Origin: Solirubrobacteraceae bacterium
GTDB taxonomy: Bacteria > Actinomycetota > Thermoleophilia > Solirubrobacterales > Solirubrobacteraceae
Length of the DNA stretch: 64,000 bases
Assembly (NCBI GenBank): GCA_035503075.1
Contig: DATJTT010000019.1
Span: 11,929-75,928 of the forward strand
Direction of reading: 5' to 3'
The notes under the pieces are model-generated. The model was not told the origin of the DNA, did not search any database, and saw only the letters and a list, made by a program, of their open reading frames with translations. Positions 1-64,000 of the stretch are shown here, piece after piece; the stretch's first letter is position 1, and each line of letters begins with the position of its first letter. A program made the position numbers and the translations under genes.

Positions 1-69
1 GTCTGCGGTCGGGACGCCCGAAGCACCCGGGCACGTGAGCGTCAACGAAGTCGAATTGTTCGCGACCCG

Positions 70-1053
70 CTAGCGGGAGGAGCGTTTGCCGGGCGCGCGT
101 TTGGCGCCTGCGGCCCGCGCTTTCGCACCCGCGCCCGCGCGTTTGCCCGGAGCGCCTTTCGAGACCGCCGCGCGTCCTCGGCCCGCGCTCGCGCCGCTCG
201 ACCACAGCTCATCGACGAACGCCGCGATCTCCCCTGTCAGCCGCGTTGGCTGTAGACGCAGCTCGACCAGCGAGTTGGCCATCAGCAGTCGCGCGTTCGG
301 CAGCTCCTTGACGAGGCCGTCGGCGTCGGAGAACGGGTGCACCGGATCGCGCGGGTGCCCGAGCACGAGCGTCGGTGTCGCGAAGGTGGCGCGCTCGCTG
401 CGCGGCGGGGCGATGCGCCCGAAGAACAGCCCTTGCAGCAGCGCGCCGCTCGGCCCCGGTTCCTGGCGGACGAGGTCGAGGGCGACGTTGCCGTAATGCG
501 GCAGCACGCCCCGCGGGACCGCGCGCGTGACGCGCGCCAGCAGCTTCATCGCCGGCTCGCCGAACGTCAGCATCACGAGCAGCGGCGTGAACGTGAGCGC
601 GCTCCACAACAGGCCGTTGTCGAGCACCGGCATCTCGATCACCATGCCCCGCAGGCGCTCGGGATCGTGCGCGGCGAGCTCCAGCGCGACGTTCGCGCCC
701 AGCGACGTTCCCATCACGACCGCCTGCTCGATTTGCAGGTGGTCCATCAGCGCCACCACCTGTGTCGCGTAGGTGGCCATCGAGTAGCGCCACATGTCGC
801 GCGGGCGATCGGAGCGGCCGTGGCCGAGCAGGTCGAGCGTGATCACGCGGTTGCCGCGCGCCGCCAGATCTTCGGCGAGCGGCCGGTGCATCTCCTGCGA
901 GAGCAGCAGCCCGTGCAGCAGGATCAGCGCGCGTCCGTTCGCCGGCGCGCTCCGGGCGGTGCGCCCGCGCACGCCTCCGGCGCCCAGCGCCGCCGGTCCG
1001 CCGCCGAACTCCGTGTAGGCGATCCGCTGGCCGTCGAGCTTGAAGTACGGCAT
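70..1053 (-). CDS. alpha/beta fold hydrolase
   Basis: LHGLLLS oxyanion region, DLLGHGRS, nucleophile elbow GTSLGA, late DPVHP; low-complexity basic C-terminal tail. Confidence 0.85.
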   Translation of the reverse strand: MPYFKLDGQRIAYTEFGGGPAALGAGGVRGRTARSAPANGRALILLHGLLLSQEMHRPLAEDLAARGNRVITLDLLGHGRSDRPRDMWRYSMATYATQVVALMDHLQIEQAVVMGTSLGANVALELAAHDPERLRGMVIEMPVLDNGLLWSALTFTPLLVMLTFGEPAMKLLARVTRAVPRGVLPHYGNVALDLVRQEPGPSGALLQGLFFGRIAPPRSERATFATPTLVLGHPRDPVHPFSDADGLVKELPNARLLMANSLVELRLQPTRLTGEIAAFVDELWSSGASAGRGRAAVSKGAPGKRAGAGAKARAAGAKRAPGKRSSR

Positions 1054-1142
1054 CAGCGCACCCTACTACGGGCTGGCCGCGCGGCCAAAGCGCTAGCTTT
1101 GAGGTCGATTCAGCATCGCCGTCGATGACTCAGGAGGAGACC

Positions 1143-2120
1143 ATGGCCAGGCAACCCCGCATCCTCGCCGGGCAGGCAGCGGCGATCACCGGCGCCGCGC
1201 GCGGGATCGGACGGGCGACCGCGCACGCGTTCCTGCAACGCGGGATGCGCGTGGCGATCGGGGACGTGGACCTCGACGCCGCCAAGCGCACCGCCGCGCA
1301 GCTCGGTCCGAGCGCGGTCGCACTCGAGCTGGACGTCACCGACCGGGACTCTTTCCGCGCGTTCCTCGACGCCTCCGAGGAGCAGCTCGGGCCGCTCGAC
1401 GTGCTCGTCAACAACGCCGGGATCATGCAAATCGGGCGCTTCCTCGACGAGGACGACCTGACGGCGCGACGGATGGTCGACATCAACCTGCACGGGGTGA
1501 TCCTCGGCATGAAGCTCGCGCTCGAGCGGATGGTCGTCCGCGACCGCGGCCACATCGTCAACATCTCCTCGCAGGCCGGCAAGTTCGGCGCGCCCGGCGG
1601 CGCGACCTACTCCGCGACCAAGCACGCCGTCGTCGGCCTGACCGAGGCCGTGCGCGGCGAGTTGCGCCTGATGGGAGCCAACGTGCAGCTCAGCTATGTC
1701 ATGCCGTTCGTCGTCGACACCGAGCTCGGCTCCGGTCTCGGACACGCCCGCGGGATGAGCAGCCTCGAGCCCGCCGAGGTCGCCGAGGCGATCGTGCAGG
1801 CGCTGCGCATGCGCACCGTCGAGGTGTGGGTGCCGAAGTCGGCGAAGCGCACGAACGTGCTCGGCAACCTGCTGCCGCGGCCGCTCGCCGAGGGTCTCGC
1901 GCGCGCGATCAAGGCCGACCGCGTGCTCGCGGGCGCCGACGCGGGTGCGCGCCGGGGCTACGAACTGCGCGCCGCGCATTCGGAGCCCGCGCTCGAGTCC
2001 GCGCCCAGGCCCGCACTGAAGAGCGCCCCACACCCGACCCCGGACGCGGCGCTCGACCCGGTGCCCGAGCGAGCCAGGATCACGCAAACGGCCGGCGAGC
2101 GATCAGCCGGCGAGCGATAA
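1143..2120 (+). CDS. short-chain dehydrogenase/reductase (SDR)
   Basis: TGAARGIG, NNAG, YSATK motifs; AGGAGG at 1132 favours ATG 1143 over 1125. Confidence 0.9.
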   Translation: MARQPRILAGQAAAITGAARGIGRATAHAFLQRGMRVAIGDVDLDAAKRTAAQLGPSAVALELDVTDRDSFRAFLDASEEQLGPLDVLVNNAGIMQIGRFLDEDDLTARRMVDINLHGVILGMKLALERMVVRDRGHIVNISSQAGKFGAPGGATYSATKHAVVGLTEAVRGELRLMGANVQLSYVMPFVVDTELGSGLGHARGMSSLEPAEVAEAIVQALRMRTVEVWVPKSAKRTNVLGNLLPRPLAEGLARAIKADRVLAGADAGARRGYELRAAHSEPALESAPRPALKSAPHPTPDAALDPVPERARITQTAGERSAGER

Positions 2121-2172
2121 GCCAGCGAGCGATCAGCCGGCGACTGATCAGCCGGCGAGCGATCAGCCGGCG
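2091..2172. repeat. 15-bp tandem repeat (GCCGGCGAGCGATCA), 5 copies plus a partial
   Basis: Units read directly at 2091, 2106, 2121, 2136, 2151. Confidence 0.9.
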
Positions 2173-3044
2173 GTCAGCCACTCGGCGATCAGCTCGCCGA
2201 TCAACGGCCCCTGGTCCTCTTGCAGGAAATGGCCCGCGTCCTCGATCGCTCGAGGCGGCTCGCGGCCGATCGAGCGCGCGAAGCGCTCGCCGGTGCTCGG
2301 CGGCAGCACCGGGTCGCTGTCGCCCCACAGCATCAGCGTCGGGCGGCGGTCCTCGCGCAGCGCCTCCAGCACGCGCTGACCGGCAAGGGCCCCCGGGGCG
2401 TCCGGCGCGCGCGGGATCAGCAGCGGGAACGCCCGCGCGCCCGCCTTGGACGGCGCGTCCGGATAGGGCGCGTCGTAGGCCGCGATCACGTCATCGCCGG
2501 GGTCGGTCTTGCACGCGCGGCGCACGAGCAAGCCCACCGGCAGGTCCTCCGTGCGCGCGACGAAGTCGCGAAACTCCAGCCACGCGTCGCTCATCTTCTG
2601 ATGGCCGGTGAACAGCCCCGTGTCGAGGATCACCAGCCGCTGCACGCGCTCGCGCTGCTCCACCGCCAGGCGCAGCCCGATCGGTCCACCCCAGTCGTGC
2701 ACGACGACCGTCGCGCCGCGCACGTCGAGGTCCTCGAGCAGGGAGCCCGCGAGCGCGCAGTGGCGATCGTAGGTGTAGAAGTCGATGTCCGTCGGCTTGT
2801 CCGAGCGCCCAAAGCCCGCGAGGTCGGGAGCCAGGCAGCGAAAGCCCGCGTCGCGCACCGGCGGGATCACCTTGCGCCACAAAAACGACCAAGTGGGCTC
2901 GCCGTGGAAGAAGACCACCGGCGGCCCCTCGCCCTCGTCCACATGCGCCAGGCGCACTCCTGCCGCCTCGCGGTAGTGCGCGGCGAACGGAAACTCGGGC
3001 AGGTCCGCCAGCGCCCCTTCCGGGGTGCGCACCGCGTCGCTCAT
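2163..3044 (-). CDS. haloalkane dehalogenase
   Basis: HGEPTWS, PDLAGFGRSDKP, nucleophile HDWGG, AGHFLQED; start set at MSDAVRTPE. Confidence 0.88.
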   Translation of the reverse strand: MSDAVRTPEGALADLPEFPFAAHYREAAGVRLAHVDEGEGPPVVFFHGEPTWSFLWRKVIPPVRDAGFRCLAPDLAGFGRSDKPTDIDFYTYDRHCALAGSLLEDLDVRGATVVVHDWGGPIGLRLAVEQRERVQRLVILDTGLFTGHQKMSDAWLEFRDFVARTEDLPVGLLVRRACKTDPGDDVIAAYDAPYPDAPSKAGARAFPLLIPRAPDAPGALAGQRVLEALREDRRPTLMLWGDSDPVLPPSTGERFARSIGREPPRAIEDAGHFLQEDQGPLIGELIAEWLTAG

Positions 3045-3114
3045 CGCCGCCGGAGCATAGCCGCTGGCGCGTCGGCTACGCTCGCGTGATGCATGCGCGC
3101 GGAGACCGGGCGAC

Positions 3115-3396
3115 GTGAGGCTGTACATCTGCTGGGGCACGTTTCCGACGGTCCGCCCCGGCGGGCACCCGTGTGCGAACGCCTACCACGCGCTCAAGGA
3201 TGCGGGATATGAGCCGGAGCTGATCAAGTCCTACGGCTTCGCGCCGCTGCCCGGCGTGTTCAACCGCACGCGCGGGCGCCGCGAGGTCCAGGAGCTGACC
3301 GGCAAGCGCTGGGTGCCGACGCTCGTCCTCGACGACGGCTCCGTGATCGACGACTCCCACGCGATCGTCGAGTGGGCGCGCGCGAACCCCGCGTGA
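3115..3396 (+). CDS. glutaredoxin / GST N-terminal (thioredoxin-fold) small protein
   Basis: HPCANA...[31 protein letters not shown], matching the VP..DS..I pattern of GST-N domains. Confidence 0.75.
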
Positions 3397-3551
3397 GCGT
3401 GGTCGTAGCCGCTGATGATCGGATCCTCATGACGCTCGGCGAGCATCCGCTCGGAGTCCTCGTCCGCGAACGCCGCCACGCGGCTGAGGGCTACCGCCAG
3501 AATCGCGCCGAAGAGCATCACGCCAAGCGCCGAGGCGACGATGATGGTCAC
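3231..3551 (-). CDS. hypothetical small membrane protein, antisense-overlapping the glutaredoxin gene
   Basis: Hydrophobic N-terminal helix [20 protein letters not shown]; purine-rich GGAGGAG upstream; 3' half antisense to 3115-3396. Confidence 0.4.
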
Positions 3552-3725
3552 GAATACGGCCCCCTTCCGCTCCTCCGATCGAGCTCTGGCGACGAGCCTC
3601 GCACACGGGCCGGATGGCGGTCCAGGCCGTTCGGACGAAGACCTCGCTAACTCCGTAGGTTTCTATACCGCGACCGCATGTCCTCCCTCCGTAACGCCCC
3701 AGAACCGACAGAAGGGAACACCCCA

Positions 3726-4490
3726 ATGAACATCCTGGCCAGGCTCGATCGGATCCGCGCCGCGATCGACGTGCTCGAGCACCCGTTCTATCGACGCTGG
3801 AGCGCCGGCGAGCTGAGCGCGCCCGAGCTCGACCGCTACGCCGGCGAGTACGGGCACGCGGTGCTGGCGCTCGCGGCCACCTCCGAGCGCGCCGCCGAGT
3901 GCGCGTCGATCGACGCCCGCACGAGCCCCGCGGCCGCCAGCAGCCGCGCGGGGCTCGCCGCCCATGCGCGCGAGGAGGCCGCCCACGTGGCGCTCTGGGA
4001 GCAGTTCGCGCGCTCGGTCGCCGAGCGCCGCGCGCGCGACGCGCACCACACGGAGGCGCGAGCGAGGGGCGTGCGCCAGACGGGCGCGCACCAGACGAGC
4101 GCGCCCGCGGGCGCCGGCCCGGTCCCCCTCGCGCGCACACGCACGTGCATCCGCGCGTGGGGCGCGGGCGAGGACCTGCTCGAGCACCTGGCCGTCCTGT
4201 ACGCGATCGAGGCCGGGCAGCCGCAGATCTCCGCGACCAAGCTCGCCGGGCTGCGCGCGCACTACGGCTTCACCGACGAGGGTCCCGCGACCGAGTACTT
4301 CCGCGTGCACCAGGTGCGCGACCTCGAGCACGCCGGCGCTGCGCGCGAGCTGATCGCGGCGCTGCTCGCCGAGCTCGACGACCCCGACGAGCAGGCGCAG
4401 CGGATGCTCGCGCGCGCCCGCGACGCGCTGTACGGCAACTGGCTGCTGCTCGACGGCGTCGAAGGCCGCGAGGCTCGCGCGAGCACCTGA
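3726..4490 (+). CDS. heme-oxygenase-like diiron enzyme, CADD/PqqC/TenA family
   Basis: LEHPFYRRWSAGEL, EEAAH, LYAIEAGQP..SATKLAGL, EYFRVHQVRDLEHA diiron ligand pattern. Confidence 0.82.
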   Translation: MNILARLDRIRAAIDVLEHPFYRRWSAGELSAPELDRYAGEYGHAVLALAATSERAAECASIDARTSPAAASSRAGLAAHAREEAAHVALWEQFARSVAERRARDAHHTEARARGVRQTGAHQTSAPAGAGPVPLARTRTCIRAWGAGEDLLEHLAVLYAIEAGQPQISATKLAGLRAHYGFTDEGPATEYFRVHQVRDLEHAGAARELIAALLAELDDPDEQAQRMLARARDALYGNWLLLDGVEGREARAST

Positions 4491-4544
4491 GCGCACACAC
4501 GCCGCACCCGCTCAGCACGAGCGACACGGGCGTGGCCGGTGAGC

Positions 4545-5318
4545 TCAGCCGAGTGGCGCGAGCGGGCGCACGGACAGGCGCCACGCGAACAAGACGGCGG
4601 CCACCGACGTCGCGAGGTTCAGGCTCGAGACGCCCGCCCGCATGGGAATGCTCACGCGCGCGTCGGCGCTCGCGAGCAGCCGCGGACTGAGCCCCGCGCG
4701 CTCGCTGCCGAACGCGAGCACCACCCGCGCGGGCAGCGCAGACGGCTCGAGCGGCTCGCCCTCGGGATCGAGCGCGAGCAGCGGCCGGCCGGATTCGCGC
4801 AGCGGCTGAACGCTCGCCAGGCGCGCGACCGGCAGCGCGTAGTGCAGGCCGGCGGCGCCGCGCAGCACGTCCGGATGCCAGGGGTCGTGGCTGCCGCTGC
4901 TGAGCACGGCGGCTGCGCCGGCGGCCGCCGCGACGCGCACGCACGCGCCCATGTTGCCGAGGTCGCGCGGGTCCTCCAGCACGATCAGCGGTGCCGGGTC
5001 GGGCTCGGCGAGCACCGCGGCGGCGTCGAGCGCCGGACGCTCGGCCAGCGCGATCACGCCCGTGGAGGGCGCCAGCGGGGCGAGCTGGTCGAACACCTTC
5101 GGGCGCACCTCGCGCGCGAGCGTCCGCAGCGCCTCGCTGAGGTCCGGTGCGAGCTCGCCTGTGAGGCGCTCGAGCTCGCGAGCGTCGCGCGTCACGACCT
5201 CGTGCACGTTCGCGCCGAAGCGCAGCGCGTGCTTGAGCGGGTGCAGGCCTTCGAGCACGGCCAGCGTCGGATCGCGTCGCGCGCGTCCGAAGCGAGGTAT
5301 CAGCGATCCGTCTTGCAT
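4545..5318 (-). CDS. TrmH/SpoU family RNA methyltransferase
   Basis: LEDPRDLGNMGACVR, LAFGSERAGL, SIPMRAGVSSLNLATS SPOUT motifs. Confidence 0.88.
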   Translation of the reverse strand: MQDGSLIPRFGRARRDPTLAVLEGLHPLKHALRFGANVHEVVTRDARELERLTGELAPDLSEALRTLAREVRPKVFDQLAPLAPSTGVIALAERPALDAAAVLAEPDPAPLIVLEDPRDLGNMGACVRVAAAAGAAAVLSSGSHDPWHPDVLRGAAGLHYALPVARLASVQPLRESGRPLLALDPEGEPLEPSALPARVVLAFGSERAGLSPRLLASADARVSIPMRAGVSSLNLATSVAAVLFAWRLSVRPLAPLG

Positions 5319-5408
5319 CAGATGGTCAAATCCGCGATCGCGGCCTGCGCGACCCTCGCCGATGATCGCACGCCGCCGCACGCGCGAGCCCCCTAGAGTC
5401 CGTGGACG

Positions 5409-6344
5409 ATGCAGCTCGAGGGCATCCACCACATCAGCGCGATCACCGGCGACGCCCCGGGCAATGTCGAGTTCTATACCGGCGTGCTCGGCCTGCGCAT
5501 GGTCAAGCGGACTGTCAACCAGGACGAACCGAACATGTATCACCTGTTCTACGGCGACGAGCACGGCTCACCCGGGATGGACCTGACGTTCTTCGAGTAC
5601 CCCGGCGCGGCGCGCGGGATCGCGGGCGCGGGCATGGTCCACCGGATCGTCTGGCGCGTGTCCGGTCCCGAGGCGCTCGAGTTCTGGGAGGAGCGACTCG
5701 CCGGCAACGGGATCAGGGCGGAGCTCTCGGGCGGGAGCCTGCTGTTCGCCGACCCCGAGGGATTGGAGCACGAGCTCGTGCCGAGCGCCGCCGGGGACGA
5801 GCCACTGAGCGCGCACGCGCCCGAGATCCCTGGGGAGTACGCGTTGCAGGGCTTCGAGGGCGTGCGCGCGTACAGCAACGCGCCGGTGCGCAGCGAGCGC
5901 CTGCTCGGGACAGCGCTAGGCTTCACCCGAGGAGAAGGGGAGCACTGGGAGGTGCGCGGCGAGCGTAGGGGAGGCTTCTACGCCTACGATCCCGCGCCGC
6001 CGGAGATCAATCGCACCCAGGGCGCGGGCACCGTGCACCACGTCGCGTTCGCCGCCGCGATCGAGGACCTCGAGGCCTGGCGCGAGCGCGTGGCCGGGGT
6101 TGGAGCGCGCCCGACCCCGGTGATCGAACGCTTCTACTTCAAATCCGTGTACTTCCTCGAGCCGAGCGGCGTGCTGTTCGAGATCGCCACGATCGGCCCC
6201 GGCTTCGCCGTCGACGAGGACCCGGCGCACCTCGGCGAGGGCCTGTCGCTGCCGCCGCCGTTCGAGCCGATGCGCGCGCAGCTCGAAGCCAAGCTCGCGC
6301 CGCTGCCCTATCCGCCCGCGTGGCGCTTGGCCGCGTCCGGCTGA
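5409..6344 (+). CDS. VOC family ring-cleaving dioxygenase (two glyoxalase domains)
   Basis: GIHHISAIT, VKRTVNQDEP..YHLFYGD, GTVHHVAF, ERFYFKSVYFLEPSGVLFEIAT. Confidence 0.9.
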   Translation: MQLEGIHHISAITGDAPGNVEFYTGVLGLRMVKRTVNQDEPNMYHLFYGDEHGSPGMDLTFFEYPGAARGIAGAGMVHRIVWRVSGPEALEFWEERLAGNGIRAELSGGSLLFADPEGLEHELVPSAAGDEPLSAHAPEIPGEYALQGFEGVRAYSNAPVRSERLLGTALGFTRGEGEHWEVRGERRGGFYAYDPAPPEINRTQGAGTVHHVAFAAAIEDLEAWRERVAGVGARPTPVIERFYFKSVYFLEPSGVLFEIATIGPGFAVDEDPAHLGEGLSLPPPFEPMRAQLEAKLAPLPYPPAWRLAASG

Positions 6345-6370
6345 CCCGCCGCCGGTCGCCGTCGCCCGAG

Positions 6371-7309
6371 CTAGGCGGCCGCGTGCCGGCGCGAGCGCGG
6401 CGAGCGCCGCGCGAGCACCTCACCCCAGTCGGCGTCCTCGATCCGCCCCGGCTGCGTCTGCGCCAAGAACTCGCGCAGCACGCGCGCCACCCCGTCGGGG
6501 TCTTCCAGGTGGGGAAAGTGCGCGGCGTCCGGAAGCGTCCTGAAGAAGCTGTGGGGGATCGCCTCGTGCGCGCGGCGCCCGTGCGCGATCGGGATCGTGT
6601 TGTCGCGCTCGCCCCACACGATCATCGTCGGCATCGTCTCGAGCAGGTACAGCCGATCGGTCGCGCTCACCCGCTGGCCGTGCACGTCGATCACCGCGCG
6701 CAGCGTGTGCAGGAACGCCTGGCGGGCGTCCGCGTTCTCGAGCGGGCGCAGCGCCCGCGCGATCGCCTGCAGGTGCACGCCGCTCGAGATCGCGCGCTCG
6801 CGCATGCGCCGGCCCGCGCCGGCGAGCGCGCCGAGCAGGCGTGGCTGGATCGTCAGCGACAGCAACGCCGAGGTGCCCGGCAGCGCGGCCGTGCGCAGCA
6901 TCGGGCTGACCTCGTGTCCGAGGCCGCCGCTCGAGATCAGCACCAGCCGTTCGACGCGCTGGGGGAACTGGTAGAAGAACTGCATCGCCACGCCGCCGCC
7001 CAGCGAGTGTCCGACGATGCTCGCGCGCTCGACCCCGATCGCCGCGAGCAGGTCGCGAATGCTGGCCGCGTGCGCGCCGAGCGAGTAGTCGCCGCGCGGC
7101 GCCGCCGAGTCGCCGTGGCCGATCAGATCGGGGGCCAGCACCGTGTGATCGCGGGCCAGGTCGAGCGCCACCTGCTGCCAGTGGCTCGATGAGTTGAGCA
7201 TGCCATGGATCAGGACCACGGGTGGGCCGGCGCCCGCGATCCGATAGATCACGCGACGGCCGTGCAACGCGATCTCCCACTCCTCAAAATCTCTTGCCCG
7301 CAGTCCCAC
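6371..7309 (-). CDS. alpha/beta fold hydrolase
   Basis: VLIHG, PDLIGHGDS, GHSLGG, WGERD, AAHFPH catalytic triad motifs. Confidence 0.9.
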   Translation of the reverse strand: MGLRARDFEEWEIALHGRRVIYRIAGAGPPVVLIHGMLNSSSHWQQVALDLARDHTVLAPDLIGHGDSAAPRGDYSLGAHAASIRDLLAAIGVERASIVGHSLGGGVAMQFFYQFPQRVERLVLISSGGLGHEVSPMLRTAALPGTSALLSLTIQPRLLGALAGAGRRMRERAISSGVHLQAIARALRPLENADARQAFLHTLRAVIDVHGQRVSATDRLYLLETMPTMIVWGERDNTIPIAHGRRAHEAIPHSFFRTLPDAAHFPHLEDPDGVARVLREFLAQTQPGRIEDADWGEVLARRSPRSRRHAAA

Positions 7310-7428
7310 GCGCGCGATCGGCCCGGGGCGCTCGAAACCTCCCCCGCGGTCGGGTCGACGGTGGCTTGCGCCCCGGTTGACGCTCAGCGCGACACCTCGC
7401 CGGCGACCCTAGCAAAGCGCCCTCGCCG

Positions 7429-8112
7429 TCACGCGCCCGCGCGCTCGTCCCACAAGCGGATGTTGCGCCGCCCGGCGCGGCGTGCCCGCCGGCGTGCGCG
7501 CTCGTCCGGCGCCAGCTGCTCGTCGGTCGGATCGATGCGCTCGTCGACGTCCGCCAGCGCGTCATCCGGCTCGGCCCACTCGCGCAGGCAGTAGCTGGCC
7601 GAGGCCACGCAGCGGCAGGCGCGCTGCAACGCCTCGCCCAGCTCGAGCCACGCGTCGGAGTGCGGCGCGGGATCGCGCTCGAGCAGCGACGCCGCCCGCT
7701 CGAGCAGCTCGCGAACGTCCCCGCTGAAACGCTCGATCTCCTGCGCGGCCGCCGTGCGCGCGTTGCGCCACGCGCGATGCTGCGGGGACTCCCCCAGCGC
7801 CGGCAAGCGCTCGGCGCGGCGGGCGTCAGCCAGGCGTCGTTCGCCGGCGGGCGTGAGCGTCCACGTGAGCACGCCATGCCGGCGCGAGCGCGCGAGCCAG
7901 CCCTCCTGCGCCAGCGCCACCAGGCGCGCGGCCACATGGCGCGCGACGTGCGAGCGGCGCCGGACGTCCAGATGCTCGAGGATCGTCCACACGGGCACCG
8001 CCCGGGATGCGCGCGCGTCGTGGCGCTCCGCCCGCTCGACGCCCGCCAGCACGAGCTCGTCGGAGGGCCATCCGGGCGCTGGCGCGCGTGGGCTTGGATC
8101 TGCGTCTGGCAT
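7429..8112 (-). CDS. hypothetical protein with possible winged-helix N-terminal region
   Basis: Coding-like composition; L..L..EGWL.R.....W.LT..G pattern resembles a wHTH wing; helical C-terminus. Confidence 0.5.
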   Translation of the reverse strand: MPDADPSPRAPAPGWPSDELVLAGVERAERHDARASRAVPVWTILEHLDVRRRSHVARHVAARLVALAQEGWLARSRRHGVLTWTLTPAGERRLADARRAERLPALGESPQHRAWRNARTAAAQEIERFSGDVRELLERAASLLERDPAPHSDAWLELGEALQRACRCVASASYCLREWAEPDDALADVDERIDPTDEQLAPDERARRRARRAGRRNIRLWDERAGA

Positions 8113-8408
8113 CTCGCCTCCTGTTCGTTCGGGCAGCCAGAGCGCTCGCATCGAATCCAGCCGAGTCCCGCCGCGCACGCCACGGCGCAGCTGCGGGACA
8201 ATCGACGGGCATCGAGGCCGAGCAACTCGGTGCCGGGCCCGGGGTGTTCACGCACCGCCGGGCCACTTGTTTCAAGGACAGCATCGACGCTAGCCCGCGC
8301 ACGCGTCTCGGGCAAGCGAAATTGGTAGAAAGTCTCAGTGTTGGCACATCCGAGAGTCATGGCGAGCACAGATGTGAGCGCCGGATCACAAACGCGCGCC
8401 GTGCACGG

Positions 8409-9911
8409 ATGAGCGGGGCGGGCTCCGCCCAGGAGCGCACCCCCTACCTGGACGCGCTGTGCGAGTACGCCCGGCGCAAGCCCGCGCGCCTGCACGTCCC
8501 CGGCCACAAGGGTGGCCCCGGCGCCGACCCCGGACTGTTGCGCGCGTTCGGCGAGCGCGCCGTCAGCCTCGACATCCCCGCGCTCACGTACGGGATCGAC
8601 GTCGGCGTCGAGCCAAGCCCGTTCGAGCAGGCGCAGCGACTCGCCGCCGACGCCTGGGGCGCGCGCCGCGCGTGGTTCCTGGTCAACGGCGCCTCCCAGG
8701 GCAACCTCGCCTCGGGGCTCGCGCTCGCCCACCACGGCGACGAGGTCGTCGTGCAGCGCAACGCGCACTCGAGCACGATCGACGCGCTCGTGCTCTCGGG
8801 GCTGCGGCCCACGTTCGCGGCGCCCGAGGTCGACCCCCAGCTGGGCATCGCGCACTGCCTGACCCCCGACACGCTCGCGCTCGCGCTGCAGGCCACGCCG
8901 CGCGCGGTCGGCGCGTGGGTCGTCTCGCCGACGTACTTCGGCGCGGTCGCCGACGTGGGCGCGCTCGCCGAGGTCGCCCACGGGCGCCGGGTGCCGCTGA
9001 TCGTCGACGAGGCGTGGGGCGCGCACATGGCCTTCCACGAGCAGCTGCCCACGCACGCGCTCGCGCTCGGCGCCGACCTGGTGATCTCGAGCACGCACAA
9101 GATCGTCGGCAGCCTCACGCAGTCGGCGATGCTGCACCTCGGGCACGGGGCGGGCCCGCTGATCGGCGAGGACGCCGTCGACCGCGCGGTCACGCTCACC
9201 GAGTCGACCAGCCCCAACTCGCTGCTGTGCGGGTCGCTCGACGCGGCGCGCCGCCAGGCGGCGGTGCAGGGACGCGAGCTGCTCGGAAGGACGATGGCGG
9301 CGCTCGCACAAGCGCGCGAGCAGATTCGCGAGATCGATGGGCTCGACGTGCTCGACGAGCGCATCGCCGGGCGCCCCGGCGTGTTCGCGTATGACCCGCT
9401 GCGTCTCGCCGTCGACGTCCGCGGCGTGGCCGCCAGCGGCTACGAGCTCGCGCCGATGCTGCGCGAGATCGGCGACATCAACCTCGAGCTCTACGGCCAG
9501 AACGTGCTCGTAGCGGTCTTCGGCATGGGCGAGCGCGGCCTGCCCGAGGCCGCGCGGCTGGTGCACGCGCTGCGCGTAGCCGCCGAGCGCGTCGGGCCCG
9601 ACCCCGGCGGAGCGAGCGCGAGCTTCGCGCCGCCGCCGCCGTGGGGCGAGCTCGTGATGACCCCCCGCGAGGCCTATCTCGGCCCGCAGGAGATCGTGCC
9701 CGCGCACGACGCCGCCGGTCGCGTCGCCGCCGAGTCGCTCGCCACCTACCCGCCTGGGGTGCCCAACGTGCTTCCAGGCGAGCGCCTGTCCGCGGAGACG
9801 CTCGCCTACGTGCAGCAGACGCTCGAGCTCGGCGGCAGCGTGCGCGGCGCCAGCGACCGGCTGCTGCACACCGTGCGCGTCGTCGCCGAGGGGCGGGTCC
9901 GCGCTCGCTAG
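8409..9911 (+). CDS. Orn/Lys/Arg decarboxylase, class I (PLP-dependent)
   Basis: HVPGHKGG, LVNGAS, RNAHSS, VDEAWGAH, PLP lysine STHK, C-terminal YPPGVP. Confidence 0.9.
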   Translation: MSGAGSAQERTPYLDALCEYARRKPARLHVPGHKGGPGADPGLLRAFGERAVSLDIPALTYGIDVGVEPSPFEQAQRLAADAWGARRAWFLVNGASQGNLASGLALAHHGDEVVVQRNAHSSTIDALVLSGLRPTFAAPEVDPQLGIAHCLTPDTLALALQATPRAVGAWVVSPTYFGAVADVGALAEVAHGRRVPLIVDEAWGAHMAFHEQLPTHALALGADLVISSTHKIVGSLTQSAMLHLGHGAGPLIGEDAVDRAVTLTESTSPNSLLCGSLDAARRQAAVQGRELLGRTMAALAQAREQIREIDGLDVLDERIAGRPGVFAYDPLRLAVDVRGVAASGYELAPMLREIGDINLELYGQNVLVAVFGMGERGLPEAARLVHALRVAAERVGPDPGGASASFAPPPPWGELVMTPREAYLGPQEIVPAHDAAGRVAAESLATYPPGVPNVLPGERLSAETLAYVQQTLELGGSVRGASDRLLHTVRVVAEGRVRAR

Positions 9912-9921
9912 CTGCGGACGC

Positions 9922-11880
9922 TCACTGCGCCGCCGCCGAGCTGCAGCCGCCCGCCGGCGCGACCCCCGCGAAGCGCTGCACGCGGTTGTTGTCGGCGTCG
10001 GCGACCAGCAGCGCGCCCGCGCAGTCGATCGACAGGCCCGCGGGGTCGCTCAGCTCGCCCGGGGCCGCGCCAGGCGCGCCCCATGCGCGCACGAAGCGCC
10101 CGTCTGCGTCGAACTCCTCGATGCGGTCGTTGCCGCCGTCCGCCACGAACACCTCGCCGCGGGCATCCACTGCGATGCCGTCCGGGGACTCGAACCTTCC
10201 TGGCCCGCGACCCGCGCCGCCCCACGCGCGCACGTAGCGACCTGCTGCGGTGAACTCCGCGATCCGGTCGGCGCCGACCTCGACCACGTACACCGCGCCC
10301 GACCGCGCCGTCGCGAGCGCGACCGGAGCGTGAAGCCGGGCGGCGCTCGAGCCCGCATCGCCCCAGGACCCGAGCACCGCGCCCGCCGGGGAGTAGCGCT
10401 TGACCAGGCCTTCGCCGGTATCCGCGACGTACACGTCGCCTTCGCGACCAACCGCCAGCCCGTCCGGCCGCTCGAGGCGTCGCGCTGCGGGCGTCCCAAC
10501 CCCGCCGCCGAGCGTCCCGAGCAGTTCGCCTTCCGCGCTCAGGTGGCGCACCAGGTCGTTTTCCTGGTCTGTCACCCACAGCGTGCCGTCAGCAGCGAGC
10601 GCGATGGCGACGGGCTCGAACAGGTGTTCACCGAGGATCGCCGCGCCGCCGTAAAAGCTTTCGCGGTAGGCGAGCCGGTGGTCGAACAGCTCCACGCGCC
10701 CGCCCACCGTGTCCGCGACGAGCGCCCCGCCTTCGGGCGTCGCGGCGACGTCGCGCGGCAGCATGAACTGGCCATAGGAGCGAGCGGAGACCCCCCAGGC
10801 GCCGAGCCGCCGGCCCGTCGCGCCCAGGATGTCGACCTCATCGGCGGCGGCGTCGGCCACATACACCAGGCCGGAGCGCGAGACGGCGACGGCGCGCGGG
10901 TAGCTCACCTCTTCCGCGCCGAAGTTCGGGTGCAGGCCTTCGCTCGGGCCCTGTGAGGGCGCAAGCGGCCAGGCGGCCAGGAAGCGCAGCTCGGGGCTCA
11001 GCTCAACGACGCGGTGGTTGTTGTCGTCGGCCACATACACCCGTCCGGCCGGGCCGACGGCGACGTCGAACGGGCTCGTGAACTGTCCTTCCCCCGACCC
11101 GAGGCCGCCGGCCTCGCGGGCATATGGACCCCGGGTCCGGAACGCGACGATCCGATCGTTGCCCGTGTCCGCCACGTACAGCTCCTCGCCGCTCACCGCC
11201 AGGCCGTGCGGGCTCTCCAGCTGCCCGGGACCATGGCCCGGCCCGCCGAGGACGAGCGCGTGCGTGCCGTCCAGCGTGAAGCGCTCGATCCGATCGTTGC
11301 CCGTGTCCGCCACGTACACGAAGTCGCCGGACACCGCGATCCCGCCGCCCGGGGGCACGCCCGGCCCGCCGCTGCCGAACTCGAACTGTCCGGGCCGCGA
11401 GCCGGGCTCGCCCCAGGCGCGCACGAAGCGACCTTCGGCATCGAACTGCTCCACGCGGTCATGTTCCGAGTCGACCACATAGACCTCGCCGGCTGCGCTC
11501 ACCGCCAGACCCCCGACCGCGCCGAACTGTCCGGCGCCCGTGCCGCGCGCGCCCCACTGGCCGAGGAAGCGCCCGCCCGCGCTGAAGCGCTGCACGACAT
11601 AGCTGTACTGGTCGGCGACATACACATCGCCGTCGGGCGCGACGGCGAGCGCCTCCGGGTAGCGCAGCACGCCTTCGCCTCGCCGCCCGAGGATCGCCAC
11701 CGAGCTGTACGGACACGGCTCGGCGCCCGGACACGCCCGGCCATGCGCGCCCGCCGCCCGCCGCGCGCGTTCACCGGCACCCGATGGCGCGTCGGCGAAG
11801 GCGCCCAACGCCACCGTCAGCGCGAGCGTGAGCGCGACCAGGGCGTATAGGCTGAGCACGAGGCACTGCAGGCGGTACAT
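9922..11880 (-). CDS. secreted NHL-repeat protein (12 repeats, probable double beta-propeller)
   Basis: N-terminal hydrophobic signal; 12 P.G.AV..G.VYVAD..N.R..F repeats counted by eye. Confidence 0.85.
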   Translation of the reverse strand: MYRLQCLVLSLYALVALTLALTVALGAFADAPSGAGERARRAAGAHGRACPGAEPCPYSSVAILGRRGEGVLRYPEALAVAPDGDVYVADQYSYVVQRFSAGGRFLGQWGARGTGAGQFGAVGGLAVSAAGEVYVVDSEHDRVEQFDAEGRFVRAWGEPGSRPGQFEFGSGGPGVPPGGGIAVSGDFVYVADTGNDRIERFTLDGTHALVLGGPGHGPGQLESPHGLAVSGEELYVADTGNDRIVAFRTRGPYAREAGGLGSGEGQFTSPFDVAVGPAGRVYVADDNNHRVVELSPELRFLAAWPLAPSQGPSEGLHPNFGAEEVSYPRAVAVSRSGLVYVADAAADEVDILGATGRRLGAWGVSARSYGQFMLPRDVAATPEGGALVADTVGGRVELFDHRLAYRESFYGGAAILGEHLFEPVAIALAADGTLWVTDQENDLVRHLSAEGELLGTLGGGVGTPAARRLERPDGLAVGREGDVYVADTGEGLVKRYSPAGAVLGSWGDAGSSAARLHAPVALATARSGAVYVVEVGADRIAEFTAAGRYVRAWGGAGRGPGRFESPDGIAVDARGEVFVADGGNDRIEEFDADGRFVRAWGAPGAAPGELSDPAGLSIDCAGALLVADADNNRVQRFAGVAPAGGCSSAAAQ

Positions 11881-12078
11881 GCGGATCCGGAGTCCCTATG
11901 TGAGGACGCCACCGGGTCCCGGCCCAGATGCGCGGGCCCGCCCCCCGCTGAGCGGCCGCCCTCATGGTCTGTTCATCTGTTAACCCGCCACGCGCCCGAA
12001 CCATGCGCTGTGCGCCCACAGTCGGAGACATTTCGCCCGCCAAGCTCGGGCTCGCCTCCCGCCGGCTCGGCTCGCGCG

Positions 12079-12162
12079 GCGGCTCGCGCGGATCGGCCGG
12101 CGGCTCGCGCGGATCGGCTAGCGGCTCGCGCGGATCGGCCGGCGGCTCGTGCGCAGGTCGGC
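12079..12162. repeat. 21-bp tandem repeat (GCGGCTCGCGCGGATCGGCCG), 3 copies plus a partial
   Basis: Units at 12079, 12100, 12121, degenerate at 12142. Confidence 0.88.
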
Positions 12163-12184
12163 TGGCGCCGGCTCGGCCGGGCGC

Positions 12185-13048
12185 TCAAGACGACTGCGGC
12201 AGCTTGACCGAGCTTCTGCGCGTGGCCGGCGCTGACGGCGGCGGCACGACCGGGCCGATGTCCCCGTCGGGCGCCTCGTCCAGATCGACGATCACGGGCG
12301 CGTGATCGCTCGGCCCGCTGCCCTTGCGGGCCTGCCGATCCACCCACGCGGCCTTGACCCTGCTCGCGACCGGCTCGCTGGCGAGCACCAGATCGATGCG
12401 CATGCCGAGATCCTGGTGGAACATCCCCGCACGGTAGTCCCAGTAGGTGAACACCCGCTCCCCCGGCCAGCGATCGCGCACGACGTCGCGCAGCCCGAGC
12501 GCCTGCAGCTGCGCCAGGGCGGCGCGCTCGGGAGCCGTCACGTGCGTGTGGCCGATGTACGCCGCCGGGTCGAACACGTCGATGTCCGCGGGCGCGATGT
12601 TCATGTCCCCGCATACGATCGTCGCCGCCGGCGCCGCTCGCAGCACCTCGCGCAGGGCCTGCAGCCAGGCGAGCTTGTAGCGGTAGTGCTCGGAGTCCGG
12701 CGCGCGACCGTTGGGCACGTACACGCACTGCACCCGAATCCCGCCGCAACTCGCCGCCACGGCGCGAGCCTCGGCATGCGGGAAGCCGGGCGCGCCGGCT
12801 AGCCCCCGCACGACGTCCTCCAAGCCGACGCGCGAGAGGATCGCCGTCCCGTTCCACTGCACCTCGCCGTGCAGCGCCAGCGCATAGCCGCGCGCGGCGA
12901 GCTCCGCGCCGAGCAGCTGCTCGAAGGCGTCGTCCGCGAGCTTGGTCTCCTGCAGGCACACCACGTCCGGGCGCCGCTGATCGAGCCACGGCAGCAGCCG
13001 CGGCAGGCGCTGCTTGACCGAGTTCACGTTCCAGCTCGTCACGCGCAC
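12185..13048 (-). CDS. xth: exodeoxyribonuclease III / AP endonuclease
   Basis: SWNVNS, CLQETK, YVPNG, GDMNIAP, YWDYR, GMRIDLVL, SDHAPV. Confidence 0.93.
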   Translation of the reverse strand: MRVTSWNVNSVKQRLPRLLPWLDQRRPDVVCLQETKLADDAFEQLLGAELAARGYALALHGEVQWNGTAILSRVGLEDVVRGLAGAPGFPHAEARAVAASCGGIRVQCVYVPNGRAPDSEHYRYKLAWLQALREVLRAAPAATIVCGDMNIAPADIDVFDPAAYIGHTHVTAPERAALAQLQALGLRDVVRDRWPGERVFTYWDYRAGMFHQDLGMRIDLVLASEPVASRVKAAWVDRQARKGSGPSDHAPVIVDLDEAPDGDIGPVVPPPSAPATRRSSVKLPQSS

Positions 13049-13135
13049 GGTGACGCGTACCGTAGCTCGGCTCCCCCCGCCGGGGCCAGTCGAGCGGCCC
13101 CGGCCCGCGCCGGTCGTTGGCGGCCCCGGCCGGCG

Positions 13136-13459
13136 TCAGTCGAAGTCGGCGACCGAGTACACCTCGGTCCGCTGCAGCACCGTCGGCGCTGTCGACTGAC
13201 CGGGCTCGCTCGGCACGTGGTGCACGGTGTAGGTGTCGCGGCCGAGCTGCAGGATCGCGGCGACGGTCCTGCCGTCGATCGCGTCGGGCTCGCCCACGCG
13301 CAGCCGGCAGTCAAGGCCCTGACGCCGGCACTCGATCTCGAGGATCCGGCGGTCGCGCGAGACCGAGCCCGTGCACTCCTCGGCCTGCTCGCGCAGCGAG
13401 CTGTACACGCGCTCGACGCCGGCGCCGCCTTTCGGCGACGGCAGGAAGAAGCGCGTCAT
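13136..13459 (-). CDS. hypothetical protein
   Basis: 107-aa coding-like ORF whose ATG overlaps the stop of the upstream small ORF (TGATG). Confidence 0.65.
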   Translation of the reverse strand: MTRFFLPSPKGGAGVERVYSSLREQAEECTGSVSRDRRILEIECRRQGLDCRLRVGEPDAIDGRTVAAILQLGRDTYTVHHVPSEPGQSTAPTVLQRTEVYSVADFD

Positions 13460-13629
13460 CAGCGCCGCTTGGAGCCGCGCGGGTGCTTCGCCTCGCGCGG
13501 CGGGTAGCGCTTGCGCTCGTCGGCCGTCATCTGGCGGATCACGAGCTTGCCCTGCGCGACCTGCTCGCGAATGTCCTTGAGCTTCTCCTCGTGCTGCTGC
13601 TGCTGACGGAGCTGCTGGGGGCCTGGCAC
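13459..13629 (-). CDS. small basic/coiled hypothetical protein (56 aa), absent from the ORF track
   Basis: Manual translation from GTG: MPGPQQLRQQQQHEEKLKDIREQVAQGKLVIRQMTADERKRYPPREAKHPRGSKRR; AGGAG upstream; coupled to the next gene. Confidence 0.7.
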   Translation of the reverse strand: MPGPQQLRQQQQHEEKLKDIREQVAQGKLVIRQMTADERKRYPPREAKHPRGSKRR

Positions 13630-13860
13630 GTGATCGCTCCTAGGATTGCGCGTCCGCGCTGGGCCAGTGCTCGGATGCTAGTTCACGCAGATCGGCGCCT
13701 CCGGGCGCCCTTGCCCTGAACCGGCTCGCCGCCTGGTCACGTACTTTACGATCCCGACCCGACCCTGCACTCAGGCCAATCTGCACTATCCACAATAGCG
13801 CGGCGATCCCGGAGGTCGGGCCGGGCGCGCTCGATCGTAGCCTCGCCGCGTGTTCGCCCA

Positions 13861-13941
13861 GCGGGCGTTTGAGCTTGCGAGCGGGCGTTTGGCCGCGGGG
13901 GGCGTTTGAGCTTGCGAGGGGGCGTTTGAGCTTGCGAGGGG
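13861..13941. repeat. about 20-bp tandem repeat (GGGCGTTTGAGCTTGCGAG), 3 full copies plus 1 partial
   Basis: Copies near 13863, 13900, 13920; truncated copy at 13883. Confidence 0.85.
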
Positions 13942-14108
13942 CGGTGGCGGCGCAGTTGCATGTCGGGCGCAGCCGATCTGCTAGCTTCAGCGCAGCGGCC
14001 GGTCTTCGGTCGCGAGGCAGCTCGCTTGAGTCCCGCTCACCGCGGTTCGGGTCGGCCAAAGCCTCCGAATCGTGCGCGGCGCCACGGCGCAGCCAAAGGA
14101 GCAGTTTC

Positions 14109-15332
14109 ATGAAACAGCAGTCATTCGCCGACCTCGGCGTGTCGAGCGCCGTCGTCGGCGCCCTCTCCCGTCGTGGCATCGAGCAGCCCTTTCCCGTGCA
14201 GCGGCTCGTGCTCGAGGACATCCTCGCCGGCCGCGACGTGCTCGTGAAGTCCCCGACCGGCTCGGGCAAGACGCTCGCCTTCGGGATTCCCCTCCTCGAG
14301 CGCATCGACGCGGACGAGCCCTCACCCGTCCGCCCGGCGGCGCTCGTGCTCGCCCCCACGCGCGAGCTCGCCAGCCAAATAGTGCGCGAGCTCGACGCGG
14401 TCGCGCGCGCGCGTGGCTTGCGCGTGACCGCCGTCTACGGCGGCGTCGGGCTGGTCGCACAGGCGGCCAAGGCCGCCGCCTCGCATGTGCTCGTCGCGAC
14501 CCCCGGACGCCTGGAGGACCTGCTGCGACGACGGGCGTTCACGCTCGAGGCTGTCCGGACGCTCGTCCTCGACGAGGCCGACCGGATGCTCGACATAGGC
14601 TTTCGACCGGCGATCGACCGGATCGTCAAAGCTTGCCCGACCGCGCGACAGACGCTGTTCTTCTCGGCGACGCTCGAGGGCGTCGCCGGCCGGGTGGCAG
14701 CTCAGTACACCAACCGGGCCGTCCGCCACGAGAGCGGCACCCCTGGGGTGTCCGCGACCACGCAGGTGGAGCATCGCTTCGTGGCCATACGCGAGGATCG
14801 CCGCATCGAGGCGCTGCTGGCCGAGCTGGGCCGCGAGCGGGAGCGCACGCTGGTGTTCGTGCGCACCAAGCGCGGCGCCGACCGCCTGGTCAAGCGCCTG
14901 GGCGCCGACGGCGTGCACGCGCTCGCGATCCACGGCAACAAGTCCCAGCGCCAGCGCGAGCACGCGCTGTCGCGTTTTCAGTCGGGGCGCGTGGATACAC
15001 TCGTGGCTACCGACGTGGCTGCGCGGGGGATCGACGTCGAGGGGATCTCTCACGTGATCAACTTCCATCCGCCCGACGACCACGAGGCATACATCCATCG
15101 CATCGGACGCACCGGGCGTGCGGGACGTCGCGGCGTCGGCATCACGCTGGTCGCCGCGGAAGACCGCCAGGAGATGAGCCGATTGGCGCGGCGACTCGGC
15201 CTGCGGCACGGGCTCGGCGATGTGGCGGAGCGCGAGCGGCCGCGCGCGCCCACCTCGACGCGTCCCCCCGCCGGCCCGCGGCGGGCACGTACGCGGCGCA
15301 GGCGGCGTGCCGCGGGAGCGACCACGGCATGA
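14109..15332 (+). CDS. DEAD-box RNA helicase
   Basis: Q motif PFPVQ, PTGSGKT, PTRELA, TPGRL, DEAD, SAT, ARGID, HRIGRTGRAG; basic tail. Confidence 0.93.
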   Translation: MKQQSFADLGVSSAVVGALSRRGIEQPFPVQRLVLEDILAGRDVLVKSPTGSGKTLAFGIPLLERIDADEPSPVRPAALVLAPTRELASQIVRELDAVARARGLRVTAVYGGVGLVAQAAKAAASHVLVATPGRLEDLLRRRAFTLEAVRTLVLDEADRMLDIGFRPAIDRIVKACPTARQTLFFSATLEGVAGRVAAQYTNRAVRHESGTPGVSATTQVEHRFVAIREDRRIEALLAELGRERERTLVFVRTKRGADRLVKRLGADGVHALAIHGNKSQRQREHALSRFQSGRVDTLVATDVAARGIDVEGISHVINFHPPDDHEAYIHRIGRTGRAGRRGVGITLVAAEDRQEMSRLARRLGLRHGLGDVAERERPRAPTSTRPPAGPRRARTRRRRRAAGATTA

Positions 15333-16441
15333 TCGGCGCCGCGTCCGCGGGGCAGCGAGGGGGCTCCCCGTCTCCCGGCCCGGCCAGGGCGGCCGCCGCG
15401 GGCGGCCGGGACGCGGAACCGGAGGATCACAGCGATCTACGGCTGTGGCGCGAGCGGCTCGCACCCTACGCCCAGCCACACGCCCCGCGGGCGCTGATCT
15501 GCCTGGCGACGTCGGTCGCCCCGTATCTCGGCTTGTCGGTTGCGATGTATCTCCTGCTGGAGGTTTCCTACCTGCTGGCGCTTGTCCTGGTCGTGCCGAC
15601 GGCGGTCTTCCTGGTGCGCACGTTCATCGTCTTCCACGACTGCACGCACGGGTCGTTCCTGCGGTCCAGGCGAGCCAACGCGTGGCTCGGGGTCGCCACC
15701 GGCCTGCTGCTGTATTCGCCGTTCGTGCGCTGGCGCCACGACCATGCGGTCCACCACGCTAGCTCCGGCGACCTCGACCGGCGCGGCACCGGCGACGTAC
15801 GCACGCTGACCGTCGCGGAATACCACGGGCTGCCCTGGCGGGGCCGGCTCGGCTACCGCCTGCTGCGCAATCCGTTCGTCATGTTCGGCCTCGGGCCGAT
15901 CGTCGCGATGATCATCGGCCCGCGGATCGTCGCTCGCGACGCGCGCCCGCGCATGCGCCGCAGCGTGATCGCCACCGACGTGGCGCTCGCGGCGATCGTC
16001 GGTGGCGTGTGCTGGTTGATCGGCTGGCGTGCCTACCTGCTCGTGTGCGGGCCGCCCGCGCTGCTCGCCGGCTCGATCGGCATCTGGCTGTTCTACGTCC
16101 AGCACCAGTTCGAGGACGCCTACTGGGAGAGCGGCGAGCGCTGGAGTTATGCGGACTCTGCGCTGCGGGGAAGCTCATTCCTGAAGCTGGCGCCCCCGCT
16201 TCGCTTCTGCACGGGCAACATCGGCTATCACCACGTTCACCACCTGAACGCGCGGATCCCCAACTACAACCTGCGCCGGGCCCACGAGGAGAACCCCGTG
16301 TTTGACTGCGTGCCCACGCTCGCGTTGTGGGACGGGCTGCGCGCGGTCACGCTCAAGCTCTGGGACGAGGATCGCGAGCGGCTCGTGACCTTCGCGCAGG
16401 CGCGCAGGCGCGCCGTGGCCGGCGGCGCGCGCACGCGCTAG
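15329..16441 (+). CDS. membrane fatty acid desaturase (Bacillus Des-like)
   Basis: His boxes HDCTH, HDHAVHH, HHVHH; ATG overlaps the helicase stop (ATGA). Confidence 0.9.
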   Translation: MIGAASAGQRGGSPSPGPARAAAAGGRDAEPEDHSDLRLWRERLAPYAQPHAPRALICLATSVAPYLGLSVAMYLLLEVSYLLALVLVVPTAVFLVRTFIVFHDCTHGSFLRSRRANAWLGVATGLLLYSPFVRWRHDHAVHHASSGDLDRRGTGDVRTLTVAEYHGLPWRGRLGYRLLRNPFVMFGLGPIVAMIIGPRIVARDARPRMRRSVIATDVALAAIVGGVCWLIGWRAYLLVCGPPALLAGSIGIWLFYVQHQFEDAYWESGERWSYADSALRGSSFLKLAPPLRFCTGNIGYHHVHHLNARIPNYNLRRAHEENPVFDCVPTLALWDGLRAVTLKLWDEDRERLVTFAQARRRAVAGGARTR

Positions 16442-16707
16442 CCGGCGCCCTCACCGGGTGGTGTGCAGCGGCACGGCCGCTGCCGCTGCGAGTCGTGCTC
16501 CACGGCGATCTGGCGGGCGGGATCTTTCTTTCCCGGTGCGCTGCTCGCGACCGTGCCGCTGCGGTCGGGGGCGCAGGAGCACGGCCCAGCGGCGCCTGCG
16601 GCGCTCGCGCACTGAAACTGGACGCAACTGGTATGCAGATGTTACAGTTGTCTCTCGCGCGATGACCGCGCTAGCCATGAACCGAACAACGAGGAGGAGT
16701 TGTGAGC

Positions 16708-18357
16708 ATGGAGACTTGTCAACGGAGGATGACGAGCATTGTGGCCGCGACGATCGCGGCGTCGCTGATGCTCTTCGGTGTGGGCGCCCTCGCGGCGTCG
16801 ACCGCGGCGGCACAGCCAACCATCCAGGAAATCCCTTACACAAGCGGCGAACACGGGTATCCCTACGACGCGGTGCCGCCCCCGTCGGGCGTCCCCGGCG
16901 CGCCGAAGCTGAACACGACCACATTCGGCGAAGCCGGCTACGTGGAAAAAGAGTTCAAGATGTCCGGCACGACGAACGTGTACAGGGAAAGCGGCTTGTG
17001 GGGCTCCAACGGCGACTGGGGGATCTCGGTATCGCAGAGCAACGTCCCCTACACCACGCGCCTGCTCGTGCGCTACCCGACCAACCCCGCCAAGTTCAAC
17101 GGCACCGTCATCTTTGAATGGACCAACGTCACCACCGGCGGCGACCAGGACCCGGTGTGGGCGCAGATCGGCGAAGAAGCCGTCAGGCAGGGCTACGCCT
17201 TCGTCGGCGTGACGGCACAGAAGGCCGGCATGGAAGACCTCGTCAGGTGGGACCCGACGCGCTACGCCGGCCTCGGCGACAGCAACGACGGCCAGTCCTA
17301 CTCGATCTTCACCCAGGCCGCGGAAGCGGTGAAGGCCGACAGCGCGACGCTGCTTGGCGGCCTGACGCCGAAGAAGCTGATCGGGATGGGCGACTCGCAG
17401 TCGGCTTTCCGCGTCGACACCTACGTCAACGCGTTCCAGCCGGTCACGGACGCCTTCAACGGCTTCATCGCGGTCGGCCGCGCCGTCACGGCGGCGCCGC
17501 TCGGCAACGGGCTGATTGCGACATCCCCGTTCCCGGCGGACATTCGCACGAACAACACGGCGCCGTTCATCCAGCTGAACACTCAGGGTGACATCGTCGA
17601 GCTCGACGCAGCTGCCGCACGCCAGCCGGACAACACCGACCTGCGCACTTGGGAACTGCCGGGCGCCTCCCATATCGACGCGCACGAGGCCTCCTACGAG
17701 GTCGAGACGATCGCCCGCGAGGAGCCGACCGTGCCCGTGCCGCAGTGCATATTCGGCACGCCGATCGAGGGCACCGGCACGGCGCTCGACGGGGTCAACC
17801 AGACCGACAACATGGCGCTGTACGAGGTCGAGAACGCCGCGATGATGGACATGCAGAAGTGGCTGGTCGACGGCACGCCGGCGCCGAAAGAGCCGTCGCA
17901 GATCTCTACGACGCCCGTCTTCTTCGGGCTCTATGACCTCGTCAACAGCAACCAGTACGGCGTCGGCAATGGCGGTATCCGCCTGGCTGAAGCCGAAGTG
18001 CCCACGGAGGAATACTCGGTCATCAACTTCTCCAAGCCGAGCCAGGAGAGCCTCGACCCGATCACGCTGTTCGAAGAGCTCAAGAGCGCATTCGAAGCGG
18101 CGGAGACCGGAAGCATCAGCAATTCGGAACTGCGCTCGGCCGGGTTGTGTCTGCTGTCGGGATACTTCTACGACTTGAGCAGCTCGAAGCTCAAATCGCT
18201 GTATCCGACCGCGGCGAGCTATGCCGCGAAGTACAAGACGGTGACCGAGGCGGCCGAGTCCGCCGGCTTCATCACACCCGACGACGCCGCGGAAGCGATC
18301 GCCAACGCGGAAGCCGGATACGGCGCGTTCCAGCAGCCGCCGCTCTCGATTCCGTGA
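16708..18357 (+). CDS. secreted alpha/beta hydrolase domain protein
   Basis: Signal peptide ending STAAA; YTTRLLVRYP...KFNGTVIFEW.NVT; nucleophile GDSQSA. Confidence 0.78.
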   Translation: METCQRRMTSIVAATIAASLMLFGVGALAASTAAAQPTIQEIPYTSGEHGYPYDAVPPPSGVPGAPKLNTTTFGEAGYVEKEFKMSGTTNVYRESGLWGSNGDWGISVSQSNVPYTTRLLVRYPTNPAKFNGTVIFEWTNVTTGGDQDPVWAQIGEEAVRQGYAFVGVTAQKAGMEDLVRWDPTRYAGLGDSNDGQSYSIFTQAAEAVKADSATLLGGLTPKKLIGMGDSQSAFRVDTYVNAFQPVTDAFNGFIAVGRAVTAAPLGNGLIATSPFPADIRTNNTAPFIQLNTQGDIVELDAAAARQPDNTDLRTWELPGASHIDAHEASYEVETIAREEPTVPVPQCIFGTPIEGTGTALDGVNQTDNMALYEVENAAMMDMQKWLVDGTPAPKEPSQISTTPVFFGLYDLVNSNQYGVGNGGIRLAEAEVPTEEYSVINFSKPSQESLDPITLFEELKSAFEAAETGSISNSELRSAGLCLLSGYFYDLSSSKLKSLYPTAASYAAKYKTVTEAAESAGFITPDDAAEAIANAEAGYGAFQQPPLSIP

Positions 18358-18394
18358 GCAGCTAGACGAGCGCGAAGGTTCCGCCGAGCTGCAA

Positions 18395-18426
18395 GCCCGC
18401 CGTCCCCATCGCTGGGGACGGCGGGC
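18395..18426 (+). terminator. perfect 14-bp GC hairpin downstream of the hydrolase gene
   Basis: GCCCGCCGTCCCCA-TCGC-TGGGGACGGCGGGC; no U-tract. Confidence 0.7.
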
Positions 18427-18537
18427 CGCAGCCGCGTCGGGCGCCCACCGCCGGAGGGGTCGTCATGCTGCTCGGCCTGCGCGAGCGGGAACGCCTAGCA
18501 TGCGGTGCACGCCGGCTCAACAAGCCCTCGCGACGCG

Positions 18538-18891
18538 GTGAGCACCTCAGCCGACATCAACCCCGACGTTCCGCCCTCCGGCAGCGGCTGCGCCGACTGC
18601 CTCGCCGGCGCCGCCCCCGGGTGGTGGCTGCATCTGCGCCGCTGTGCCGCGTGCGGGCACATCGGCTGCTGCGACAACTCGCCCGCGCAACATGCGACCG
18701 CGCACCGGACGGAGACCGGTCACCCCGTGATCCAGAGCTTCGAGCCGGGAGAGGAGTGGTTCTACGACTACCGCACGGGCGACTTCTTCGACGGGCCCAA
18801 GCTGCACGAGCCTGACAGTCACCCGCCGGACCAGCCGGTGCCCGGTCCCGCGGGCAAGGTGCCCCCTGGCTGGCAGAGCCAGCTGCGCTGA
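18538..18891 (+). CDS. UBP-type zinc-finger protein
   Basis: CADC, LRRCAACGHIGCCDNSPAQHATAH, HPVIQSFEPGEEW. Confidence 0.88.
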   Translation: MSTSADINPDVPPSGSGCADCLAGAAPGWWLHLRRCAACGHIGCCDNSPAQHATAHRTETGHPVIQSFEPGEEWFYDYRTGDFFDGPKLHEPDSHPPDQPVPGPAGKVPPGWQSQLR

Positions 18892-18955
18892 TCCGAGGCA
18901 CGGCGGCGAAGCGAGTGGTCGCAGAGACGCGGTCGCGTTCGCGCGTCAGCGGGCT

Positions 18956-19498
18956 TCACCGTGCAGCCACGAGCCGCGCGAGCAGCTCGAGAGCGTCCTC
19001 GAACTCCTCGTCCACATCGAGGCCGTCAAAACGCCCCGTGGCCTCGGACAGCGCAAAGCCGATGACCACGGTGCTCAAGAGTCGCTCCATCCGCTCCGCC
19101 GCCTCGCGCTCGAGCCCCGCGTCACGCAAGGCGCGCAGAGCCGCCTCCCGGGCACGGGTCGCCTCCTCGCTCGCGGCACGCCGCGCAAGCAGCAGGCCGA
19201 AAACCCGCGGCCGCCTGCGCGCGAGGCCGCGAAGCTCACCGGCAAGCCCGCGCAGGCGCTCATCCCACGGCAAGGACTCCGCGGGCAGCTCGAGCTCTCC
19301 GAGCAGCAGCTCGAGGAGCCCATCCAGCAGGTCGTCCTTGCCGCTCACGTGCCGGTATAGGGCCATCGGCGACACCCCCAGCTCGCGGGCGAGCAGGCGC
19401 ATCGACAGCCGCTCGAGGCCGTCGCGTTCGGCCACCGCCAGCGCCGCCTCGAGCACGCGCTCGCGCTTCAGCGGCAGCGGCGTGTACACCGTACGCAT
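18956..19498 (-). CDS. TetR family transcriptional regulator
   Basis: LSMRLLARELGVSPMALYRHVSGKDDLL HTH. Confidence 0.88.
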   Translation of the reverse strand: MRTVYTPLPLKRERVLEAALAVAERDGLERLSMRLLARELGVSPMALYRHVSGKDDLLDGLLELLLGELELPAESLPWDERLRGLAGELRGLARRRPRVFGLLLARRAASEEATRAREAALRALRDAGLEREAAERMERLLSTVVIGFALSEATGRFDGLDVDEEFEDALELLARLVAAR

Positions 19499-19554
19499 CG
19501 CGGCCAACGCTATCAGCTCGCACCCGCTCGCCCTCGGCGCTGCTGCCGCCGCGC

Positions 19555-20673
19555 TCAGCGTGGAGCCCGCGCGATCGGCCCGAAGCGGCGACGGAGGACC
19601 AGGTAGGCGATCCCGCCGCCGCTGAGCGGCACCAGCAGCCCGATCGCCTGGTGGAGCAGGACGGCTGCGATCGCGGCGTTGTGGCCGACGCCGTAGAGGA
19701 TCAGCATCGCCGCCATCCCGCCGACGGTGCCAATGCCGGCGGGCAGCGGAATCGATCCGCCCAGCGCACCGACGACGTACGCCATGATCACGATCGCGAA
19801 CCCTGGTATCGGGTTGGCGTGGATCGCGAGGAAGGCGGTCCACAAGACCAGCACGTCGAATCCGAAATAGGCCAGCACACCGAGCACGCTCGTCCAGCCG
19901 CCGCGATGAAACAGGAGCTTCTCGGTGTCGTCCACGGCATCTGCGAGCGTCGTGATCGCGCCGGCGATCTTGGGATGCTTGCGCTCCAGGCGTTTCGCAT
20001 GTCCGCCGGCGCGATGGGCGACGAGCCACGCGGCCGCGATCCCGGCCGCTGCGACCGCCGCCGGCAGCAGGGTCAGCAGGTAATGGCGCTCGCCGGCGAA
20101 GATACCTGTGGCGAGCCCCACCGCGGCAACGATCATCGCGAGCGCGTCCACGGCGGTGTTGAGAAAGCTGAGGTTGAACTCGCGCTCGGCGATCAGCCTG
20201 GTCGGCATTCCGAACCGGTGCATGATCCACACGCCGAGTCCGACGCCGCCCCACGCCCCACCGGGGAGCAGGAGTCCGCCTCCGAGCTGTGCCCACGCGA
20301 CACGCTCGTCCATTGCCCGCCCGCGCCCGTCTTGATCGAGCACTTTCTGCGGATCGACGATCGCGCCCCACGCGAGGGCGAAGCCGAGCTCGGACACGAC
20401 CTCGAGCGCGATCGCCCCGAGCAGCCATTGCCAGGACACATGCTCGAGGCTGTGCAGCGCGCGCTTGAGGGCCGGGATCAGCTTTACCACCAAGTAGGCG
20501 ACCAGCAGATACGCAGCCAGCTTCAGACCTCCTGTCTGCAGGCGCCCCTTCGCGTCTGCCAGCGCACGCTGCGCGTCGCGCTCGCGCGCGGACGGCTCGC
20601 GCGCGGACGGCTCGCGCGCGGACGGGTCGTGCGCGGACGGGTCGCGCGCCGCTCGGCCCTCGTCCACGATCAC
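19555..20673 (-). CDS. lysylphosphatidylglycerol-synthase-like (YbhN/UPF0104) membrane protein
   Basis: Multiple TM helices; GSIPLPAGIGTVGG motif; GTG overlaps the upstream stop (GTGA). Confidence 0.72.
   Translation of the reverse strand: MIVDEGRAARDPSAHDPSAREPSAREPSARERDAQRALADAKGRLQTGGLKLAAYLLVAYLVVKLIPALKRALHSLEHVSWQWLLGAIALEVVSELGFALAWGAIVDPQKVLDQDGRGRAMDERVAWAQLGGGLLLPGGAWGGVGLGVWIMHRFGMPTRLIAEREFNLSFLNTAVDALAMIVAAVGLATGIFAGERHYLLTLLPAAVAAAGIAAAWLVAHRAGGHAKRLERKHPKIAGAITTLADAVDDTEKLLFHRGGWTSVLGVLAYFGFDVLVLWTAFLAIHANPIPGFAIVIMAYVVGALGGSIPLPAGIGTVGGMAAMLILYGVGHNAAIAAVLLHQAIGLLVPLSGGGIAYLVLRRRFGPIARAPR
20581..20650. repeat. 15-bp coding tandem repeat (PSARE / PSAHD units)
   Basis: CTCGCGCGCGGACGG x3 plus a variant, inside the N-terminus of 19555-20673. 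Confidence 0.85.
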
Positions 20674-21860
20674 GCTACGCCGGCGGGCACGCCGATGCTC
20701 GCGTTGGCCGGGTCGAGCAACTCGAGGGCGAGCGCCGACCAGGCGAAGTCGTGGGCGCCCATGCCACGCCCATCGCGCGGGTCGTAGAACTCGCGTAGCC
20801 CCTCGCGCGCGACCGTTTCGGTGATCGAGCGGGCGAGCGCCTCGGCCTGCTGCTCGTAGCCGAGACGCACCACGCCGCGCCAGATGAGCCACGCGCTGTT
20901 GACCCAGGTGGGGCCCCGCCAGTAGCGCCGGAGGCCGTCAAAGTGTTCCCGCAGCGAGAACGACGGCTCATCGAGCGCGACCGCGGGCGGGGCGATAGCC
21001 GTCCAGAAGCGTCGCTTGTCCAGCAGGTGCTCCACCAGCCGATGACCGATCTGCTCGGGAAGGTCGGGCAGCGCGAGAGGGGCGAGCGCCGCCCACGTAA
21101 GCGGGATCCGCTCCTCGATCACCGGAACGGCGGCCGGCAGGAACAGCCCGCTCGGCTCGTCATACAGCCGGGCGATCAGCGCGGGCGTGATCGAGGGCAA
21201 CCCGAGCGCCAGCCGCGAGAGCCCGTGAATCACGTTCGTCAGGACCTCACACACGACCGGGTCGCCGTCCGCGAGCACCGCGTCGATTCGAAACCCGCGC
21301 TCGCGATTGCGGCGCACGAGCTCGACGAAGCCGGGCAGCCCCTGCGCCCGATCGCGCCAGATCGGGTCAAACTGCGGCGATGCATCCAAGCCCGACTCAT
21401 CGGGCTGCAGGATCCACAACAGCCCGTCCCCCTCGAGGTCGCGCTCGGCGCTGATCGCGGCGTGATGGGCGAGGATCCGCGGCTCGCGCGCCGGATCGCC
21501 CACCGCCACCCCCCAAGCGAACGCGAGCGCCGGCGGCTCGATCGTCGCGGTCATCGGGTCGTCGCGATGGATCACGTTGTAGAACAGCTCGCGCGCCCCG
21601 CTGACGGGGTGCTCCCAGAAGATCGTGTGGCCGATGAACCCGTCCGGCCGCGCCGCCGCGAGCAGCGTCTCGAGCTCCGTGCGCGAGCGCGCCGGGTCAA
21701 AGTGCCGCCAGGCGATCGCCGCGAAACAAGAGTCCCAGTACCACTGCCAGCTGTAGCGGCCAGGGCTCGGGCGCGTGTACGCAAACGGCACGCCGTCGCG
21801 CTCCCCGACGGTCCAGCTCCCCTCGAGCGTCTCGCGGCACCGCTGCGCAAGCGCGATCAC
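20670..21860 (-). CDS. GH63-like (mannosylglycerate/glucosylglycerate hydrolase-type) glycoside hydrolase
   Basis: YSWQWYWDSCF, QPDESGLDASP, YWRGPTWVN, REFYDP..G.GMGA..FAWS. Confidence 0.8.
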   Translation of the reverse strand: MIALAQRCRETLEGSWTVGERDGVPFAYTRPSPGRYSWQWYWDSCFAAIAWRHFDPARSRTELETLLAAARPDGFIGHTIFWEHPVSGARELFYNVIHRDDPMTATIEPPALAFAWGVAVGDPAREPRILAHHAAISAERDLEGDGLLWILQPDESGLDASPQFDPIWRDRAQGLPGFVELVRRNRERGFRIDAVLADGDPVVCEVLTNVIHGLSRLALGLPSITPALIARLYDEPSGLFLPAAVPVIEERIPLTWAALAPLALPDLPEQIGHRLVEHLLDKRRFWTAIAPPAVALDEPSFSLREHFDGLRRYWRGPTWVNSAWLIWRGVVRLGYEQQAEALARSITETVAREGLREFYDPRDGRGMGAHDFAWSALALELLDPANASIGVPAGVA

Positions 21861-21897
21861 GGGTCGCAGCTTCGCAAATCGCGGTCGCGCGCTGCGC

Positions 21898-22134
21898 CAG
21901 GAACGCGTCGGGGTCGCGCATCGCTCGCATCGCTATGTACTCGGCGGTCCACGGCCCGATCCCCGGCAAGGTCAGCAACTGGCGCCGCGTCCGCGCTCGC
22001 TCGGAGCCGGCGTCCAGCACGATCTCCGCGTGCGCCAGCGCCGCGACGAGCGCACACAGGCCGCGGATCCGCGCGCCCGGCATCGCGAGTCGAGCGAGGT
22101 CGGCCTCGGCGAGGATCTCGACCGAAGGGAAGAC
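21898..22134 (-). pseudogene. internal fragment of AlkA (3-methyladenine DNA glycosylase) fused in-frame behind the carbonic anhydrase
   Basis: FPS.E.LAEADL..L.MPGAR, HhH motif LPGIGPWTAEY, RDPDAF; lacks both AlkA termini. Confidence 0.8.
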
Positions 22135-22644
22135 GCGCGCGACGGTCTCGACGGGATCGAGCACGGCGTGCTCGCGCACGGCCGACTCCGTTGCGCCGAT
22201 CCGCTCGGCGTAGCGCTGGCGGAAGGCGTCGTCGGCGAGCGCGCCGGTTGCGCACTGATTGTGGTGGATCACGGCGACCTCGAACAGCGGGCCGTCGGGC
22301 ATTACGGCCTCGGCGAGCTGGCCGATGAAGGCGACGTCGTTGATCACCTCCGCGGTGACGCGCCCGCCGGCGTTGCGCAGAACCATCGCGTCGCTGAGAC
22401 CCAGGCCGAGGAAGTGCGCGGGGTCGACCCGCGGGTCCAGGCACGTGATCACAAACAGGCGCAGGTTCGGGAACACGACGGCGCCCTGGTGGCCACCGGC
22501 CGCGGCGAAGCTGCGGTTGCGCTCGAGCGCCGTATCGATGTTGGACGCGGCGGACCGGCCGCCGCGGTCCAGCTGCAACCCGGTCGCCCGACCCAAGCCC
22601 GAGCTGTCGGCGCCAACGCGCGTGGTGGGTCGCTCGGCGGTCAT
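22135..22644 (-). pseudogene. beta-carbonic anhydrase, C-terminally truncated or chimeric
   Basis: Zn ligands CLDPR and HHNQC intact; usual C-terminal G.VYD..TG segment replaced by AlkA sequence. Confidence 0.75.
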
Positions 22645-22692
22645 GGTCGTCTGTCTCCTTCGCTCGGGGGTGGCTTTCGTTTCGGGGGTCGC

Positions 22693-24261
22693 TCAGCCGC
22701 GTGCGCTCGCCGCCGCGGGCGAGCGCAGCGCCGCGAGGTCTGGCATGTCCTCGACGCTGGTCGTGGGCTGGGCGGGCAGCAGCGCCAGCGCCATCACGGC
22801 CCCCGCGGCGGCGACGCCCGCAGCGAGGTAGTCGCCCGTGCTGAAGCCGTGGAAGAAGGCCTCGTTCGCCGCGTCGTGGAGCGCCGAAGCGAGGGCTCCG
22901 TGACCGCCGTGCGCGAGCTTGCCGGCGACCATCAGCGCGGCGCCGACGGACGCATGCGCGGTCCGGCCGACCGTGGCGGGCAATCCCGACGGCAGCGCGC
23001 TGGTAAGCCGGCTCGCGTACAGCGAGGCGTACACGCTGCCGATCACGGCGACGCCGAGCGTGCCGCCGAGCAGGCGGGTCGCGTCGTTGACCGCCGACCC
23101 GACGCCGGCCTTGGCCGTCGGCACCACGCCCATGATCGCCTCGGTCGCGGGCGCGCTCGTGAGGCCCATCCCCGTCCCCAGAACGACCATCTGGGCGGCG
23201 ATCGTCATGTAGCCGGTCGCGGCCGAGGAGGTCGCGACCCACAGGTAGAACGCGGCCATCGAGAACAGCCCGGAGGCGACGATCAGCTTCGTGCCGAGCC
23301 GCACCGCGAGCTTGGCGCCGAGGATCGAGGAGATCGCGACGAACGAGGCGACCGGCAGCAGGCGCACGCCGGTCGACAGCGGGCCGTAGCCCTTCACGAA
23401 CTGGAACAGCTGGGTGACGAGGAAGATGAAGCCGGACAGCGCGAAGAACGAGATCGCGACCGACGCGCTCGCGGCCGCGAAGCGCGGGTTCCCGAACAGG
23501 CTCACGTCGAGCATCGGCTGTTGTGTGCGCCGCTCCCAGGCCACGAACGCCGCCGCCAGGAGCGCGGTCAGCGCGAAGCTGCCGACCGTCCGCGTGCTCC
23601 CCCAACCGTGGTTCGGGGCCTGGATGATCGTGTACACGAGCAGCCCGACCATCGCGGTCGAAAGCCCGAAGCCCAGGCGGTCGGTGCGGGGCGCGCGCGG
23701 ATCCCGCGAGGCCGGCACGTAACGGGCGGCGAGGACGCCGGCGATCGCGGCGATCGGCGCCATCGCGAAGAAGACGCTGCGCCAGTCTGAGACTTCGAGC
23801 AGCCAGCCGCCGACGATCGGCCCGAGCGCGATCGCGGCGCCGGTGACCGCGCCCCACAGGCCGATCGCGCGTGCGCGCTCGCTCCGCTCGGTGAACACGT
23901 TCGAGATCAACGACAGCGTCGAGGGAAACACCATCGCAGCGCCGACGCCCATGACCGCGCGGGCGGCGATCAGCTGACCGGTGTCGTGCATCAGCCCGCC
24001 AGTGAGGCTCCCCAGGCCGAACACGGACAGGCCGGCGAGCATCATCCCCTTGCGCCCGAACCTGTCGGACAGGCTGCCCGCGGCGAGCACCGACCCCGCG
24101 AACAGCAGGTTGAAGGCGTCCACGACCCACTGCAGCTGCGAGTTCGAGGCGTGCAGTTGACGCACGAGCGACGGCAGCGCGACGTTGACGATGGTGGTGT
24201 CGAGGTTGATCGCGAACGCTGCCAGCAGCAGCGAGATCAGGATGAGCGGCTTGCGTTGCAT
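22693..24261 (-). CDS. DHA2 (EmrB/QacA) MFS efflux transporter
   Basis: LDTTIVNVALP, LSDRFGRK, LGPIVGG, about 14 TM helices. Confidence 0.92.
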   Translation of the reverse strand: MQRKPLILISLLLAAFAINLDTTIVNVALPSLVRQLHASNSQLQWVVDAFNLLFAGSVLAAGSLSDRFGRKGMMLAGLSVFGLGSLTGGLMHDTGQLIAARAVMGVGAAMVFPSTLSLISNVFTERSERARAIGLWGAVTGAAIALGPIVGGWLLEVSDWRSVFFAMAPIAAIAGVLAARYVPASRDPRAPRTDRLGFGLSTAMVGLLVYTIIQAPNHGWGSTRTVGSFALTALLAAAFVAWERRTQQPMLDVSLFGNPRFAAASASVAISFFALSGFIFLVTQLFQFVKGYGPLSTGVRLLPVASFVAISSILGAKLAVRLGTKLIVASGLFSMAAFYLWVATSSAATGYMTIAAQMVVLGTGMGLTSAPATEAIMGVVPTAKAGVGSAVNDATRLLGGTLGVAVIGSVYASLYASRLTSALPSGLPATVGRTAHASVGAALMVAGKLAHGGHGALASALHDAANEAFFHGFSTGDYLAAGVAAAGAVMALALLPAQPTTSVEDMPDLAALRSPAAASARG

Positions 24262-24373
24262 GACTCCTCCTGGGGAGCTCGTGGTGGACTGTAGACGACG
24301 TTCTAAACCATTCAGACAAGAAAGTCAAGTCTGTAATCTAATTTATCTTCCTCCTGCTAGAGTTAGTTCCGTA

Positions 24374-25027
24374 ATGAGGTCCTACGACGAGTACTGCGCG
24401 GTCGCCAAGTCGCTCGACCTGGTGGGCGACCGCTGGACGCTGTTGATCGTCCGCGAGCTCGCGCTCCGCGGCGCCTGCCGTTACACGGACGTGCGCAAGG
24501 GCCTGCCCGGGATCGCGAGCAACCTGCTCGCCGAGCGGCTGCGCGAGCTCGAGCAGGCAGGCGTGATCGCGCGTGAGGACGCGCCGCCGCCGATCGCGAC
24601 CACCCTCTTCCGCCTCACCCCGCGCGGCGAGCAGCTACGGCCGGTGCTCGAGGACCTGATCCGGTGGGGGCTTCCGCTGATGACCGAGCAGAAGCCGGAG
24701 GATGCCGTGCGCAGCCACTGGCTGGCGCCGGCGCTCGAGCTGATGCTGACCGACCGCCAGCCGCAGGCGTCCGCCGTGACAGTCGAGCTTCAAATCGGCG
24801 ATCAGCCGATCGTGCTCGAGACACGCGACGGCGCGATCCGAACCCGGCTCGGACCGGCCGATGGCGCCGACGCGACGCTCACCGGCCCGGCCAAGCCGGT
24901 CTTGGGACTCCTGCTCGGCCTGCTCGGCCCCGGCGCCGCGAAAGCAAGCGGCGTCGAGTACGCGGGCGATCCGGCAGTGCTCAGCCGGATCGGCGCAGAG
25001 ATCCTTCCCGGCGCTCAGCCCAGCTGA
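24374..25027 (+). CDS. HxlR-family winged-helix regulator with C-terminal extension
   Basis: YDEYCAVAKSLDLVGDRWTLLIVREL, LPGIASNLLAERLRELE; divergent from the MFS. Confidence 0.85.
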   Translation: MRSYDEYCAVAKSLDLVGDRWTLLIVRELALRGACRYTDVRKGLPGIASNLLAERLRELEQAGVIAREDAPPPIATTLFRLTPRGEQLRPVLEDLIRWGLPLMTEQKPEDAVRSHWLAPALELMLTDRQPQASAVTVELQIGDQPIVLETRDGAIRTRLGPADGADATLTGPAKPVLGLLLGLLGPGAAKASGVEYAGDPAVLSRIGAEILPGAQPS

Positions 25028-25147
25028 GCCCGACCGCTACCGGAACGGCGCGGCCGAACGCACCTCGGCTCGGCCCGGCAACCGTGGCCGAGCCGAGATG
25101 CGACCGTGCGGTGGTCCGAGGATGACGCTCGGCGCTCGCCCGGACAT

Positions 25148-25633
25148 TCAGGCCGCCTGGGCCGCCTCGACGATCTGGGCTACGAACTTGCCCGTGACCT
25201 GCCTGGTGGCCGCGTTCAGCCGGTTGAACGCGTTGATCGCCGCGATCGCGACGACGAGCGCAGCAAGCTGCGCTTCGGTGTAGTGGCGCGCGGCCTCGTC
25301 CCAGACCTCGTCCGGCACCGGGTCCGGACGGTCGGCGAGCCGAGTGGCGGCCTCCGCCAGCGCCAGCGCGGCGCGCTCGGCGTCGCTGAAATACGGCGTC
25401 TCCCGCCACGCCGCGACGAGGTGGATGCGCTCGCCGCTCTCGCCCGCGAGCTCGAGCTCGCGGGAGTGGATGTCCACACACACGCTGCAACCGTTGATCT
25501 GGCTCGCGCGCAGATGCACCATGTAGAGCGTGGTGTCGGGGATGCCAGCGGTCTTCGCCGAGGCTCCAAGCTGCTGAAGCGCCTCGAGGGCGCCCGGCAC
25601 GCTCAACGCCGGGTTCTTGATTCTTGCCTGCAT
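25148..25633 (-). CDS. carboxymuconolactone decarboxylase / AhpD-like protein
   Basis: LRASQINGCSVCVDIH, WRETPYFSDAERAAL.LAEA.T, INAFNR. Confidence 0.9.
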   Translation of the reverse strand: MQARIKNPALSVPGALEALQQLGASAKTAGIPDTTLYMVHLRASQINGCSVCVDIHSRELELAGESGERIHLVAAWRETPYFSDAERAALALAEAATRLADRPDPVPDEVWDEAARHYTEAQLAALVVAIAAINAFNRLNAATRQVTGKFVAQIVEAAQAA

Positions 25634-25732
25634 GATCGCCGTCCTTCCGGGTCGTAATGTCTCGCGCGCCGGGCCGCGTGCGAGCTCGCACCTACCTTCA
25701 GAGCCCGGCGGTCCGACGTGTCTACCCTCTAT

Positions 25733-25759
25733 GACAAGCGGCGAGACGGGAATGTGACA
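25733..25759 (-). promoter_or_regulatory. ECF41-type promoter upstream of the CMD gene
   Basis: Minus strand TGTCACA-N16-TGTC versus the known ECF41 consensus TGTCACA-N16-CGTC. Confidence 0.7.
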
Positions 25760-25768
25760 TGTGATCCG

Positions 25769-25840
25769 CCCGCCACAAGCCCAGATCGTGGGCAAATCGC
25801 CCCGCCCCCGCCACAAGCCCAGATCGTGGGCAAATCGCCC
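25769..25840. repeat. 34-bp direct repeat x2 with internal CCCA-GATCG-TGGG hairpin
   Basis: CCCGCCACAAGCCCAGATCGTGGGCAAATCGCCC at 25769 and 25807. Confidence 0.9.
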
Positions 25841-25896
25841 ACCAGATCTTGGCGGGGCGCATCAGCCGCGAGCTGGTCAGGGATCAGGGAGCGTGC

Positions 25897-26550
25897 TCAG
25901 GCGACGGGAGCAGGCATTCCGGACACGGCCATCAGCCCGTGCAGGAAGACTTCGAACATCCGCCCGTAAAGCGCGGAGTCCAGGTAGGGCTCGATCGTGC
26001 GGCCGAGCAGAAACCCGTCGGCCATGAACATGGTCATGGCGGCGACGTCGCGCGCGGGCACGGCGGGCGTGGCGCCGAGATCGGAAGCCCAGCGTTCGAG
26101 GACGGGGGCCATGCGCTCGCGCAGATCGCGCTCGCGGGCGGCGAACTGCTCGCGGAAACTCTCGTTGCGCCCGGCGTGGGCGGCCAGCTCGCGATACAGG
26201 CCCCGCCACTCCGGTTCGGAGTCCACGCGCGCAAGGAAGCCCTCGGCGGCGGCGCGGGCTTCCCGTGCGGGATCGCCGGTCCCTTCGAGCACCGTGTCCA
26301 GACGCGCGACCTCGGCCGCGAAGTGCTCGTCGAGGAGCGTCAGGAACATGTCCTCCTTGCTGGCGAAATGGGCGTAGAACGCGCCCTTGGTGTAGCCGGC
26401 GTCGGCCGCGATCCGGTCGATCGAGGCGCCGTGCATGCCGAGCTCGCAGATCAACCGCGAGGCCGAGCGCACGAGCGCGGCGCGAGTGGCGTCCGAGCGC
26501 TCGACCCGCGACGGGCCGGCGCTCGCCCGCCGGGAGCGGACGGCGCTCAA
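25897..26550 (-). CDS. TetR family transcriptional regulator
   Basis: SIDRIAADAGYTKGAFYAHFASKED; TTG start overlaps the P450 stop. Confidence 0.88.
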   Translation of the reverse strand: MSAVRSRRASAGPSRVERSDATRAALVRSASRLICELGMHGASIDRIAADAGYTKGAFYAHFASKEDMFLTLLDEHFAAEVARLDTVLEGTGDPAREARAAAEGFLARVDSEPEWRGLYRELAAHAGRNESFREQFAARERDLRERMAPVLERWASDLGATPAVPARDVAAMTMFMADGFLLGRTIEPYLDSALYGRMFEVFLHGLMAVSGMPAPVA

Positions 26551-27926
26551 GCCGGGATCGCTTTCGGGGCGGGCGCGGGCTCAGCGGCGTCCGCGGCCGG
26601 ACAGCGCCCGACGATCACCGTCGCATCGTGTCGCGGGGTCTCGGTGATCGCGCGCCGGTAATTGCGCTCCGACTCGGGGCGCGCCGGGGCAAGCGTGCGC
26701 CTGCGGACCAGCTCGCGCAGCACGACCTCCATCTCGAACTGCGCGAATGCCGCGCCGAGGCAGCGGCGGATGCCGCCGCCGAAGGGGATCCATGTGTATG
26801 TCCCGGGCGCGCGTCCACCCTCGGACTCGATGAACCGCTCGGGCCGGAACTCGTTCGGTTCGGGGTAGATGTCCGCGCGGCGATGGACGAGATGGATCGC
26901 GGGCACGATCGAGGCGCCCGCCGGCAGCAGACGCCCGCCGAGCTCCATCGGCTCCTGCAGGCGGCGCAGCACGATCGAGATCACCGGGCGCAGCCGCAGC
27001 GTCTCCTGGATGACCGCCTGCAGGTAGGCGCCCTCCCCCGCGCGCACCTCCTCGGTCAGGCGCTCGATCCGCTCGGGATGGCGGCACAAGCGCTCGACCG
27101 CCCACGACAGCGCGTTGGCGGTCGTCTCGTGTCCGGCGACCAGGAGCGTCACGAGCTCGTCGCGCAGCTCGGAGTCGCTCATCGGCGAGCCGTCCTCGTG
27201 GGTGGCCTGCAGCAGCAGCGACATGATGTCGTCGCGCTCTTCCAGGTCGGCGGCGCCGCGACGCTCGGCGATCTCCTCGTAGATCGGCCGGTCGATGCGC
27301 TGCAGCTCGCGCCGGAAGCGCTCGATCCGGGTGATCCGCTCCGGCCCGAGCGCGAGCAGTGCGACGCCGTGCAAGGGGTCGGTGACGAGGTCGAGCACGT
27401 GGCGCAGCTCGGCTCGCAACAGCTCCATGCGCGCCCCCTCCTCGTTCATCCCGAACACCGCGCGCAGGACGATCTCCAGGGTCATCGCCTGCATGCGCGG
27501 CCGCAGCGGGTAGGGCTCGCCGAGCGGCCAGCGCTCGATCTCGGCGGCGGCGACCTCGGCCATCAGCGCGCCGTAGCGCTGCATCCGCTCGCCGTGGAAC
27601 GCGGGCAGCATCAGCTTGCGCTGGCGCAGATGCGAGGAGTCGTCGAGCAGCAGCACCGAGTCCGGGCCGAGGACCGGCAGCAGGATCCGGTTCGCCTCTC
27701 CGGCGTGCAGCAAGCGCGGGTCGCCGGTGAACACCTGCTTGATCGTGTCCGGGTCGGAGGTGATCACCCAGGTGCCTTCGTTGGCGATCGTCAGCGTGAA
27801 CATGTCCCCGAACCGCGCCTGGCACTGGTCCAGCAGCCACTGGGCGCGGCGGTACCAGATGACGCTTTGGAGCGCGCGCGGCAGGCGCGGGCCGGGAGGG
27901 AGCGCTGGCTGGGTCTGTGAGGGCAT
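26547..27926 (-). CDS. cytochrome P450
   Basis: AGHETT I-helix, ETLR K-helix, PERF, heme motif FGGGIRRCLG. Confidence 0.95.
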   Translation of the reverse strand: MPSQTQPALPPGPRLPRALQSVIWYRRAQWLLDQCQARFGDMFTLTIANEGTWVITSDPDTIKQVFTGDPRLLHAGEANRILLPVLGPDSVLLLDDSSHLRQRKLMLPAFHGERMQRYGALMAEVAAAEIERWPLGEPYPLRPRMQAMTLEIVLRAVFGMNEEGARMELLRAELRHVLDLVTDPLHGVALLALGPERITRIERFRRELQRIDRPIYEEIAERRGAADLEERDDIMSLLLQATHEDGSPMSDSELRDELVTLLVAGHETTANALSWAVERLCRHPERIERLTEEVRAGEGAYLQAVIQETLRLRPVISIVLRRLQEPMELGGRLLPAGASIVPAIHLVHRRADIYPEPNEFRPERFIESEGGRAPGTYTWIPFGGGIRRCLGAAFAQFEMEVVLRELVRRRTLAPARPESERNYRRAITETPRHDATVIVGRCPAADAAEPAPAPKAIPA

Positions 27927-27980
27927 AGGTCAAGGCCGCCTTTCAGCGAAGTAGGCGCGAGCGAGGCTCGGGACGGCTCG

Positions 27981-28018
27981 CATACTGGACGGTATCTGAT
28001 CACATACTGGGCGGGATG
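27981..28018. promoter_or_regulatory. two putative TetR operator sites upstream of the P450
   Basis: ATAC-tggacg-GTAT (27982-27995) and related CATACTGGGCGGGATG (28003-28018). Confidence 0.55.
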
Positions 28019-28125
28019 TCAAATCTGAGGAGTCCGCCCTGCACCCGAACGAGCCGGCGGCGCACTGGGAGCGCGCCAGACGCGACGAGACGAATGCCGC
28101 CGTCGAGCAGCTGATCGGGCTGGGG

Positions 28126-28845
28126 CTAGACGGCGTCGTCGGCCGCGTCGCCGGGAGGGAGGGAGGCCTTGAACTGGCGCAGCTCCTCGGGCGTGGGCGC
28201 GCTGGCGGCGAGCGTGGCCGGCGGTGTTGCGCCTACGCCGGTGCAGATGCCGGAGAAGACGATCTCGAAGTAGCGCTCCCACAGCGCGGGCGACTGCTCG
28301 CGCGGGGCGATGTCGGTGGCGCTGACCGCGCAGAGCAGCACCGGGATGTCCTCGGGCGTGATGTCGGCGCGGATCACGCCTGCATCCTGCGCGCGGGCGA
28401 GCAGCTGGGCGGCGACTTGGAGCAGCTGCTCGCTGGCGGCGCTCACGTCGGGATGCTCGTGCACGAGCGAGTTGGCGGTGGCGGACTTGAAGCCCTGGTT
28501 GCTGACCATCAGCTGTGAGCCGCTGTGCAGCAGGGTTCGCAGGGCGAGCAGCGGGTCGGGCTCGTGGAGCTGCTCGAGGGCGGTGGCGGTGATCCGGTCG
28601 AGCATGTCGCGCACGGTGGCGGCGATCAGCTCCTCCTTGGTGGGGAAGTGCCGGAAGGCGGTGCCTTGGCCGACGCCGGCGCGGGCGGCGATTTCGGCGA
28701 CGGTGGCCTCTAGCCCGCGCTCGCCGAACACCTGCACGGCGGCGTCGAGCAGCGCGCGCCGGTTGCGCTCGGCGTCGGCGCGCTGGCGTCGTGGCCGGGC
28801 GTCCTCGCGGCTGGCAACCGCTCGGCGGGCACTGGTGGCACTCAT
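28126..28845 (-). CDS. TetR family transcriptional regulator
   Basis: RADAERNRRALLDAA, TVAEIAARAGVGQGTAFRHFPTKEEL. Confidence 0.88.
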   Translation of the reverse strand: MSATSARRAVASREDARPRRQRADAERNRRALLDAAVQVFGERGLEATVAEIAARAGVGQGTAFRHFPTKEELIAATVRDMLDRITATALEQLHEPDPLLALRTLLHSGSQLMVSNQGFKSATANSLVHEHPDVSAASEQLLQVAAQLLARAQDAGVIRADITPEDIPVLLCAVSATDIAPREQSPALWERYFEIVFSGICTGVGATPPATLAASAPTPEELRQFKASLPPGDAADDAV

Positions 28846-28980
28846 GTTCGCTGGCTCTCTCCCTCGACTACCGACTTTTAAGAGTATGGCGCAGCGGCGA
28901 CCCATGCCCGTGGGATGGAACCTTGGGCCGGCGTGCCACGCGGTTGCGTTCGCGCGGCACACCCCCGGCGATCGGTCGGC

Positions 28981-30477
28981 TCAGGCGAGCACCGGCCGGG
29001 CGTCGTCATTGAGCGTGGCGACGTGGTGGCGGCGCAGCATGGCGATGAGCAGCAGCGCGGCGAAGGCGAGCAGCCCGGCGCCGACGCCGAACGCGAGGTG
29101 GTAGCCGCTGACGAGCGCGGCGGGCTGCCCGCCGGCTGTGTGGCTGGAGAGCAGCGAGCTGGTGCGCGAGGCGGCGAGCGTGGAGAGGATGGCGAGCCCG
29201 AGCGCGCCGCCGACCTGCTGGGAGGTGTTGTAGAGGCCGGAGGCCAGGCCGGCGTCGTCGCCGTGCACGTTGGCGGTGGCGAGCAGCGTGATGGGGACGA
29301 ACACGAGCCCCATGCCGATGGCCAGCGGCATCAGCCCGAGGAGCAGCTGGCCGGGGTAGTCGCCTTGGACGGTGGTGCGCAGCAGCAGCGCCATGCCGGC
29401 GGTCGCGAGGCCCAGCCCGCCGACGGCGATCGCGCGGGCGCCGGCGCGTTTGATCAGCGGCTGTGCGAGCCCGGCGCCGACGCCGATGCCGACGGTCACG
29501 GGCAGGAACGCGAGCCCCGCCTTGAGCGGGCTATAGCCGAGCACCTCCTGGACGTACAGGGAGGCGAAGAAGAACATGGACATCATGCCGGACATGACGA
29601 ACAGCAGCGCGAGGTTGGAGGCGGCGAGGGTGCGGATGCGCAGGATGCTGAGGCGCACGAGCGGGGCGGGGCTGCGCTGCTCGATGACGAAGAAAGCGCC
29701 GAGCAGCACGGCGGCGAGCCCGATCGGGCCGAGCGTGCGGGGGGAGCCCCACCCGTACTGTTCGGTCTTGACGATTCCGAAGACGAGCACGACGAGTCCG
29801 GCGGTGACGGAGAACGCGCCGGCGAGGTCGAACGTTTTGCGCACCTCCGGCCCGCGCGACTCGGGCACGTAGCGCAGGGCGGCGATCAGCGCGCCGATGC
29901 CCACGGGCAGGTTGACGATGAACACCCAGCGCCAGGAGAGCAGGTCGGTGAGGATGCCGCCCATCAGCAGCCCGACGGCTGCGCCGCCGGCGGCGATGGC
30001 GCTCCAGACGCCGAGCGCTCGGGTGCGCTCGGTGGGGTCGGTGAAGGTGGTGGTGATGATCGACAGCGCGGCGGGGGAGACGAGTGCGGCGCCGAGGCCC
30101 TGCAGCGCGCGTCCGGCGACGAGCACGTTGGAGCTTTGGGCGAAGGCGTTGACGGCGGAAGCGAGCGAGAAGAGGGTTACTCCGATGGTGAACAGCCGCC
30201 TGCGCCCGAGCAGGTCGGCGGCCCGCCCGCCGAGCAGCAGGAAGCCGCCGAACAGCAGCGTGTAGCCGTTGATCACCCACTGCAGGTCGGCGCGCGAGAA
30301 GTGAAGGCCCTTCTGGATGGACGGCATGGCGACGTTGACGATGGTGGCGTCGAGCACGACCATGAACTGGGCGACGCAGACGATCACGAGCGTCAGCCAG
30401 GGGTTGAAGCGGCGTTTGAGTGGGCTGGCTGCGGAGGAGGGGGCGAGAGCGGCGGAAGCGGGAGCTGGGGAAGCCAC
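28981..30477 (-). CDS. DHA2 MFS efflux transporter
   Basis: [32 protein letters not shown]. Confidence 0.92.
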   Translation of the reverse strand: MASPAPASAALAPSSAASPLKRRFNPWLTLVIVCVAQFMVVLDATIVNVAMPSIQKGLHFSRADLQWVINGYTLLFGGFLLLGGRAADLLGRRRLFTIGVTLFSLASAVNAFAQSSNVLVAGRALQGLGAALVSPAALSIITTTFTDPTERTRALGVWSAIAAGGAAVGLLMGGILTDLLSWRWVFIVNLPVGIGALIAALRYVPESRGPEVRKTFDLAGAFSVTAGLVVLVFGIVKTEQYGWGSPRTLGPIGLAAVLLGAFFVIEQRSPAPLVRLSILRIRTLAASNLALLFVMSGMMSMFFFASLYVQEVLGYSPLKAGLAFLPVTVGIGVGAGLAQPLIKRAGARAIAVGGLGLATAGMALLLRTTVQGDYPGQLLLGLMPLAIGMGLVFVPITLLATANVHGDDAGLASGLYNTSQQVGGALGLAILSTLAASRTSSLLSSHTAGGQPAALVSGYHLAFGVGAGLLAFAALLLIAMLRRHHVATLNDDARPVLA

Positions 30478-30500
30478 GGCTGGTAACCTTCCTACGTAGA

Positions 30501-30547
30501 GGACTGGGCGGTCCGTTTACGCTAGCACAAGCGGACTGAATAGTCCG
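30501..30547. promoter_or_regulatory. two putative TetR operator palindromes upstream of the MFS-TetR operon
   Basis: GGAC-tgggcg-GTCC (30501-30514) and CGGACT-gaat-AGTCCG (30532-30547). Confidence 0.6.
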
Positions 30548-30588
30548 TATACGTAGGGCGCTCCGGCGGCGAAGGAGGCCACGCCGGC

Positions 30589-30889
30589 GGCTGCGGCACG
30601 AACAAGCAGGGTCAGCTCGGCCTCGGCTCAAAAGTCAAGAAGGCCGAGAAACCGACCGCGATCCCCGGCTTGTCGAACATCGTCCAGATCAGCACCGGCA
30701 ACCGCACCACCGGCGGGTGGCGCTGAGAGCCTCGGCCTGACCGAATCTGGCTATGTTGAATCATGGGGCTCGGGCGTCGGTGGCGATCTCGGTGACGATA
30801 TGAAGGGCAACAGAGCCACGCCAGTCCGCGTGCTCGGCGGCGTCTCGGCGATCTCGGCCACGGCACAAAGCGCGCTCGCGCTCCGTTAG
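30589..30889 (+). pseudogene. RCC1-repeat protein remnant (two repeats, frameshifted, no start)
   Basis: Manual translation: GTNKQGQLGLG..KAEKPTAIPGLSNIVQISTG, then after a frameshift SLGLTESGYVESWGSGVGGDLGD...TPVRVLGGVSAISATAQSALAL*. Confidence 0.8.
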
Positions 30890-30920
30890 GGTCCGCATCG
30901 GGGCGGACTGAGCCGGCCGA

Positions 30921-33320
30921 TCAGCGACGCAGCAGGTACGTGCGTGTGACGGTGGTGCGCAGCCCGGTGGGGCTGGCGGCGACCACGTGCACGTGCGCGC
31001 GCAGCTCGTCCGAGCGGCCGAGGGCGCGGCGCAGCCGGCGCACGGCGCCGGCCGCGAGCGCCAGGCGCACACGGGCTGCCTTGCGCGCCCGCAGGGCGCG
31101 GGCGGCGGCGATCAGCGCCACCGAGCGGCTCCGGCGCAGGGGGGAGAGGGTGGCGGTGACGAGCACGCGGCAGTCGCGCTTGCAGCTGACGGCGAGGGTG
31201 AGCGCCCGGTCGGAGAGCACGCCCGAGCTGGGCGGGACGGTGAGGCGCAGCACCGGGGGGAGGTTCGGCGGGGGCGGCCACGTTCCCGGGGCGAGACAGC
31301 CGGTGCCGGCGGGGGAGTCCATCTGGAAGCGCTGCACGCGGTTGTTGTCGGTGTCGGCGACGTACACGTCGCCTTCGCAGCCGATCGCGATGGCGGTGGG
31401 TTGGGAGAAGGACCCGAGACCCACCCCGCGCAGGCCCCACTTGTAGAGGAAGCGCCCTTCGGGCGCGAACGCCTGCACGCGGTCGTTCCGGCTGTCCACC
31501 ACGTACACGTCGCCGGCGGCGTCCACGGCGATCCCGGCGGGGGAGCGAAAGCGTCCGTCGGCGGTGCCTCCGGAGCCCCATTCGGCGAGCTCGGCGCCGC
31601 CCGCGGAGAGCTCCACGACGCGGTCGTCGCCGGTGTCGGACACGTACACGTCCCCGTCGGGCGCCACGGCGACCCCTTCGGGATGCTCGAAGCCCGTCGC
31701 GCCGCTGCCGGCGGCGCCGTCGGCCCCTTCGGCGCCCCACTTGGCCTGCAGCTTGCCTTCGGGGCCGTACACGAGGATCCGGTTGTGGTCGCTGTCGGCG
31801 ACGTAGGTCTGGTGGCTGACGGGGGAGATGGCCACGGCGCCGGCGCCCTCGAGCTCCGCCCCGCCGAGCTCGGCGGGCCCGCCGATTTCGCCCAGGTAGG
31901 CGCCTTCGCCCCACAGGCGCACGATGCGCGAGTTGCCGGTGTCGGCGACGTACACCGACCCGGCCGAGTCGACGGCGATGCCCGCGGGGGAGGAGAAGAG
32001 GCCGTCGACCCCCCCGGCGCCCGTCCAACTGCCGAGGTAGGAGTCGCTGCCGGCGGCGAAGCGCTCGATGCGCCCGTCGACGGTGTCGGCGACGAGCAGC
32101 TCCCCTTCCGGTTGCACGGCGAGGCCGGTGGGGGCGGTCAGCTCGCCGGGGCCGCGGGCGGAGACGCCGAAGGAGCGCATGTATTTCCCGTGGGGGTCGA
32201 ACACCTCGATCCGGTCGTTGGCGGTGTCGGCGACGTAGGTGTCGCCGGCGGGGTCGCTGGCGAGGGCGCGCGGGAAGTCGAGCTCGCCCGCTTTCGAGCC
32301 TTCTTCGCCCCAGGCGCCGGCGGGGCGCAGCCGGGGGCTGAGCTTGACCACGCGGTCGTTGCTGTCGTCGGCCACGAACACGTCCCCGGCGGCGTCGAGG
32401 GCGACGCCGTAGGGGAAGCCGGGGTGCGCGGGACCGTCGCCGGCGATCGGGGCCTCGCCTTCGTAGACGCCTTCGGGGCTGAACTTCTCGACGCGGTCGT
32501 TGTCGTCGTCGGAGACGATCACCTCGCTGTCGTCGGCGGCGACCCCGCGGGGGTAGTCGAACTGGCCGGGGCCGGAGCCCTCGGTGCCCCACGCGAGCGG
32601 TTCGCCCCCGTCGAGGTCGAAGCGCTCGACGCGGTCGTTGCCCGAGTCCGCCACGTACACGTGGTCGCCGGCCACCGCGATGCCGCCGCCGGGGGGCTGG
32701 CTGGGGTTTAGCGAGGAGCCGAAGTCGAACTCCCCGAGGCCCGACCCGCGCCTGCCCCACTGGGTGATGTATTCGCCGTCGGGGCCGAACTTCTCGATGC
32801 GGTCGTGGCTCGGGTCCACGACGTACACGTCGCCGGCGGCGTCGACGGCGAGGCCGGAGACGGGGCCGAACTGCCCCGGCCCGGCGCCGTAGGAGCCCCA
32901 CTGGGTCTCGAACTGCCCATCGGCGCTGAACTTCTGGACCACGTAGCCGAGCTGGTCGGCGACGTACACGTCGCCCTCGGTGTCCACCGCGACCGCCTCG
33001 GGGAAGCGCAGCACCCCTTCCGCGCGCTGGCCGATCGTGGTGACGTGGGCGTACGGGCAGGGGGCGGTCCGGGCGGGACCGGATCCCGGGCAGGCTTCGC
33101 CGGGGACGGGCTCGATGGCGGCTTCGCCCTGGCCCTGCGGGGACGGCGCCGGGGGCGACGCCGCGGGCGGCACGGCTCGCCCGGCGGCGGCGGGGGCGCC
33201 CGCCACCCACGCCCACGCGCACAGCGCGATCAGGGTCGCGAGCGCAGATGCGGGGGCGAGCCTGCGCCGGGGGAGCACGATCAAGGCATGAGAGCACGAA
33301 CGTGCGCGTGCGCGTCGCAC
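30921..33320 (-). CDS. secreted NHL-repeat protein (12 repeats) with a C-terminal beta-rich domain
   Basis: Signal-like N-terminus (true start uncertain, possibly about 33286); 12 NHL repeats; paralog of 9922-11880. Confidence 0.85.
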   Translation of the reverse strand: MRRARARSCSHALIVLPRRRLAPASALATLIALCAWAWVAGAPAAAGRAVPPAASPPAPSPQGQGEAAIEPVPGEACPGSGPARTAPCPYAHVTTIGQRAEGVLRFPEAVAVDTEGDVYVADQLGYVVQKFSADGQFETQWGSYGAGPGQFGPVSGLAVDAAGDVYVVDPSHDRIEKFGPDGEYITQWGRRGSGLGEFDFGSSLNPSQPPGGGIAVAGDHVYVADSGNDRVERFDLDGGEPLAWGTEGSGPGQFDYPRGVAADDSEVIVSDDDNDRVEKFSPEGVYEGEAPIAGDGPAHPGFPYGVALDAAGDVFVADDSNDRVVKLSPRLRPAGAWGEEGSKAGELDFPRALASDPAGDTYVADTANDRIEVFDPHGKYMRSFGVSARGPGELTAPTGLAVQPEGELLVADTVDGRIERFAAGSDSYLGSWTGAGGVDGLFSSPAGIAVDSAGSVYVADTGNSRIVRLWGEGAYLGEIGGPAELGGAELEGAGAVAISPVSHQTYVADSDHNRILVYGPEGKLQAKWGAEGADGAAGSGATGFEHPEGVAVAPDGDVYVSDTGDDRVVELSAGGAELAEWGSGGTADGRFRSPAGIAVDAAGDVYVVDSRNDRVQAFAPEGRFLYKWGLRGVGLGSFSQPTAIAIGCEGDVYVADTDNNRVQRFQMDSPAGTGCLAPGTWPPPPNLPPVLRLTVPPSSGVLSDRALTLAVSCKRDCRVLVTATLSPLRRSRSVALIAAARALRARKAARVRLALAAGAVRRLRRALGRSDELRAHVHVVAASPTGLRTTVTRTYLLRR

Positions 33321-33412
33321 TTCCCCCCGGAGTTGTGACGAGCCTGTGAACGGGCGAGGGGTGCGGCCGCGCTTGGCCTTCCGCCGCCGCCGTGCATCGC
33401 CGCCGGCGACGC

Positions 33413-33438
33413 ATTTTTTATTAATAATTAAAAATAAT
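33413..33438. other. 26-bp pure A/T tract with imperfect inverted repeat
   Basis: ATTTTTTATTAATAATTAAAAATAAT, containing the palindrome TTATTAATAA. Confidence 0.9.
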
Positions 33439-33446
33439 GAGGAAGG

Positions 33447-34637
33447 TCACTGTGGCACACGACCTGCGTCGAGCACCGGATCCTGCGACGGACCCCAGAT
33501 CTCGACGTTCTCGCGACGCTCCAGCCGGCGTCGCGGCCTGACCCGCAGCAACGCCTCGACCCCTGCCTCGGCGAACAGCCGTGCGATCTGCCCGCGGGAG
33601 TCGGCGGGAGCGTCGGCGAACGCGTTTTGCAGTCGCTGGAGCAGGTACAGGCGGTAGGGCAGGACAGCGACCTCGAGCTCGTGACCGCGCCAGGCAAACA
33701 CGGTCGTGCCGAGGGCGCGCCGGTCGGGCTTGCCGCCCACCACGTCGCCGTCCGCGATCTGGGGATTCTCCGCCAGCCAGCCGTCGATCCATGACACCTG
33801 CGCGAGCATCTCGGCCGTGAACTCCTCGCCGACATACGCGAGCAGCGCCCTCAGCGTCTGCGGTATCCGGTCGTCGCCGAACAGCGCCCCCGATTGATCC
33901 TGGTATTCGCCACAGTCGAGGCTCGGGGCGTGCATCCGCTCGACCCAGCGCCAGACTCGGCGTGCACTGCGCTTCATCAGCGTCGAGGGATGCGGGTCGC
34001 GCGCGAGGTGCGCATACAGTGGACCGACGAGCGCGAAGTCGGCCAGCGTGGGCCGGCCGCCGAGCAGGTACGGCGCTCGCCCCAGATGCGCGTCGAGCAG
34101 CCCCAGGAACTCACCGTAGGAGCGTTCGATCTCCGCGATCGTCCCCGGGAGCACGCCGAGCCGCTCCGTCGCCTTGCGCATGCGCGTGCTCGCGTACTCG
34201 AACACGCCCTGCCTGGCCGGCTCGTCGCCGTTGGGCACCAAAGCAGCGGTGAAGTCCTCGAACAAGAACGCAAGATTGTCCTCGTCGAAGTTCCACCTGT
34301 AGTGCATCGCCGGGCGCAGCAGCCCCTCGCCGCCGAACAGCTCGAGCAGATGCGCCACCGCGAGCTGGACGGGCGTCTGCGGATACGCGGAGCGCTCCGG
34401 CGCGACCTCGGCCTGCTCGAGGTAGTCGATGATGTCGACCGTGTCCTGCACCAGCGCGCCCTCCGGCGTCTGCAGAACGGGGATGATCCAACGCCGCGTC
34501 GCGGGCATCACCTCGGCCTGGTAGCGCGGGTCGCCGGGCGGCCTCTCGAGATGGGCGATCCGCTGCTTGCGCAGGTACGAGCGCGCCTTCGCGGAGTAAA
34601 GCGACGCGGGCATCGCATAGAGCACATAGCACCCCAT
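33447..34637 (-). CDS. glutathione S-transferase-like protein
   Basis: SLYSAKARSYL, IIPVLQTP...QDTVDII, YLLGGRPTLADFAL. Confidence 0.8.
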   Translation of the reverse strand: MGCYVLYAMPASLYSAKARSYLRKQRIAHLERPPGDPRYQAEVMPATRRWIIPVLQTPEGALVQDTVDIIDYLEQAEVAPERSAYPQTPVQLAVAHLLELFGGEGLLRPAMHYRWNFDEDNLAFLFEDFTAALVPNGDEPARQGVFEYASTRMRKATERLGVLPGTIAEIERSYGEFLGLLDAHLGRAPYLLGGRPTLADFALVGPLYAHLARDPHPSTLMKRSARRVWRWVERMHAPSLDCGEYQDQSGALFGDDRIPQTLRALLAYVGEEFTAEMLAQVSWIDGWLAENPQIADGDVVGGKPDRRALGTTVFAWRGHELEVAVLPYRLYLLQRLQNAFADAPADSRGQIARLFAEAGVEALLRVRPRRRLERRENVEIWGPSQDPVLDAGRVPQ

Positions 34638-34950
34638 CAACCCACCGCACTCATCCCGGCCGTCTCCTCTCGTGTGCGTCGCGCGTACGCGCGAGAGACT
34701 ACAGCCGCCGAGCGCAGCCGCCGAGTACAGCCGCCGAGCGCTCACCTCGCTCGGAGAGCGCGAGCGAGACCGCGTGCGCTCCCCTACGGGCGCGGGCGGC
34801 GCGCGCCCGCGAACCGGGGCGCAGCGTGCGGGTGCCGTGTCGTGTGTCACGCTCTCGCGCGGCGACATGGATACGGATGACGCTACGGTGGCACGCTCAC
34901 CGCGCCCAATCCCCGTGGACGGGTAAGAGACCCTCGAACGTGAGGCGATC

Positions 34951-36447
34951 GTGATGATCCGACAGGGTCCCCTGGCCGGGCGCTACCCCGCCGCGGCGGC
35001 GATGGTGATGTTCGCCTTGATCCCCTACCTGGCCCTGTCGGCGGCGATCGGGCCGGTCACCCCGATCATCGCGCGCCAGCTCCACACGAGCTTGCAGACG
35101 TTGAGCCTGGGGTCCGGCTTGGGCAACGCCGCCTACGCCGTCGGGACGGTGCTCGCGGTGCAGTTCGCCCAGCATCTGCCCCAGCGGCGAATGATGGTCC
35201 TGTACGTCGTGCTGCTCGTCCTCGGGTCGGTGCTGGAGGCGGCGGCGCAGAGCCCGGGGACGTTCATCGCCGGCCACGTGCTGCAGGGCCTGTGCACCAG
35301 CCTGCTGCTGATCGCGGCGGTGCCGCCGCTGGCGCTCGGCTTCGGCGCGGAGAAGCTGCGCTACACGGCGGTGATCATGAGCATGTGCATCTTCGGCGCG
35401 GTCGCGCTCGGGCCGGTGGTGGGCGGCCTTCAGGCCGGCGCCAACGCCTGGCGGCCGCTGTTCTGGGTCATCGCCGGCATCTCGGCCACCGCGTTGGTGC
35501 TGTCGCTGTTGACCTTCGAGGATGCCCCCCCGGCTGACGCGAGCGCCCCGGTCGCCCCGGTCGCGATCGCGCTGGCCGCGGTCGGCCCGGTCGCGGCCTT
35601 CTACGGCGCCTCGCAGTTGCTGACGCACAAGTTCGTCGAGGGCCGCACGCTCGCGCCGCTGCTCGGCGGGCTGGCGGTGATCGTGACGCTGATCGTCTAC
35701 CAGTACCGCGCCCGGCGGCCGCTGCTGACGATCCGCAGCATGCTCTCGAGCACGATCCCGGTTGCGGGGATCGTGATCGCCCTGTTCGCGGCGGCGGCGT
35801 CCGTGTCGGCGAGCGCGCTGACCGCCAGCCTGCTGGCGGGGCGCTACAGCGCCCTGCACGTCGGCCTGCTGTACCTGCCGGAGCTCGCCGGTGCGGTCCT
35901 GACGGCGATCGCCCTCGGGATCGTGATCGAGACGCGAAGGCTGCAGTACCTGCCGCTGGTCGGGATGGCGTTCCTCGCCGCCGGCATCGGCGTGTTCCGG
36001 ATCGAGCTCCCGCCCACTCAGGGTCTCACGCTGGCGGGCTCCGCGCTGACGGGGATCGGCCTCGGCGCGACGGTCGCGCCGGCGCTGTTCGCCGCCGGCT
36101 TCTCGCTGCCGGCCGCCAACCTGCAGCGCGTGTTCGCGATCGTCGAGATGATGCGGGCGGTGGCCGCGTTCATGATCGCGCCGATCTTCGCCCATTTCGC
36201 CGCGACCGTCGGCGGCAACGCCACGAACGGCACCGGCATCGCGCTGTGGATCGGGCTGGGGCTGGCGCTCGGCGGGGGCGCGCTCGCGGTGCTGATCTAC
36301 GTGCTGGGCGGCGCACGTCCGCAGACCCCAGATATGGAGGCGTTCCTGGGCGGCGAAGGACCGGGATGGCCCTCGCCGCCGCTGCTCGACGCCGTCCGCA
36401 GCCGCTCGCTGCGCCCACGCCAAGTCGAGGAGGCGGCGCGGCCATGA
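34951..36447 (+). CDS. MFS transporter
   Basis: Multi-TM; GHVLQGL, LGPVVGG motifs. Confidence 0.82.
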   Translation: MMIRQGPLAGRYPAAAAMVMFALIPYLALSAAIGPVTPIIARQLHTSLQTLSLGSGLGNAAYAVGTVLAVQFAQHLPQRRMMVLYVVLLVLGSVLEAAAQSPGTFIAGHVLQGLCTSLLLIAAVPPLALGFGAEKLRYTAVIMSMCIFGAVALGPVVGGLQAGANAWRPLFWVIAGISATALVLSLLTFEDAPPADASAPVAPVAIALAAVGPVAAFYGASQLLTHKFVEGRTLAPLLGGLAVIVTLIVYQYRARRPLLTIRSMLSSTIPVAGIVIALFAAAASVSASALTASLLAGRYSALHVGLLYLPELAGAVLTAIALGIVIETRRLQYLPLVGMAFLAAGIGVFRIELPPTQGLTLAGSALTGIGLGATVAPALFAAGFSLPAANLQRVFAIVEMMRAVAAFMIAPIFAHFAATVGGNATNGTGIALWIGLGLALGGGALAVLIYVLGGARPQTPDMEAFLGGEGPGWPSPPLLDAVRSRSLRPRQVEEAARP

Positions 36448-36950
36448 CGACGGCCACGACCACGTCCGGCCCCGTGCTGTTCGCCTATGACGGCTCGGAG
36501 CTGGCGAACTACGCGATCGAAGAGGTGGGACGCCTGCTGGAGGGCAACGCGCGTCACGCGCTCGTGCTGATCGTGTGGAGACCCTTCGACGTCGGCTTCG
36601 CGCCGGTCGGCGGGTTCAACTTCGACGCCGAGCAGATCGCCGAGGTGAGAGAGGCCGCGCAGGAGACGGCCGCGGCCGGAGCGGCGATCGCCCGGGCCGC
36701 GGGATTCACGGCAGACAGCCTGGCCGTCGAGGGCGCGCCGCCGTGGAAGGCGATCGCTGACACCGCCGACGAGCGGCAAGCCTGCCTGATCGTGCTCGGC
36801 TCTCACGGGCGCAGCGGACTCGCCGGTGCGCTGGTGGGGAGCGTCGCGGGCGCCGTGGCGGCGCACTCGCGACGCTCGGTGCTGATCGTGCACCGGCCGG
36901 CCGACCCCCCGGAACCGCCAGGGAGCGCCCGCGAGCGCGCCAACCGTTGA
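36444..36950 (+). CDS. universal stress protein (UspA)
   Basis: LFAYDGS, IVLGSHGRSG...GSVA; ATGA overlap with the MFS. Confidence 0.88.
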   Translation: MTTATTTSGPVLFAYDGSELANYAIEEVGRLLEGNARHALVLIVWRPFDVGFAPVGGFNFDAEQIAEVREAAQETAAAGAAIARAAGFTADSLAVEGAPPWKAIADTADERQACLIVLGSHGRSGLAGALVGSVAGAVAAHSRRSVLIVHRPADPPEPPGSARERANR

Positions 36951-36974
36951 CAGCTACGAACTCGGGAGGGCCAG

Positions 36975-37219
36975 ATGCGTGAGCAGGAGCTGACCGTGAC
37001 TACCGCGGATGCAGAGATGACGACCTTCGCGGCGCATCCGGAGACGAGCGCCGCGCTCCCCGTCGCGGTCCTGCACATGGACGGTGTCGGCTACCGCGAG
37101 CAGATCAAGCACAACGCGCGGCGGTTCGCCGCCGAGGGCTACTATTGCGTCGCGCCCGAGCTCGAGCGCCAGGGCGTCAACGGGTCCGTGGAGCGGCTCC
37201 CGGCTGAGAGCGCGGGCGG

Positions 37220-37223
<4 letters not shown>
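36975..37223 (+). pseudogene. dienelactone hydrolase N-terminal fragment
   Basis: MDGVGYREQIK..ARRFAAEGYYCVAPEL, then divergence; catalytic Cys/Asp/His region missing. Confidence 0.7.
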
Positions 37224-37630
<407 letters not shown>

Positions 37631-37862
37631 GGCTTCTCCGCGGCCCTGTGCGCTTCGACGATCTCCGGCGCCGGAACGTCGCGTGCCCAAAGTAGCGCAC
37701 CCGGCCGGGCGGCGCCTGCCGCCGAGAGGACGCCGCAAGCTCACCTGTCGCCGGGACTACGCCGCCCTCAGGCGCCTGATCGCGATCATCCGGCGAGCGC
37801 CGAAGTGGTACAGTTCGACTCTCCGGCAGGCGGTCGAGGACAACAGGGGAGGAGCGGTGAGG

Positions 37863-39119
37863 ATGCGCGTGCTGAGCCGAGGCGACGGTCGGGAGCGGGT
37901 TCTGTGGCTCGCGCTCGCGATTGCGCTGTTGAGCTGCCTCTCGGCGCCGGCGGCCGCGCGGGCCGACCTGGCGATCTCCGCTACACCGTCCACGACCATG
38001 CCCTATTACGCGTGCCCGCACGGCGGCTGCGAGACGATCGTCGACCCCCCCGCCGTGCGAACGGCGGCCGGGTTTGCACTGCCGGACGGCGGACCGCTGT
38101 TGGAAGGCAGCGGGGAAATGGGTGGCTACTCGCCGGAAGACCTTCGCTCCGCGTACAAGATCCCGGCGAGCGGCGGGGCGGGTGTGACCGTCGCGATCGT
38201 TGACGCGTTCGGCTTCAGTCAGATCGAAACGGACCTCGCGACCTACCGTGAACGGTATGACCTCGGATCCTGCACGAAAGAAGACGGATGTCTGAAGGTG
38301 GTGAACCAGGAAGGCAATGAAGCACCGCTGCCGAGCGACTTCCCGCTCGGCTGGACGCCCGAGCAGGCGCTCGACGTGGACATGGTCTCCGCGCTGTGCC
38401 CGGAATGTCACATCCTGCTGGTGGAGGCGAGCGACGGAACGCTCGCAGACCTCGCTGCGGCGACCAACGAGGCAGCCCAGCTCGGCGCGAGCGTGATCAG
38501 CAACAGCTACGGCTTCACCGGAGAGTCCGAATGCGGCGAAGGTGGATGCGAACAGTACCTGGCCGACTACGACCAGCCCGGCATCGACGTGGTCGCGGGC
38601 GCGGGCGACGACGGCTACAAAGCGGGAGTCGCGTTTCCGGCGGAGTCGCCCAACGTGATCGCGGTGGGTGGCACGAACCTGCACAGAGCCCACAACTCCC
38701 GCAAATGGCGCGAGACGGCGTGGGATGACACCGGCAGCGGCTGCAGCACCGAGGCCAAGCCTCCGTGGCAGAAGGACAAGGGCTGCGCCGGGCGAACCGA
38801 CAACGACGTGGCGGCCGTGGCCTCGCCGGAAACGCCTGTGTCCTCCTATCAGCCGTATGGCGGGTGGCGCAACGAGAGCGGCACGAGCGCCGCGACGGCG
38901 ATTCTCGCGGGGATCATGGCGCACTCCGGGAGCTTCACGCGATCGCTCGGCGCGCAGGTCTTCTACGAGTATCCCGACATGCTCTTCGACGTGACCAAAG
39001 GGAAAAACGGAGAATGCGGGGGCAAGAAGACTCGCTATCTGTGCACGGCCAAACGGGGCTATGACGGCCCGACGGGCTGGGGCACACCGGACGGAGTGAT
39101 CGAAGCGCCCGAACCGTGA
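37863..39119 (+). CDS. secreted S53 (sedolisin-like) serine peptidase
   Basis: Signal peptide; EQALDVD (Glu/Asp), AGAGDDG oxyanion Asp, GTSAA catalytic Ser, LFDVTKG Ca-site region. Confidence 0.85.
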   Translation: MRVLSRGDGRERVLWLALAIALLSCLSAPAAARADLAISATPSTTMPYYACPHGGCETIVDPPAVRTAAGFALPDGGPLLEGSGEMGGYSPEDLRSAYKIPASGGAGVTVAIVDAFGFSQIETDLATYRERYDLGSCTKEDGCLKVVNQEGNEAPLPSDFPLGWTPEQALDVDMVSALCPECHILLVEASDGTLADLAAATNEAAQLGASVISNSYGFTGESECGEGGCEQYLADYDQPGIDVVAGAGDDGYKAGVAFPAESPNVIAVGGTNLHRAHNSRKWRETAWDDTGSGCSTEAKPPWQKDKGCAGRTDNDVAAVASPETPVSSYQPYGGWRNESGTSAATAILAGIMAHSGSFTRSLGAQVFYEYPDMLFDVTKGKNGECGGKKTRYLCTAKRGYDGPTGWGTPDGVIEAPEP

Positions 39120-39267
39120 GCGGACGACGCTCCGCTCGAAGTCCGCGCGGTTGACGGCGAGGATGTACATGGGCGACTCCGAGCCCGCTTTCTCGGATGC
39201 CCCCGGCCGACCGTCCAGAAGTGGGCTGGTCGTTCAGAAATGATTGGCTCGCCACGTCGAAGCGGAC

Positions 39268-39681
39268 TCAGTGCTGCTCCCGCTCGGAACGGTAGATCTC
39301 GATCAGCGACTGCATCAGCTTCCAGCCGATCGCGCCGTTCTCCTCGACGATCGGGCGGAAGTCCCAGAAGGTGACGCCGGAGAGCAGCAGGTCCGTGGCA
39401 GCCTTGACGGTCGCCGTGCGCACACCCGCGTCGATCAGGGCCATCTCGCCGAAGTATTCGCCGGCGTGCATCGTGCGGTGCTCGACTCCGTCGATCAGCA
39501 CGGTCGCCTCGCCCGAGACGATGACAAAGAAAGCGGCGGCGCCCGAGCCCTGCTGGATCACCGTCTCGCCGGCAGAGAAGCGCCGCTCCTTGAAGACGCT
39601 CGCGATGCGAGCAAGCTCGGCCGCGTCCAGCTCGCCGAACAGGGGGACCTGTCCGAGGACGTCGATCGGCGCTCCGTTCAT
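39268..39681 (-). CDS. stand-alone cyclic-nucleotide-binding domain protein
   Basis: VPLFGEL, GETVIQQG, phosphate-binding cassette GEYFGEMALIDAGVRTATV; no HTH. Confidence 0.9.
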   Translation of the reverse strand: MNGAPIDVLGQVPLFGELDAAELARIASVFKERRFSAGETVIQQGSGAAAFFVIVSGEATVLIDGVEHRTMHAGEYFGEMALIDAGVRTATVKAATDLLLSGVTFWDFRPIVEENGAIGWKLMQSLIEIYRSEREQH

Positions 39682-39727
39682 TGCCCTCGGGAGCCGACCC
39701 GGAAGGACGTCCGGGGTGGGGGGGCGA

Positions 39728-40546
39728 TCACGTGCCCGCCCTCGTCACGGCCCGGCACTGAAGCAGATAGAGGGTGCCACCGGCGATCGCCCACTCGATG
39801 TCGCGGGCCGGTCCATAGACCTCCTCACAGCGTCCCGCCAGCGCGTTGAGCGCAGCGAGCTGCTGATCTTCCAGGCACGGGCGTTCGACCAGCTCGGCGG
39901 CGAGCTCTTCCGCGAAGGTGCCTCCATCGGGGAGCGAGCGGATCGCGACCGACTTGCGGCCTGGCCGGCGCTCGAGGACCTCGCCGCTGCGAGCCACGCG
40001 GAAGCTGTCCGGGATCACCAGGCCGGCGACCACCGCCTCGCCCAGGCCGAGGGTGGCCTCGATGACCCGCTCGTCCTCACCGGACACCGGGTTCTGCGTG
40101 AACATCACACCCGCCGTTTCGGGATCGAGGAGCACCTGCACGACGACTCCGACGCTCGGGCGGACGAACAGGCCCACGCGCTGGCGGTACGTGATGGCCG
40201 AGTCGGAGTTGGCGGACCACCAGACCTCGCTCAGCGCCGAGATCAGCTCCTCGGAGCCGCGGACGTTCAGGAGCGTCATGTGCTGTCCGGCGAAGCTGGC
40301 GTCGGCGCCGTCCTCGTCGACGGCCGAGGAGCGGACCGCCAGCGGGCCCCGCAGCGAGGCGACGGCTTGCGCTACCTCCCGAATGGCCGCCTCGTCGCGG
40401 CCCGCCACCGCGTCGACCACGTCACCGGCGAGCGCCACCCCGGGGGGCACCGGAAGCCCATCGCGAAGCGCCTGCCCCAGGTCGACGGCCTTCGAGCCGA
40501 ACAAGGCCGTCTCATGGGCGTCGATCAGGGGAACGACCTGGCTCAC
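39728..40546 (-). CDS. PEP-synthase/PPDK-type ATP-grasp (nucleotide-binding) domain protein
   Basis: GSKA..L....GLPVPPG, AVRSSAVDED...SFAGQ, GLGEAVVAG, DIEWAI...LYLLQCRAVT. Confidence 0.88.
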   Translation of the reverse strand: MSQVVPLIDAHETALFGSKAVDLGQALRDGLPVPPGVALAGDVVDAVAGRDEAAIREVAQAVASLRGPLAVRSSAVDEDGADASFAGQHMTLLNVRGSEELISALSEVWWSANSDSAITYRQRVGLFVRPSVGVVVQVLLDPETAGVMFTQNPVSGEDERVIEATLGLGEAVVAGLVIPDSFRVARSGEVLERRPGRKSVAIRSLPDGGTFAEELAAELVERPCLEDQQLAALNALAGRCEEVYGPARDIEWAIAGGTLYLLQCRAVTRAGT

Positions 40547-42183
40547 ACGAACACCGTCACCTCTCCGGACTCCCCATCGACGCGGACGCGCATCCCGTCC
40601 GCGATCCGGTCCGTCGCCTCGCGCGTGCCGACCACCCCGGGAATGCCGTACTCCCGCGCCACGATCGCCGAATGCGAGAGCAGCCCGCCGCTGTCGGTGA
40701 CGATCGCCCCGAGCAGTGGCAGAAGGATGTTGAAGGCCTCGCTCGTGGACTCGGTCACGAGCACGTCGCCCTTCATGATCCGGTCGAATTCGGCGGGTCC
40801 GGCGATCAGCCGGGCCGGCCCCTCGTACACGCCGCGGCTCGCAGCGAGGCCGCGCAGCAGATGCTCTTCGTGCTGCTCCTCGGAGCCACCGAGCATTTCG
40901 CCCATCACGATCCCCATCGCCTGCATCACGCGCGCGGCGGCGGGAGGGAGCCCGGAGGAGTCCGGCGGGGGACTCGGCTCGGCTCCGATAAAAGCAGGCG
41001 CCTCCTTGGCCGTGTGGGTCGCGCGGTACTCGGCGTGGGCCGCAAGCTCCCCGGCCGTCGGCTCCCGGGCCCCCGAGAGCAGCGCGCACATCTCATCGAC
41101 CGTCGCATCGACCAGGTGCTCGGGCGTCCCAATGCGGCCTCGCGCGGCCAACCGCCTGCCGGCGGCCAGCACGGCGCGGCGCATCAGGCCGGATGCCCAG
41201 ATGTCGCTGAACACACCGCGTTCGTCGCGCAGCCGATACATCAGCCGCGCCTCTCCGAGAAGCTCATCGAACTCGCCGCGGTGCTCCTCGGGAACCTTGG
41301 CGCGCACGCCGGCGGTCAACTCCCGGACGTCCCCGTCCTCCGCGTCGCGGCCGACCGCGGCGATCCGGATCGCCCTGAGCAGCACGTCGGGAAGCTCGAG
41401 CGCGCAAGGACCCGAGATGTCAAAGCCGTCAAGCAGGCGCCAGCCCACGAGGTCCAAGTAGGCGCTCACGGCCGCGCCGGTCTCGCCGTCCAGGCCGCGC
41501 AGCTCCTCCAGCACCTTCGCGGGCTCGCCCTCGGACGCCAGCAGCTCGCGGGCGCGGGGGTCGTTGGCCGTGGCCGCGACGAGCTGCTCGAGCTCGGCGG
41601 ATGCGCCCGCGGAGACCGGGGCCGCGCCGCGCAGCAGACCGAGCAGCTGGGAAGAGGGAAGCCCCGTCCAGGCACCGGCGTGCGCCAGGAAATCCCCAGT
41701 GGGGACCATCGCGGCGGCCGTGAAGCGCATGTGCTGGGTGATCATCGCGGCGTGGTGCTCGTGGCAGCGCTTCAGGTAACCGGCAAGCTCGACATCGCTC
41801 AGCTCCTCCGGGTCGATCGCCTGGATGGCGCGGTGTGCGGCGATCGACGCGGGCTTGGCCTCCTCATCCCACTCGCGCAGCTGCTCACGCCAGAGCTTGG
41901 CGCCGAAGACCTCTCCGGCGCGCCGGATTCGCGCCGGGACGTCCTCCGCGGCGGCGGGCCTCATCATCGTGTAAGAGAAACCGCCCGGATAGGCGGTGTC
42001 CAACGTATCGATCAGGATTCCGTAGAACTGCGTGAACTCGCCGAAGCCCAGTCTGAAGGGCTCAGAGTGCGTTTCCGCCCAGTAGCGCGTGACCGGCCGC
42101 GGGAAGTGCACTGCGTCGAGTTTCCAGGACCCCGGACCGGGTGGGTCAAAATGAAGATCCGATGCCGTCTGCGCCTGGCTCAT
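40543..42183 (-). CDS. PEP-utilizing enzyme: substrate-binding domain plus phospho-His swivel (RPH/PigC-like C-terminal half)
   Basis: W.LD..HFPRP; GLAASRGVYEGPAR; TDSGGLLSHSAIVAREYGIPGVVG catalytic His. Confidence 0.85.
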   Translation of the reverse strand: MSQAQTASDLHFDPPGPGSWKLDAVHFPRPVTRYWAETHSEPFRLGFGEFTQFYGILIDTLDTAYPGGFSYTMMRPAAAEDVPARIRRAGEVFGAKLWREQLREWDEEAKPASIAAHRAIQAIDPEELSDVELAGYLKRCHEHHAAMITQHMRFTAAAMVPTGDFLAHAGAWTGLPSSQLLGLLRGAAPVSAGASAELEQLVAATANDPRARELLASEGEPAKVLEELRGLDGETGAAVSAYLDLVGWRLLDGFDISGPCALELPDVLLRAIRIAAVGRDAEDGDVRELTAGVRAKVPEEHRGEFDELLGEARLMYRLRDERGVFSDIWASGLMRRAVLAAGRRLAARGRIGTPEHLVDATVDEMCALLSGAREPTAGELAAHAEYRATHTAKEAPAFIGAEPSPPPDSSGLPPAAARVMQAMGIVMGEMLGGSEEQHEEHLLRGLAASRGVYEGPARLIAGPAEFDRIMKGDVLVTESTSEAFNILLPLLGAIVTDSGGLLSHSAIVAREYGIPGVVGTREATDRIADGMRVRVDGESGEVTVFV

Positions 42184-42366
42184 TGATTCCCCCTGTGCTC
42201 GTCGTGGCCGGCGCGGAAGCCCGCGCGCGTTGAACCCATTCCTACAGCATCGCAGCCGGCGGCGCGCGCCCGCCGCGGGCGCAATCGGCCGGTCCTTGGG
42301 CGAGCTCTCGATCAGCGCAAGGCATCGCGCCGTTCACGACGCGCCTACGGCTCGGCCGGCGTTTGA

Positions 42367-42825
42367 CTAACTGCCCTCGAGCGAGGCTTCCACCGTGACA
42401 CCGATGCCCTCGGTGCGCATGCCCAGCCTCTCCATGCACCGGCTCATCGCCGCTTGCGCCACCACCTCGAGATGTGTCTCCTCGACGCCCGCTACGCGTC
42501 CCGAGATGCGGCAGGTGATTTCGCGCAGTGCCGCGCCTGTGGCGTCCGCTCCCTCACCTGAGAGCGTCAGCGTCAGGTAGCTGACGAGCTCGCGAGCCTG
42601 GGTTCCTTCCGTGACGAGCTGCACCGCGACGAACCAAGTGAAGACGCTGCCGATCGCTCCGGCGAGCAGCTCGCCGGGCAACGTCGCCAGCGGATCCGTC
42701 GCCTCGGGATCCACGTTGAGCGACAACAACGGCGCTATCGAATGGCTGCCCACGCTCAATCGCGGCGCGCCATCGGGCGGATGGCCAAGCCATCTGATCG
42801 TGGCCTCTCGCTTGAGGGTGGTCAT
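42367..42825 (-). CDS. OsmC/Ohr-like fold protein, divergent
   Basis: A.IRW.G....G..RL, P.ELLAGA.GS.F helix; first catalytic Cys position not Cys. Confidence 0.55.
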   Translation of the reverse strand: MTTLKREATIRWLGHPPDGAPRLSVGSHSIAPLLSLNVDPEATDPLATLPGELLAGAIGSVFTWFVAVQLVTEGTQARELVSYLTLTLSGEGADATGAALREITCRISGRVAGVEETHLEVVAQAAMSRCMERLGMRTEGIGVTVEASLEGS

Positions 42826-42834
42826 GGACCCTGC

Positions 42835-43290
42835 TCAGCGCTCCGGCGCGATCAGCACAGGGCGACCGGCGTGGGCGAGCACGACGTGCGAGACGCTGCC
42901 GAGCAGCGCCGAGGCGACCGCGCCGAGTCCGCGCCGACCACAGACGATCAGGCGCGCGTCGAGCTCGTCGGCGATCTCGACGATCCTGCGACCCGCGCCC
43001 TCCCTGGCCTGCTCCACGCGAGAGCTGGCCTCAAAGCCGTGGTCACGGGCGCGCTCCACCCCCTCCTCGGCAGCGTCCGCGGCCAACTGCGCCTGCTCCT
43101 GGTCGACCGCGGCCTCATCGCCGAGGTAGCTGCCGCCAAAGCCTCCAGCCCGCGCCAGCAGCACCGACGCGGGCTGCCAGATCGTCAGCACGACCGCCGG
43201 CGCCGGATGGGCAACGAGCTCCCCCGCCGCGGCCATCGCCGCCCGCGAACCCTCCGACCCGTCGTAGCAGAACAGCACCGGTCCAGCCAT
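42835..43290 (-). CDS. universal stress protein (UspA)
   Basis: LFCYDGS, LIVCGRRGLG...LLGSVS..V. Confidence 0.88.
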   Translation of the reverse strand: MAGPVLFCYDGSEGSRAAMAAAGELVAHPAPAVVLTIWQPASVLLARAGGFGGSYLGDEAAVDQEQAQLAADAAEEGVERARDHGFEASSRVEQAREGAGRRIVEIADELDARLIVCGRRGLGAVASALLGSVSHVVLAHAGRPVLIAPER

Positions 43291-43554
43291 GAGTCTCCTC
43301 ACAACAGTCGTCTTACCCGAGCATGGACTCGGCATCCTACGCGCTGCCGGACGGGCGGACGTCTAGGTATGTCTCGACGACGTTTGACGGCGCTCACAGG
43401 AGCAAATGGCCGGTGAGGATCAGAACGGGGCTCTCGCCGGAGGTGGCCATGGGTCGCAACGCTATCGGCCCACTCGCGCTGTCAGTCGATCGCAGGCGTG
43501 GCGGGGCGACGCACGAACCTCCGGGTCAGCTACGCTCGGCGCGATCGCCAAGCC

Positions 43555-43908
43555 ATGGGCAAAACCCGGCACTACAGCGAGCAGGATTTCGAGGCGCTCG
43601 TTCGCTCGGCGCTCGACGAACTCCCGACCGAGTTCCAGCGAGCGCTGGAGCACGTAGCGGTCGTCGTCTCCGACCGCGGCAGCCAGAACCACGCATACGG
43701 CATGTACGTCGGCTCCAAGCGTGGCGGTAGCCCCTTCTTCGGGGGCGGCGGAACGCCCGACGAGATCCTGATCTTTCGCGACACGCTCGTGCGCGACTTC
43801 GGCGAGGATCCCAGTCTCCTGCGGGCCCACATCGTCAAAACCGTGCGCCACGAGGTTGGTCATTACCTCGGCTTCGACGAGTCGGGCGTTCGCAAACTCG
43901 GGCTCTGA
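43555..43908 (+). CDS. minimal zincin-like metallopeptidase family protein
   Basis: FE.LV..ALDELP.EF, YGMYVG, PDEILIFR, HEVGHYLG. Confidence 0.85.
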   Translation: MGKTRHYSEQDFEALVRSALDELPTEFQRALEHVAVVVSDRGSQNHAYGMYVGSKRGGSPFFGGGGTPDEILIFRDTLVRDFGEDPSLLRAHIVKTVRHEVGHYLGFDESGVRKLGL

Positions 43909-44022
43909 TGCCGGGCGACAGGGCGAAGGACGGTTGGTTCGCCGACACAACACGGGCGAAACCTAGGCGCCAGCTAGAGTCAGGTCGAACCGTGGCCGTT
44001 GCCTCGTCAAGCTCCCAGGCGA

Positions 44023-44144
44023 GACGAGCTGCGGCGTTCCTGCGCTCGCGGCGAGCGCGGCTGTCGCCGACGGACGCCGGCCTTCCGGATGACGCCGGGC
44101 GCCGCCGGAAGCCCGGGCTGCGGCGTGAGGAGCTCGCTACGCTG
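44023..44144 (+). pseudogene. MmyB-like XRE regulator N-terminal remnant
   Basis: DE(L)AAFLRSRRARLSPTDAGLP..GRRRKPGLRREELATL with a 1-nt deletion near 44030; rest of the HTH and the PAS-like domain absent. Confidence 0.75.
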
Positions 44145-44216
44145 CTCGAGCGCGCGGCGGACGACGTCGGCGCCGGCCTCGCCGATGCCGCTCGCGTTTC
44201 GTGAGCATGCCGTCGG

Positions 44217-44681
44217 CTACTCGGTCGTGGGCTGCTCGGCGAACATGCCGTCGACGAGCTGTTTGATCGAGTGGGCCGCGTCCTCTCCAAGCAGCGTTTG
44301 TGCCCGCCTCTGCGCGCTTCTCCACGCGGGGCGCAGCTCGGAGAGCTTCCCGGCGCCTGCGTCGGTGAGCGTAAAGATACGCCCGTTGCCGTGCTCCGCG
44401 CGTTCGATCCGGATTAGCCCATCCTCGTGCAGCAGCCGCGCGTTTCGCGACAGCGTGGAGATCTCCATCGAAAGAAGCCGCGCCACCTCTCCGGCGGGGG
44501 CTGGCTGCCGAGCAGCGATCGAGGTGAGCAGGTTCAGTTGTGCGATCGTCAGCCCGTGCGGTCGCAGGGCGGCGTCGTAGATACGGGTGACGGCTCGGTT
44601 GAGCAGCCGCACACGGACCGCCAGGCAGTCTCGTCCGATCTCACCGGCGACCCGCGCGCCGCGCAGCTGTGCCGTGTCCAT
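44217..44681 (-). CDS. MarR family transcriptional regulator
   Basis: CLAVRVRLLNRAVTRIYD, LTIAQLNLL, MEISTLSRN..LL..DGLI, LTDAG. Confidence 0.88.
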   Translation of the reverse strand: MDTAQLRGARVAGEIGRDCLAVRVRLLNRAVTRIYDAALRPHGLTIAQLNLLTSIAARQPAPAGEVARLLSMEISTLSRNARLLHEDGLIRIERAEHGNGRIFTLTDAGAGKLSELRPAWRSAQRRAQTLLGEDAAHSIKQLVDGMFAEQPTTE

Positions 44682-44683
44682 CC

Positions 44684-45856
44684 TCAGATCCGCTGGATGA
44701 GCGTTGCCGGGCCGGTTCCGCCGGCGGTGCACATCGTGACCAGGCCGAGATCCTTCTCCGAGCGCTCTAGCTCGTGCAGCAGCGTGGTGATCAGCCGCGC
44801 GCCCGATGAGCCGAGAGGATGCCCGAGCGCGAGTGCTCCGCCGTTGACATTGACCCTGTCCATGTCGGGCTGGAGCTCGCGCTTCCAAGCGAGCACCACC
44901 GACGCGAACGCCTCGTTGATCTCGATCAGGTCTATATCCCCGATGGCCAGTTGGTTGCGCTCGAGGATCATACGTGTCGCGGGGATCGGGCCGGTGAGCA
45001 TGATCACCGGGTCCACGCCCGCGGTCACCTGGTCGACGATCCGTGCGCGCGGTTTGAGGCCGAGGTCCTCCGCCTTCGCGCGCGACATCAAGAGCAGCGC
45101 GGCGGCTCCGTCTGAGATTTGCGAGGAGGTCGCCGCGGTGATGCGCCCGTCGGGCTTGAATGCAGGCCTCAGCGTCGCGAGCGTCTCGAGGTTGGTCTCA
45201 GGCCGGATGCCCTGGTCGCTCACATACGTAGCGCCGTTCACGCGCATGGGCACAATCTCGCGCTCGAAGCGGCCCTCGTCGGTCGCCCTCGCCGCGAGCT
45301 GCTGTGAGCGCACGCCGAACTCGTCGAGCTCCGAGCGCGGGATCTCCCAACGCTCCGCGATCAGCTCCGCGCTCAACCCCTGGGCGATCAGCTCGTAGCG
45401 ATCCATCAACTCCGGCGGGAATGGCACGCCCGTCTCCTGCGGATGCGACGCGTTGGCGCCCATCGGCACGTGTCCCATGTGCTCGACGCCCGCGCCTATC
45501 ACGACCTCGTGCACGCCCGCGGCGATCTGCGCCGCAGCGAAGTTCACCGCCTGCTGAGCCGAGCCGCACTGGCGGTCCACCGTCGTCGCGGGTGTCGTCA
45601 CTGGCAGACCCGCCTGCAGCCACGCGTTGCGCGCGATGTTCTGCGACTGCTCGCCCGCTTGCGTGACGCACCCGGCGACCACGTCCTCGACGAGCTCCGG
45701 CGCGATGCCCGCGCGCTCGATCACGGCGCTGTAGCACGCGCCCAGCAGCTCGTTCGCATGAACGTCGGTGTAGTAGCCCGTCTCCCGCCTGCCGCGACCG
45801 ATCGGCGTACGCGCCGCCTCCACAATCACGACCTCTCTGCCAATTTGCTCACGCAT
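44684..45856 (-). CDS. thiolase (acetyl-CoA C-acyltransferase)
   Basis: VDRQCGSAQQA, NEAFA, GGALALGHPLG, C-terminal CTAGG. Confidence 0.92.
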   Translation of the reverse strand: MREQIGREVVIVEAARTPIGRGRRETGYYTDVHANELLGACYSAVIERAGIAPELVEDVVAGCVTQAGEQSQNIARNAWLQAGLPVTTPATTVDRQCGSAQQAVNFAAAQIAAGVHEVVIGAGVEHMGHVPMGANASHPQETGVPFPPELMDRYELIAQGLSAELIAERWEIPRSELDEFGVRSQQLAARATDEGRFEREIVPMRVNGATYVSDQGIRPETNLETLATLRPAFKPDGRITAATSSQISDGAAALLLMSRAKAEDLGLKPRARIVDQVTAGVDPVIMLTGPIPATRMILERNQLAIGDIDLIEINEAFASVVLAWKRELQPDMDRVNVNGGALALGHPLGSSGARLITTLLHELERSEKDLGLVTMCTAGGTGPATLIQRI

Positions 45857-45919
45857 TTCCTGCTCCTCGTCATCGGAACCCTCGCGCGGGCCGCGCTGCC
45901 GCGACAAGCGCCGCAAACA

Positions 45920-45939
45920 TATCTTGTAGATACAAGATA
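45920..45939. promoter_or_regulatory. perfect inverted repeat, probable MarR operator
   Basis: TATCTTGTA-GA-TACAAGATA, 64 bp upstream of the thiolase-MarR operon. Confidence 0.7.
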
Positions 45940-46133
45940 GCATGGTCCTGCTCGCCGTCGCCGACGTGCTCGGGCGGACCGCTGTGCAGCTCGTCCGTCG
46001 CCGCAACGCACAGCTGTCGGTGTCGCTCGAGGCGGCCTGGCGCGCAGGCGTCGGCCCGGGCCTGCCGCCGTGGTCGGTGACCTCGTCCCGGGCACGGGCC
46101 GTCGAGCCTCAAAACTAAGGTCTAATTTCGCGC

Positions 46134-47282
46134 GTGCGCAGGGTGCTCTTGATGGTCGCTGCCGTCGTTTTGGTGGACACGATGTTCTACGCGGCGATCT
46201 CGCCGCTGCTCCCCTACTACGTCCATCACTTCCACCTTGCCAAGTCGCAGGCGGGCGTGCTGGCCGCCTCCTACGCTGCCGGCACGCTCGTCGGCTCAAT
46301 CCCAGCCGGCTGGCTTGCCGCCCGCATCGGGGTGCGATCGACGATCGTCTGTGGGCTCGGCCTGATGATCCTCGCCAGCCTCGCGTTCGCGTTCGCGCCG
46401 AGCACCGGGCCGCTCGACATCGCGCGGTTCGTCCAGGGGCTTGGCGGCGCGGCCTCGTGGGCGGCGGGGCTGGCGTGGCTGATCGAGCGCGCACCCGAGG
46501 ACCGGCGCGCCGAGATGATCGGCGCGAGCCTGGCCGCCGCGATCGTAGGCGCCGTGCTCGGCCCAGTGCTGGGCACCGTGGCCGCCGAGACGACGCCCGG
46601 GATCGCCTTCTCGGCGGTGGCCGGGCTCGGACTCGGCCTGCTGCTGTGGACATTGACCGAGCCCGCGCCCGCGCCCGGCGGGATCACCAACCTGCGCGGC
46701 CTCGCGCCCGCCCTGCACGACCCCGGTGTGCTGACCGGAATGTGGCTGACCACGCTGGCCGCGATGCTGTACAGCACGCTGGCGGTGCTCGCCCCGCTCC
46801 GGCTCAGCCGTCTGGGCGCGAGCACCGCGACGGTCGGGCTGGCCTTCGTCGCGGGCGCCGCGCTGGCGGCGGCGAGCACCCCGCTCGTCGGACGGCTGTC
46901 CGACCGCCGCGGCTGGCGGCGCCCAATCCTCACCGGGCTCTGCCTGTCAGCCGGGTGGGCGCTGCTGCTCACGCTCCCGCGCACGATCCTCCTCCTGTTC
47001 GGCCTCGTCGTGGTCGCCGACAGCCTGTTCGGCGTGCCGTACTCGCCGGCCGGCGCAATGATCTCCGAGCGGGCCGAGCGGGTCGGGCTCGGGCAGGCCT
47101 ACGGGTTCGGACTCTTCAACCTCGCGTGGGCCGGCGGGCAGGTAATCGGCGGCGCCGGCAGCGCCGCGCTCGCGCAAGCGACGGCCGATGCCGTCCCATA
47201 CTCGCTTCTCGCCGGGGTATGCCTGCTCACGGTCGCGGCGATCGCCCGCCGGCCGCGAGGCCGCGTCACAGTCGCCGGCTAG
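46134..47282 (+). CDS. MFS transporter (DHA1-like)
   Basis: 12-TM pattern; GWLAARIG and GRLSDRRG motif-A copies. Confidence 0.85.
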   Translation: MRRVLLMVAAVVLVDTMFYAAISPLLPYYVHHFHLAKSQAGVLAASYAAGTLVGSIPAGWLAARIGVRSTIVCGLGLMILASLAFAFAPSTGPLDIARFVQGLGGAASWAAGLAWLIERAPEDRRAEMIGASLAAAIVGAVLGPVLGTVAAETTPGIAFSAVAGLGLGLLLWTLTEPAPAPGGITNLRGLAPALHDPGVLTGMWLTTLAAMLYSTLAVLAPLRLSRLGASTATVGLAFVAGAALAAASTPLVGRLSDRRGWRRPILTGLCLSAGWALLLTLPRTILLLFGLVVVADSLFGVPYSPAGAMISERAERVGLGQAYGFGLFNLAWAGGQVIGGAGSAALAQATADAVPYSLLAGVCLLTVAAIARRPRGRVTVAG

Positions 47283-47343
47283 GCGCGCCGGCTGATCATG
47301 CAGCCCAGGTGTCGATCGACGAGGCACCGCGGTGGAATGGAGA

Positions 47344-47610
47344 TCAGTCGAGATTTTCGAGAATCTCGGTAGCGCGCGACCACTGGCTGGGCGCCACGAC
47401 GAGGTAGATGTCACCGCGCCCGTCCCGGTCCAACGGGTGATCAGCGACGCACCCCGCGTCAATCCCGAGCGCTCGCAACTGGTCACGCCATGCCACAGCT
47501 GTGCTCTGGTCCTCGAAGGTGCTGACGGTCTCCCAGCCCTCGAAGCACGGACCGTCGATCGCCACCGGAGGTTCACTAGCGGCGCCAGCCGATCGGCGGA
47601 AAAGACGCAT
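47344..47610 (-). CDS. small hypothetical protein (DUF2007-like)
   Basis: WETVSTFEDQSTA...L.ALGIDA...IYLVV......ATEIL; family call tentative. Confidence 0.55.
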   Translation of the reverse strand: MRLFRRSAGAASEPPVAIDGPCFEGWETVSTFEDQSTAVAWRDQLRALGIDAGCVADHPLDRDGRGDIYLVVAPSQWSRATEILENLD

Positions 47611-47744
47611 GACATCAGCGTACCGTGCGTGTCGCCTGCTCGCTGGACGTTCGTCGGAGATCGCGCGCGACCCTAAAGCACGCTCGCGCGTAACCCGATT
47701 GGGGAGTGCGGCTAGCTCCGCCACTCACGGAGAGCCGGGCCGCT

Positions 47745-47820
47745 AGTGGAAAAAGGCACACCTGCCGCGAGGCGGGCTCGCAAAGCCAGGGGTCTCTCGC
47801 AGATCGCCCAGCTGCCCGGC
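47745..47820 (+). ncRNA. c-di-GMP-I (GEMM-I) class riboswitch
   Basis: GGCACACC / TGCC-GCGA-GGCG GNRA stem / GG / CGCAAAGCC / GGG-GTCT..AGAT-CG-CCC / GCTGCC mirrors known GEMM-I aptamers; P1 is only about 3 bp. Confidence 0.82.
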
Positions 47821-47854
47821 AAGTTCATGAGTCTACACAAGGAGCTTTGCCGTT

Positions 47855-48322
47855 ATGTTTCACTTTTTCCAATCGAGAAAGGGGCGCCTGGCGTTCGGCC
47901 TCGGCGTCTGCCTCATCCTCGCGGCAGTTAGCGCGGTCGCGATCGCTTTCTGGACGGGCGCCGGCGAAGGGACGGGCACCGTCAAGGTCAACCACACCAG
48001 CCCTTCCCTCGAAGTGAGCGGTAGCCAAGCCGAAAACCTGTATCCGGGCGGCAGCGCCGCGATCACGGTTAAGGTCAAGAACACCGACGCCGGCGCGAAC
48101 GGCTACCTGGGCAGGCTGGAAGCGGAAGTCACGGGAACCTCGGCGGCGGAATGCAAAAGCCAGTGGTTCGAAGTCACGCCTGCGTCGCAGGAACCGGCCA
48201 CCGTGCTGGCGCCCGGCGAAACCAAGGAATACTCGGTGAGCCTGAAGATGAAAGAAGAAGCCAGCGTCAACCAGAATGCCTGCAAGGGCGCCACGGTCAC
48301 GATCCACTACACGGCCTCCTAG
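47855..48322 (+). CDS. secreted TasA/camelysin-like fibre subunit (candidate major pilin)
   Basis: Signal ending AIA|FWTGAGEG; NLYPGG...VKNT; C-terminal NQNACKGATVTI resembles TasA-family NL.PG and QN..QG motifs; Cys pair. Confidence 0.65.
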   Translation: MFHFFQSRKGRLAFGLGVCLILAAVSAVAIAFWTGAGEGTGTVKVNHTSPSLEVSGSQAENLYPGGSAAITVKVKNTDAGANGYLGRLEAEVTGTSAAECKSQWFEVTPASQEPATVLAPGETKEYSVSLKMKEEASVNQNACKGATVTIHYTAS

Positions 48323-48349
48323 CCCGGCTGGCCAGGCCGACCGGCTGGG
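48323..48349 (+). terminator. stem-loop between pilin and adhesin genes
   Basis: CCCGGCTGG / CCGGCTGGG, 9 bp with two GU pairs, immediately after the stop. Confidence 0.45.
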
Positions 48350-48371
48350 GTTGCAGAGAAAGGCGACGGCG

Positions 48372-50762
48372 ATGATCAGGCTCAAGCGAATCGCGGTTGC
48401 GACCGCCATTGCGTTGGGCCTGATCGCCCCAGGCGCACACGCGTACTGGTCGGGCAGCGGCGAAGGGAGCGGATCGGCGAGTCTCGCGACGCTCTCGCCG
48501 CCGGCGATCACGAGCGTGACACCGGGCGCTGACACGGTCGAACTGGAATGGTCGCCGGTCACGCCGCCCGGCCCCGGCGTCGTCGAGTACTACGTCACGC
48601 GCGATGGCGGCGCTCCGGGCAGCGGCTGCCCGGGCTCAAGCTCGCCTTCGACGACGACCCGCTGCACCGACACGGGCGTGTCGATCGGCACGCACCAATA
48701 CACCGTCACAGCCGTGTGGCGCAGCTGGACGGCGGAGAGCACAACCAGCACGGTGAGCGTCACATTCGGCGCCGCCACGCACTTCCAAGTAGAAGCCGCG
48801 AGCTCCACGCCCACCGCAGGCGAAGCGGATGACCTCACGATCACCGCCAAGGACGCTGCCGAGAACACAGACGCCAGCTACTCGGGCACGCACAGCCTGA
48901 TCTTCGAAGGCCCCTCCGAAGCGCCCAACGCCACCAAGCCGGTCGTGATCGACCAAGCGGGCGTCGCAAGCAAGCTCGGCCAAGCGACTCCGATCACCTT
49001 CAGCGAAGGCAAGGCGACGGTATCCGGATCGGCCAACGGAGCGCTGAAGCTCTACGACGCGCAGACCACCTCGCTGCAGGTCAAGGAAGGCAGCATCGAA
49101 GGCGCCTCGGGCTCCCTGACGGTCAAAGCGGGCACGGCCAGACGCTTGAGCGTGCCAACGCCAAGCGAACGCGAAGCGGGCGCCGCCTTCAACCTGACGC
49201 TCACCGCACTCGATGAATGGGGCAACGTCGCAACCGGCTACGCGGGCGCAAAGGCGCTCGCATTCAGCGAACCTGCCGACTCGCCCAGCGGCAAGGCGCC
49301 GAGCTATCCGGCGAGCGTCACGTTCACCGCGGGCGTCGGCACCGCCTCCTCGATCAAGCTGTACGACGCCCAGACCACGACGCTCGAGGCCAGCGAAGGC
49401 GCCATCGAAGGCGTCTCGGGCTCGTTCCTCGTCAAGGCGGGGCCGTCCAAGAAATTGAGCGTCACGACGCCAAGCGAACAGGAAGCTGGCGCCGCCTTCA
49501 ACGTCGCGCTCACGGCGATCGACGAATGGGGCAACACCGCCAAGACGTACACGGGGGCAAGGACGCTCACCTGGAGCGGCCCGTCGAGCTCCCCCAGCGG
49601 TCAGGCACCCGAATATCCCGCCTCGGCCACCACGGTGAGCTTCAGCGAAGGCGCGGCAACGGCCTCCGCGATCAAGCTGTATGACGCCCAGAGCACGACA
49701 CTCAAGGCCAAGGAAGGCAGCATCGAAGGGATCTCGGGCTCCTTTACCGTCAAGGCCGCGGCGCCGGCCAGCCTGAGCGTCTCGACCCCGTCCGAACCGA
49801 CCGCGGGCGCCGCCTTCAACGAGACCGTGACTGCCTTGGACGCCTGGCACAACGCGGCCAAGACCTATACCGGCGCAAGGACGCTCACGTGGAGCGGCCC
49901 GTCGAGCTCTCCCAGCGGTCAGGCACCCGAATATCCCTCCTCGGCCACCACGGTGAGCTTCAGCGAAGGCGCGGGCACCGCCTCCGCGATCAAGCTGTAT
50001 GCCGCTCAGACCACGGCGCTCAAAGTGAACGAAGGCTCGCTCTCGGGCACGTCCGGCTCCTTCGCCGTCAAGGCGGGCACGACCACCGACTTCACCATGC
50101 CGACGCCAGCCGAACAGCAGGCGGGCGTCGCCTTCAGCGTGACGCTCACGGCAACCGACGAATGGGGCAACCTCGCAAAGACCTACGCCGGTTCGAAGAA
50201 ACTGACCTTCAGCGAACCATCCGACTCCCCCGACGGGCAGGCGCCAAGCTACCCGGCTGCTGTCACGTTCAGCGAAGGCGTGGGCACGGCCTCGGCGATC
50301 AAGCTCTATGACGCACAAAACACGCAACTGAAGGTCAAGCTGAACACGGTCGAAGGCAGCTCGGGCTCCTTCACCGTGGATGCGGGCGCTGCCGAACACC
50401 TCGCTTGGTCACAGCCAGAAGTGACCAGCGGCGGCTTTAAATCAGGGAGCTCTCCGTTTGATTGCACGACCACCAGCATTGGCCACGGCGCCTTGTTCAA
50501 GGCCCGCGTGAGCGTTACCGATGCCTACGGGAACATCGTCAGCAACCTGGGCGCGACGATCACGGCGAAGGTGGAAAAGGCAAGCGGCGGCGGCACGCTG
50601 GCCAACTCTCGCGGCCTCACGATCCCCGCGTCCGGTCCGGCGGAATCCTCGGCGAGCTTCGAATACACGAGCCCTACGTCGGGCTCGAGCGAAGCGGTGC
50701 TGGCGCTCACCGGCGAAACGGGCACGGCCTATACCGAAGCAGAAGCGCACATTAAATACTAG
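48372..50762 (+). CDS. large secreted FN3/Ig-like repeat protein (candidate adhesin / minor fibre subunit)
   Basis: Signal AHA|YWSGSGEG; FN3-like domain with a Cys pair; five repeats of about 105 aa with D.WGN motif; no LPXTG or TM anchor. Confidence 0.75.
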   Translation: MIRLKRIAVATAIALGLIAPGAHAYWSGSGEGSGSASLATLSPPAITSVTPGADTVELEWSPVTPPGPGVVEYYVTRDGGAPGSGCPGSSSPSTTTRCTDTGVSIGTHQYTVTAVWRSWTAESTTSTVSVTFGAATHFQVEAASSTPTAGEADDLTITAKDAAENTDASYSGTHSLIFEGPSEAPNATKPVVIDQAGVASKLGQATPITFSEGKATVSGSANGALKLYDAQTTSLQVKEGSIEGASGSLTVKAGTARRLSVPTPSEREAGAAFNLTLTALDEWGNVATGYAGAKALAFSEPADSPSGKAPSYPASVTFTAGVGTASSIKLYDAQTTTLEASEGAIEGVSGSFLVKAGPSKKLSVTTPSEQEAGAAFNVALTAIDEWGNTAKTYTGARTLTWSGPSSSPSGQAPEYPASATTVSFSEGAATASAIKLYDAQSTTLKAKEGSIEGISGSFTVKAAAPASLSVSTPSEPTAGAAFNETVTALDAWHNAAKTYTGARTLTWSGPSSSPSGQAPEYPSSATTVSFSEGAGTASAIKLYAAQTTALKVNEGSLSGTSGSFAVKAGTTTDFTMPTPAEQQAGVAFSVTLTATDEWGNLAKTYAGSKKLTFSEPSDSPDGQAPSYPAAVTFSEGVGTASAIKLYDAQNTQLKVKLNTVEGSSGSFTVDAGAAEHLAWSQPEVTSGGFKSGSSPFDCTTTSIGHGALFKARVSVTDAYGNIVSNLGATITAKVEKASGGGTLANSRGLTIPASGPAESSASFEYTSPTSGSSEAVLALTGETGTAYTEAEAHIKY

Positions 50763-50967
50763 GCGATCAAAACCGAGCCGCTTCTCCTCGGCGTCTCCAC
50801 CGCGCAGCCGGTGGGCGGTCCGGAGCTTCTCGAGCCGCTGGCCCGTCGTGTTCGTTTCAAGGCCTGGCGCGGGGCTGCCGATGATCAATGGGTCAGGCTA
50901 TCCCGGTGATGCCGATACAGCTATGTCCTGTTTGGGAATGCGGAATCCGATGAGGAGATCTCAGGCG

Positions 50968-52299
50968 ATGAAAGGTCTGTTTGACCCTGCTGACCCCGGG
51001 CCGGTTGGGCTGGACCGGGTCGTTGCGCTGGCCCAGCGCCATCTCGGACTCGACGTCGTCTTCGTCGCCGAGCTGACGGGCGCCGGGCAGGTCTATCGCG
51101 CGGCCGCCGGAGACGTGGCGTCGTTCAATATCGTGGTCGATGGTCCGGCCTGCGACGCCGCGTTCTCTCGAAGACTGGTGGCAGGCGAGGTGCCGAGCTT
51201 CATCGGCGACACGGCAACCGAGTGCGTCGGTGGGCTGCCGGGTGCTTGCGAAGCGCACGTGGGCTCGGTCATCGGTGTCCCGTTGCGACTTTCAGGCGGG
51301 ACGCCATATGGAGTTCTCTGCGGCTTCAGCCACGCGGCGGACAGTACCCTCGACGAGCGCGACGTCGGCTTCATGTCGATGCTCGGCGAGCTCATTGCCT
51401 ACGATCTAGACGGGAGACGCAGCGAGGAGCTGATCCGGGAAGACATCCTGCGGTTGATCGAGAACGAGAGCGTCCAGGTGACGCAGAACATCGAGATCGC
51501 CTACCAGCCGATCATCGATCTGCTTCGCGGGCACTGTCTGGGGATCGAGGCGCTCGCCCGATTTCCGGAGCCATTTGCCGGGCCTGATGTCACGCTCGCC
51601 GCCGCGAGGACGGTGGGCCTTGCTCTGGAACTTGAACGCCTGCTGATCGTTCAGGCCTGGAAGATGATCGCGTTGCTCGGCCCGGGGCAGTTTTTGGCGC
51701 TGAACGTGTCCCCGGAAGCGTTGGTGGAGCTCGCTCGTCGCGCGAACCTCCGCGAGGATCTCCCACTGAGCCAGCTCGTCGTGGAGGTCACCGAGCACCA
51801 AGTGGTCGAGAGCTACGCCGCTCTCCACAGCGAGCTCGCGCCGCTGCGCGAGCGGGGATTGCGTATCGCGGTCGATGACGCGGGCGCTGGGTACGCGTCG
51901 CTGCGCCATGTGCTGGAGCTGCGACCGGACTTCATCAAGGTCGATCGCTGGCTAATAGACGGAATCGCCGACGATCACGCCCGGCGCGTCGCCGTCGGCG
52001 CGTTCCTGTCGCTCGCCTTGGATCTCGGGTCCAGCGTCGTCGCCGAGGGAGTCGAGCGCCCAGCCGACCTTGCCGCCGTCCGTAGCCTCGGGCTCCATGC
52101 GGCGCAGGGATACTTGCTCGGCAGGCCAACCACCAGCCAGGCTGCCCTGTCCCAATGGATCGGCCCCTCGCCGGCTGCACAGGGGCATGCGCCGCTGGCA
52201 GCGCGGAACGGGCTTGCGCGGACCCGGAAGACCGCGGCCAGGCCCAATACCGCGGCTAGGCCGGCCACGCCGCGCAAGAGGCCCGCTACGCCTTCCTAG
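50968..52299 (+). CDS. GAF-EAL c-di-GMP phosphodiesterase
   Basis: GAF (IGVPL...YGVLCG); AYQPI, EALARF, EVTE, DDAGAGY, IKVD, EGVE, QGY intact; GAGGAG before ATG 50968. Confidence 0.9.
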   Translation: MKGLFDPADPGPVGLDRVVALAQRHLGLDVVFVAELTGAGQVYRAAAGDVASFNIVVDGPACDAAFSRRLVAGEVPSFIGDTATECVGGLPGACEAHVGSVIGVPLRLSGGTPYGVLCGFSHAADSTLDERDVGFMSMLGELIAYDLDGRRSEELIREDILRLIENESVQVTQNIEIAYQPIIDLLRGHCLGIEALARFPEPFAGPDVTLAAARTVGLALELERLLIVQAWKMIALLGPGQFLALNVSPEALVELARRANLREDLPLSQLVVEVTEHQVVESYAALHSELAPLRERGLRIAVDDAGAGYASLRHVLELRPDFIKVDRWLIDGIADDHARRVAVGAFLSLALDLGSSVVAEGVERPADLAAVRSLGLHAAQGYLLGRPTTSQAALSQWIGPSPAAQGHAPLAARNGLARTRKTAARPNTAARPATPRKRPATPS

Positions 52300-54127
52300 G
52301 GCCCGGCGCGGTCTTTCGGGTTTTGCTTCGCGTCACACGCAGCGGCGACGCCAGCCCCTCACGCCGCAAGCCCGGCGCTCGTGCGGCTCGGTTGCGCCCC
52401 GGCTGGCCACGCTGGAAGCTGGTCGCCTCGGAGTCGAGGACGGGCAGGCCGCGCCCTTGCTTCTTGGACCTGTACATCGCCCCATCGGCGCGCTTGACGA
52501 TCTCCTCGGCCGTCATCGCCCCGACCCGTGCGCATGCTACCCCGACGCTCGCACGCACTTCGACGGGATCGTTGGAGAGCGCGAATGCCGTGCTCAGCGA
52601 CGCGCATATCCGGTGTGCGACCTGGATGGCGACCTCGGGCCCGGGGACATCCCGCAAGAGAACGAGGAACTCGTCGCCACCGAGGCGCCCGACGTGGTCC
52701 TCGCCTCGACTTGCGATCTTCAGACGCTCGGCCACAAGCACCAGCAGCTCATCGCCGGCGGCGTGGCCGAGGTTGTCGTTGACGGGCTTGAACTCGTCGA
52801 GGTCGATATAGATGACCGCGGTCATCGTCGAGCCGTCTCCTTCGAGCTCTCGTCGTACCGCAGCCAGGGTCGCTGCACGATTGTAAACACCGGTGAGGGC
52901 GTCAAATGTGGCGCGCCTCTCGAGCTCGAGGCGCGCTCGCGCGCTGTCTGTGACGTCGAGCACAGATGTGATCGCCCCGCTTACCCCGCCGCTCGGGCGC
53001 ATCAGCCTGCGGATGCTCATGAGCGCCGATCGCCGCTCTCCAGACGGCAGCACGAAATCGACCTCGACGTCTTGATCGACGCCCTCATCGAGCACCCGGT
53101 CGAGCGCCGTCTCGAACGTCGCCATAGCATCTCGTGTCAGAGTCCCAAGCAGGGTCGCTACCTCCGGTGCCACGCTTGGCTTGTGACCGTCGGAAGCCGG
53201 CGATGGCCCGTCGACGCGCGAGCTCACGTAACCCGAGCCACGGAGGATGTCCAGCAGACGGGCATTGTGGTATACGACGTTGCGGTTGGTGTCGAGTTGG
53301 AAAAGCCCCTCCGGCATTCCGTCGGTGAGGCGGCGTAGCAGCTCCTCTCGCTCCGCGAGCGCCTCCTGGGCCGCCATCTCGGCCGATACGTCGATTATCT
53401 CGACAAGCACGTGGTTGGAGTCCGCTTGGTTCAGGTAGTTGTGCAGCGTGCTGTCCACCCACATCCAACTCCCGTCCTTGCGCTTGTGGCGCCGACGCGT
53501 GTGCTGATCACGTCGAGTGGACAGCATCGTAAGCCAGCCCTCGATCACGCGCCCCTGGTCTTCCGGGTGGATCTGTTCGAGGATCGACTGGCCGATGAGC
53601 TCCTCGCGCGTATATCCGAACATCTGCGTGAACGCGTCGTCACATTCGAGAACGATGCCACCCTCATCCTCCATGAGCGTCGAGAACCGCGGCGCAGCGG
53701 GCGGCAGCTCCTGGTCGTCGTCGCACGGCTCAGCTGCGAGCTCGTTCGTAGGAATGATCACGCACAACAAAACGCCATGGATCTGACGGAGATCGAGGAA
53801 ATGCAGCGTCGCCCAGCGAGACGGCTTGTCCAGCATGCGCACCTCGCCCTTGGCCGCGCCGTCGTGTTTCGCGCGCTGCCAAAGATCGACGACCGTCGCG
53901 CGGTCGTCAGCGATGACGCCGTCGATCACCGCCCGTCCCTCGATCGCTGCCTGCCCCCACAGCGCCACGGCCCCGGGGATTGGGACGATCAAGCCATTGC
54001 TCGAAAGTCCGCAAACAAGCGCGTCGGGGTGCTCACGGAGCAACGCTTCCGCCGCCCGCTCGACCTGCAGGGTGGTCTGGTTGGCAAGCATTGGGTGTTG
54101 ATCGGGTTGGACGGTTGGGTTTGACAT
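52286..54127 (-). CDS. PAS/PAC-GGDEF diguanylate cyclase
   Basis: PAS domains; DALTGVYNR, DLDEFKPVND..GH..GD, I-site RGED, GGDEF intact. Confidence 0.92.
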   Translation of the reverse strand: MSNPTVQPDQHPMLANQTTLQVERAAEALLREHPDALVCGLSSNGLIVPIPGAVALWGQAAIEGRAVIDGVIADDRATVVDLWQRAKHDGAAKGEVRMLDKPSRWATLHFLDLRQIHGVLLCVIIPTNELAAEPCDDDQELPPAAPRFSTLMEDEGGIVLECDDAFTQMFGYTREELIGQSILEQIHPEDQGRVIEGWLTMLSTRRDQHTRRRHKRKDGSWMWVDSTLHNYLNQADSNHVLVEIIDVSAEMAAQEALAEREELLRRLTDGMPEGLFQLDTNRNVVYHNARLLDILRGSGYVSSRVDGPSPASDGHKPSVAPEVATLLGTLTRDAMATFETALDRVLDEGVDQDVEVDFVLPSGERRSALMSIRRLMRPSGGVSGAITSVLDVTDSARARLELERRATFDALTGVYNRAATLAAVRRELEGDGSTMTAVIYIDLDEFKPVNDNLGHAAGDELLVLVAERLKIASRGEDHVGRLGGDEFLVLLRDVPGPEVAIQVAHRICASLSTAFALSNDPVEVRASVGVACARVGAMTAEEIVKRADGAMYRSKKQGRGLPVLDSEATSFQRGQPGRNRAARAPGLRREGLASPLRVTRSKTRKTAPGPRKA

Positions 54128-54289
54128 TAGTCCGGTCGCGCCAGCGCTGCTTAAAACCGCACGCTAGGAGCACCCGCCCGCAGGATCGACCGCGAGCGGG
54201 TCACTCGTAAAGCCAACGGCCGGACTATGGACAAGTGGGCAGCGAGCCGTTCCGCGACGAAAGATCGAGCATGACGCTCGTTTGGCGTG

Positions 54290-54476
54290 GGCTGGCGCGG
54301 CCAGTCGGGATAGGGTCCGGTCTTGAGGTCGTCGAGCAGGCTCGGGTGGTGGGCTCGCAGCCGAACCGTTCGCGCGTCAGGGCGCCGAAGACCGGCTGGT
54401 CGGTGGCGAAGATCATGCCGAGCACGCCGAAGCTCTCGGGCGTGGCCGCGCCGCCGCGCGAGGTCTTGATCCTCAT
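54290..54476 (-). pseudogene. unidentified degenerate gene fragment
   Basis: Codon-biased stretch MRIKTSRGGAATPESFGVLGMIFATDQPVFGALTRERF; continues after a frameshift as HPSLLDDLKTGPYPDWP. Confidence 0.3.
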
Positions 54477-54641
54477 GGGTGTCGAGGCATGTGGCGCAGG
54501 CCCGTTTGAAGGCGAGCGCGCCGAGCTCACGCGGTCCACGGCCGGCTGGCGCTCCCGGTGTTTGATGCGCCCCCAACCGGGTAGGGGACGCGGAGTGAGC
54601 AGCAACGGGGAGACGCTTCGGCGTCGATGGAGGGAGTCTGG

Positions 54642-55580
54642 ATGCTGAAGGTCAAGATGCTTCTCGCTGGCGTCAGCGCTGTCACGGTTCTGCTCCTCGC
54701 GGCGCCGACGGGCGCGAGCGCCGCGTATCACGTGCCCTACGGCACCGAAGCGCTCGCGGCGTTCACCGCTGGCGAGACGCTCACGCCCACGACCGTCGTG
54801 GGCGCGAACGACGGCTGCAAGCCGAGCGCCGAACACCCCTACCCGGTCGTGCTCGTGCACGGCACGATCGAGAACGAGGGCTCGAACTGGATCACGCTCG
54901 CGCCGCTGCTTGCGAACGACGGCTACTGCGTTTACGCGTTGAACTACGGCGAAACGCCGCTCTCTGCGGGCCGCCTCGACGGTCTGGGCGAAATCCCACA
55001 CTCGGCGGAAGAACTCGGCGCTTTCGTGACCAAGGTACTCGCGCAGACCGGCGCGTCGAAGGTCGACATCGTCGGGCACTCGCAGGGCGGCATGATGCCC
55101 AACTACTACATCCACTTCCTCGGCGGCGCCCCGAAGGTGCACGAGCTCGTCGGGCTCGCGCCGAGCAACCACGGCACGACGGTCGAGGGGATCGCCGCAC
55201 TGCTGCGCGCGGTACCGGGCGTACCGGCGACTACGCTCACGCTGCTCGAACTGCTCGGCGCCCCTTCGCTGTCCGAACAGCTGATCGGCTCGGCGTTCAT
55301 GGCGAAGCTCTTCGGATCGGGCGAACCGCTCTCGCCGCAAGTTCGATACGTCGTGATCGAGACGACACACGACGAGGTCGTCACGCCGTACACGAATGCG
55401 TTCCTGCACGGCGCGAACGTCACGAACATCACGATCCAGGAACAGTGCCCCGAAGACCCGACCGGGCACATCGGCATGGATTGGGACTCGCCCGCGCTCC
55501 AGAACGTGCTGAACCAGCTCAGCCACAGCCCGGTCGCCGGGTTTCACGCGACGTGCGAAAACTTCGGGGCGAGTATCTAG
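54642..55580 (+). CDS. secreted lipase/esterase (class 2, alpha/beta hydrolase)
   Basis: Signal peptide; HPYPVVLVHGT, GHSQGG, HDEVVTPY, late His in TGHIG. Confidence 0.9.
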   Translation: MLKVKMLLAGVSAVTVLLLAAPTGASAAYHVPYGTEALAAFTAGETLTPTTVVGANDGCKPSAEHPYPVVLVHGTIENEGSNWITLAPLLANDGYCVYALNYGETPLSAGRLDGLGEIPHSAEELGAFVTKVLAQTGASKVDIVGHSQGGMMPNYYIHFLGGAPKVHELVGLAPSNHGTTVEGIAALLRAVPGVPATTLTLLELLGAPSLSEQLIGSAFMAKLFGSGEPLSPQVRYVVIETTHDEVVTPYTNAFLHGANVTNITIQEQCPEDPTGHIGMDWDSPALQNVLNQLSHSPVAGFHATCENFGASI

Positions 55581-55708
55581 CGCGCTCGCACGGGACGCGC
55601 GTGTCGGAGCAGATCGGCTCGGGCGGGACGAGCAGCCATCGAGAGCCCTCGCGATCGACACGCGGTCACGGATCTGGCGCAGCGGAGACGAATAGTAGGA
55701 TCGCGGAC

Positions 55709-56110
55709 GTGCCGTTCACGCTCAGGAACCTCAAGGAGGATCTGGAGGATCTCGGGTCCAACTTCGACGGCGCGCCGGACCTGGAGTTTCGCCACGCAAG
55801 CACGGCGCTCGAGCTCGAGCGGTGCGGGCTTTGCTACCAGCGCATCCCGCCCGGCTATCGCTTTCCATACGGCCACACGCATAAGGAACAGGAGGAGATC
55901 TACGTGGTCGTGCGCGGGAGCGGGCGGATGAAGCTCGACGACGAGCTCGTCGAGGTCAAAGAGTGGGACGTGGTTCGCGTCCCGCCCGGCACGTGGCGGG
56001 GCTACGAGGGCGGGCCGGAGGGCGTCGAGATCCTCGTCTTCGGTGCGCCCAGCCTCGGCGAGAAGCAGCGCGAGGACGTGGAAGGTCAGCGCGACTGGTG
56101 GGCTGACTAG
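55709..56110 (+). CDS. cupin domain protein
   Basis: GHTHKEQEEIYVVVRGSG, VRVPPGTWR. Confidence 0.85.
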   Translation: MPFTLRNLKEDLEDLGSNFDGAPDLEFRHASTALELERCGLCYQRIPPGYRFPYGHTHKEQEEIYVVVRGSGRMKLDDELVEVKEWDVVRVPPGTWRGYEGGPEGVEILVFGAPSLGEKQREDVEGQRDWWAD

Positions 56111-56239
56111 CGCCCGGTCGGGATCTCGCACGCGCCGGTGCTGCACGACGAGGACTGACTGAAACGCGACCTGCTCTGTTGACGCGACGAGCACCTCGAG
56201 CGCTCTCCGGCTCGAGTCTCGAAAAGCGCTGACAGGAGG

Positions 56240-56352
56240 GACACGGTAGACGTGTAGCGCCGCGCCGATGGGGTATGTCTGCGCGTCTACGAGCTCGAGC
56301 CGCAGCGGTGCGGTGAGAGCCTTGAACAGGGGCAACCCCTGCCCCAGCGCGA
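56240..56352 (-). pseudogene. RibD-C/dihydrofolate-reductase-family C-terminal remnant
   Basis: [37 protein letters not shown] begins right at the ALDH stop. Confidence 0.7.
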
Positions 56353-57795
56353 CTAGAGCAGCAGCGCCTTGACCTGCAGGAACTCCTCTAGGCCATAGCG
56401 GCCGAGCTCACGCCCGTAACCGGACTGCTTGTAGCCGCCGAATGGCGCCAGCGGGTTGAACGCTCCGCCGTTGATCTCGACCTGGCCCGTGCGGATGCGC
56501 CTGGCGACGCGCTTTGCGCGCTCGGCGTCCGCCGACCACACGCCGCCGGCGAGGCCGTAGAGCGAGTCGTTGGCGATCCGCACCGCGTCCTCTTCGTCCT
56601 CGTAGGGCATCAGCACGAGCACGGGGCCGAAGATCTCCTCCCTGGCGATCGTCATCTCGGGGGTGACCTCGGAGAACACGGTGGGAGCGACGAAGTAGCC
56701 GCGCTCGAGGCCGGCGGGCGCCTCGGCGCTGCCGGTGAGCAGCTTGGCGCCCTCGTCGAGGCCCTTGGCGATGTAGTCGCGAACGATCTTGCGCTGGCTC
56801 TCGGAGACGAGCGGCCCGAGCGTCGTGGAGGGCTCGAACGGGTCGCCGGGCTTGAAGTAGCCGGCGACCGCGGTCGCGATCTGCTCGGCCTCGGCCAGGC
56901 GCGCGCGCGGCACGAGCATGCGCGTGAGCGCGCTGCACGTCTGCCCGGAGTTCAGGAAGCACTTGGCGACGCCGTCCTTGATCGCCTGCTGGAGGTCGGC
57001 GTCGTCGAGGAGCACGTTCGCGGACTTGCCGCCGAGCTCGAGCGCGACCTTCTTGATCGTGCCGGCAGCCGCTTCGGCGACGCGCCTGCCGGCAACGGTG
57101 GAGCCGGTGAACGAGACCATGTCGACGCCGGGGTGCAGCGCGAGCGCCTCGCCCACCACCGAGCCGCGGCCGGTGACGAGGTTGAAGACGCCGGCGGGGA
57201 GCCCGACCGCGTCGATCACCTCGGCGAGCAGCGCAGCGTTCAGCGGCGCCACCTGCGAGGGCTTGAGCACGACCGTGCAGCCGGCGGCGAGCGCCGGCGC
57301 GACCTTCGCGGCGATCTGGTGGAGCGGGTAGTTCCACGGGGTGATCGCGGCGACCACGCCGATCGGCTCGCGCACGATCAGCGAGCTGCCGATCTGCTCC
57401 TCCCAGGCGAACTCCTCGAGCAGCTTGGGCATCGAGTTAAAGGTGGTCGTCGGCAGCCCCGCCTGGATCATCGCGGAGAGCTTCAGCGGCATCCCCACCT
57501 CCTGGGCGATCAGCGCGGCGATCTCCTCCGCTCGCGCGCCGAGCGCCTGGCCGATCTTGGCCATCCAGTCGGCGCGCTCGGAAAGCGGCGTCGCCGACCA
57601 GCTCTCGAAGGCCGAGCGCGCTGCCGCGACGGCGGCGTCGACGTCCTGCGTGGTCGCGTCGGCGACCGAGCCGATGACCTGCTCAGTGGTGGAGTTGATC
57701 ACCTCGATCATGCCGTCGCCACCGGCCTTCACCCACTCGCCGCCGATATAGATCTTCTCCCAGACATGAACTGCTTGCTCGGTCGCGGTCGCCAT
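56353..57795 (-). CDS. NAD(P)-dependent aldehyde dehydrogenase
   Basis: ITPWNYP, FTGST, LELGGKS, GQTC catalytic Cys, EEIFGPV. Confidence 0.95.
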
Positions 57796-57910
57796 TTGGT
57801 CCTCTCCTGGAGTCGTTCGCTGTGCTGCACACAGTGTGACGGCTTTCAGGCTGCCGTGCGACGCGCCGCTCCGCGCAAACCGCTTTGCGCGACACCCACG
57901 TCGATATGGA

Positions 57911-59377
57911 TTAGTCCGCTGCGACTAGGACGGGCTGCGGCTCGGGAACGGTTCTGGTCACCGGGTCGGTGTTGTGCTCGTCTGCGCCGACGAGCGCGAA
58001 GATCACCGGGAGGGCGACCAGCGCGATCGCGCCGAGCACCCAGAATGCGTGCTGGAAGCCACCTGTGAGCGCCACGGGCAGCTTGTCGCCGGCGTGCAGC
58101 AGTACGTCGGTGTGGCTCGCCGCGACGCTCGAGGCGATCGCGATGCCGAGAGCGCCTCCGACCTGCTGGCTCGTGCTCAGGAGCCCGGACGCCAGCCCGG
58201 CCCGGTGTTCCTCGATGCCGGCGAGCGCGGCGATCGAGACCGGGATGAACGCGAACGCGGTCCCTGCGCCGGCGACGATGAACGGCCCGAGCAGGTTGCC
58301 GACGAAATGGCCGTGGACGGGTACTCGAGTCGCCCAGAGCACCCCCGCGCCGATCAGGGTCATCCCGACCGCCATTACCGGCTTGGGTCCGATGCGGGTA
58401 ACGAGCAGCTGGGAGACGCCGGCGAGCGCGAGCGACGTGAGGGACGCTGCCAGCCACGCGAGCCCGGCCTGCAGAGCGCTGAAGTGCAGCACCTGCTGCA
58501 TGTACAGGGTGCCGACGAATAGGAACGCGTAGAAGCTGCCGACGAGCAGCAGCGCTGCCGTGTTCGCGCCGGCGAGCGTGCGCAGCCGGAAGATCGAGAG
58601 CGGCAGGATCGGCCACTCGGCACTTTTCTCGATCGCGAGGAAGGAGACGAGCAGACCGACGGATCCCGCCAGGACCGCGATCGTCCGCGTGGCGCCCCAG
58701 CCGTACTGGGGTGCTTGGGAGATCGCGTCGACGAGCAGCACCAGTCCGCCCGTTCCGGTGATCGCACCGGCGGCGTCAAAGCGCCGGCGGACGGTGGTCA
58801 GGCGGCTCTCGGGGACGACCCGCGGCACCAGCGCGAGCGCGGCGGCCCCGATCGGGACGTTCAGGTAGAAGATGTACTGCCAGCCGGCGTAGCGGGTGAG
58901 GAGCCCGCCGGCGATCAGCCCGACGGTCGCGCCGGCCGCGGCGAGCCCGCCCCAGATCCCGAGTGCCTTGTTGCGCTCGGCGCCCTCCCGGAACATGTTC
59001 ATCACGATCGACAGGGCGGCGGGCAGCATGATCGCCGCACCGACTCCTTGGACGGCGCGGGTCGCGATCAGCAAGCCCGCGCTGGCCGCGAGCCCGCAGG
59101 CCAGCGACGCGGCCGTGAACAGGCCGAGCCCCACCATCAGGACGCGCCGGCGGCCGAGCAGATCGGCGGCGCGGCCACCCAACAGCAGCAGGCCACCGAA
59201 CGTGAGCGCGTACGCGGTCGCGACCCACTGCAGGTTGGTCTGGGTGAAATGCAGATCGCGGGCGATCGTCGGCAGCGAGACGTTGACGATCGTCAGGTCG
59301 ATGATCGTCATGAAGTACGCGACGGCCAGCAGCGCGAACGCGCGCCAGCGGTTGATGGGTGGTGCGGCGGGAGTCAT
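57911..59377 (-). CDS. DHA2 MFS efflux transporter
   Basis: [31 protein letters not shown]. Confidence 0.92.
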
Positions 59378-59426
59378 CCGCGAGCTCCTTAGTCGGTGGG
59401 TTGCCGTTACTTCCTCGTCGTCAATG

Positions 59427-59456
59427 GAGATACGAGGAGGAGCCGAAATCCATCGC
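59427..59456 (-). promoter_or_regulatory. bipartite ECF-type promoter motif, copy A
   Basis: Minus strand GCGATGGATT-N10-CTCGTATCTC, 50 bp upstream of the MFS start. Confidence 0.7.
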
Positions 59457-59602
59457 TCGCCCGAGCATCGCGCCGCCGAGCGCTTGGAGGCGAGCCCGTC
59501 CGCGCGCTACGCGCGCGCGGGAAGCCCGAACCGCTCGCGCGTCGCCGCCCTGCCCGTGAGCGGCTCCGGGCTTCAACGGCCCGAGCAAGCTCCGATGTTC
59601 GA

Positions 59603-60010
59603 TTAACGGCCCGGTCGTTCGGGCTCGAGCGTGCGCTTGATGACGCCCAACGCGTGCTCCATCAGAGGCGCCGCGCGACCGACGAGCTCGCTCGGGAGAA
59701 AATCGGCGATCCACACGAACCGGCTGCGGTCTGCTCCGTCCGCGAGCACCTGAGCCGATGCGTTGTGATGGGTGTAAGGCTCCTCGACGACCGACCACAC
59801 GAGCCGGCGCGCGTCATCGTCGAGGTCGACCAATCGCTCGCGCAGCACGTTGCCGTTGAAGAACGTGACGATCCGGTCCTCACCGTCCAGTCGGGCATCG
59901 GTCGCGAAACCGGGCACGAGCCGCACATGCAACCCTCCCCAGTCGCGCAGCGCGTCCCAGACTCGCTCCGCACTCGCGTCGATCGCGATCTCCTTGCGAA
60001 TCGAAGCCAT
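59603..60010 (-). CDS. SRPBCC (START/polyketide-cyclase-like) protein
   Basis: MASIRKEI.IDASAERVWDALRD, RIVTF..G..LRER. Confidence 0.88.
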   Translation of the reverse strand: MASIRKEIAIDASAERVWDALRDWGGLHVRLVPGFATDARLDGEDRIVTFFNGNVLRERLVDLDDDARRLVWSVVEEPYTHHNASAQVLADGADRSRFVWIADFLPSELVGRAAPLMEHALGVIKRTLEPERPGR

Positions 60011-60017
60011 CGCGAGA

Positions 60018-61028
60018 TTATGCCTGGCGAGGCAGCCCGAACGACTCGACCAGCGACGGCGTGCGGAAGTGGATGATCTCCTCGATTCGCTGCGCCTCGA
60101 GGGTGAGGACGGTTACGCCGTGTGGGGCGTAGACGCCGGAGCTGTCGAGCTCGTATGCGCCGACTGCCAGCTGACCGTTGGCTGCGACGGGCAGCATCCG
60201 CCAACTGCGCGCGCCGTCGAACACCGCGCTGCGCAGCACCATCTCGATCGCTTCGCGCCCGTGATACCAGCTCGGGATCGGGGGCATCGCGAGCGTCGCG
60301 GTGTCGGTGAGCATGCCGACGATCGTGTCGACGTCGTTGCGTGCCCAGGCTTCGACATAGCGTGCGACGATCGCTTTCAGCTGCTCGTCGCCAAGTGAGT
60401 GGAGCGTCGCCTGCTGGCTGCGGTCCGGCCGTCGCTCGTCCAGGGTCGCGTGCGCGCGCTGCAGGGCGCTGTAGACCGAGGCCGGCGTCGTCTCGAGCGC
60501 CTCGGCGACCTCCGCACCGGAGAAGCCGAGAACGTCGCGGAGGATGAGCACCGCCCGCTGCCGAGGCGGCAGCAGCTGGAGCGCGGCGATGAACGCGAGC
60601 TCGATGCTCTCTCGCTGCTCGTAGCGGGCTTCCGGGCCGGCGAGGCCGTCGTCGAGGCCGAGTTGCTCGTCGGGATACGGGTCCATCCACACGGACTCCA
60701 GCAGCGGCGCTCGGATCGGGGCGTGTGGATCGGAGGGTGGGCCATAGTCGAGCGGCAGCACACGCGCAGGCCTGCGCTCGATCGCGCGCAGGCAAACGTT
60801 CGTGGCGATCGAATACAGCCAGCTTCGCAGCGAGCTTCGCCCCTGAAACGACGACAGGCTCCGCCAGGCGCGCAGCAGCGTCTCCTGCACCGCGTCCTCG
60901 GCGTCCTGCAGGGAGCCGAGCATCCGGTAGCAGTGCGCGTGCAGCGCCCGCCGGTGCGGCCCCGCCAGCTCGGCGAACGCTGCGTGATCCCGTCCGATAG
61001 CTGCCTCGATGAGCTGGGAGTCGGTCAT
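60018..61028 (-). CDS. sigG: ECF sigma factor with C-terminal SnoaL-like domain (SigG-like)
   Basis: LHAHCYRMLGS.QDAEDAVQETLLRAWR, LPPRQRAVLILRDVLG, MPP.P.WY.GR, AANGQ. Confidence 0.85.
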   Translation of the reverse strand: MTDSQLIEAAIGRDHAAFAELAGPHRRALHAHCYRMLGSLQDAEDAVQETLLRAWRSLSSFQGRSSLRSWLYSIATNVCLRAIERRPARVLPLDYGPPSDPHAPIRAPLLESVWMDPYPDEQLGLDDGLAGPEARYEQRESIELAFIAALQLLPPRQRAVLILRDVLGFSGAEVAEALETTPASVYSALQRAHATLDERRPDRSQQATLHSLGDEQLKAIVARYVEAWARNDVDTIVGMLTDTATLAMPPIPSWYHGREAIEMVLRSAVFDGARSWRMLPVAANGQLAVGAYELDSSGVYAPHGVTVLTLEAQRIEEIIHFRTPSLVESFGLPRQA

Positions 61029-61432
61029 CCTGTCCCTCGTACGAGGGTACCCTTCGGCTGCCAGAGCGCGATCTCGCCGCCGTCGCTGCTGGCCAGCACG
61101 CTGCGCCATCCCGCCGGTCCCTCGCGGGGCGCGAGCAGCACCGCTGCTCCAAGCGCCCGCCCGCGCTCGGTCATCGCCTCGATCTCTGGCACCTCCACAT
61201 ACGGAAGCCAGATCGGCCGCCGCGCACCGCACTCGACGATCCCGCCATCGAGTGCGCCGCCAAGGGCCAGCGCGTGATAGGTGCCCGACCGACCGTGCAG
61301 TCGCTCTGTCCGCCAACCGAGCAGCTCGCGATAGAACGTGCTCGCGCCCGATAGGTCGTGAGTGTGCAGCTCGAGATGCACGAGCTCGCCTGCTCGCTTA
61401 TCGCGTGTGTCGCTGGGTTGAAAATCCGTCAT
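61025..61432 (-). CDS. VOC/glyoxalase family protein
   Basis: VHLELHT.DL..A..FY.ELLGW, WLPYVEV, GGEIALWQ; native start may be altered by the IS end. Confidence 0.8.
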   Translation of the reverse strand: MTDFQPSDTRDKRAGELVHLELHTHDLSGASTFYRELLGWRTERLHGRSGTYHALALGGALDGGIVECGARRPIWLPYVEVPEIEAMTERGRALGAAVLLAPREGPAGWRSVLASSDGGEIALWQPKGTLVRGTG

Positions 61433-61610
61433 GCGGGTTGGGGTTGGGGTTCGAGGGTGATGTTGTGGCCGAGCCGTTCGAGTTGGGTGATGAGCCGGCG
61501 GCGGTAGCGTTCGGTGTGCTCGGTTTGGCGGCGGATGAAGTACTCCTCGCCGAGGTCGTGGTAGGGGATGTCTTCGGTGAGCATGTGCCAGGCGGCGATG
61601 AGGATGGAAC
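61415..61610 (-). mobile_element. IS110-family transposase C-terminal remnant with presumed right end
   Basis: ILIAAWHML....PYHDLGEEYF.RR......RRLITQLERLGHNITLEP, typical IS110 C-terminus; catalytic part absent. Confidence 0.78.
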
Positions 61611-61660
61611 AACCATTTTCATCCGACCACGGTGGGCCGTCAAGCACGGGCCATATTTAC

Positions 61661-62239
61661 TCATCGGCGGACGACCTCATAGTTGACGAACGCGAGGTCC
61701 TCGCCGATGGTGCCCGCGTCGAGGAGCCGCAAGGGCGTCTTCTCGCTGATCTCGTCGAAGAGGCGATCGCCGCCTCCGAGCACCACCGGGAAGACCGTCA
61801 GCCGCAGCTCGTCGACCAGATCGTGGTTGATCAGCGTGCGCACGAGCTGACGGCTCGCGTAGACGACGATCTCCCCGTCCAGCTGCTGCTTCAGCTTGGA
61901 GATCTCGCTAACCACATCGCCACTGATGACCGTCGAGTTCTTCCAGTCTGGACCTGTGAGAGGGGTCGAGGACACGACGTACTTGGGCAGGTCTCTCAAC
62001 CTGTCCGCCCACTCGCCAGGACGGGATGGCCAGCGTGCGGCGAAATACTCATAGCTGCGCCGACCGAACAGCAGGGCCTCGGCACGCAGCGCCTCCTGGA
62101 ACGCGACCTTTCCCCACGCTTCGAGGTCGTTGCCGCCGAACTCGTCGAACCAGCCGCCGTGCCGGGAGCCCTCCTGACCGGTCGGGTCTTGGACCACTCC
62201 GTCGAGCGAGACGTTCTCACTGATGACGATCGTTCCCAT
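61661..62239 (-). CDS. dihydrofolate reductase / RibD C-terminal family protein
   Basis: SENVSLDGVVQ, LLFGRRSYE, PKYVVSS, LVDELRL.VFPVVLGGG..LF. Confidence 0.9.
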   Translation of the reverse strand: MGTIVISENVSLDGVVQDPTGQEGSRHGGWFDEFGGNDLEAWGKVAFQEALRAEALLFGRRSYEYFAARWPSRPGEWADRLRDLPKYVVSSTPLTGPDWKNSTVISGDVVSEISKLKQQLDGEIVVYASRQLVRTLINHDLVDELRLTVFPVVLGGGDRLFDEISEKTPLRLLDAGTIGEDLAFVNYEVVRR

Positions 62240-62283
62240 CTCCGTTCTCCTTACTTGTGTCTCCGGTTGGAGCGTTTCCCATT

Positions 62284-62313
62284 GAGATACGAGTGGGCGG
62301 CGAAATCCATCGC
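62284..62313 (-). promoter_or_regulatory. bipartite ECF-type promoter motif, copy B
   Basis: Minus strand GCGATGGATT-TCGCCGCCCA-CTCGTATCTC. Confidence 0.7.
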
Positions 62314-62360
62314 TCACCGCTAGCGCATCGGCAACGCGGACGCCAACTTTTTCGTGCGCA

Positions 62361-62390
62361 GCGATGGATTCGCGTGTCCGCTCGTATCTC
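62361..62390 (+). promoter_or_regulatory. bipartite ECF-type promoter motif, copy C
   Basis: Plus strand GCGATGGATT-CGCGTGTCCG-CTCGTATCTC. Confidence 0.7.
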
Positions 62391-62445
62391 TGTTCTCGAA
62401 AGGGCGATCCAGATCGTCGAACACACGAGCTCTAAGGAGCACCAC

Positions 62446-63171
62446 ATGACAATCGCTGAGAAGACAATCCTGGTGACCGGGGCCAACCGCGGCATCGGCG
62501 GGGCGCTGGTCGAGGAGGCGTTGGAGCGGGGCGCAAGCCGGGTGTATGCGGGGACGCGCCAGCCGATCGTGCACGCCGACCGGCGCGTCACGCCCGTGAT
62601 GCTGGACGTGACCGATCCTGAGCAGATCCGGGCGGCGGTCGAGCAGGTGCAGTCGCTGGACGTCCTCATCAACAACGCCGGCATCTCGCTGCCCGATGAT
62701 CTCAGCGACCGTGCCGCGTTCGAAGCCCACCTCGCCGTAAACCTGTACGGCACATATGGCGTAACCAACGCATTCGTGCCGCTGCTCAGCGAGGCTCGCG
62801 GCGCGCTCGTCAACGTCGTGTCGCTGGGGGCGTTCGCCGCGGTGCCCGTGCTTCCGGCCTACTCGGCCTCGAAGGCGGCCGAGTTCTCGCTGACGCAGTC
62901 GCTGCGCGCGCTCCTGGCGGGACGGGGCGTGAGCGTGCACGCGGTCATGCCCGGCCCTGTTGACACCGACATGGTGCGCTTCCTTGAGATCCCGAAGAGC
63001 CCTCCGCGGTCCGTCGCCGCCGCTATCTTCGACGGCGTGGAGAACGGGGAGGAGGAGATCTTCCCCGACCCCATGTCGGCGTCGATGGCCGGCGCCTGGC
63101 GCAATGGCTTCGCGAAGGCGTTCGAGCGCCAGAACGCGGCGCTGCTGGCGGCGGAGCCCGTCGCGGCATGA
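62446..63171 (+). CDS. short-chain dehydrogenase/reductase (SDR)
   Basis: TGANRGIG, INNAG, YSASK; AAGGAG upstream of ATG 62446. Confidence 0.92.
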   Translation: MTIAEKTILVTGANRGIGGALVEEALERGASRVYAGTRQPIVHADRRVTPVMLDVTDPEQIRAAVEQVQSLDVLINNAGISLPDDLSDRAAFEAHLAVNLYGTYGVTNAFVPLLSEARGALVNVVSLGAFAAVPVLPAYSASKAAEFSLTQSLRALLAGRGVSVHAVMPGPVDTDMVRFLEIPKSPPRSVAAAIFDGVENGEEEIFPDPMSASMAGAWRNGFAKAFERQNAALLAAEPVAA

Positions 63172-63176
63172 GAAAG

Positions 63177-63220
63177 GGCTCACGCCACCGGTCTGCCGCC
63201 TGAGATCGGTGGCGTGAGCC
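63177..63220 (+). terminator. 18-bp stem-loop after the SDR
   Basis: GGCTCACGCCACCGGTCT / AGATCGGTGGCGTGAGCC with one GU pair. Confidence 0.7.
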
Positions 63221-63260
63221 ACGGCAGGCTGCTCGCAAACGACGAGATAGGAGAGAAGCG

Positions 63261-64000
63261 ATGATCGCGCACACAACAGGAACGCGTCAGGAGTGGCTCG
63301 CCGCGAGCGCGGAGCTACTGGCGCGAGAGAAGGAGCACACGCGGCTGGGCGATGAGCTCGCACGGCGCCGGCGCGAGCTGCCGTGGGTTCGCTTCGAGAA
63401 GGAGTACCGGCTCGAGACCGAGGAGGGCCCGCGCACGCTGGCGGAGCTGTTCGACGGGCGCAGTCAGCTGCTCGTCTACCACTTCATGTTCGGCCCGAGC
63501 TATGAGAACGGCTGCCCGACGAACTCCTCGATCGCGGACGCCGTCGACGGGGTCATCGCGCATCTGAACGCGCGCGACGTGACACTCGTGTTCGTCTCGC
63601 AGGCGCCGCTCGAGCGGCTGCAGAGCTACAAGCGGCGCATGGGCTGGAGTCTGCCGTGGGCCTCCTCGGCCAACAGCGAGTTCAACCTCGACCTCGGGTT
63701 CTCCAGCAGCGCAGAGCAGGCGCGCGAGGCGATTGCGCCGATCCTCGCGTCGCTGCCGCCGATCGTCGAGCACAACGCGCGCGAAACCGGCACCGACGTG
63801 TTCGGCTATCTGACCGAGAGCCCCGGCTTCAGCGCGTTCGCCCTCGACGACGGCGTCGTCTACCACACCTATTCAAGCGGGGCTCGCGGGGTCGAGTTCC
63901 TGATGAGCTACTACGCGATCCTCGACCGTGCGCCGAACGGCCGCGACGAGGGCGACGCGTTCCAGGTCTGGCTGCGCAGACGCGACGAGTACAACAGCCG
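63261..64000 (+). CDS. DUF899 thioredoxin-like protein, truncated by window end
   Basis: EWL.A..ELL..EKE.TR, RRRELPWV, LF.GRSQLLVYHFMFGP; no stop before 64000. Confidence 0.88.
   Translation, partial: MIAHTTGTRQEWLAASAELLAREKEHTRLGDELARRRRELPWVRFEKEYRLETEEGPRTLAELFDGRSQLLVYHFMFGPSYENGCPTNSSIADAVDGVIAHLNARDVTLVFVSQAPLERLQSYKRRMGWSLPWASSANSEFNLDLGFSSSAEQAREAIAPILASLPPIVEHNARETGTDVFGYLTESPGFSAFALDDGVVYHTYSSGARGVEFLMSYYAILDRAPNGRDEGDAFQVWLRRRDEYNS

What the first reader, a model, noticed from the sequence alone, without database searches (positions are those of the whole stretch)
47855..50762. Two secreted proteins share an N-terminal strand motif, suggesting a donor-strand-polymerised TasA-like filament
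Seen: both predicted mature N-termini are near-identical in pattern, AIA|FWTGAGEGTGT and AHA|YWSGSGEGSGS, although the bodies are unrelated. The small protein has TasA/camelysin-like NLYPG...KNT and NQNACKG motifs. A stem-loop separates the genes. No sortase motif, pilus ATPase or SipW gene is in the window. Established: TasA filaments polymerise by N-terminal donor-strand complementation. Inference: the 155-aa protein is the major subunit, the large protein inserts its strand to cap one end as an adhesin, and the hairpin biases stoichiometry toward the small subunit.
Basis: partly seen in the sequence, partly recalled or inferred. Interest (0 to 1): 0.82.

Follow-up and report, generated by a model that had tools for sequence, protein, structure and literature searches.

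The report
Riboswitch-controlled secreted fibre-like gene pair
Two neighbouring genes of an uncultured soil actinobacterium encode secreted proteins that share a strand-like peptide at their cut N-terminus and sit behind a c-di-GMP riboswitch, which suggests an undescribed surface-fibre system, but polymerisation is not shown.

Summary
The core observation is real. Genes 47855-48322 (155 aa) and 48372-50762 (796 aa) each have a signal peptide ending A-x-A, followed by [FY]-W-[ST]-x-x-G-E-G-[ST]-G. The pair is conserved in uncultured Solirubrobacterales (39 of 46 genome loci).

It marks the pair as a c-di-GMP-controlled operon for secreted proteins.

The small protein belongs to a large unannotated family (1344 cluster representatives). 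Members have a signal peptide, a Y-W-T-x-x-(G-S/T)3-A peptide and a roughly 105-residue Ig-like sandwich with two conserved cysteines.

TasA membership is not shown. Hits to PF12389 and TIGR04088 are sub-threshold or borderline, hhalign gives 5.6 % probability, and Foldseek finds no TasA match.

A donor-strand-like head-to-tail assembly is plausible but unproven. Peptide and body behave as separable modules. Related clusters contain peptide+body, body-only and peptide+FN3-only proteins, the three subunit types such a polymer needs.

The intergenic hairpin is no better than chance. No sortase, pilus ATPase or S26 peptidase lies nearby.

Verdict: new variant of a known kind, interpretation partly supported.

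The parts
47746..47820 (+). c-di-GMP-I-class (GEMM-I clan) riboswitch aptamer in the 5' leader of the small gene
   Evidence: Rfam RF03167 scores 60.8 bits (gathering score 59), E 4.3e-13, full-length match. The same element is found in L004, L009 (RF01051, 44.5 and 36.5 bits) and L008. It is present in 39 of 46 genome loci by nhmmer.
47839..47844 (+). Shine-Dalgarno AAGGAG, 10 nt before the ATG and about 19 nt after the aptamer. There is no terminator between them, so translational control is likely.
   Evidence: Sequence; leader conserved in relatives; no terminator-like site on the + strand.
47855..47947 (+). Signal peptide of the small protein (aa 1-31), ending A-I-A
   Evidence: Sequence shows a basic n-region, a hydrophobic stretch and A at -3/-1. 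A29 and A31 are at least 90 % conserved across 137 distant relatives.
47948..47989 (+). Shared N-terminal peptide of the small protein, FWTGAGEGTGTVKV (aa 32-45). Proposed mature N-terminus and assembly strand.
   Evidence: In the wider family positions 6/8/10/12 are G/A and positions 3/5/7/9/11 are S/T, a two-residue period.
48002..48319 (+). Body of the small protein (aa 50-155): a compact Ig-like beta-sandwich of about 8 strands with conserved C100 and C143, plus LYPGG and NQNACKG motifs
   Evidence: AlphaFold2 core pLDDT 96-98. Conserved columns. Foldseek finds only generic Ig-like matches.
48323..48371 (+). 49-nt intergenic spacer with a drawable GC hairpin, not distinguishable from chance
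   Evidence: MFE -30.4 kcal/mol, z = -0.19. No U tail. Spacer length and sequence are not conserved.
48372..48443 (+). Signal peptide of the large protein (aa 1-24), ending A-H-A
48444..48485 (+). Shared N-terminal peptide of the large protein, YWSGSGEGSGSASL (aa 25-38)
48486..48761 (+). FN3-like domain (about aa 39-130) that always follows the peptide in this class of partner proteins
   Evidence: The sequence pattern is conserved in L011, L012, L059-L062. The L011 relative passes Pfam fn3 (30.3 bits).
48762..50387 (+). Five Ig-like repeats of about 106 aa (aa 131-672); three and a half of them form a 318-nt DNA tandem array
   Evidence: Repeat boundaries. Tandem Repeats Finder: 49047-50191, period 318, 3.6 copies. 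Homologues give weak LtfC-like/Ig-like Pfam hits.
50388..50762 (+). C-terminal domain of the large protein (aa 673-796) and stop codon. No LPXTG and no hydrophobic tail.
   Evidence: Sequence; conserved in homologues.
50968..52299 (+). Context: GAF-EAL protein (c-di-GMP phosphodiesterase type) downstream on the same strand
   Evidence: Pfam on the called gene. This adjacency is specific to this genome.
52286..54091 (-). Context: PAS-GGDEF protein (diguanylate cyclase type)
   Evidence: Pfam on the called gene.

Best explanation
This is a two-gene operon of an uncultured Solirubrobacterales bacterium, with a c-di-GMP-class riboswitch in its leader.

**Shown.**
- An aptamer lies about 19 nt before the ribosome-binding site.
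- Both products carry Sec-type signal peptides with small residues at -3/-1, followed by the same peptide.
- The pair, the peptide and the riboswitch are conserved together.
- The small product is a roughly 105-residue Ig-like sandwich. The large one is peptide + FN3 + five Ig-like repeats + a C-terminal domain.

**Inferred.**
- After cleavage, each protein starts with [FY]-W followed by an extended strand that has a glycine face and a hydroxyl face.
- This strand binds the Ig-like body of another small subunit, so small subunits join head to tail into an extracellular fibre or matrix polymer.
- The large protein has the strand but no acceptor body. It can therefore occupy only one end, as TapA is proposed to do for TasA and AbpB for AbpA. 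There it presents its long Ig-repeat stalk.
- Cleavage is probably done by a signal peptidase encoded elsewhere.
- c-di-GMP binding probably controls translation initiation. The direction (on or off) is not determined.
For: **Riboswitch.** RF03167 scores 60.8 bits against a gathering score of 59. It is conserved in 39 of 46 loci at the same distance. GAF-EAL and PAS-GGDEF genes lie next door.

**Pair conservation.** The pair keeps together while flanks differ: 5 of 5 contigs and 39 of 46 genome loci.

**Cleavage site.** A at -3 and -1 is at least 90 % conserved over 137 distant relatives.

**The peptide.**
- It is the best-conserved stretch of the family outside the body, yet has no secondary structure in the monomer model. 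pLDDT there is 71-83, against 96-98 for the body.
- It has a strict two-residue period: G/A 96/94/91/82 % at positions 6/8/10/12, and S/T at 3/5/7/9/11.

**Modularity in 8 remote clusters.**
- Peptide+body small proteins occur in all of them.
- Body-only proteins have an ordinary signal peptide, Ig domains and a C-terminal body domain. They occur in L010, L012, L059 and L062, with profile E-values from 1.4e-17 to 2.7e-20.
- Peptide+FN3 proteins lack the body domain.
- The usual gene order is small, body-only, peptide+FN3.

**Weak links to TasA-type systems.**
- TIGR04088 matches 47 of 88 relatives, one above cutoff.
- PF12389 matches 11 of 137, best E 2.5e-6.
- TIGR04090 (BsaA) best E is 2.2e-4.

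**Precedent.** TasA residues 28-38 act as donor strand, the TapA N-terminus resembles it, and AbpA/AbpB are adjacent without a dedicated peptidase.
Against: - No multimer model, no coordinates and no experiment were available. Whether the body has an acceptor groove is unknown.
- The monomer model looks like a complete 8-strand sandwich.
- No structural match to TasA, and only insignificant ones to donor-strand pilins: FimF chain E 9.5e-3, CanA E 0.07.
- The peptides of small and large proteins do not co-vary within genomes (permutation p = 0.94).
- In most relatives the large protein's peptide differs after position 7.
- The Solirubrobacterales loci lack a body-only partner within 4 kb on either side.
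- The glycine/serine-rich peptide could equally be a flexible linker or a peptidase or glycosylation determinant.
- The best Rfam model is the GGC variant, whose ligand I could not verify in the literature held. The window RNA has A where that consensus has G.
- The RBS-accessibility calculation gave no clear on/off signal.
Confidence: 0.45

Rival explanations
1. The shared peptide is only a specialised export and cleavage determinant. It would be a SipW-type or 'alternate' signal peptide read by an archaeal-type signal peptidase encoded elsewhere. The two products would then be independent secreted proteins, a small Ig-like matrix or accessory protein and a large adhesin, co-regulated by c-di-GMP without polymerising.
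For: - TIGR04088 (SipW-dependent-type signal peptide) is the only curated model that recurrently matches the region: 47 of 88 relatives, 17.8-20 bits against a cutoff of 19. Some JGI annotations use that name.
- Small and large peptides do not co-vary.
- The monomer model is a complete sandwich.
Against: - No S26 or SipW-like gene lies beside any of about 60 loci examined.
- Conservation extends 12 residues beyond the cleavage site with a strand-like period. That is more than a peptidase site needs.
- Body-only paralogues in the same clusters use ordinary signal peptides, so the body does not need this signal for export.
Confidence: 0.3
2. The N-terminal segment is an uncleaved signal anchor. 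Both proteins would stay in the membrane with the aromatic YW at the interface and the Gly/Ser/Thr stretch as a linker. They would associate side by side through helix and juxtamembrane contacts, the small protein acting as a membrane partner of the large surface protein.
For: - The first AlphaFold model predicts a helix for residues 8-25.
- The large protein has no other visible anchor: no LPXTG and no C-terminal hydrophobic tail.
- Some homologues give faint hits to membrane-protein families such as DUF1616 and FliL-like names.
Against: - Small residues at -3/-1 are at least 90 % conserved right before the aromatic pair. This is typical of cleaved signals and not needed in an anchor.
- The hydrophobic stretch is poorly conserved in sequence.
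- The same motif class (TIGR04088) is cleaved in TasA, whose mature chain starts at A28.
Confidence: 0.12
3. The subunits are joined covalently, by a sortase-type transpeptidation or by BsaA-type intermolecular isopeptide bonds, rather than by strand complementation alone.
For: TIGR04090 (BsaA family) gives weak hits in a few relatives, best E 2.2e-4. BsaA combines strand exchange with an Asn-Lys bond.
Against: - No LPXTG is visible in either protein and no sortase in the window.
- No Lys, Asn or Glu triad is conserved across the wider family. The only nearly invariant polar residues are N76 and Q140.
Confidence: 0.04

Closest known systems
TasA / TapA (/SipW) biofilm fibres of Bacillus subtilis (Pfam PF12389; PDB 8AUR, 5OF1)
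   Same: - A small major protein and a larger partner are encoded together.
- Both have signal peptides of the same unusual type, with an aromatic residue at the start of the mature chain.
- In TasA that N-terminal segment (residues 28-38) is the donor strand, and the TapA N-terminus resembles it.
- There is weak, in-register sequence similarity over the signal peptide and the first hairpin.
   Different: - The body here is a roughly 105-residue Ig-like sandwich with a conserved cysteine pair. It is not the roughly 200-residue jelly-roll.
- No significant sequence, profile or fold match.
- No sipW gene nearby.
- The strand is Gly/Ser/Thr-rich rather than hydrophobic.
- Control is by a c-di-GMP riboswitch rather than by SinR.
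AbpA / AbpB archaeal bundling pili (Pyrobaculum calidifontis, PDB 7UEG)
   Same: - The pilin gene is followed directly by a larger beta-sandwich multi-domain protein, proposed to supply the first complementing strand and to act as adhesin.
- Processing is by a generic signal peptidase, with no dedicated peptidase in the locus.
   Different: AbpA is a TasA-like jelly-roll from archaea. No sequence or fold link to the present family was found.
Chaperone-usher pili (Fim/Pap) of Gram-negative bacteria
   Same: - The logic of three subunit types matches. Polymerising subunits have strand plus acceptor domain. The tip adhesin has an acceptor domain but no strand (FimH-like). Strand-only or terminator subunits also exist.
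- The body-only proteins of L010, L012, L059 and L062 have this FimH-like layout.
- A pilus subunit chain of the FimD-tip complex (9fy9_F) appears among the insignificant Foldseek hits.
   Different: There is no chaperone, no usher and no outer membrane. The hosts are Actinomycetota. The similarity is architectural only and not significant.
c-di-GMP-I (GEMM-I) riboswitches, including the Rfam variant c-di-GMP-I-GGC
   Same: Full-length aptamer match above the gathering score, in the 5' leader of genes for secreted or surface proteins. This is the typical GEMM gene context.
   Different: The host clade (Solirubrobacterales) and the regulated gene family are not described in the literature searched. 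The best-scoring model is the GGC variant, although the window RNA has A at the position where that consensus has G.

Membership tests
TasA/camelysin family (Pfam PF12389 Peptidase_M73) | Significant match to the PF12389 profile | tested here: not met
   The window protein has no hit at E <= 1. In remote relatives 11 of 137 match at E <= 0.01, with a best E of 2.5e-6. The ones inspected score 15-20 bits against a gathering score of 22.5, and only over profile positions about 3-101 of 196.
TasA/camelysin family (Pfam PF12389 Peptidase_M73) | Jelly-roll fold like TasA (5OF1/8AUR) | tested here: not met
   The model with core pLDDT 96-98 gives no PDB match at E <= 1e-3, and TasA is not in the top 50. 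hhalign of the family profile against TasA gives 5.6 % probability over 21 columns. PDB sequence and profile searches find nothing.
TasA/camelysin family (Pfam PF12389 Peptidase_M73) | SipW-dependent-type signal peptide (TIGR04088) | tested here: inconclusive
   The window proteins have no hit. 47 of 88 close relatives match at E <= 1. Of the four small-protein relatives scanned individually, scores were 17.8-20 bits against a cutoff of 19 and one was above it. One large-protein N-terminus scores 14.5 bits.
TasA/camelysin family (Pfam PF12389 Peptidase_M73) | Dedicated SipW-type signal peptidase in the operon | tested here: not met
   No Peptidase_S26/S24 of this kind appears in the window or in any neighbourhood. 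No S26 signature by regex. The rest of each genome could not be searched.
Donor-strand-complemented fibres (functional class: TasA, AbpA, chaperone-usher, type V pili) | The N-terminal strand of one subunit completes the beta-sheet of the next | not testable with these tools
Indirect support: the strand-like period of the peptide and the three module combinations in related clusters.
Donor-strand-complemented fibres (functional class: TasA, AbpA, chaperone-usher, type V pili) | A partner protein carrying the same strand but not the acceptor domain | tested here: met
   The large protein has the peptide. It has no match to the body profile.
c-di-GMP-I riboswitch clan (Rfam CL00126) | Covariance-model match above the gathering score, sense strand, in a 5' leader | tested here: met
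   RF03167 scores 60.8 bits against 59, model positions 1-80 of 80, ending 34 nt before the ATG. RF01051 is above its gathering score in L004 and L009.
c-di-GMP-I riboswitch clan (Rfam CL00126) | Binds c-di-GMP and changes expression | not testable with these tools
   No RNA-seq run holds the sequence; only two wetland DNA metagenomes do. The RBS-accessibility calculation was inconclusive.
Sortase-assembled Gram-positive pili | LPXTG sorting signal and a pilus sortase gene | tested here: not met
   The C-termini end ...HYTAS and ...AEAHIKY with no hydrophobic tail. No sortase appears in the window.
BsaA family (TIGR04090), strand exchange plus isopeptide lock | Profile match and a conserved Asn-Glu-Lys triad | tested here: not met
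   Best E is 0.005 in the close set and 2.2e-4 in the remote set, in only 4-6 members. No conserved Lys or Glu across the 137-sequence alignment.

The most novel reading that the evidence does not exclude
The pair may belong to a widespread, unannotated fibre system of Actinomycetota built from three subunit types:
- strand + Ig-like body (polymerising subunit);
- body only (one end);
- strand + FN3, with or without a long stalk (other end).

It would self-assemble by strand complementation outside the cell. It would need no sortase, chaperone-usher, pilus ATPase or dedicated peptidase. In Solirubrobacterales it would be switched by a c-di-GMP riboswitch.
Probability: 0.4. Interest if true: 0.8.

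Novelty: new variant of a known kind. Interest (0 to 1): 0.66.

Why it matters
Donor-strand fibres in organisms with a single membrane are known from only a few systems: TasA, BsaA and archaeal bundling pili.

A second, structurally different subunit family would show that this assembly principle arose or diversified more widely. It has a small disulfide-bonded Ig-like body and a glycine/hydroxyl strand. It counts over a thousand sequence clusters and is common in soil and wetland Actinomycetota.

It would also give a testable handle on biofilm and matrix formation in the abundant but uncultured Solirubrobacterales. The riboswitch link names a signal, c-di-GMP, that probably controls it. It also adds a new gene family to the GEMM regulon.

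If the peptide turns out to be only an export signal, the result is still a new, sharply defined signal-peptide class without a neighbouring peptidase.

Tried and rejected
1. Pfam and NCBIfam scans on both window proteins gave nothing above threshold.
2. PDB sequence and profile searches with A1 and A2 found no relatives.
3. The first AlphaFold job used a shallow alignment and gave pLDDT 62.9. Its Foldseek result was uninformative. It was repeated with the diverse alignment.
4. The third homologue search, run with the diverse profile A2, returned only the abundant Solirubrobacterales clade again and added no names. That search was wasted.
6. The hairpin as terminator or attenuator was rejected: z = -0.19, no U tail, not conserved.
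7. A test for within-genome co-variation of the two peptides was negative.
8. An anti-Shine-Dalgarno pairing was seen by eye in the window. It was not supported by ensemble calculations over 37 loci.
9. RNA-seq evidence for stoichiometry could not be obtained, because only DNA metagenome runs hold the locus.
10. The primary paper for the c-di-GMP-I-GGC variant is not held. Other papers only list the name.
11. Two giant Flavobacterium T9SS proteins hit the profile only over the generic LxPG hairpin region. They are not relatives of the system.
Full report
**What is in the sequence**

The small gene runs 47855-48322 (+) and encodes 155 aa. It has a basic n-region, a hydrophobic stretch ending A-I-A, then FWTGAGEGTGTVKV. 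The large gene's mechanical ORF starts at 48276. The real start is ATG 48372 (796 aa), as an independent gene call also has it. Its product begins MIRLKRIAVATAIALGLIAPGAHA|YWSGSGEGSGSASL.

A six-frame search for A[FYW][WF][STN]xxG finds only these two sites in 64 kb. The window has about 70 % G+C. The close relatives all come from uncultured Solirubrobacterales or Solirubrobacteraceae genomes. Only two wetland DNA metagenome runs hold the exact sequence.

**Conservation of the pair**

The small protein has 246 close homologues at 58 % identity or more. The large one has over 1100. In five long contigs with unrelated flanking genes the two genes stay adjacent. Of 46 loci from species-representative genomes, 39 have a motif-bearing large ORF starting within 300 nt after the small gene.

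In the small family W33, T34, E38, G39, C100 and C143 are invariant. In the large family the peptide usually reads YWSNTGQANASA. What is generally shared is therefore AxA|[FY]W[ST]xxG[EQ]. The 12-residue likeness in this window is unusual: identities are 3-9 of 14, and 6 here. The two peptides do not co-vary within genomes (permutation p = 0.94).

A c-di-GMP-I-class riboswitch aptamer lies at 47746-47820 (+). It ends about 19 nt before the Shine-Dalgarno AAGGAG and 34 nt before the ATG. Its scores are RF03167, 60.8 bits against a gathering score of 59, E 4.3e-13, full length.

The same element lies at the same place in L004 and L009 (RF01051 above its gathering score) and in L008. It is absent from L007. 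A profile of four aptamers finds it in 39 of 46 genome loci.

There is no terminator between aptamer and start, so translational control is likely. My ensemble calculations do not settle whether the ligand turns expression on or off.

The best Rfam model is the 'GGC' variant. In the printed alignment, however, the window RNA has A where that consensus has G (CUCGC-A-AAGCC). I could not read the paper describing the variant. I therefore give c-di-GMP as the probable, not proven, ligand.

In this genome a GAF-EAL gene and a PAS-GGDEF gene follow directly. In other genomes they do not.

**The small protein and its family**

Neither protein matches any Pfam or NCBIfam model above threshold. An exhaustive profile search finds 1344 cluster representatives at E <= 1e-3. 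Almost all are 145-170 aa and match full-length. They share these features:
- a signal peptide;
- A-x-A followed by Y-W-T-x-x-G-x-G-x-G-x-A;
- an L(Y/V)PGG turn;
- C...WF;
- NQ(D/N)ACKG...T(I/L)xY.

All named members are 'hypothetical protein'. One is from an Actinomycetota MAG.

With this diverse alignment AlphaFold2 gives a confident model: mean pLDDT 85, and 96-98 for residues 50-155. It shows eight strands in a compact Ig-like sandwich. Residues 31-50 are extended, without secondary structure, at pLDDT 71-83.

Foldseek against the PDB gives nothing at E <= 1e-3. The best hits are generic beta-sandwiches: ASH/PapD-like, PmoB, macroglobulin and CARDB domains. A pilus subunit chain of the FimD-tip complex (9fy9_F) and CanA appear at insignificant scores. 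TasA is not in the top 50.

**Is it TasA-like?**

Only faintly. TIGR04088, the SipW-dependent-type signal peptide, matches 47 of 88 close relatives. Scores of 17.8-20 bits straddle the cutoff of 19, and the window protein itself does not match.

PF12389 (camelysin/TasA) matches 11 of 137 distant relatives at E <= 0.01, best 2.5e-6. The ones I inspected score 15-20 bits against a gathering score of 22.5. They align in register only over the signal peptide, the N-terminal segment and the first hairpin.

hhalign of the family profile against B. subtilis TasA gives 5.6 % probability, aligning only NLYPGG...N with NLKPGD...N. I checked that TasA sequence against 8AUR. NQNACKG has no TasA counterpart. 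Membership of the TasA family is therefore not established. The body is half the size of TasA and has a conserved cysteine pair.

**Evidence bearing on the assembly idea**

*The peptide looks like a strand.* Over 137 distant sequences, positions 6/8/10/12 after the cut are G/A in 96/94/91/82 %. Positions 3/5/7/9/11 are S/T in 98/74/72/81/70 %. Positions 1-2 are Y and W. A two-residue period means an extended chain with a glycine face and a hydroxyl face. A at -3 and -1 is at least 90 % conserved, which argues for cleavage, so the aromatic pair becomes the free N-terminus.

*Peptide and body are separable modules that stay in one gene cluster.* I built a profile of the body alone and searched all fetched loci. 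Three protein types emerged:
- *Class i*: small proteins with peptide and body.
- *Class iii*: proteins with an ordinary signal peptide or anchor, N-terminal Ig-like domains and a C-terminal body domain, but no peptide. These occur in four remote clusters:

| Locus | Protein length | Body-profile E-value |
|---|---|---|
| L010 | 355 aa | 1.4e-17 |
| L012 | 501 aa | 7e-16 |
| L059 | 407 aa | 2.7e-20 |
| L062 | 323 aa | 1.5e-18 |

- *Class ii*: proteins with the peptide followed by an FN3 domain and no body. They range from 146 aa (L061, peptide + FN3 only) to over 3700 aa (L062).

The usual gene order is i, iii, ii. The window's large protein is class ii. These are the three types a head-to-tail strand/acceptor polymer needs: polymerising, acceptor-only and donor-only. 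The layout parallels FimH-type tip subunits and the proposed TapA and AbpB roles. The argument is comparative and indirect.

**Evidence against or missing**

- The monomer model looks complete.
- No multimer prediction was possible.
- The Solirubrobacterales loci have no class iii gene within 4 kb.
- The large protein's peptide diverges from the small one's after position 7.
- No dedicated peptidase is found near any locus.

**The hairpin**

A GC hairpin can be drawn in the 49-nt spacer. It is no more stable than shuffled sequence (z = -0.19) and has no U tail. Spacer length and fold are not conserved: spacers range from 49 to 207 nt. The stoichiometry idea has no support.

**The large protein**

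| Residues | Feature |
|---|---|
| 1-24 | signal peptide |
| 25-38 | shared peptide |
| about 39-130 | FN3-like domain with two cysteines |
| 131-672 | five Ig-like repeats of about 106 aa |
| 673-796 | C-terminal domain |

The middle repeats form a 318-nt tandem DNA array at 75 % identity. Homologues give weak LtfC-like and Ig-like Pfam hits. There is no LPXTG and no hydrophobic tail.

**Rest of the window**

The other genes are metabolic or regulatory: hydrolases, dehydrogenases, MFS transporters, a P450, TetR regulators, a thiolase, a sigma factor and two NHL-repeat proteins. There is no sortase, pilus ATPase or signal peptidase.

**Verdict**

The system works, at most, like TasA/TapA, but it is not shown to be a member of that family. 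The best reading, at about 0.45 confidence, is a c-di-GMP-riboswitch-controlled operon for an extracellular fibre or matrix. In it the shared N-terminal strand joins small Ig-like subunits, and the large protein occupies one end. The main rival, at about 0.3, is that the peptide is only a specialised export and cleavage signal.

Noticed in passing
window 50968-52299 (+) and 52286-54091 (-): A GAF-EAL gene and a PAS-GGDEF gene lie directly downstream of the riboswitch-controlled pair and overlap tail to tail by 14 nt. A local c-di-GMP-making and c-di-GMP-breaking pair sits next to a c-di-GMP-sensing RNA. The adjacency is not conserved in other genomes.
   Followed up: partly
window 49047-50191: A 318-nt tandem DNA repeat (3.6 copies, 75 % matches) lies inside the large gene. 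Homologues range from about 580 to 1130 aa, which suggests repeat gain and loss.
   Followed up: partly
L019, L052, L057 (one MAG); L020, L051; L032, L036: Some Solirubrobacterales genomes carry two or three copies of the small gene at different loci. L052 and L057 lie about 17 kb apart on one contig and lack a recognisable motif-bearing large gene downstream.
   Followed up: no
L007 9155-10000 (= L039): One relative has lost the riboswitch. Its 847-nt upstream spacer instead contains short direct repeats (CCCGCC(T/C)AATCAAT-like units seen in alignment A3).
   Followed up: no
window 9925-11880 (-) and 30924-33320 (-): Two large NHL-repeat beta-propeller proteins (652 and 799 aa) are paralogous by their Pfam profiles.
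   Followed up: no
window 47855-47875: The first codons of the small gene (AUGUUUCACUUUUUCC) are complementary to the conserved GGAAAAAGG at the 5' edge of the aptamer. The minimum-energy fold of the whole leader pairs them. Many relatives also begin M-F/S-R-F-F, so this could be part of the expression platform.
   Followed up: partly
P0302, P0316 (Flavobacterium T9SS proteins, about 2740 aa): The small-family profile matches 8-10 repeated stretches in these giant gliding-motility-associated proteins. The match covers only the region of the LxPG hairpin (profile positions 18-74), which indicates a generic Ig-like element rather than kinship.
   Followed up: partly
L012 300-1322: One relative fuses peptide + body to a cysteine-rich C-terminal extension with repeated C-x-NG-x-x-x-x-C motifs, followed by another domain.
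   Followed up: no

Follow-up and report, generated by a model that had tools for sequence, protein, structure and literature searches.

ECF56/SigG sigma factors occur widely among Actinobacteria, M. tuberculosis included. The M. tuberculosis SigG promoter reads CGATGA-N18-GTCNNTA, and its start site has been located by 5'RACE (Gaudion et al., 2013, PMC3776920). The S. venezuelae ECF56 promoter is CGATGAGTT-N14-GGTC, and the published regulon comprises glyoxalase/VOC and DHFR-like (RibD_C) genes (Thompson et al., 2020, bioRxiv 10.1101/2020.01.30.927608). The same study also covers Conexibacter woesei Cwoe_2709, a member of the order considered here, gives MPP(F/Y/L) after sigma-4 as the family motif and reports that ECF56 sigma factors of distant phyla cross-activate canonical promoters. 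Stringent recognition of both promoter elements is reported for ECF sigma factors; in M. tuberculosis sigma-H, M181 sets specificity at -31/-30 and N92 touches the -11 base pair (Li et al., 2019, PMC6411747).

Here, a locus from an uncultured Solirubrobacterales bacterium is compared with these systems. The window is the whole 64,000-nt stretch of DNA that was analysed. Three motifs in it are very probably promoters read by an adjacent ECF56-type (SigG-like) sigma factor, and they would represent a lineage-specific variant of the consensus. The system is of a known type and not a new kind, namely the SigG/ECF56 family with an altered promoter.

Motif copies and genome-wide distribution

The window contains three copies of GCGATGGATT-N10-CTCGTATCTC, each with 0 mismatches (Table 1), which confirms the coordinates and strands reported in a first-pass annotation of the sequence. 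In dinucleotide-preserving shuffles, the chance expectation is 0.01 matches even at up to 3 mismatches. That annotation had counted 20 of the 30 positions as identical; these 20 fixed positions hold, but with one spacer column the full count is 21 of 30. An A immediately 5' of the motif is also common to all three copies. Every copy is intergenic and oriented toward a gene start, with 44-55 nt to the start codon.

Table 1. Features of the locus (window positions; promoter assignments and start sites are predictions).
Feature	Position	Strand	Description	PWM score (bits)	Predicted start site	Start codon behind motif	Orthologous sites ahead of the same gene type
P_MFS	59427..59456	-	Putative variant ECF56-type promoter; -35 CGATGGATT, -10 region CGTATCT; exact match	49.0	~59420	MFS ATG 59377, 49 nt past motif	L083, L084, L086, L144
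P_ribD	62284..62313	-	Putative variant ECF56-type promoter; exact match	48.4	~62277	RibD_C ATG 62239, 44 nt past motif	G014, G028, L081, L082, L084-L086, L088, L089, L144
P_SDR	62361..62390	+	Putative variant ECF56-type promoter, divergent from P_ribD; exact match	44.2	~62397	SDR ATG 62446, 55 nt past motif	G014, L081, L082, L084, L085, L144
MFS transporter gene	57911..59377	-	488 aa, behind P_MFS; MFS_1, E 4.5e-61				
SRPBCC (Polyketide_cyc2) gene	59603..60010	-	PF10604; 7 nt past sigma stop codon				
ECF56-type sigma factor gene	60018..61028	-	336 aa; PF04542, PF08281, PF12680 (Pfam)				
VOC/glyoxalase-like gene	61025..61432	-	Glyoxalase_6 + Ble-like_N (Pfam)				
IS110-family transposase gene, 3'-end remnant	61415..61660	-	245 nt, between RibD_C and VOC; absent in G014, L081, L085 and L144				
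RibD_C (DHFR-like reductase) gene	61661..62239	-	First gene behind P_ribD; PF01872, E 7e-21				
SDR oxidoreductase gene	62446..63171	+	Behind P_SDR; adh_short, E 8e-39				
Hairpin	63177..63220	+	After SDR gene; 18-bp perfect stem, -45 kcal/mol, z -4.5, 0/200 shuffles as good				

The genome-wide motif scan found no further site with up to 3 mismatches in the rest of the 3.63-Mb assembly, a metagenome-assembled genome that is 92.9% complete, and further sites may sit in unassembled DNA. Genome-wide scans at 4-6 mismatches returned scattered, mostly unconvincing matches and were superseded by a position weight matrix (PWM) trained on 40 sites of relatives, with the window left out. Among the 7.26 million positions scored, just the three window sites reach high values (44-49 bits), and everything else in the genome stays at or below 14 bits. 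The public sequencing runs listed for 59300-62500 are all DNA metagenomes, from wetland and soil, with no RNA run among them.

With two conserved 10-bp blocks separated by one helical turn, the motif might in principle accommodate a dimer and be the operator of a conventional DNA-binding regulator, with no promoter at all. This is very improbable, given that the blocks of the 30-mer are not arranged as a palindrome or as a direct repeat, that each copy points at a gene start 44-55 nt away and that architecture and spacing equal those of a promoter with a mapped start site. The conserved locus also carries no transcription-factor gene by Pfam.

There is hardly any likelihood that the copies arose by recent duplication of a single DNA segment and lack a selected function. 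Such copying would account for blocks that are 100% identical within the window, and a promoter-plus-leader module recurs ahead of unrelated genes in two relatives (G014 and L084), so segmental copying does occur. However, 9 of the 10 spacer positions differ between the motif copies. Moreover, both blocks are preserved at about 40 orthologous variant sites from about 20 related genomes, against a background of drifting spacers and flanks and of neighbouring genes that are just 74-76% identical across these relatives.

Relation to the canonical ECF56 promoter

Written in promoter form, the window motif is CGATGGATT-N14-TATCT, with a spacing identical to that of the published promoters. All three sites fit CGATG[AG][AG]TT-N14-[GT][GA]TCT with 0 mismatches and face the gene start. 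The exact published consensus is not matched, as each site departs from the 13-base S. venezuelae consensus at 4 positions (2 within the -35 block, 2 within GGTC) and from the 9-base M. tuberculosis one at 2. The sites are therefore filed as a variant. When ATC is aligned to GTC at -11..-9, GA replaces AG at about -30/-29 and A replaces G at about -11. Of the 13 informative positions, 10 agree with the canonical motif. The first-pass annotation had taken CGT as the -10 core. This is ruled out by sister sites, which read CGGATC, and by canonical sites, which read C-GGTC; only [A/G]TC is conserved, and the core is ATC, the equivalent of GTC. A literature search for the variant string CGATGGATT returned no relevant paper. 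The S. tsukubaensis SigG1 motif CCG/CCCTCC is dissimilar to the window motif and was set aside.

Of the predicted targets, RibD_C and VOC, behind P_ribD, belong to the published classes. MFS and DUF899 genes are targets in related loci. The earlier proposal that the motif is the target promoter of the adjacent SnoaL-tailed, SigG-like sigma factor thus gains support from published promoter architecture and spacing, from the regulon classes and from comparative genomics. In related genomes, homologues of the sigma factor have canonical sites directly ahead of the sigma gene and of a divergent VOC gene, and there are also sites ahead of RibD_C, MFS and DUF899 genes.

The sigma factor and its candidate specificity residues

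The sigma core consists of Sigma70_r2 (residues 24-86) and Sigma70_r4_2 (residues 145-192), with no region 3 by Pfam. It is followed by a C-terminal SnoaL_2 (NTF2-like) tail (PF12680, residues 221-317, 35.9 bits against a cut-off of 27). The family motif appears as MPPI at residues 248-251. MPP is invariant across all aligned homologues, and the fourth residue is I, compared with the published F, Y or L; the protein is nonetheless counted as a family member. It passes both NF006089 (415.4 bits, cut-off 240) and TIGR02960 (355.2 bits, cut-off 264.75), whereas the SigJ/ECF41 model NF007214 gives 93.6 bits, below its cut-off of 271.

The candidate specificity residues are R81 in sigma-2 and Y186 and H193 in the sigma-4 recognition helix. 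Y186 aligns with M181 of M. tuberculosis sigma-H and R81 with N92. Alignment to the sigma-H open complex thus places Y186 and R81 where the variant bases are read.

Covariation of promoter and sigma type

The site type follows the sigma type among related genomes. The 24 distinct sigma loci with SVYSALQRAH and CLR have 37 exact-core sites, 36 of which are of the GA type, while the 59 sigma loci with SVNSALQRAR and CLD have 26 AG, 10 other and 2 GA sites. By this comparison, the altered promoter, which has GA for AG in the -35 element and A for G at -11, follows a single sigma subclade, the one with Y186/H193 and R81. This association is new here. It arose once on the tree, and the counts represent one evolutionary event and not statistical proof. 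Six of the 36 GA sites at variant-clade loci have G at -11. Therefore, R81 does not strictly demand A at this position.

The source genome encodes exactly two TIGR02960-level sigma factors. The second, a canonical ECF56 paralog, lies on another contig (C51) among five canonical CGATGAGTT-N14-GGTC sites, and the two site types are strictly segregated, each at its own sigma locus. The variant promoter probably insulates the window locus from the canonical paralog, giving two mini-regulons. Alternatively, the sites could be of ECF56 type but not private, with the canonical paralog reading them too or instead and the differences being drift in a tolerant consensus. The agreement at 10 of 13 positions is compatible with shared reading, as are the occasional GGTCT at -10 in variant-clade loci, the presence of both site types near one sigma locus (L080) and the published cross-activation of canonical promoters by ECF56 sigma factors of distant phyla. 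Shared reading is nevertheless unlikely in view of the strict segregation in the source genome and the contrast between 36 of 37 GA sites at variant loci and 2 of 38 at canonical loci. In addition, the differing bases align with the positions read by the differing residues (the M181 and N92 equivalents), and the reported stringency of ECF sigma factors applies to both elements.

Returning to a private promoter set, a further step would be that a Solirubrobacterales ECF56 subclade re-tuned its promoter specificity by a few residue changes and that the promoter changed in step, which would leave a naturally orthogonal circuit pair in one cell. We give this evolutionary account even odds. Candidates for the re-tuning are N to Y at the M181 equivalent, R to H three turns further along and D to R at the N92 equivalent. 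If this is true, it provides a simple rule for reprogramming the ECF56 sigma family.

Organization of the locus and proposed mechanism

The VOC and sigma genes overlap at ATGA, where the stop codon of the first and the start codon of the second share bases, an arrangement that implies translational coupling. The SRPBCC gene follows the sigma gene so closely (Table 1) that it is taken to be co-transcribed, and it is syntenic in G014, G028, L081, L084, L086 and L144. The first-pass annotation had described ECF promoters as autoregulated. No site lies directly ahead of VOC-sigma in the window, and autoregulation is possible only through the RibD_C promoter. Some relatives have a fourth site directly ahead of VOC-sigma; in other relatives, RibD_C ends right where VOC begins, forming a single operon.

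The latter arrangement is seen in G014, L081, L085 and L144, which are missing the stretch that holds the IS110 remnant in the window. The identity of this remnant is based solely on tblastn, in which a 56-aa frame matches the C-termini of annotated IS110 plasmid transposases (E down to 5e-10). The frame has no Pfam match, and there is no second copy in the genome. A sigma-70-like TTGACG-17-GAAAAT lies inside the remnant at 61643..61615. With this insertion, P_ribD may give weaker feedback or have been superseded in this role.

The hairpin behind the SDR gene is probably where the SDR transcript ends or is attenuated ahead of DUF899. Folding of the 152-nt stretch from SRPBCC to P_MFS is no better than that of its shuffles (z -0.8), and a terminator is therefore not proposed for it. 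A simple terminator scan gave nothing useful.

We infer the following mechanism. On the model of characterised family members, the SnoaL_2 tail would restrain the sigma factor until a signal arrives. The freed sigma factor would then direct RNA polymerase to P_ribD, P_SDR and P_MFS. From P_ribD, transcription would cover RibD_C and then probably VOC-sigma-SRPBCC, constituting positive feedback. P_SDR would drive the SDR gene and P_MFS an efflux-type transporter, and the entire regulon would be this 5.3-kb locus. The detoxification role proposed in the first-pass annotation is plausible for the locus, as for the whole family.

The locus thus offers a clean example of a whole predicted ECF56 regulon in one place. 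A promoter described as invariant across the phylum appears to have a co-evolved variant, and specific residue-base pairs that may set ECF56 specificity are pointed to. These observations bear on what prevents cross-talk among paralogous ECF sigma factors and suggest a possible source of orthogonal sigma/promoter parts.

Comparison with known systems

The SVEN_4562 system of S. venezuelae (Thompson et al., 2020) shares the CGATG..TT -35 block, the 14-nt spacing and the xxTC -10 core with the window. It likewise has glyoxalase/VOC and DHFR-like (RibD_C) targets and no obvious anti-sigma gene. The consensus sequences differ, with GAGTT and GGTC in S. venezuelae and GGATT and TATC(T) in the window. 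Thompson et al. (2020) stress exact nucleotide conservation across Actinobacteria. The window subclade departs from it, with matching sigma changes of N to Y, R to H and D to R. Compared with the SVEN_4562 regulon, that of the window would comprise three promoters at one locus.

M. tuberculosis SigG (Rv0182c), with its Rv0887c and Rv0911 promoters (Gaudion et al., 2013), shares the CGATGA(N18)GTC architecture, which becomes CGATGG(N18)ATC in the window. Its leaders of 40-52 nt are close to the 38-49 nt predicted here, its targets are of the glyoxalase type and its sigma gene shares a transcript with small enzyme genes, as predicted for the window. However, M. tuberculosis sigG depends mainly on a DNA-damage (RecA_NDp) promoter and its autoregulation is not clear, whereas the window sigma gene lies downstream of its own promoter type.

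A third comparison is with engineered or natural orthogonal ECF sigma/promoter pairs and with the M181-type specificity residues of sigma-H and sigma-R (Li et al., 2019). The changes seen here map likewise to the recognition-helix residue that reads -31/-30 and to the sigma-2 residue at the -11 pair. Unlike in those pairs, the change here lies between two paralogs of one ECF group in one genome and is deduced from alignment alone.

The probable SigG-like promoters and the adjacent sigma factor

The bipartite motif GCGATGGATT-N10-CTCGTATCTC occurs in the window three times without mismatch, exactly where the first-pass annotation placed it; shuffled sequence is expected to yield 0.01 matches with three mismatches allowed. 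All three copies are intergenic, each 44-55 nt from the start codon that it faces. The window annotation (MFS, SRPBCC, SnoaL_2-tailed sigma factor, VOC, RibD_C, and SDR) also bears out the gene content proposed earlier. The aldehyde dehydrogenase gene past the MFS gene probably lies outside the regulon, since in relatives it shows no synteny with the sigma locus.

Features of the variant sigma locus and of the second ECF56 locus
Feature	Position	Strand	Remark
Aldehyde dehydrogenase	56356-57795	-	115 nt past MFS gene
MFS transporter	57911-59377	-	
P_MFS leader	59378-59426		
P_MFS	59427-59456	-	motif copy
SRPBCC	59603-60010	-	
Sigma factor	60018-61028	-	sigma-2, sigma-4, SnoaL_2 tail
VOC/glyoxalase-like	61025-61432	-	stop overlaps sigma start (ATGA)
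Insertion	61415-61660		245 nt
Sigma-70-like match	61643..61615	-	TTGACG-17-GAAAAT
RibD_C reductase	61661-62239	-	
P_ribD	62284-62313	-	motif copy
P_SDR	62361-62390	+	motif copy
SDR leader palindrome	62405-62416		
SDR	62446-63171	+	
Hairpin	63177-63220		18-bp stem, 8-nt loop
DUF899	from 63261	+	
Second ECF56 locus (L061)	C51:1639-4973		five CGATGAGTT-N14-GGTC-type sites
Second sigma gene	C51:3277-4389		

Scores of the sigma factor exceed the curated cut-offs for NF006089 (415 bits; cut-off 240) and TIGR02960 (355 bits; cut-off 264.75), and the protein carries MPPI at residues 248-251; an MPP(F/Y/L) motif is conserved in the ECF56 family (bioRxiv 10.1101/2020.01.30.927608). It fails the SigJ/ECF41 models. 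In M. tuberculosis, the SigG-dependent Rv0887c and Rv0911 share CGATGA(N18)GTCNNTA, with the start site mapped by 5'RACE (PMC3776920). A truncated S. venezuelae ECF56 sigma factor induces ten genes sharing CGATGAGTT-N14-GGTC, including glyoxalase, DHFR-like, and deaminase-reductase genes, and the M. tuberculosis and Conexibacter woesei ECF56 sigma factors activate such promoters in E. coli (bioRxiv 10.1101/2020.01.30.927608). The window motif, CGATGGATT-N14-TATCT, has identical spacing but carries GA instead of AG within the -35 block and TA instead of GG ahead of TC in the -10 core. Family scores and the matching architecture and spacing support the earlier reading of a SigG-like promoter. 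The CGT initially taken as the -10 core was rejected, since sister sites read CGGATC; across relatives, the conserved core is [A/G]TC.

Conservation and extent of the regulon

Sigma homologues were gathered from 60 relatives and 80 further public loci. Around the closer ones (57-92% identity), sites read CGATGGAT[TC]-N14-[TG][AG]TCT, and approximately 40 of these variant sites in about 20 genomes lie ahead of RibD_C, SDR, MFS, and VOC orthologues. Both blocks are invariant across them while the spacers vary and adjoining coding DNA is only 74-76% identical. Such invariance amid drifting flanks reads as a phylogenetic footprint, which argues against the motif copies being an artefact of recent duplication. 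In more distant homologues, canonical CGATGAGTT-N14-(G)GTCT sites stand immediately ahead of the sigma gene (~-74 nt), of a divergent VOC gene, and of RibD_C, MFS, further VOC, and DUF899 genes. In G029 (contig C8; loci L065 and L090), the sigma match is broken near residue 284, VOC and RibD_C are missing, the MFS gene lacks its 5' part, and no motif occurs within 4 kb. This seems to be the sole orthologue in decay, with sequencing error as an alternative.

No further copies with three or fewer mismatches occur elsewhere in the whole assembly (3.63 Mb, 70.7% G+C, 69 contigs, 92.9% complete; the window is from contig C19). The genome-wide matrix scan proposed in the first-pass annotation, built on 40 sites from related genomes with the window's own excluded, returned the three window sites at 44-49 bits and nothing else above 14 bits among 7.26 million positions. 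In four related genomes, exact sites are likewise confined to the homologous sigma locus. Given both observations, the regulon appears local, with five to seven genes served by three promoters.

Transcript organization

Two arrangements are found among relatives. A fourth site stands immediately ahead of VOC-sigma in several (L082, L089, L093-L095). In others (G014, L081, L084, L085, L144), RibD_C, VOC, sigma, and SRPBCC form, as judged from gene layout, one operon behind P_ribD because RibD_C ends right where VOC begins. The window locus is assigned to this second type but with an insertion, missing in close relatives, that separates RibD_C from VOC and is recognizable as what is left of the 3' end of an IS110-family transposase gene. 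The sigma-70-like match within the remnant could now drive VOC-sigma-SRPBCC, and P_ribD transcripts may reach the sigma gene past it.

On the numbering of sigma-H, start sites are predicted ~7 nt beyond each 30-mer, near 59420 (-), 62277 (-), and 62397 (+), with leaders of roughly 43, 38, and 49 nt for P_MFS, P_ribD, and P_SDR, compared with 52 and 40 nt at M. tuberculosis SigG promoters (PMC3776920). Genomes share the ~45-nt leader that follows P_MFS (..GACAACGAGGAAGTACCGGCAACCCACCGACCAAGGAG..; L062:7857-7915; L084 near 2893-2940), and leader and promoter together precede an AHSA1/SRPBCC gene in G014 and, in L084, another ORF. Their joint recurrence ahead of different genes suggests a reusable promoter-plus-leader cassette. 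The SDR leader contains a conserved palindrome, CGATC-CA-GATCG (GGCGATC-CCCA-GATCGCC in G014), that could act either as a hairpin in the RNA or as the operator of a second regulator. The perfect-stemmed hairpin (z -4.5) that separates the SDR stop from the DUF899 start has no T-run and is probably a terminator or stabilises the RNA; because it follows the SDR gene, DUF899 may be outside the SDR transcript.

Covariation of sigma factor and promoter

The assembly encodes exactly two TIGR02960-level sigma factors. The second, on contig C51, is 57% identical to the window sigma factor and has canonical residues; it is flanked by five canonical sites, which lie ahead of its own gene, two VOC genes, a PNPOx-like gene, and an ORF with no Pfam match. 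Canonical sites are absent from the window locus and variant sites from C51, a strict split that suggests two mini-regulons insulated from each other. Canonical-type paralogs are also present in other variant-sigma genomes, e.g., G018 and G055.

When 57 sigma factors were placed in a tree, a single branch (SH-aLRT 87) set the 22 with an altered recognition helix apart from the rest; sister to them is the canonical clade, to which the second paralog belongs. The sigma-4 recognition helix reads SVYSALQRAH in the subclade versus SVNSALQRAR in canonical factors, and sigma-2 reads ATNvCLR versus ATNtCLD. Exact-core sites around 24 distinct variant-type sigma genes have GA in 36/37 cases (30 of these with A where the G of GTC aligns), versus AG in 26, other dinucleotides in 10, and GA in 2 around 59 canonical-type genes; because the change arose once, this covariation counts as one evolutionary event, not statistical proof.

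Ungapped alignments to M. tuberculosis sigma-H equate window Y186, S187, R191, H193, N77, and R81 with M181, S182, R186, R188, N88, and N92, respectively. In the sigma-H open complex, R186 and S182 read G-34 and G-33, respectively, M181 determines specificity at -31/-30, R188 makes a backbone contact, and N92 hydrogen-bonds the -11 base pair (PMC6411747). With ATC equated with GTC/GTT at -11..-9, the promoter differences at -30/-29 and -11 would, by homology, fall at positions read by the differing residues, and the residues reading the unchanged G-34 would be conserved. To that extent, the covariation agrees with the sigma-H structure.

By its sequence, the locus is a circuit of known kind, in which an ECF56/SigG sigma factor and its promoters would govern a small-enzyme regulon. 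What is new here is a predicted promoter variant specific to one lineage, matched by changes in the residues with which the sigma factor would read DNA, beside a canonical paralog.
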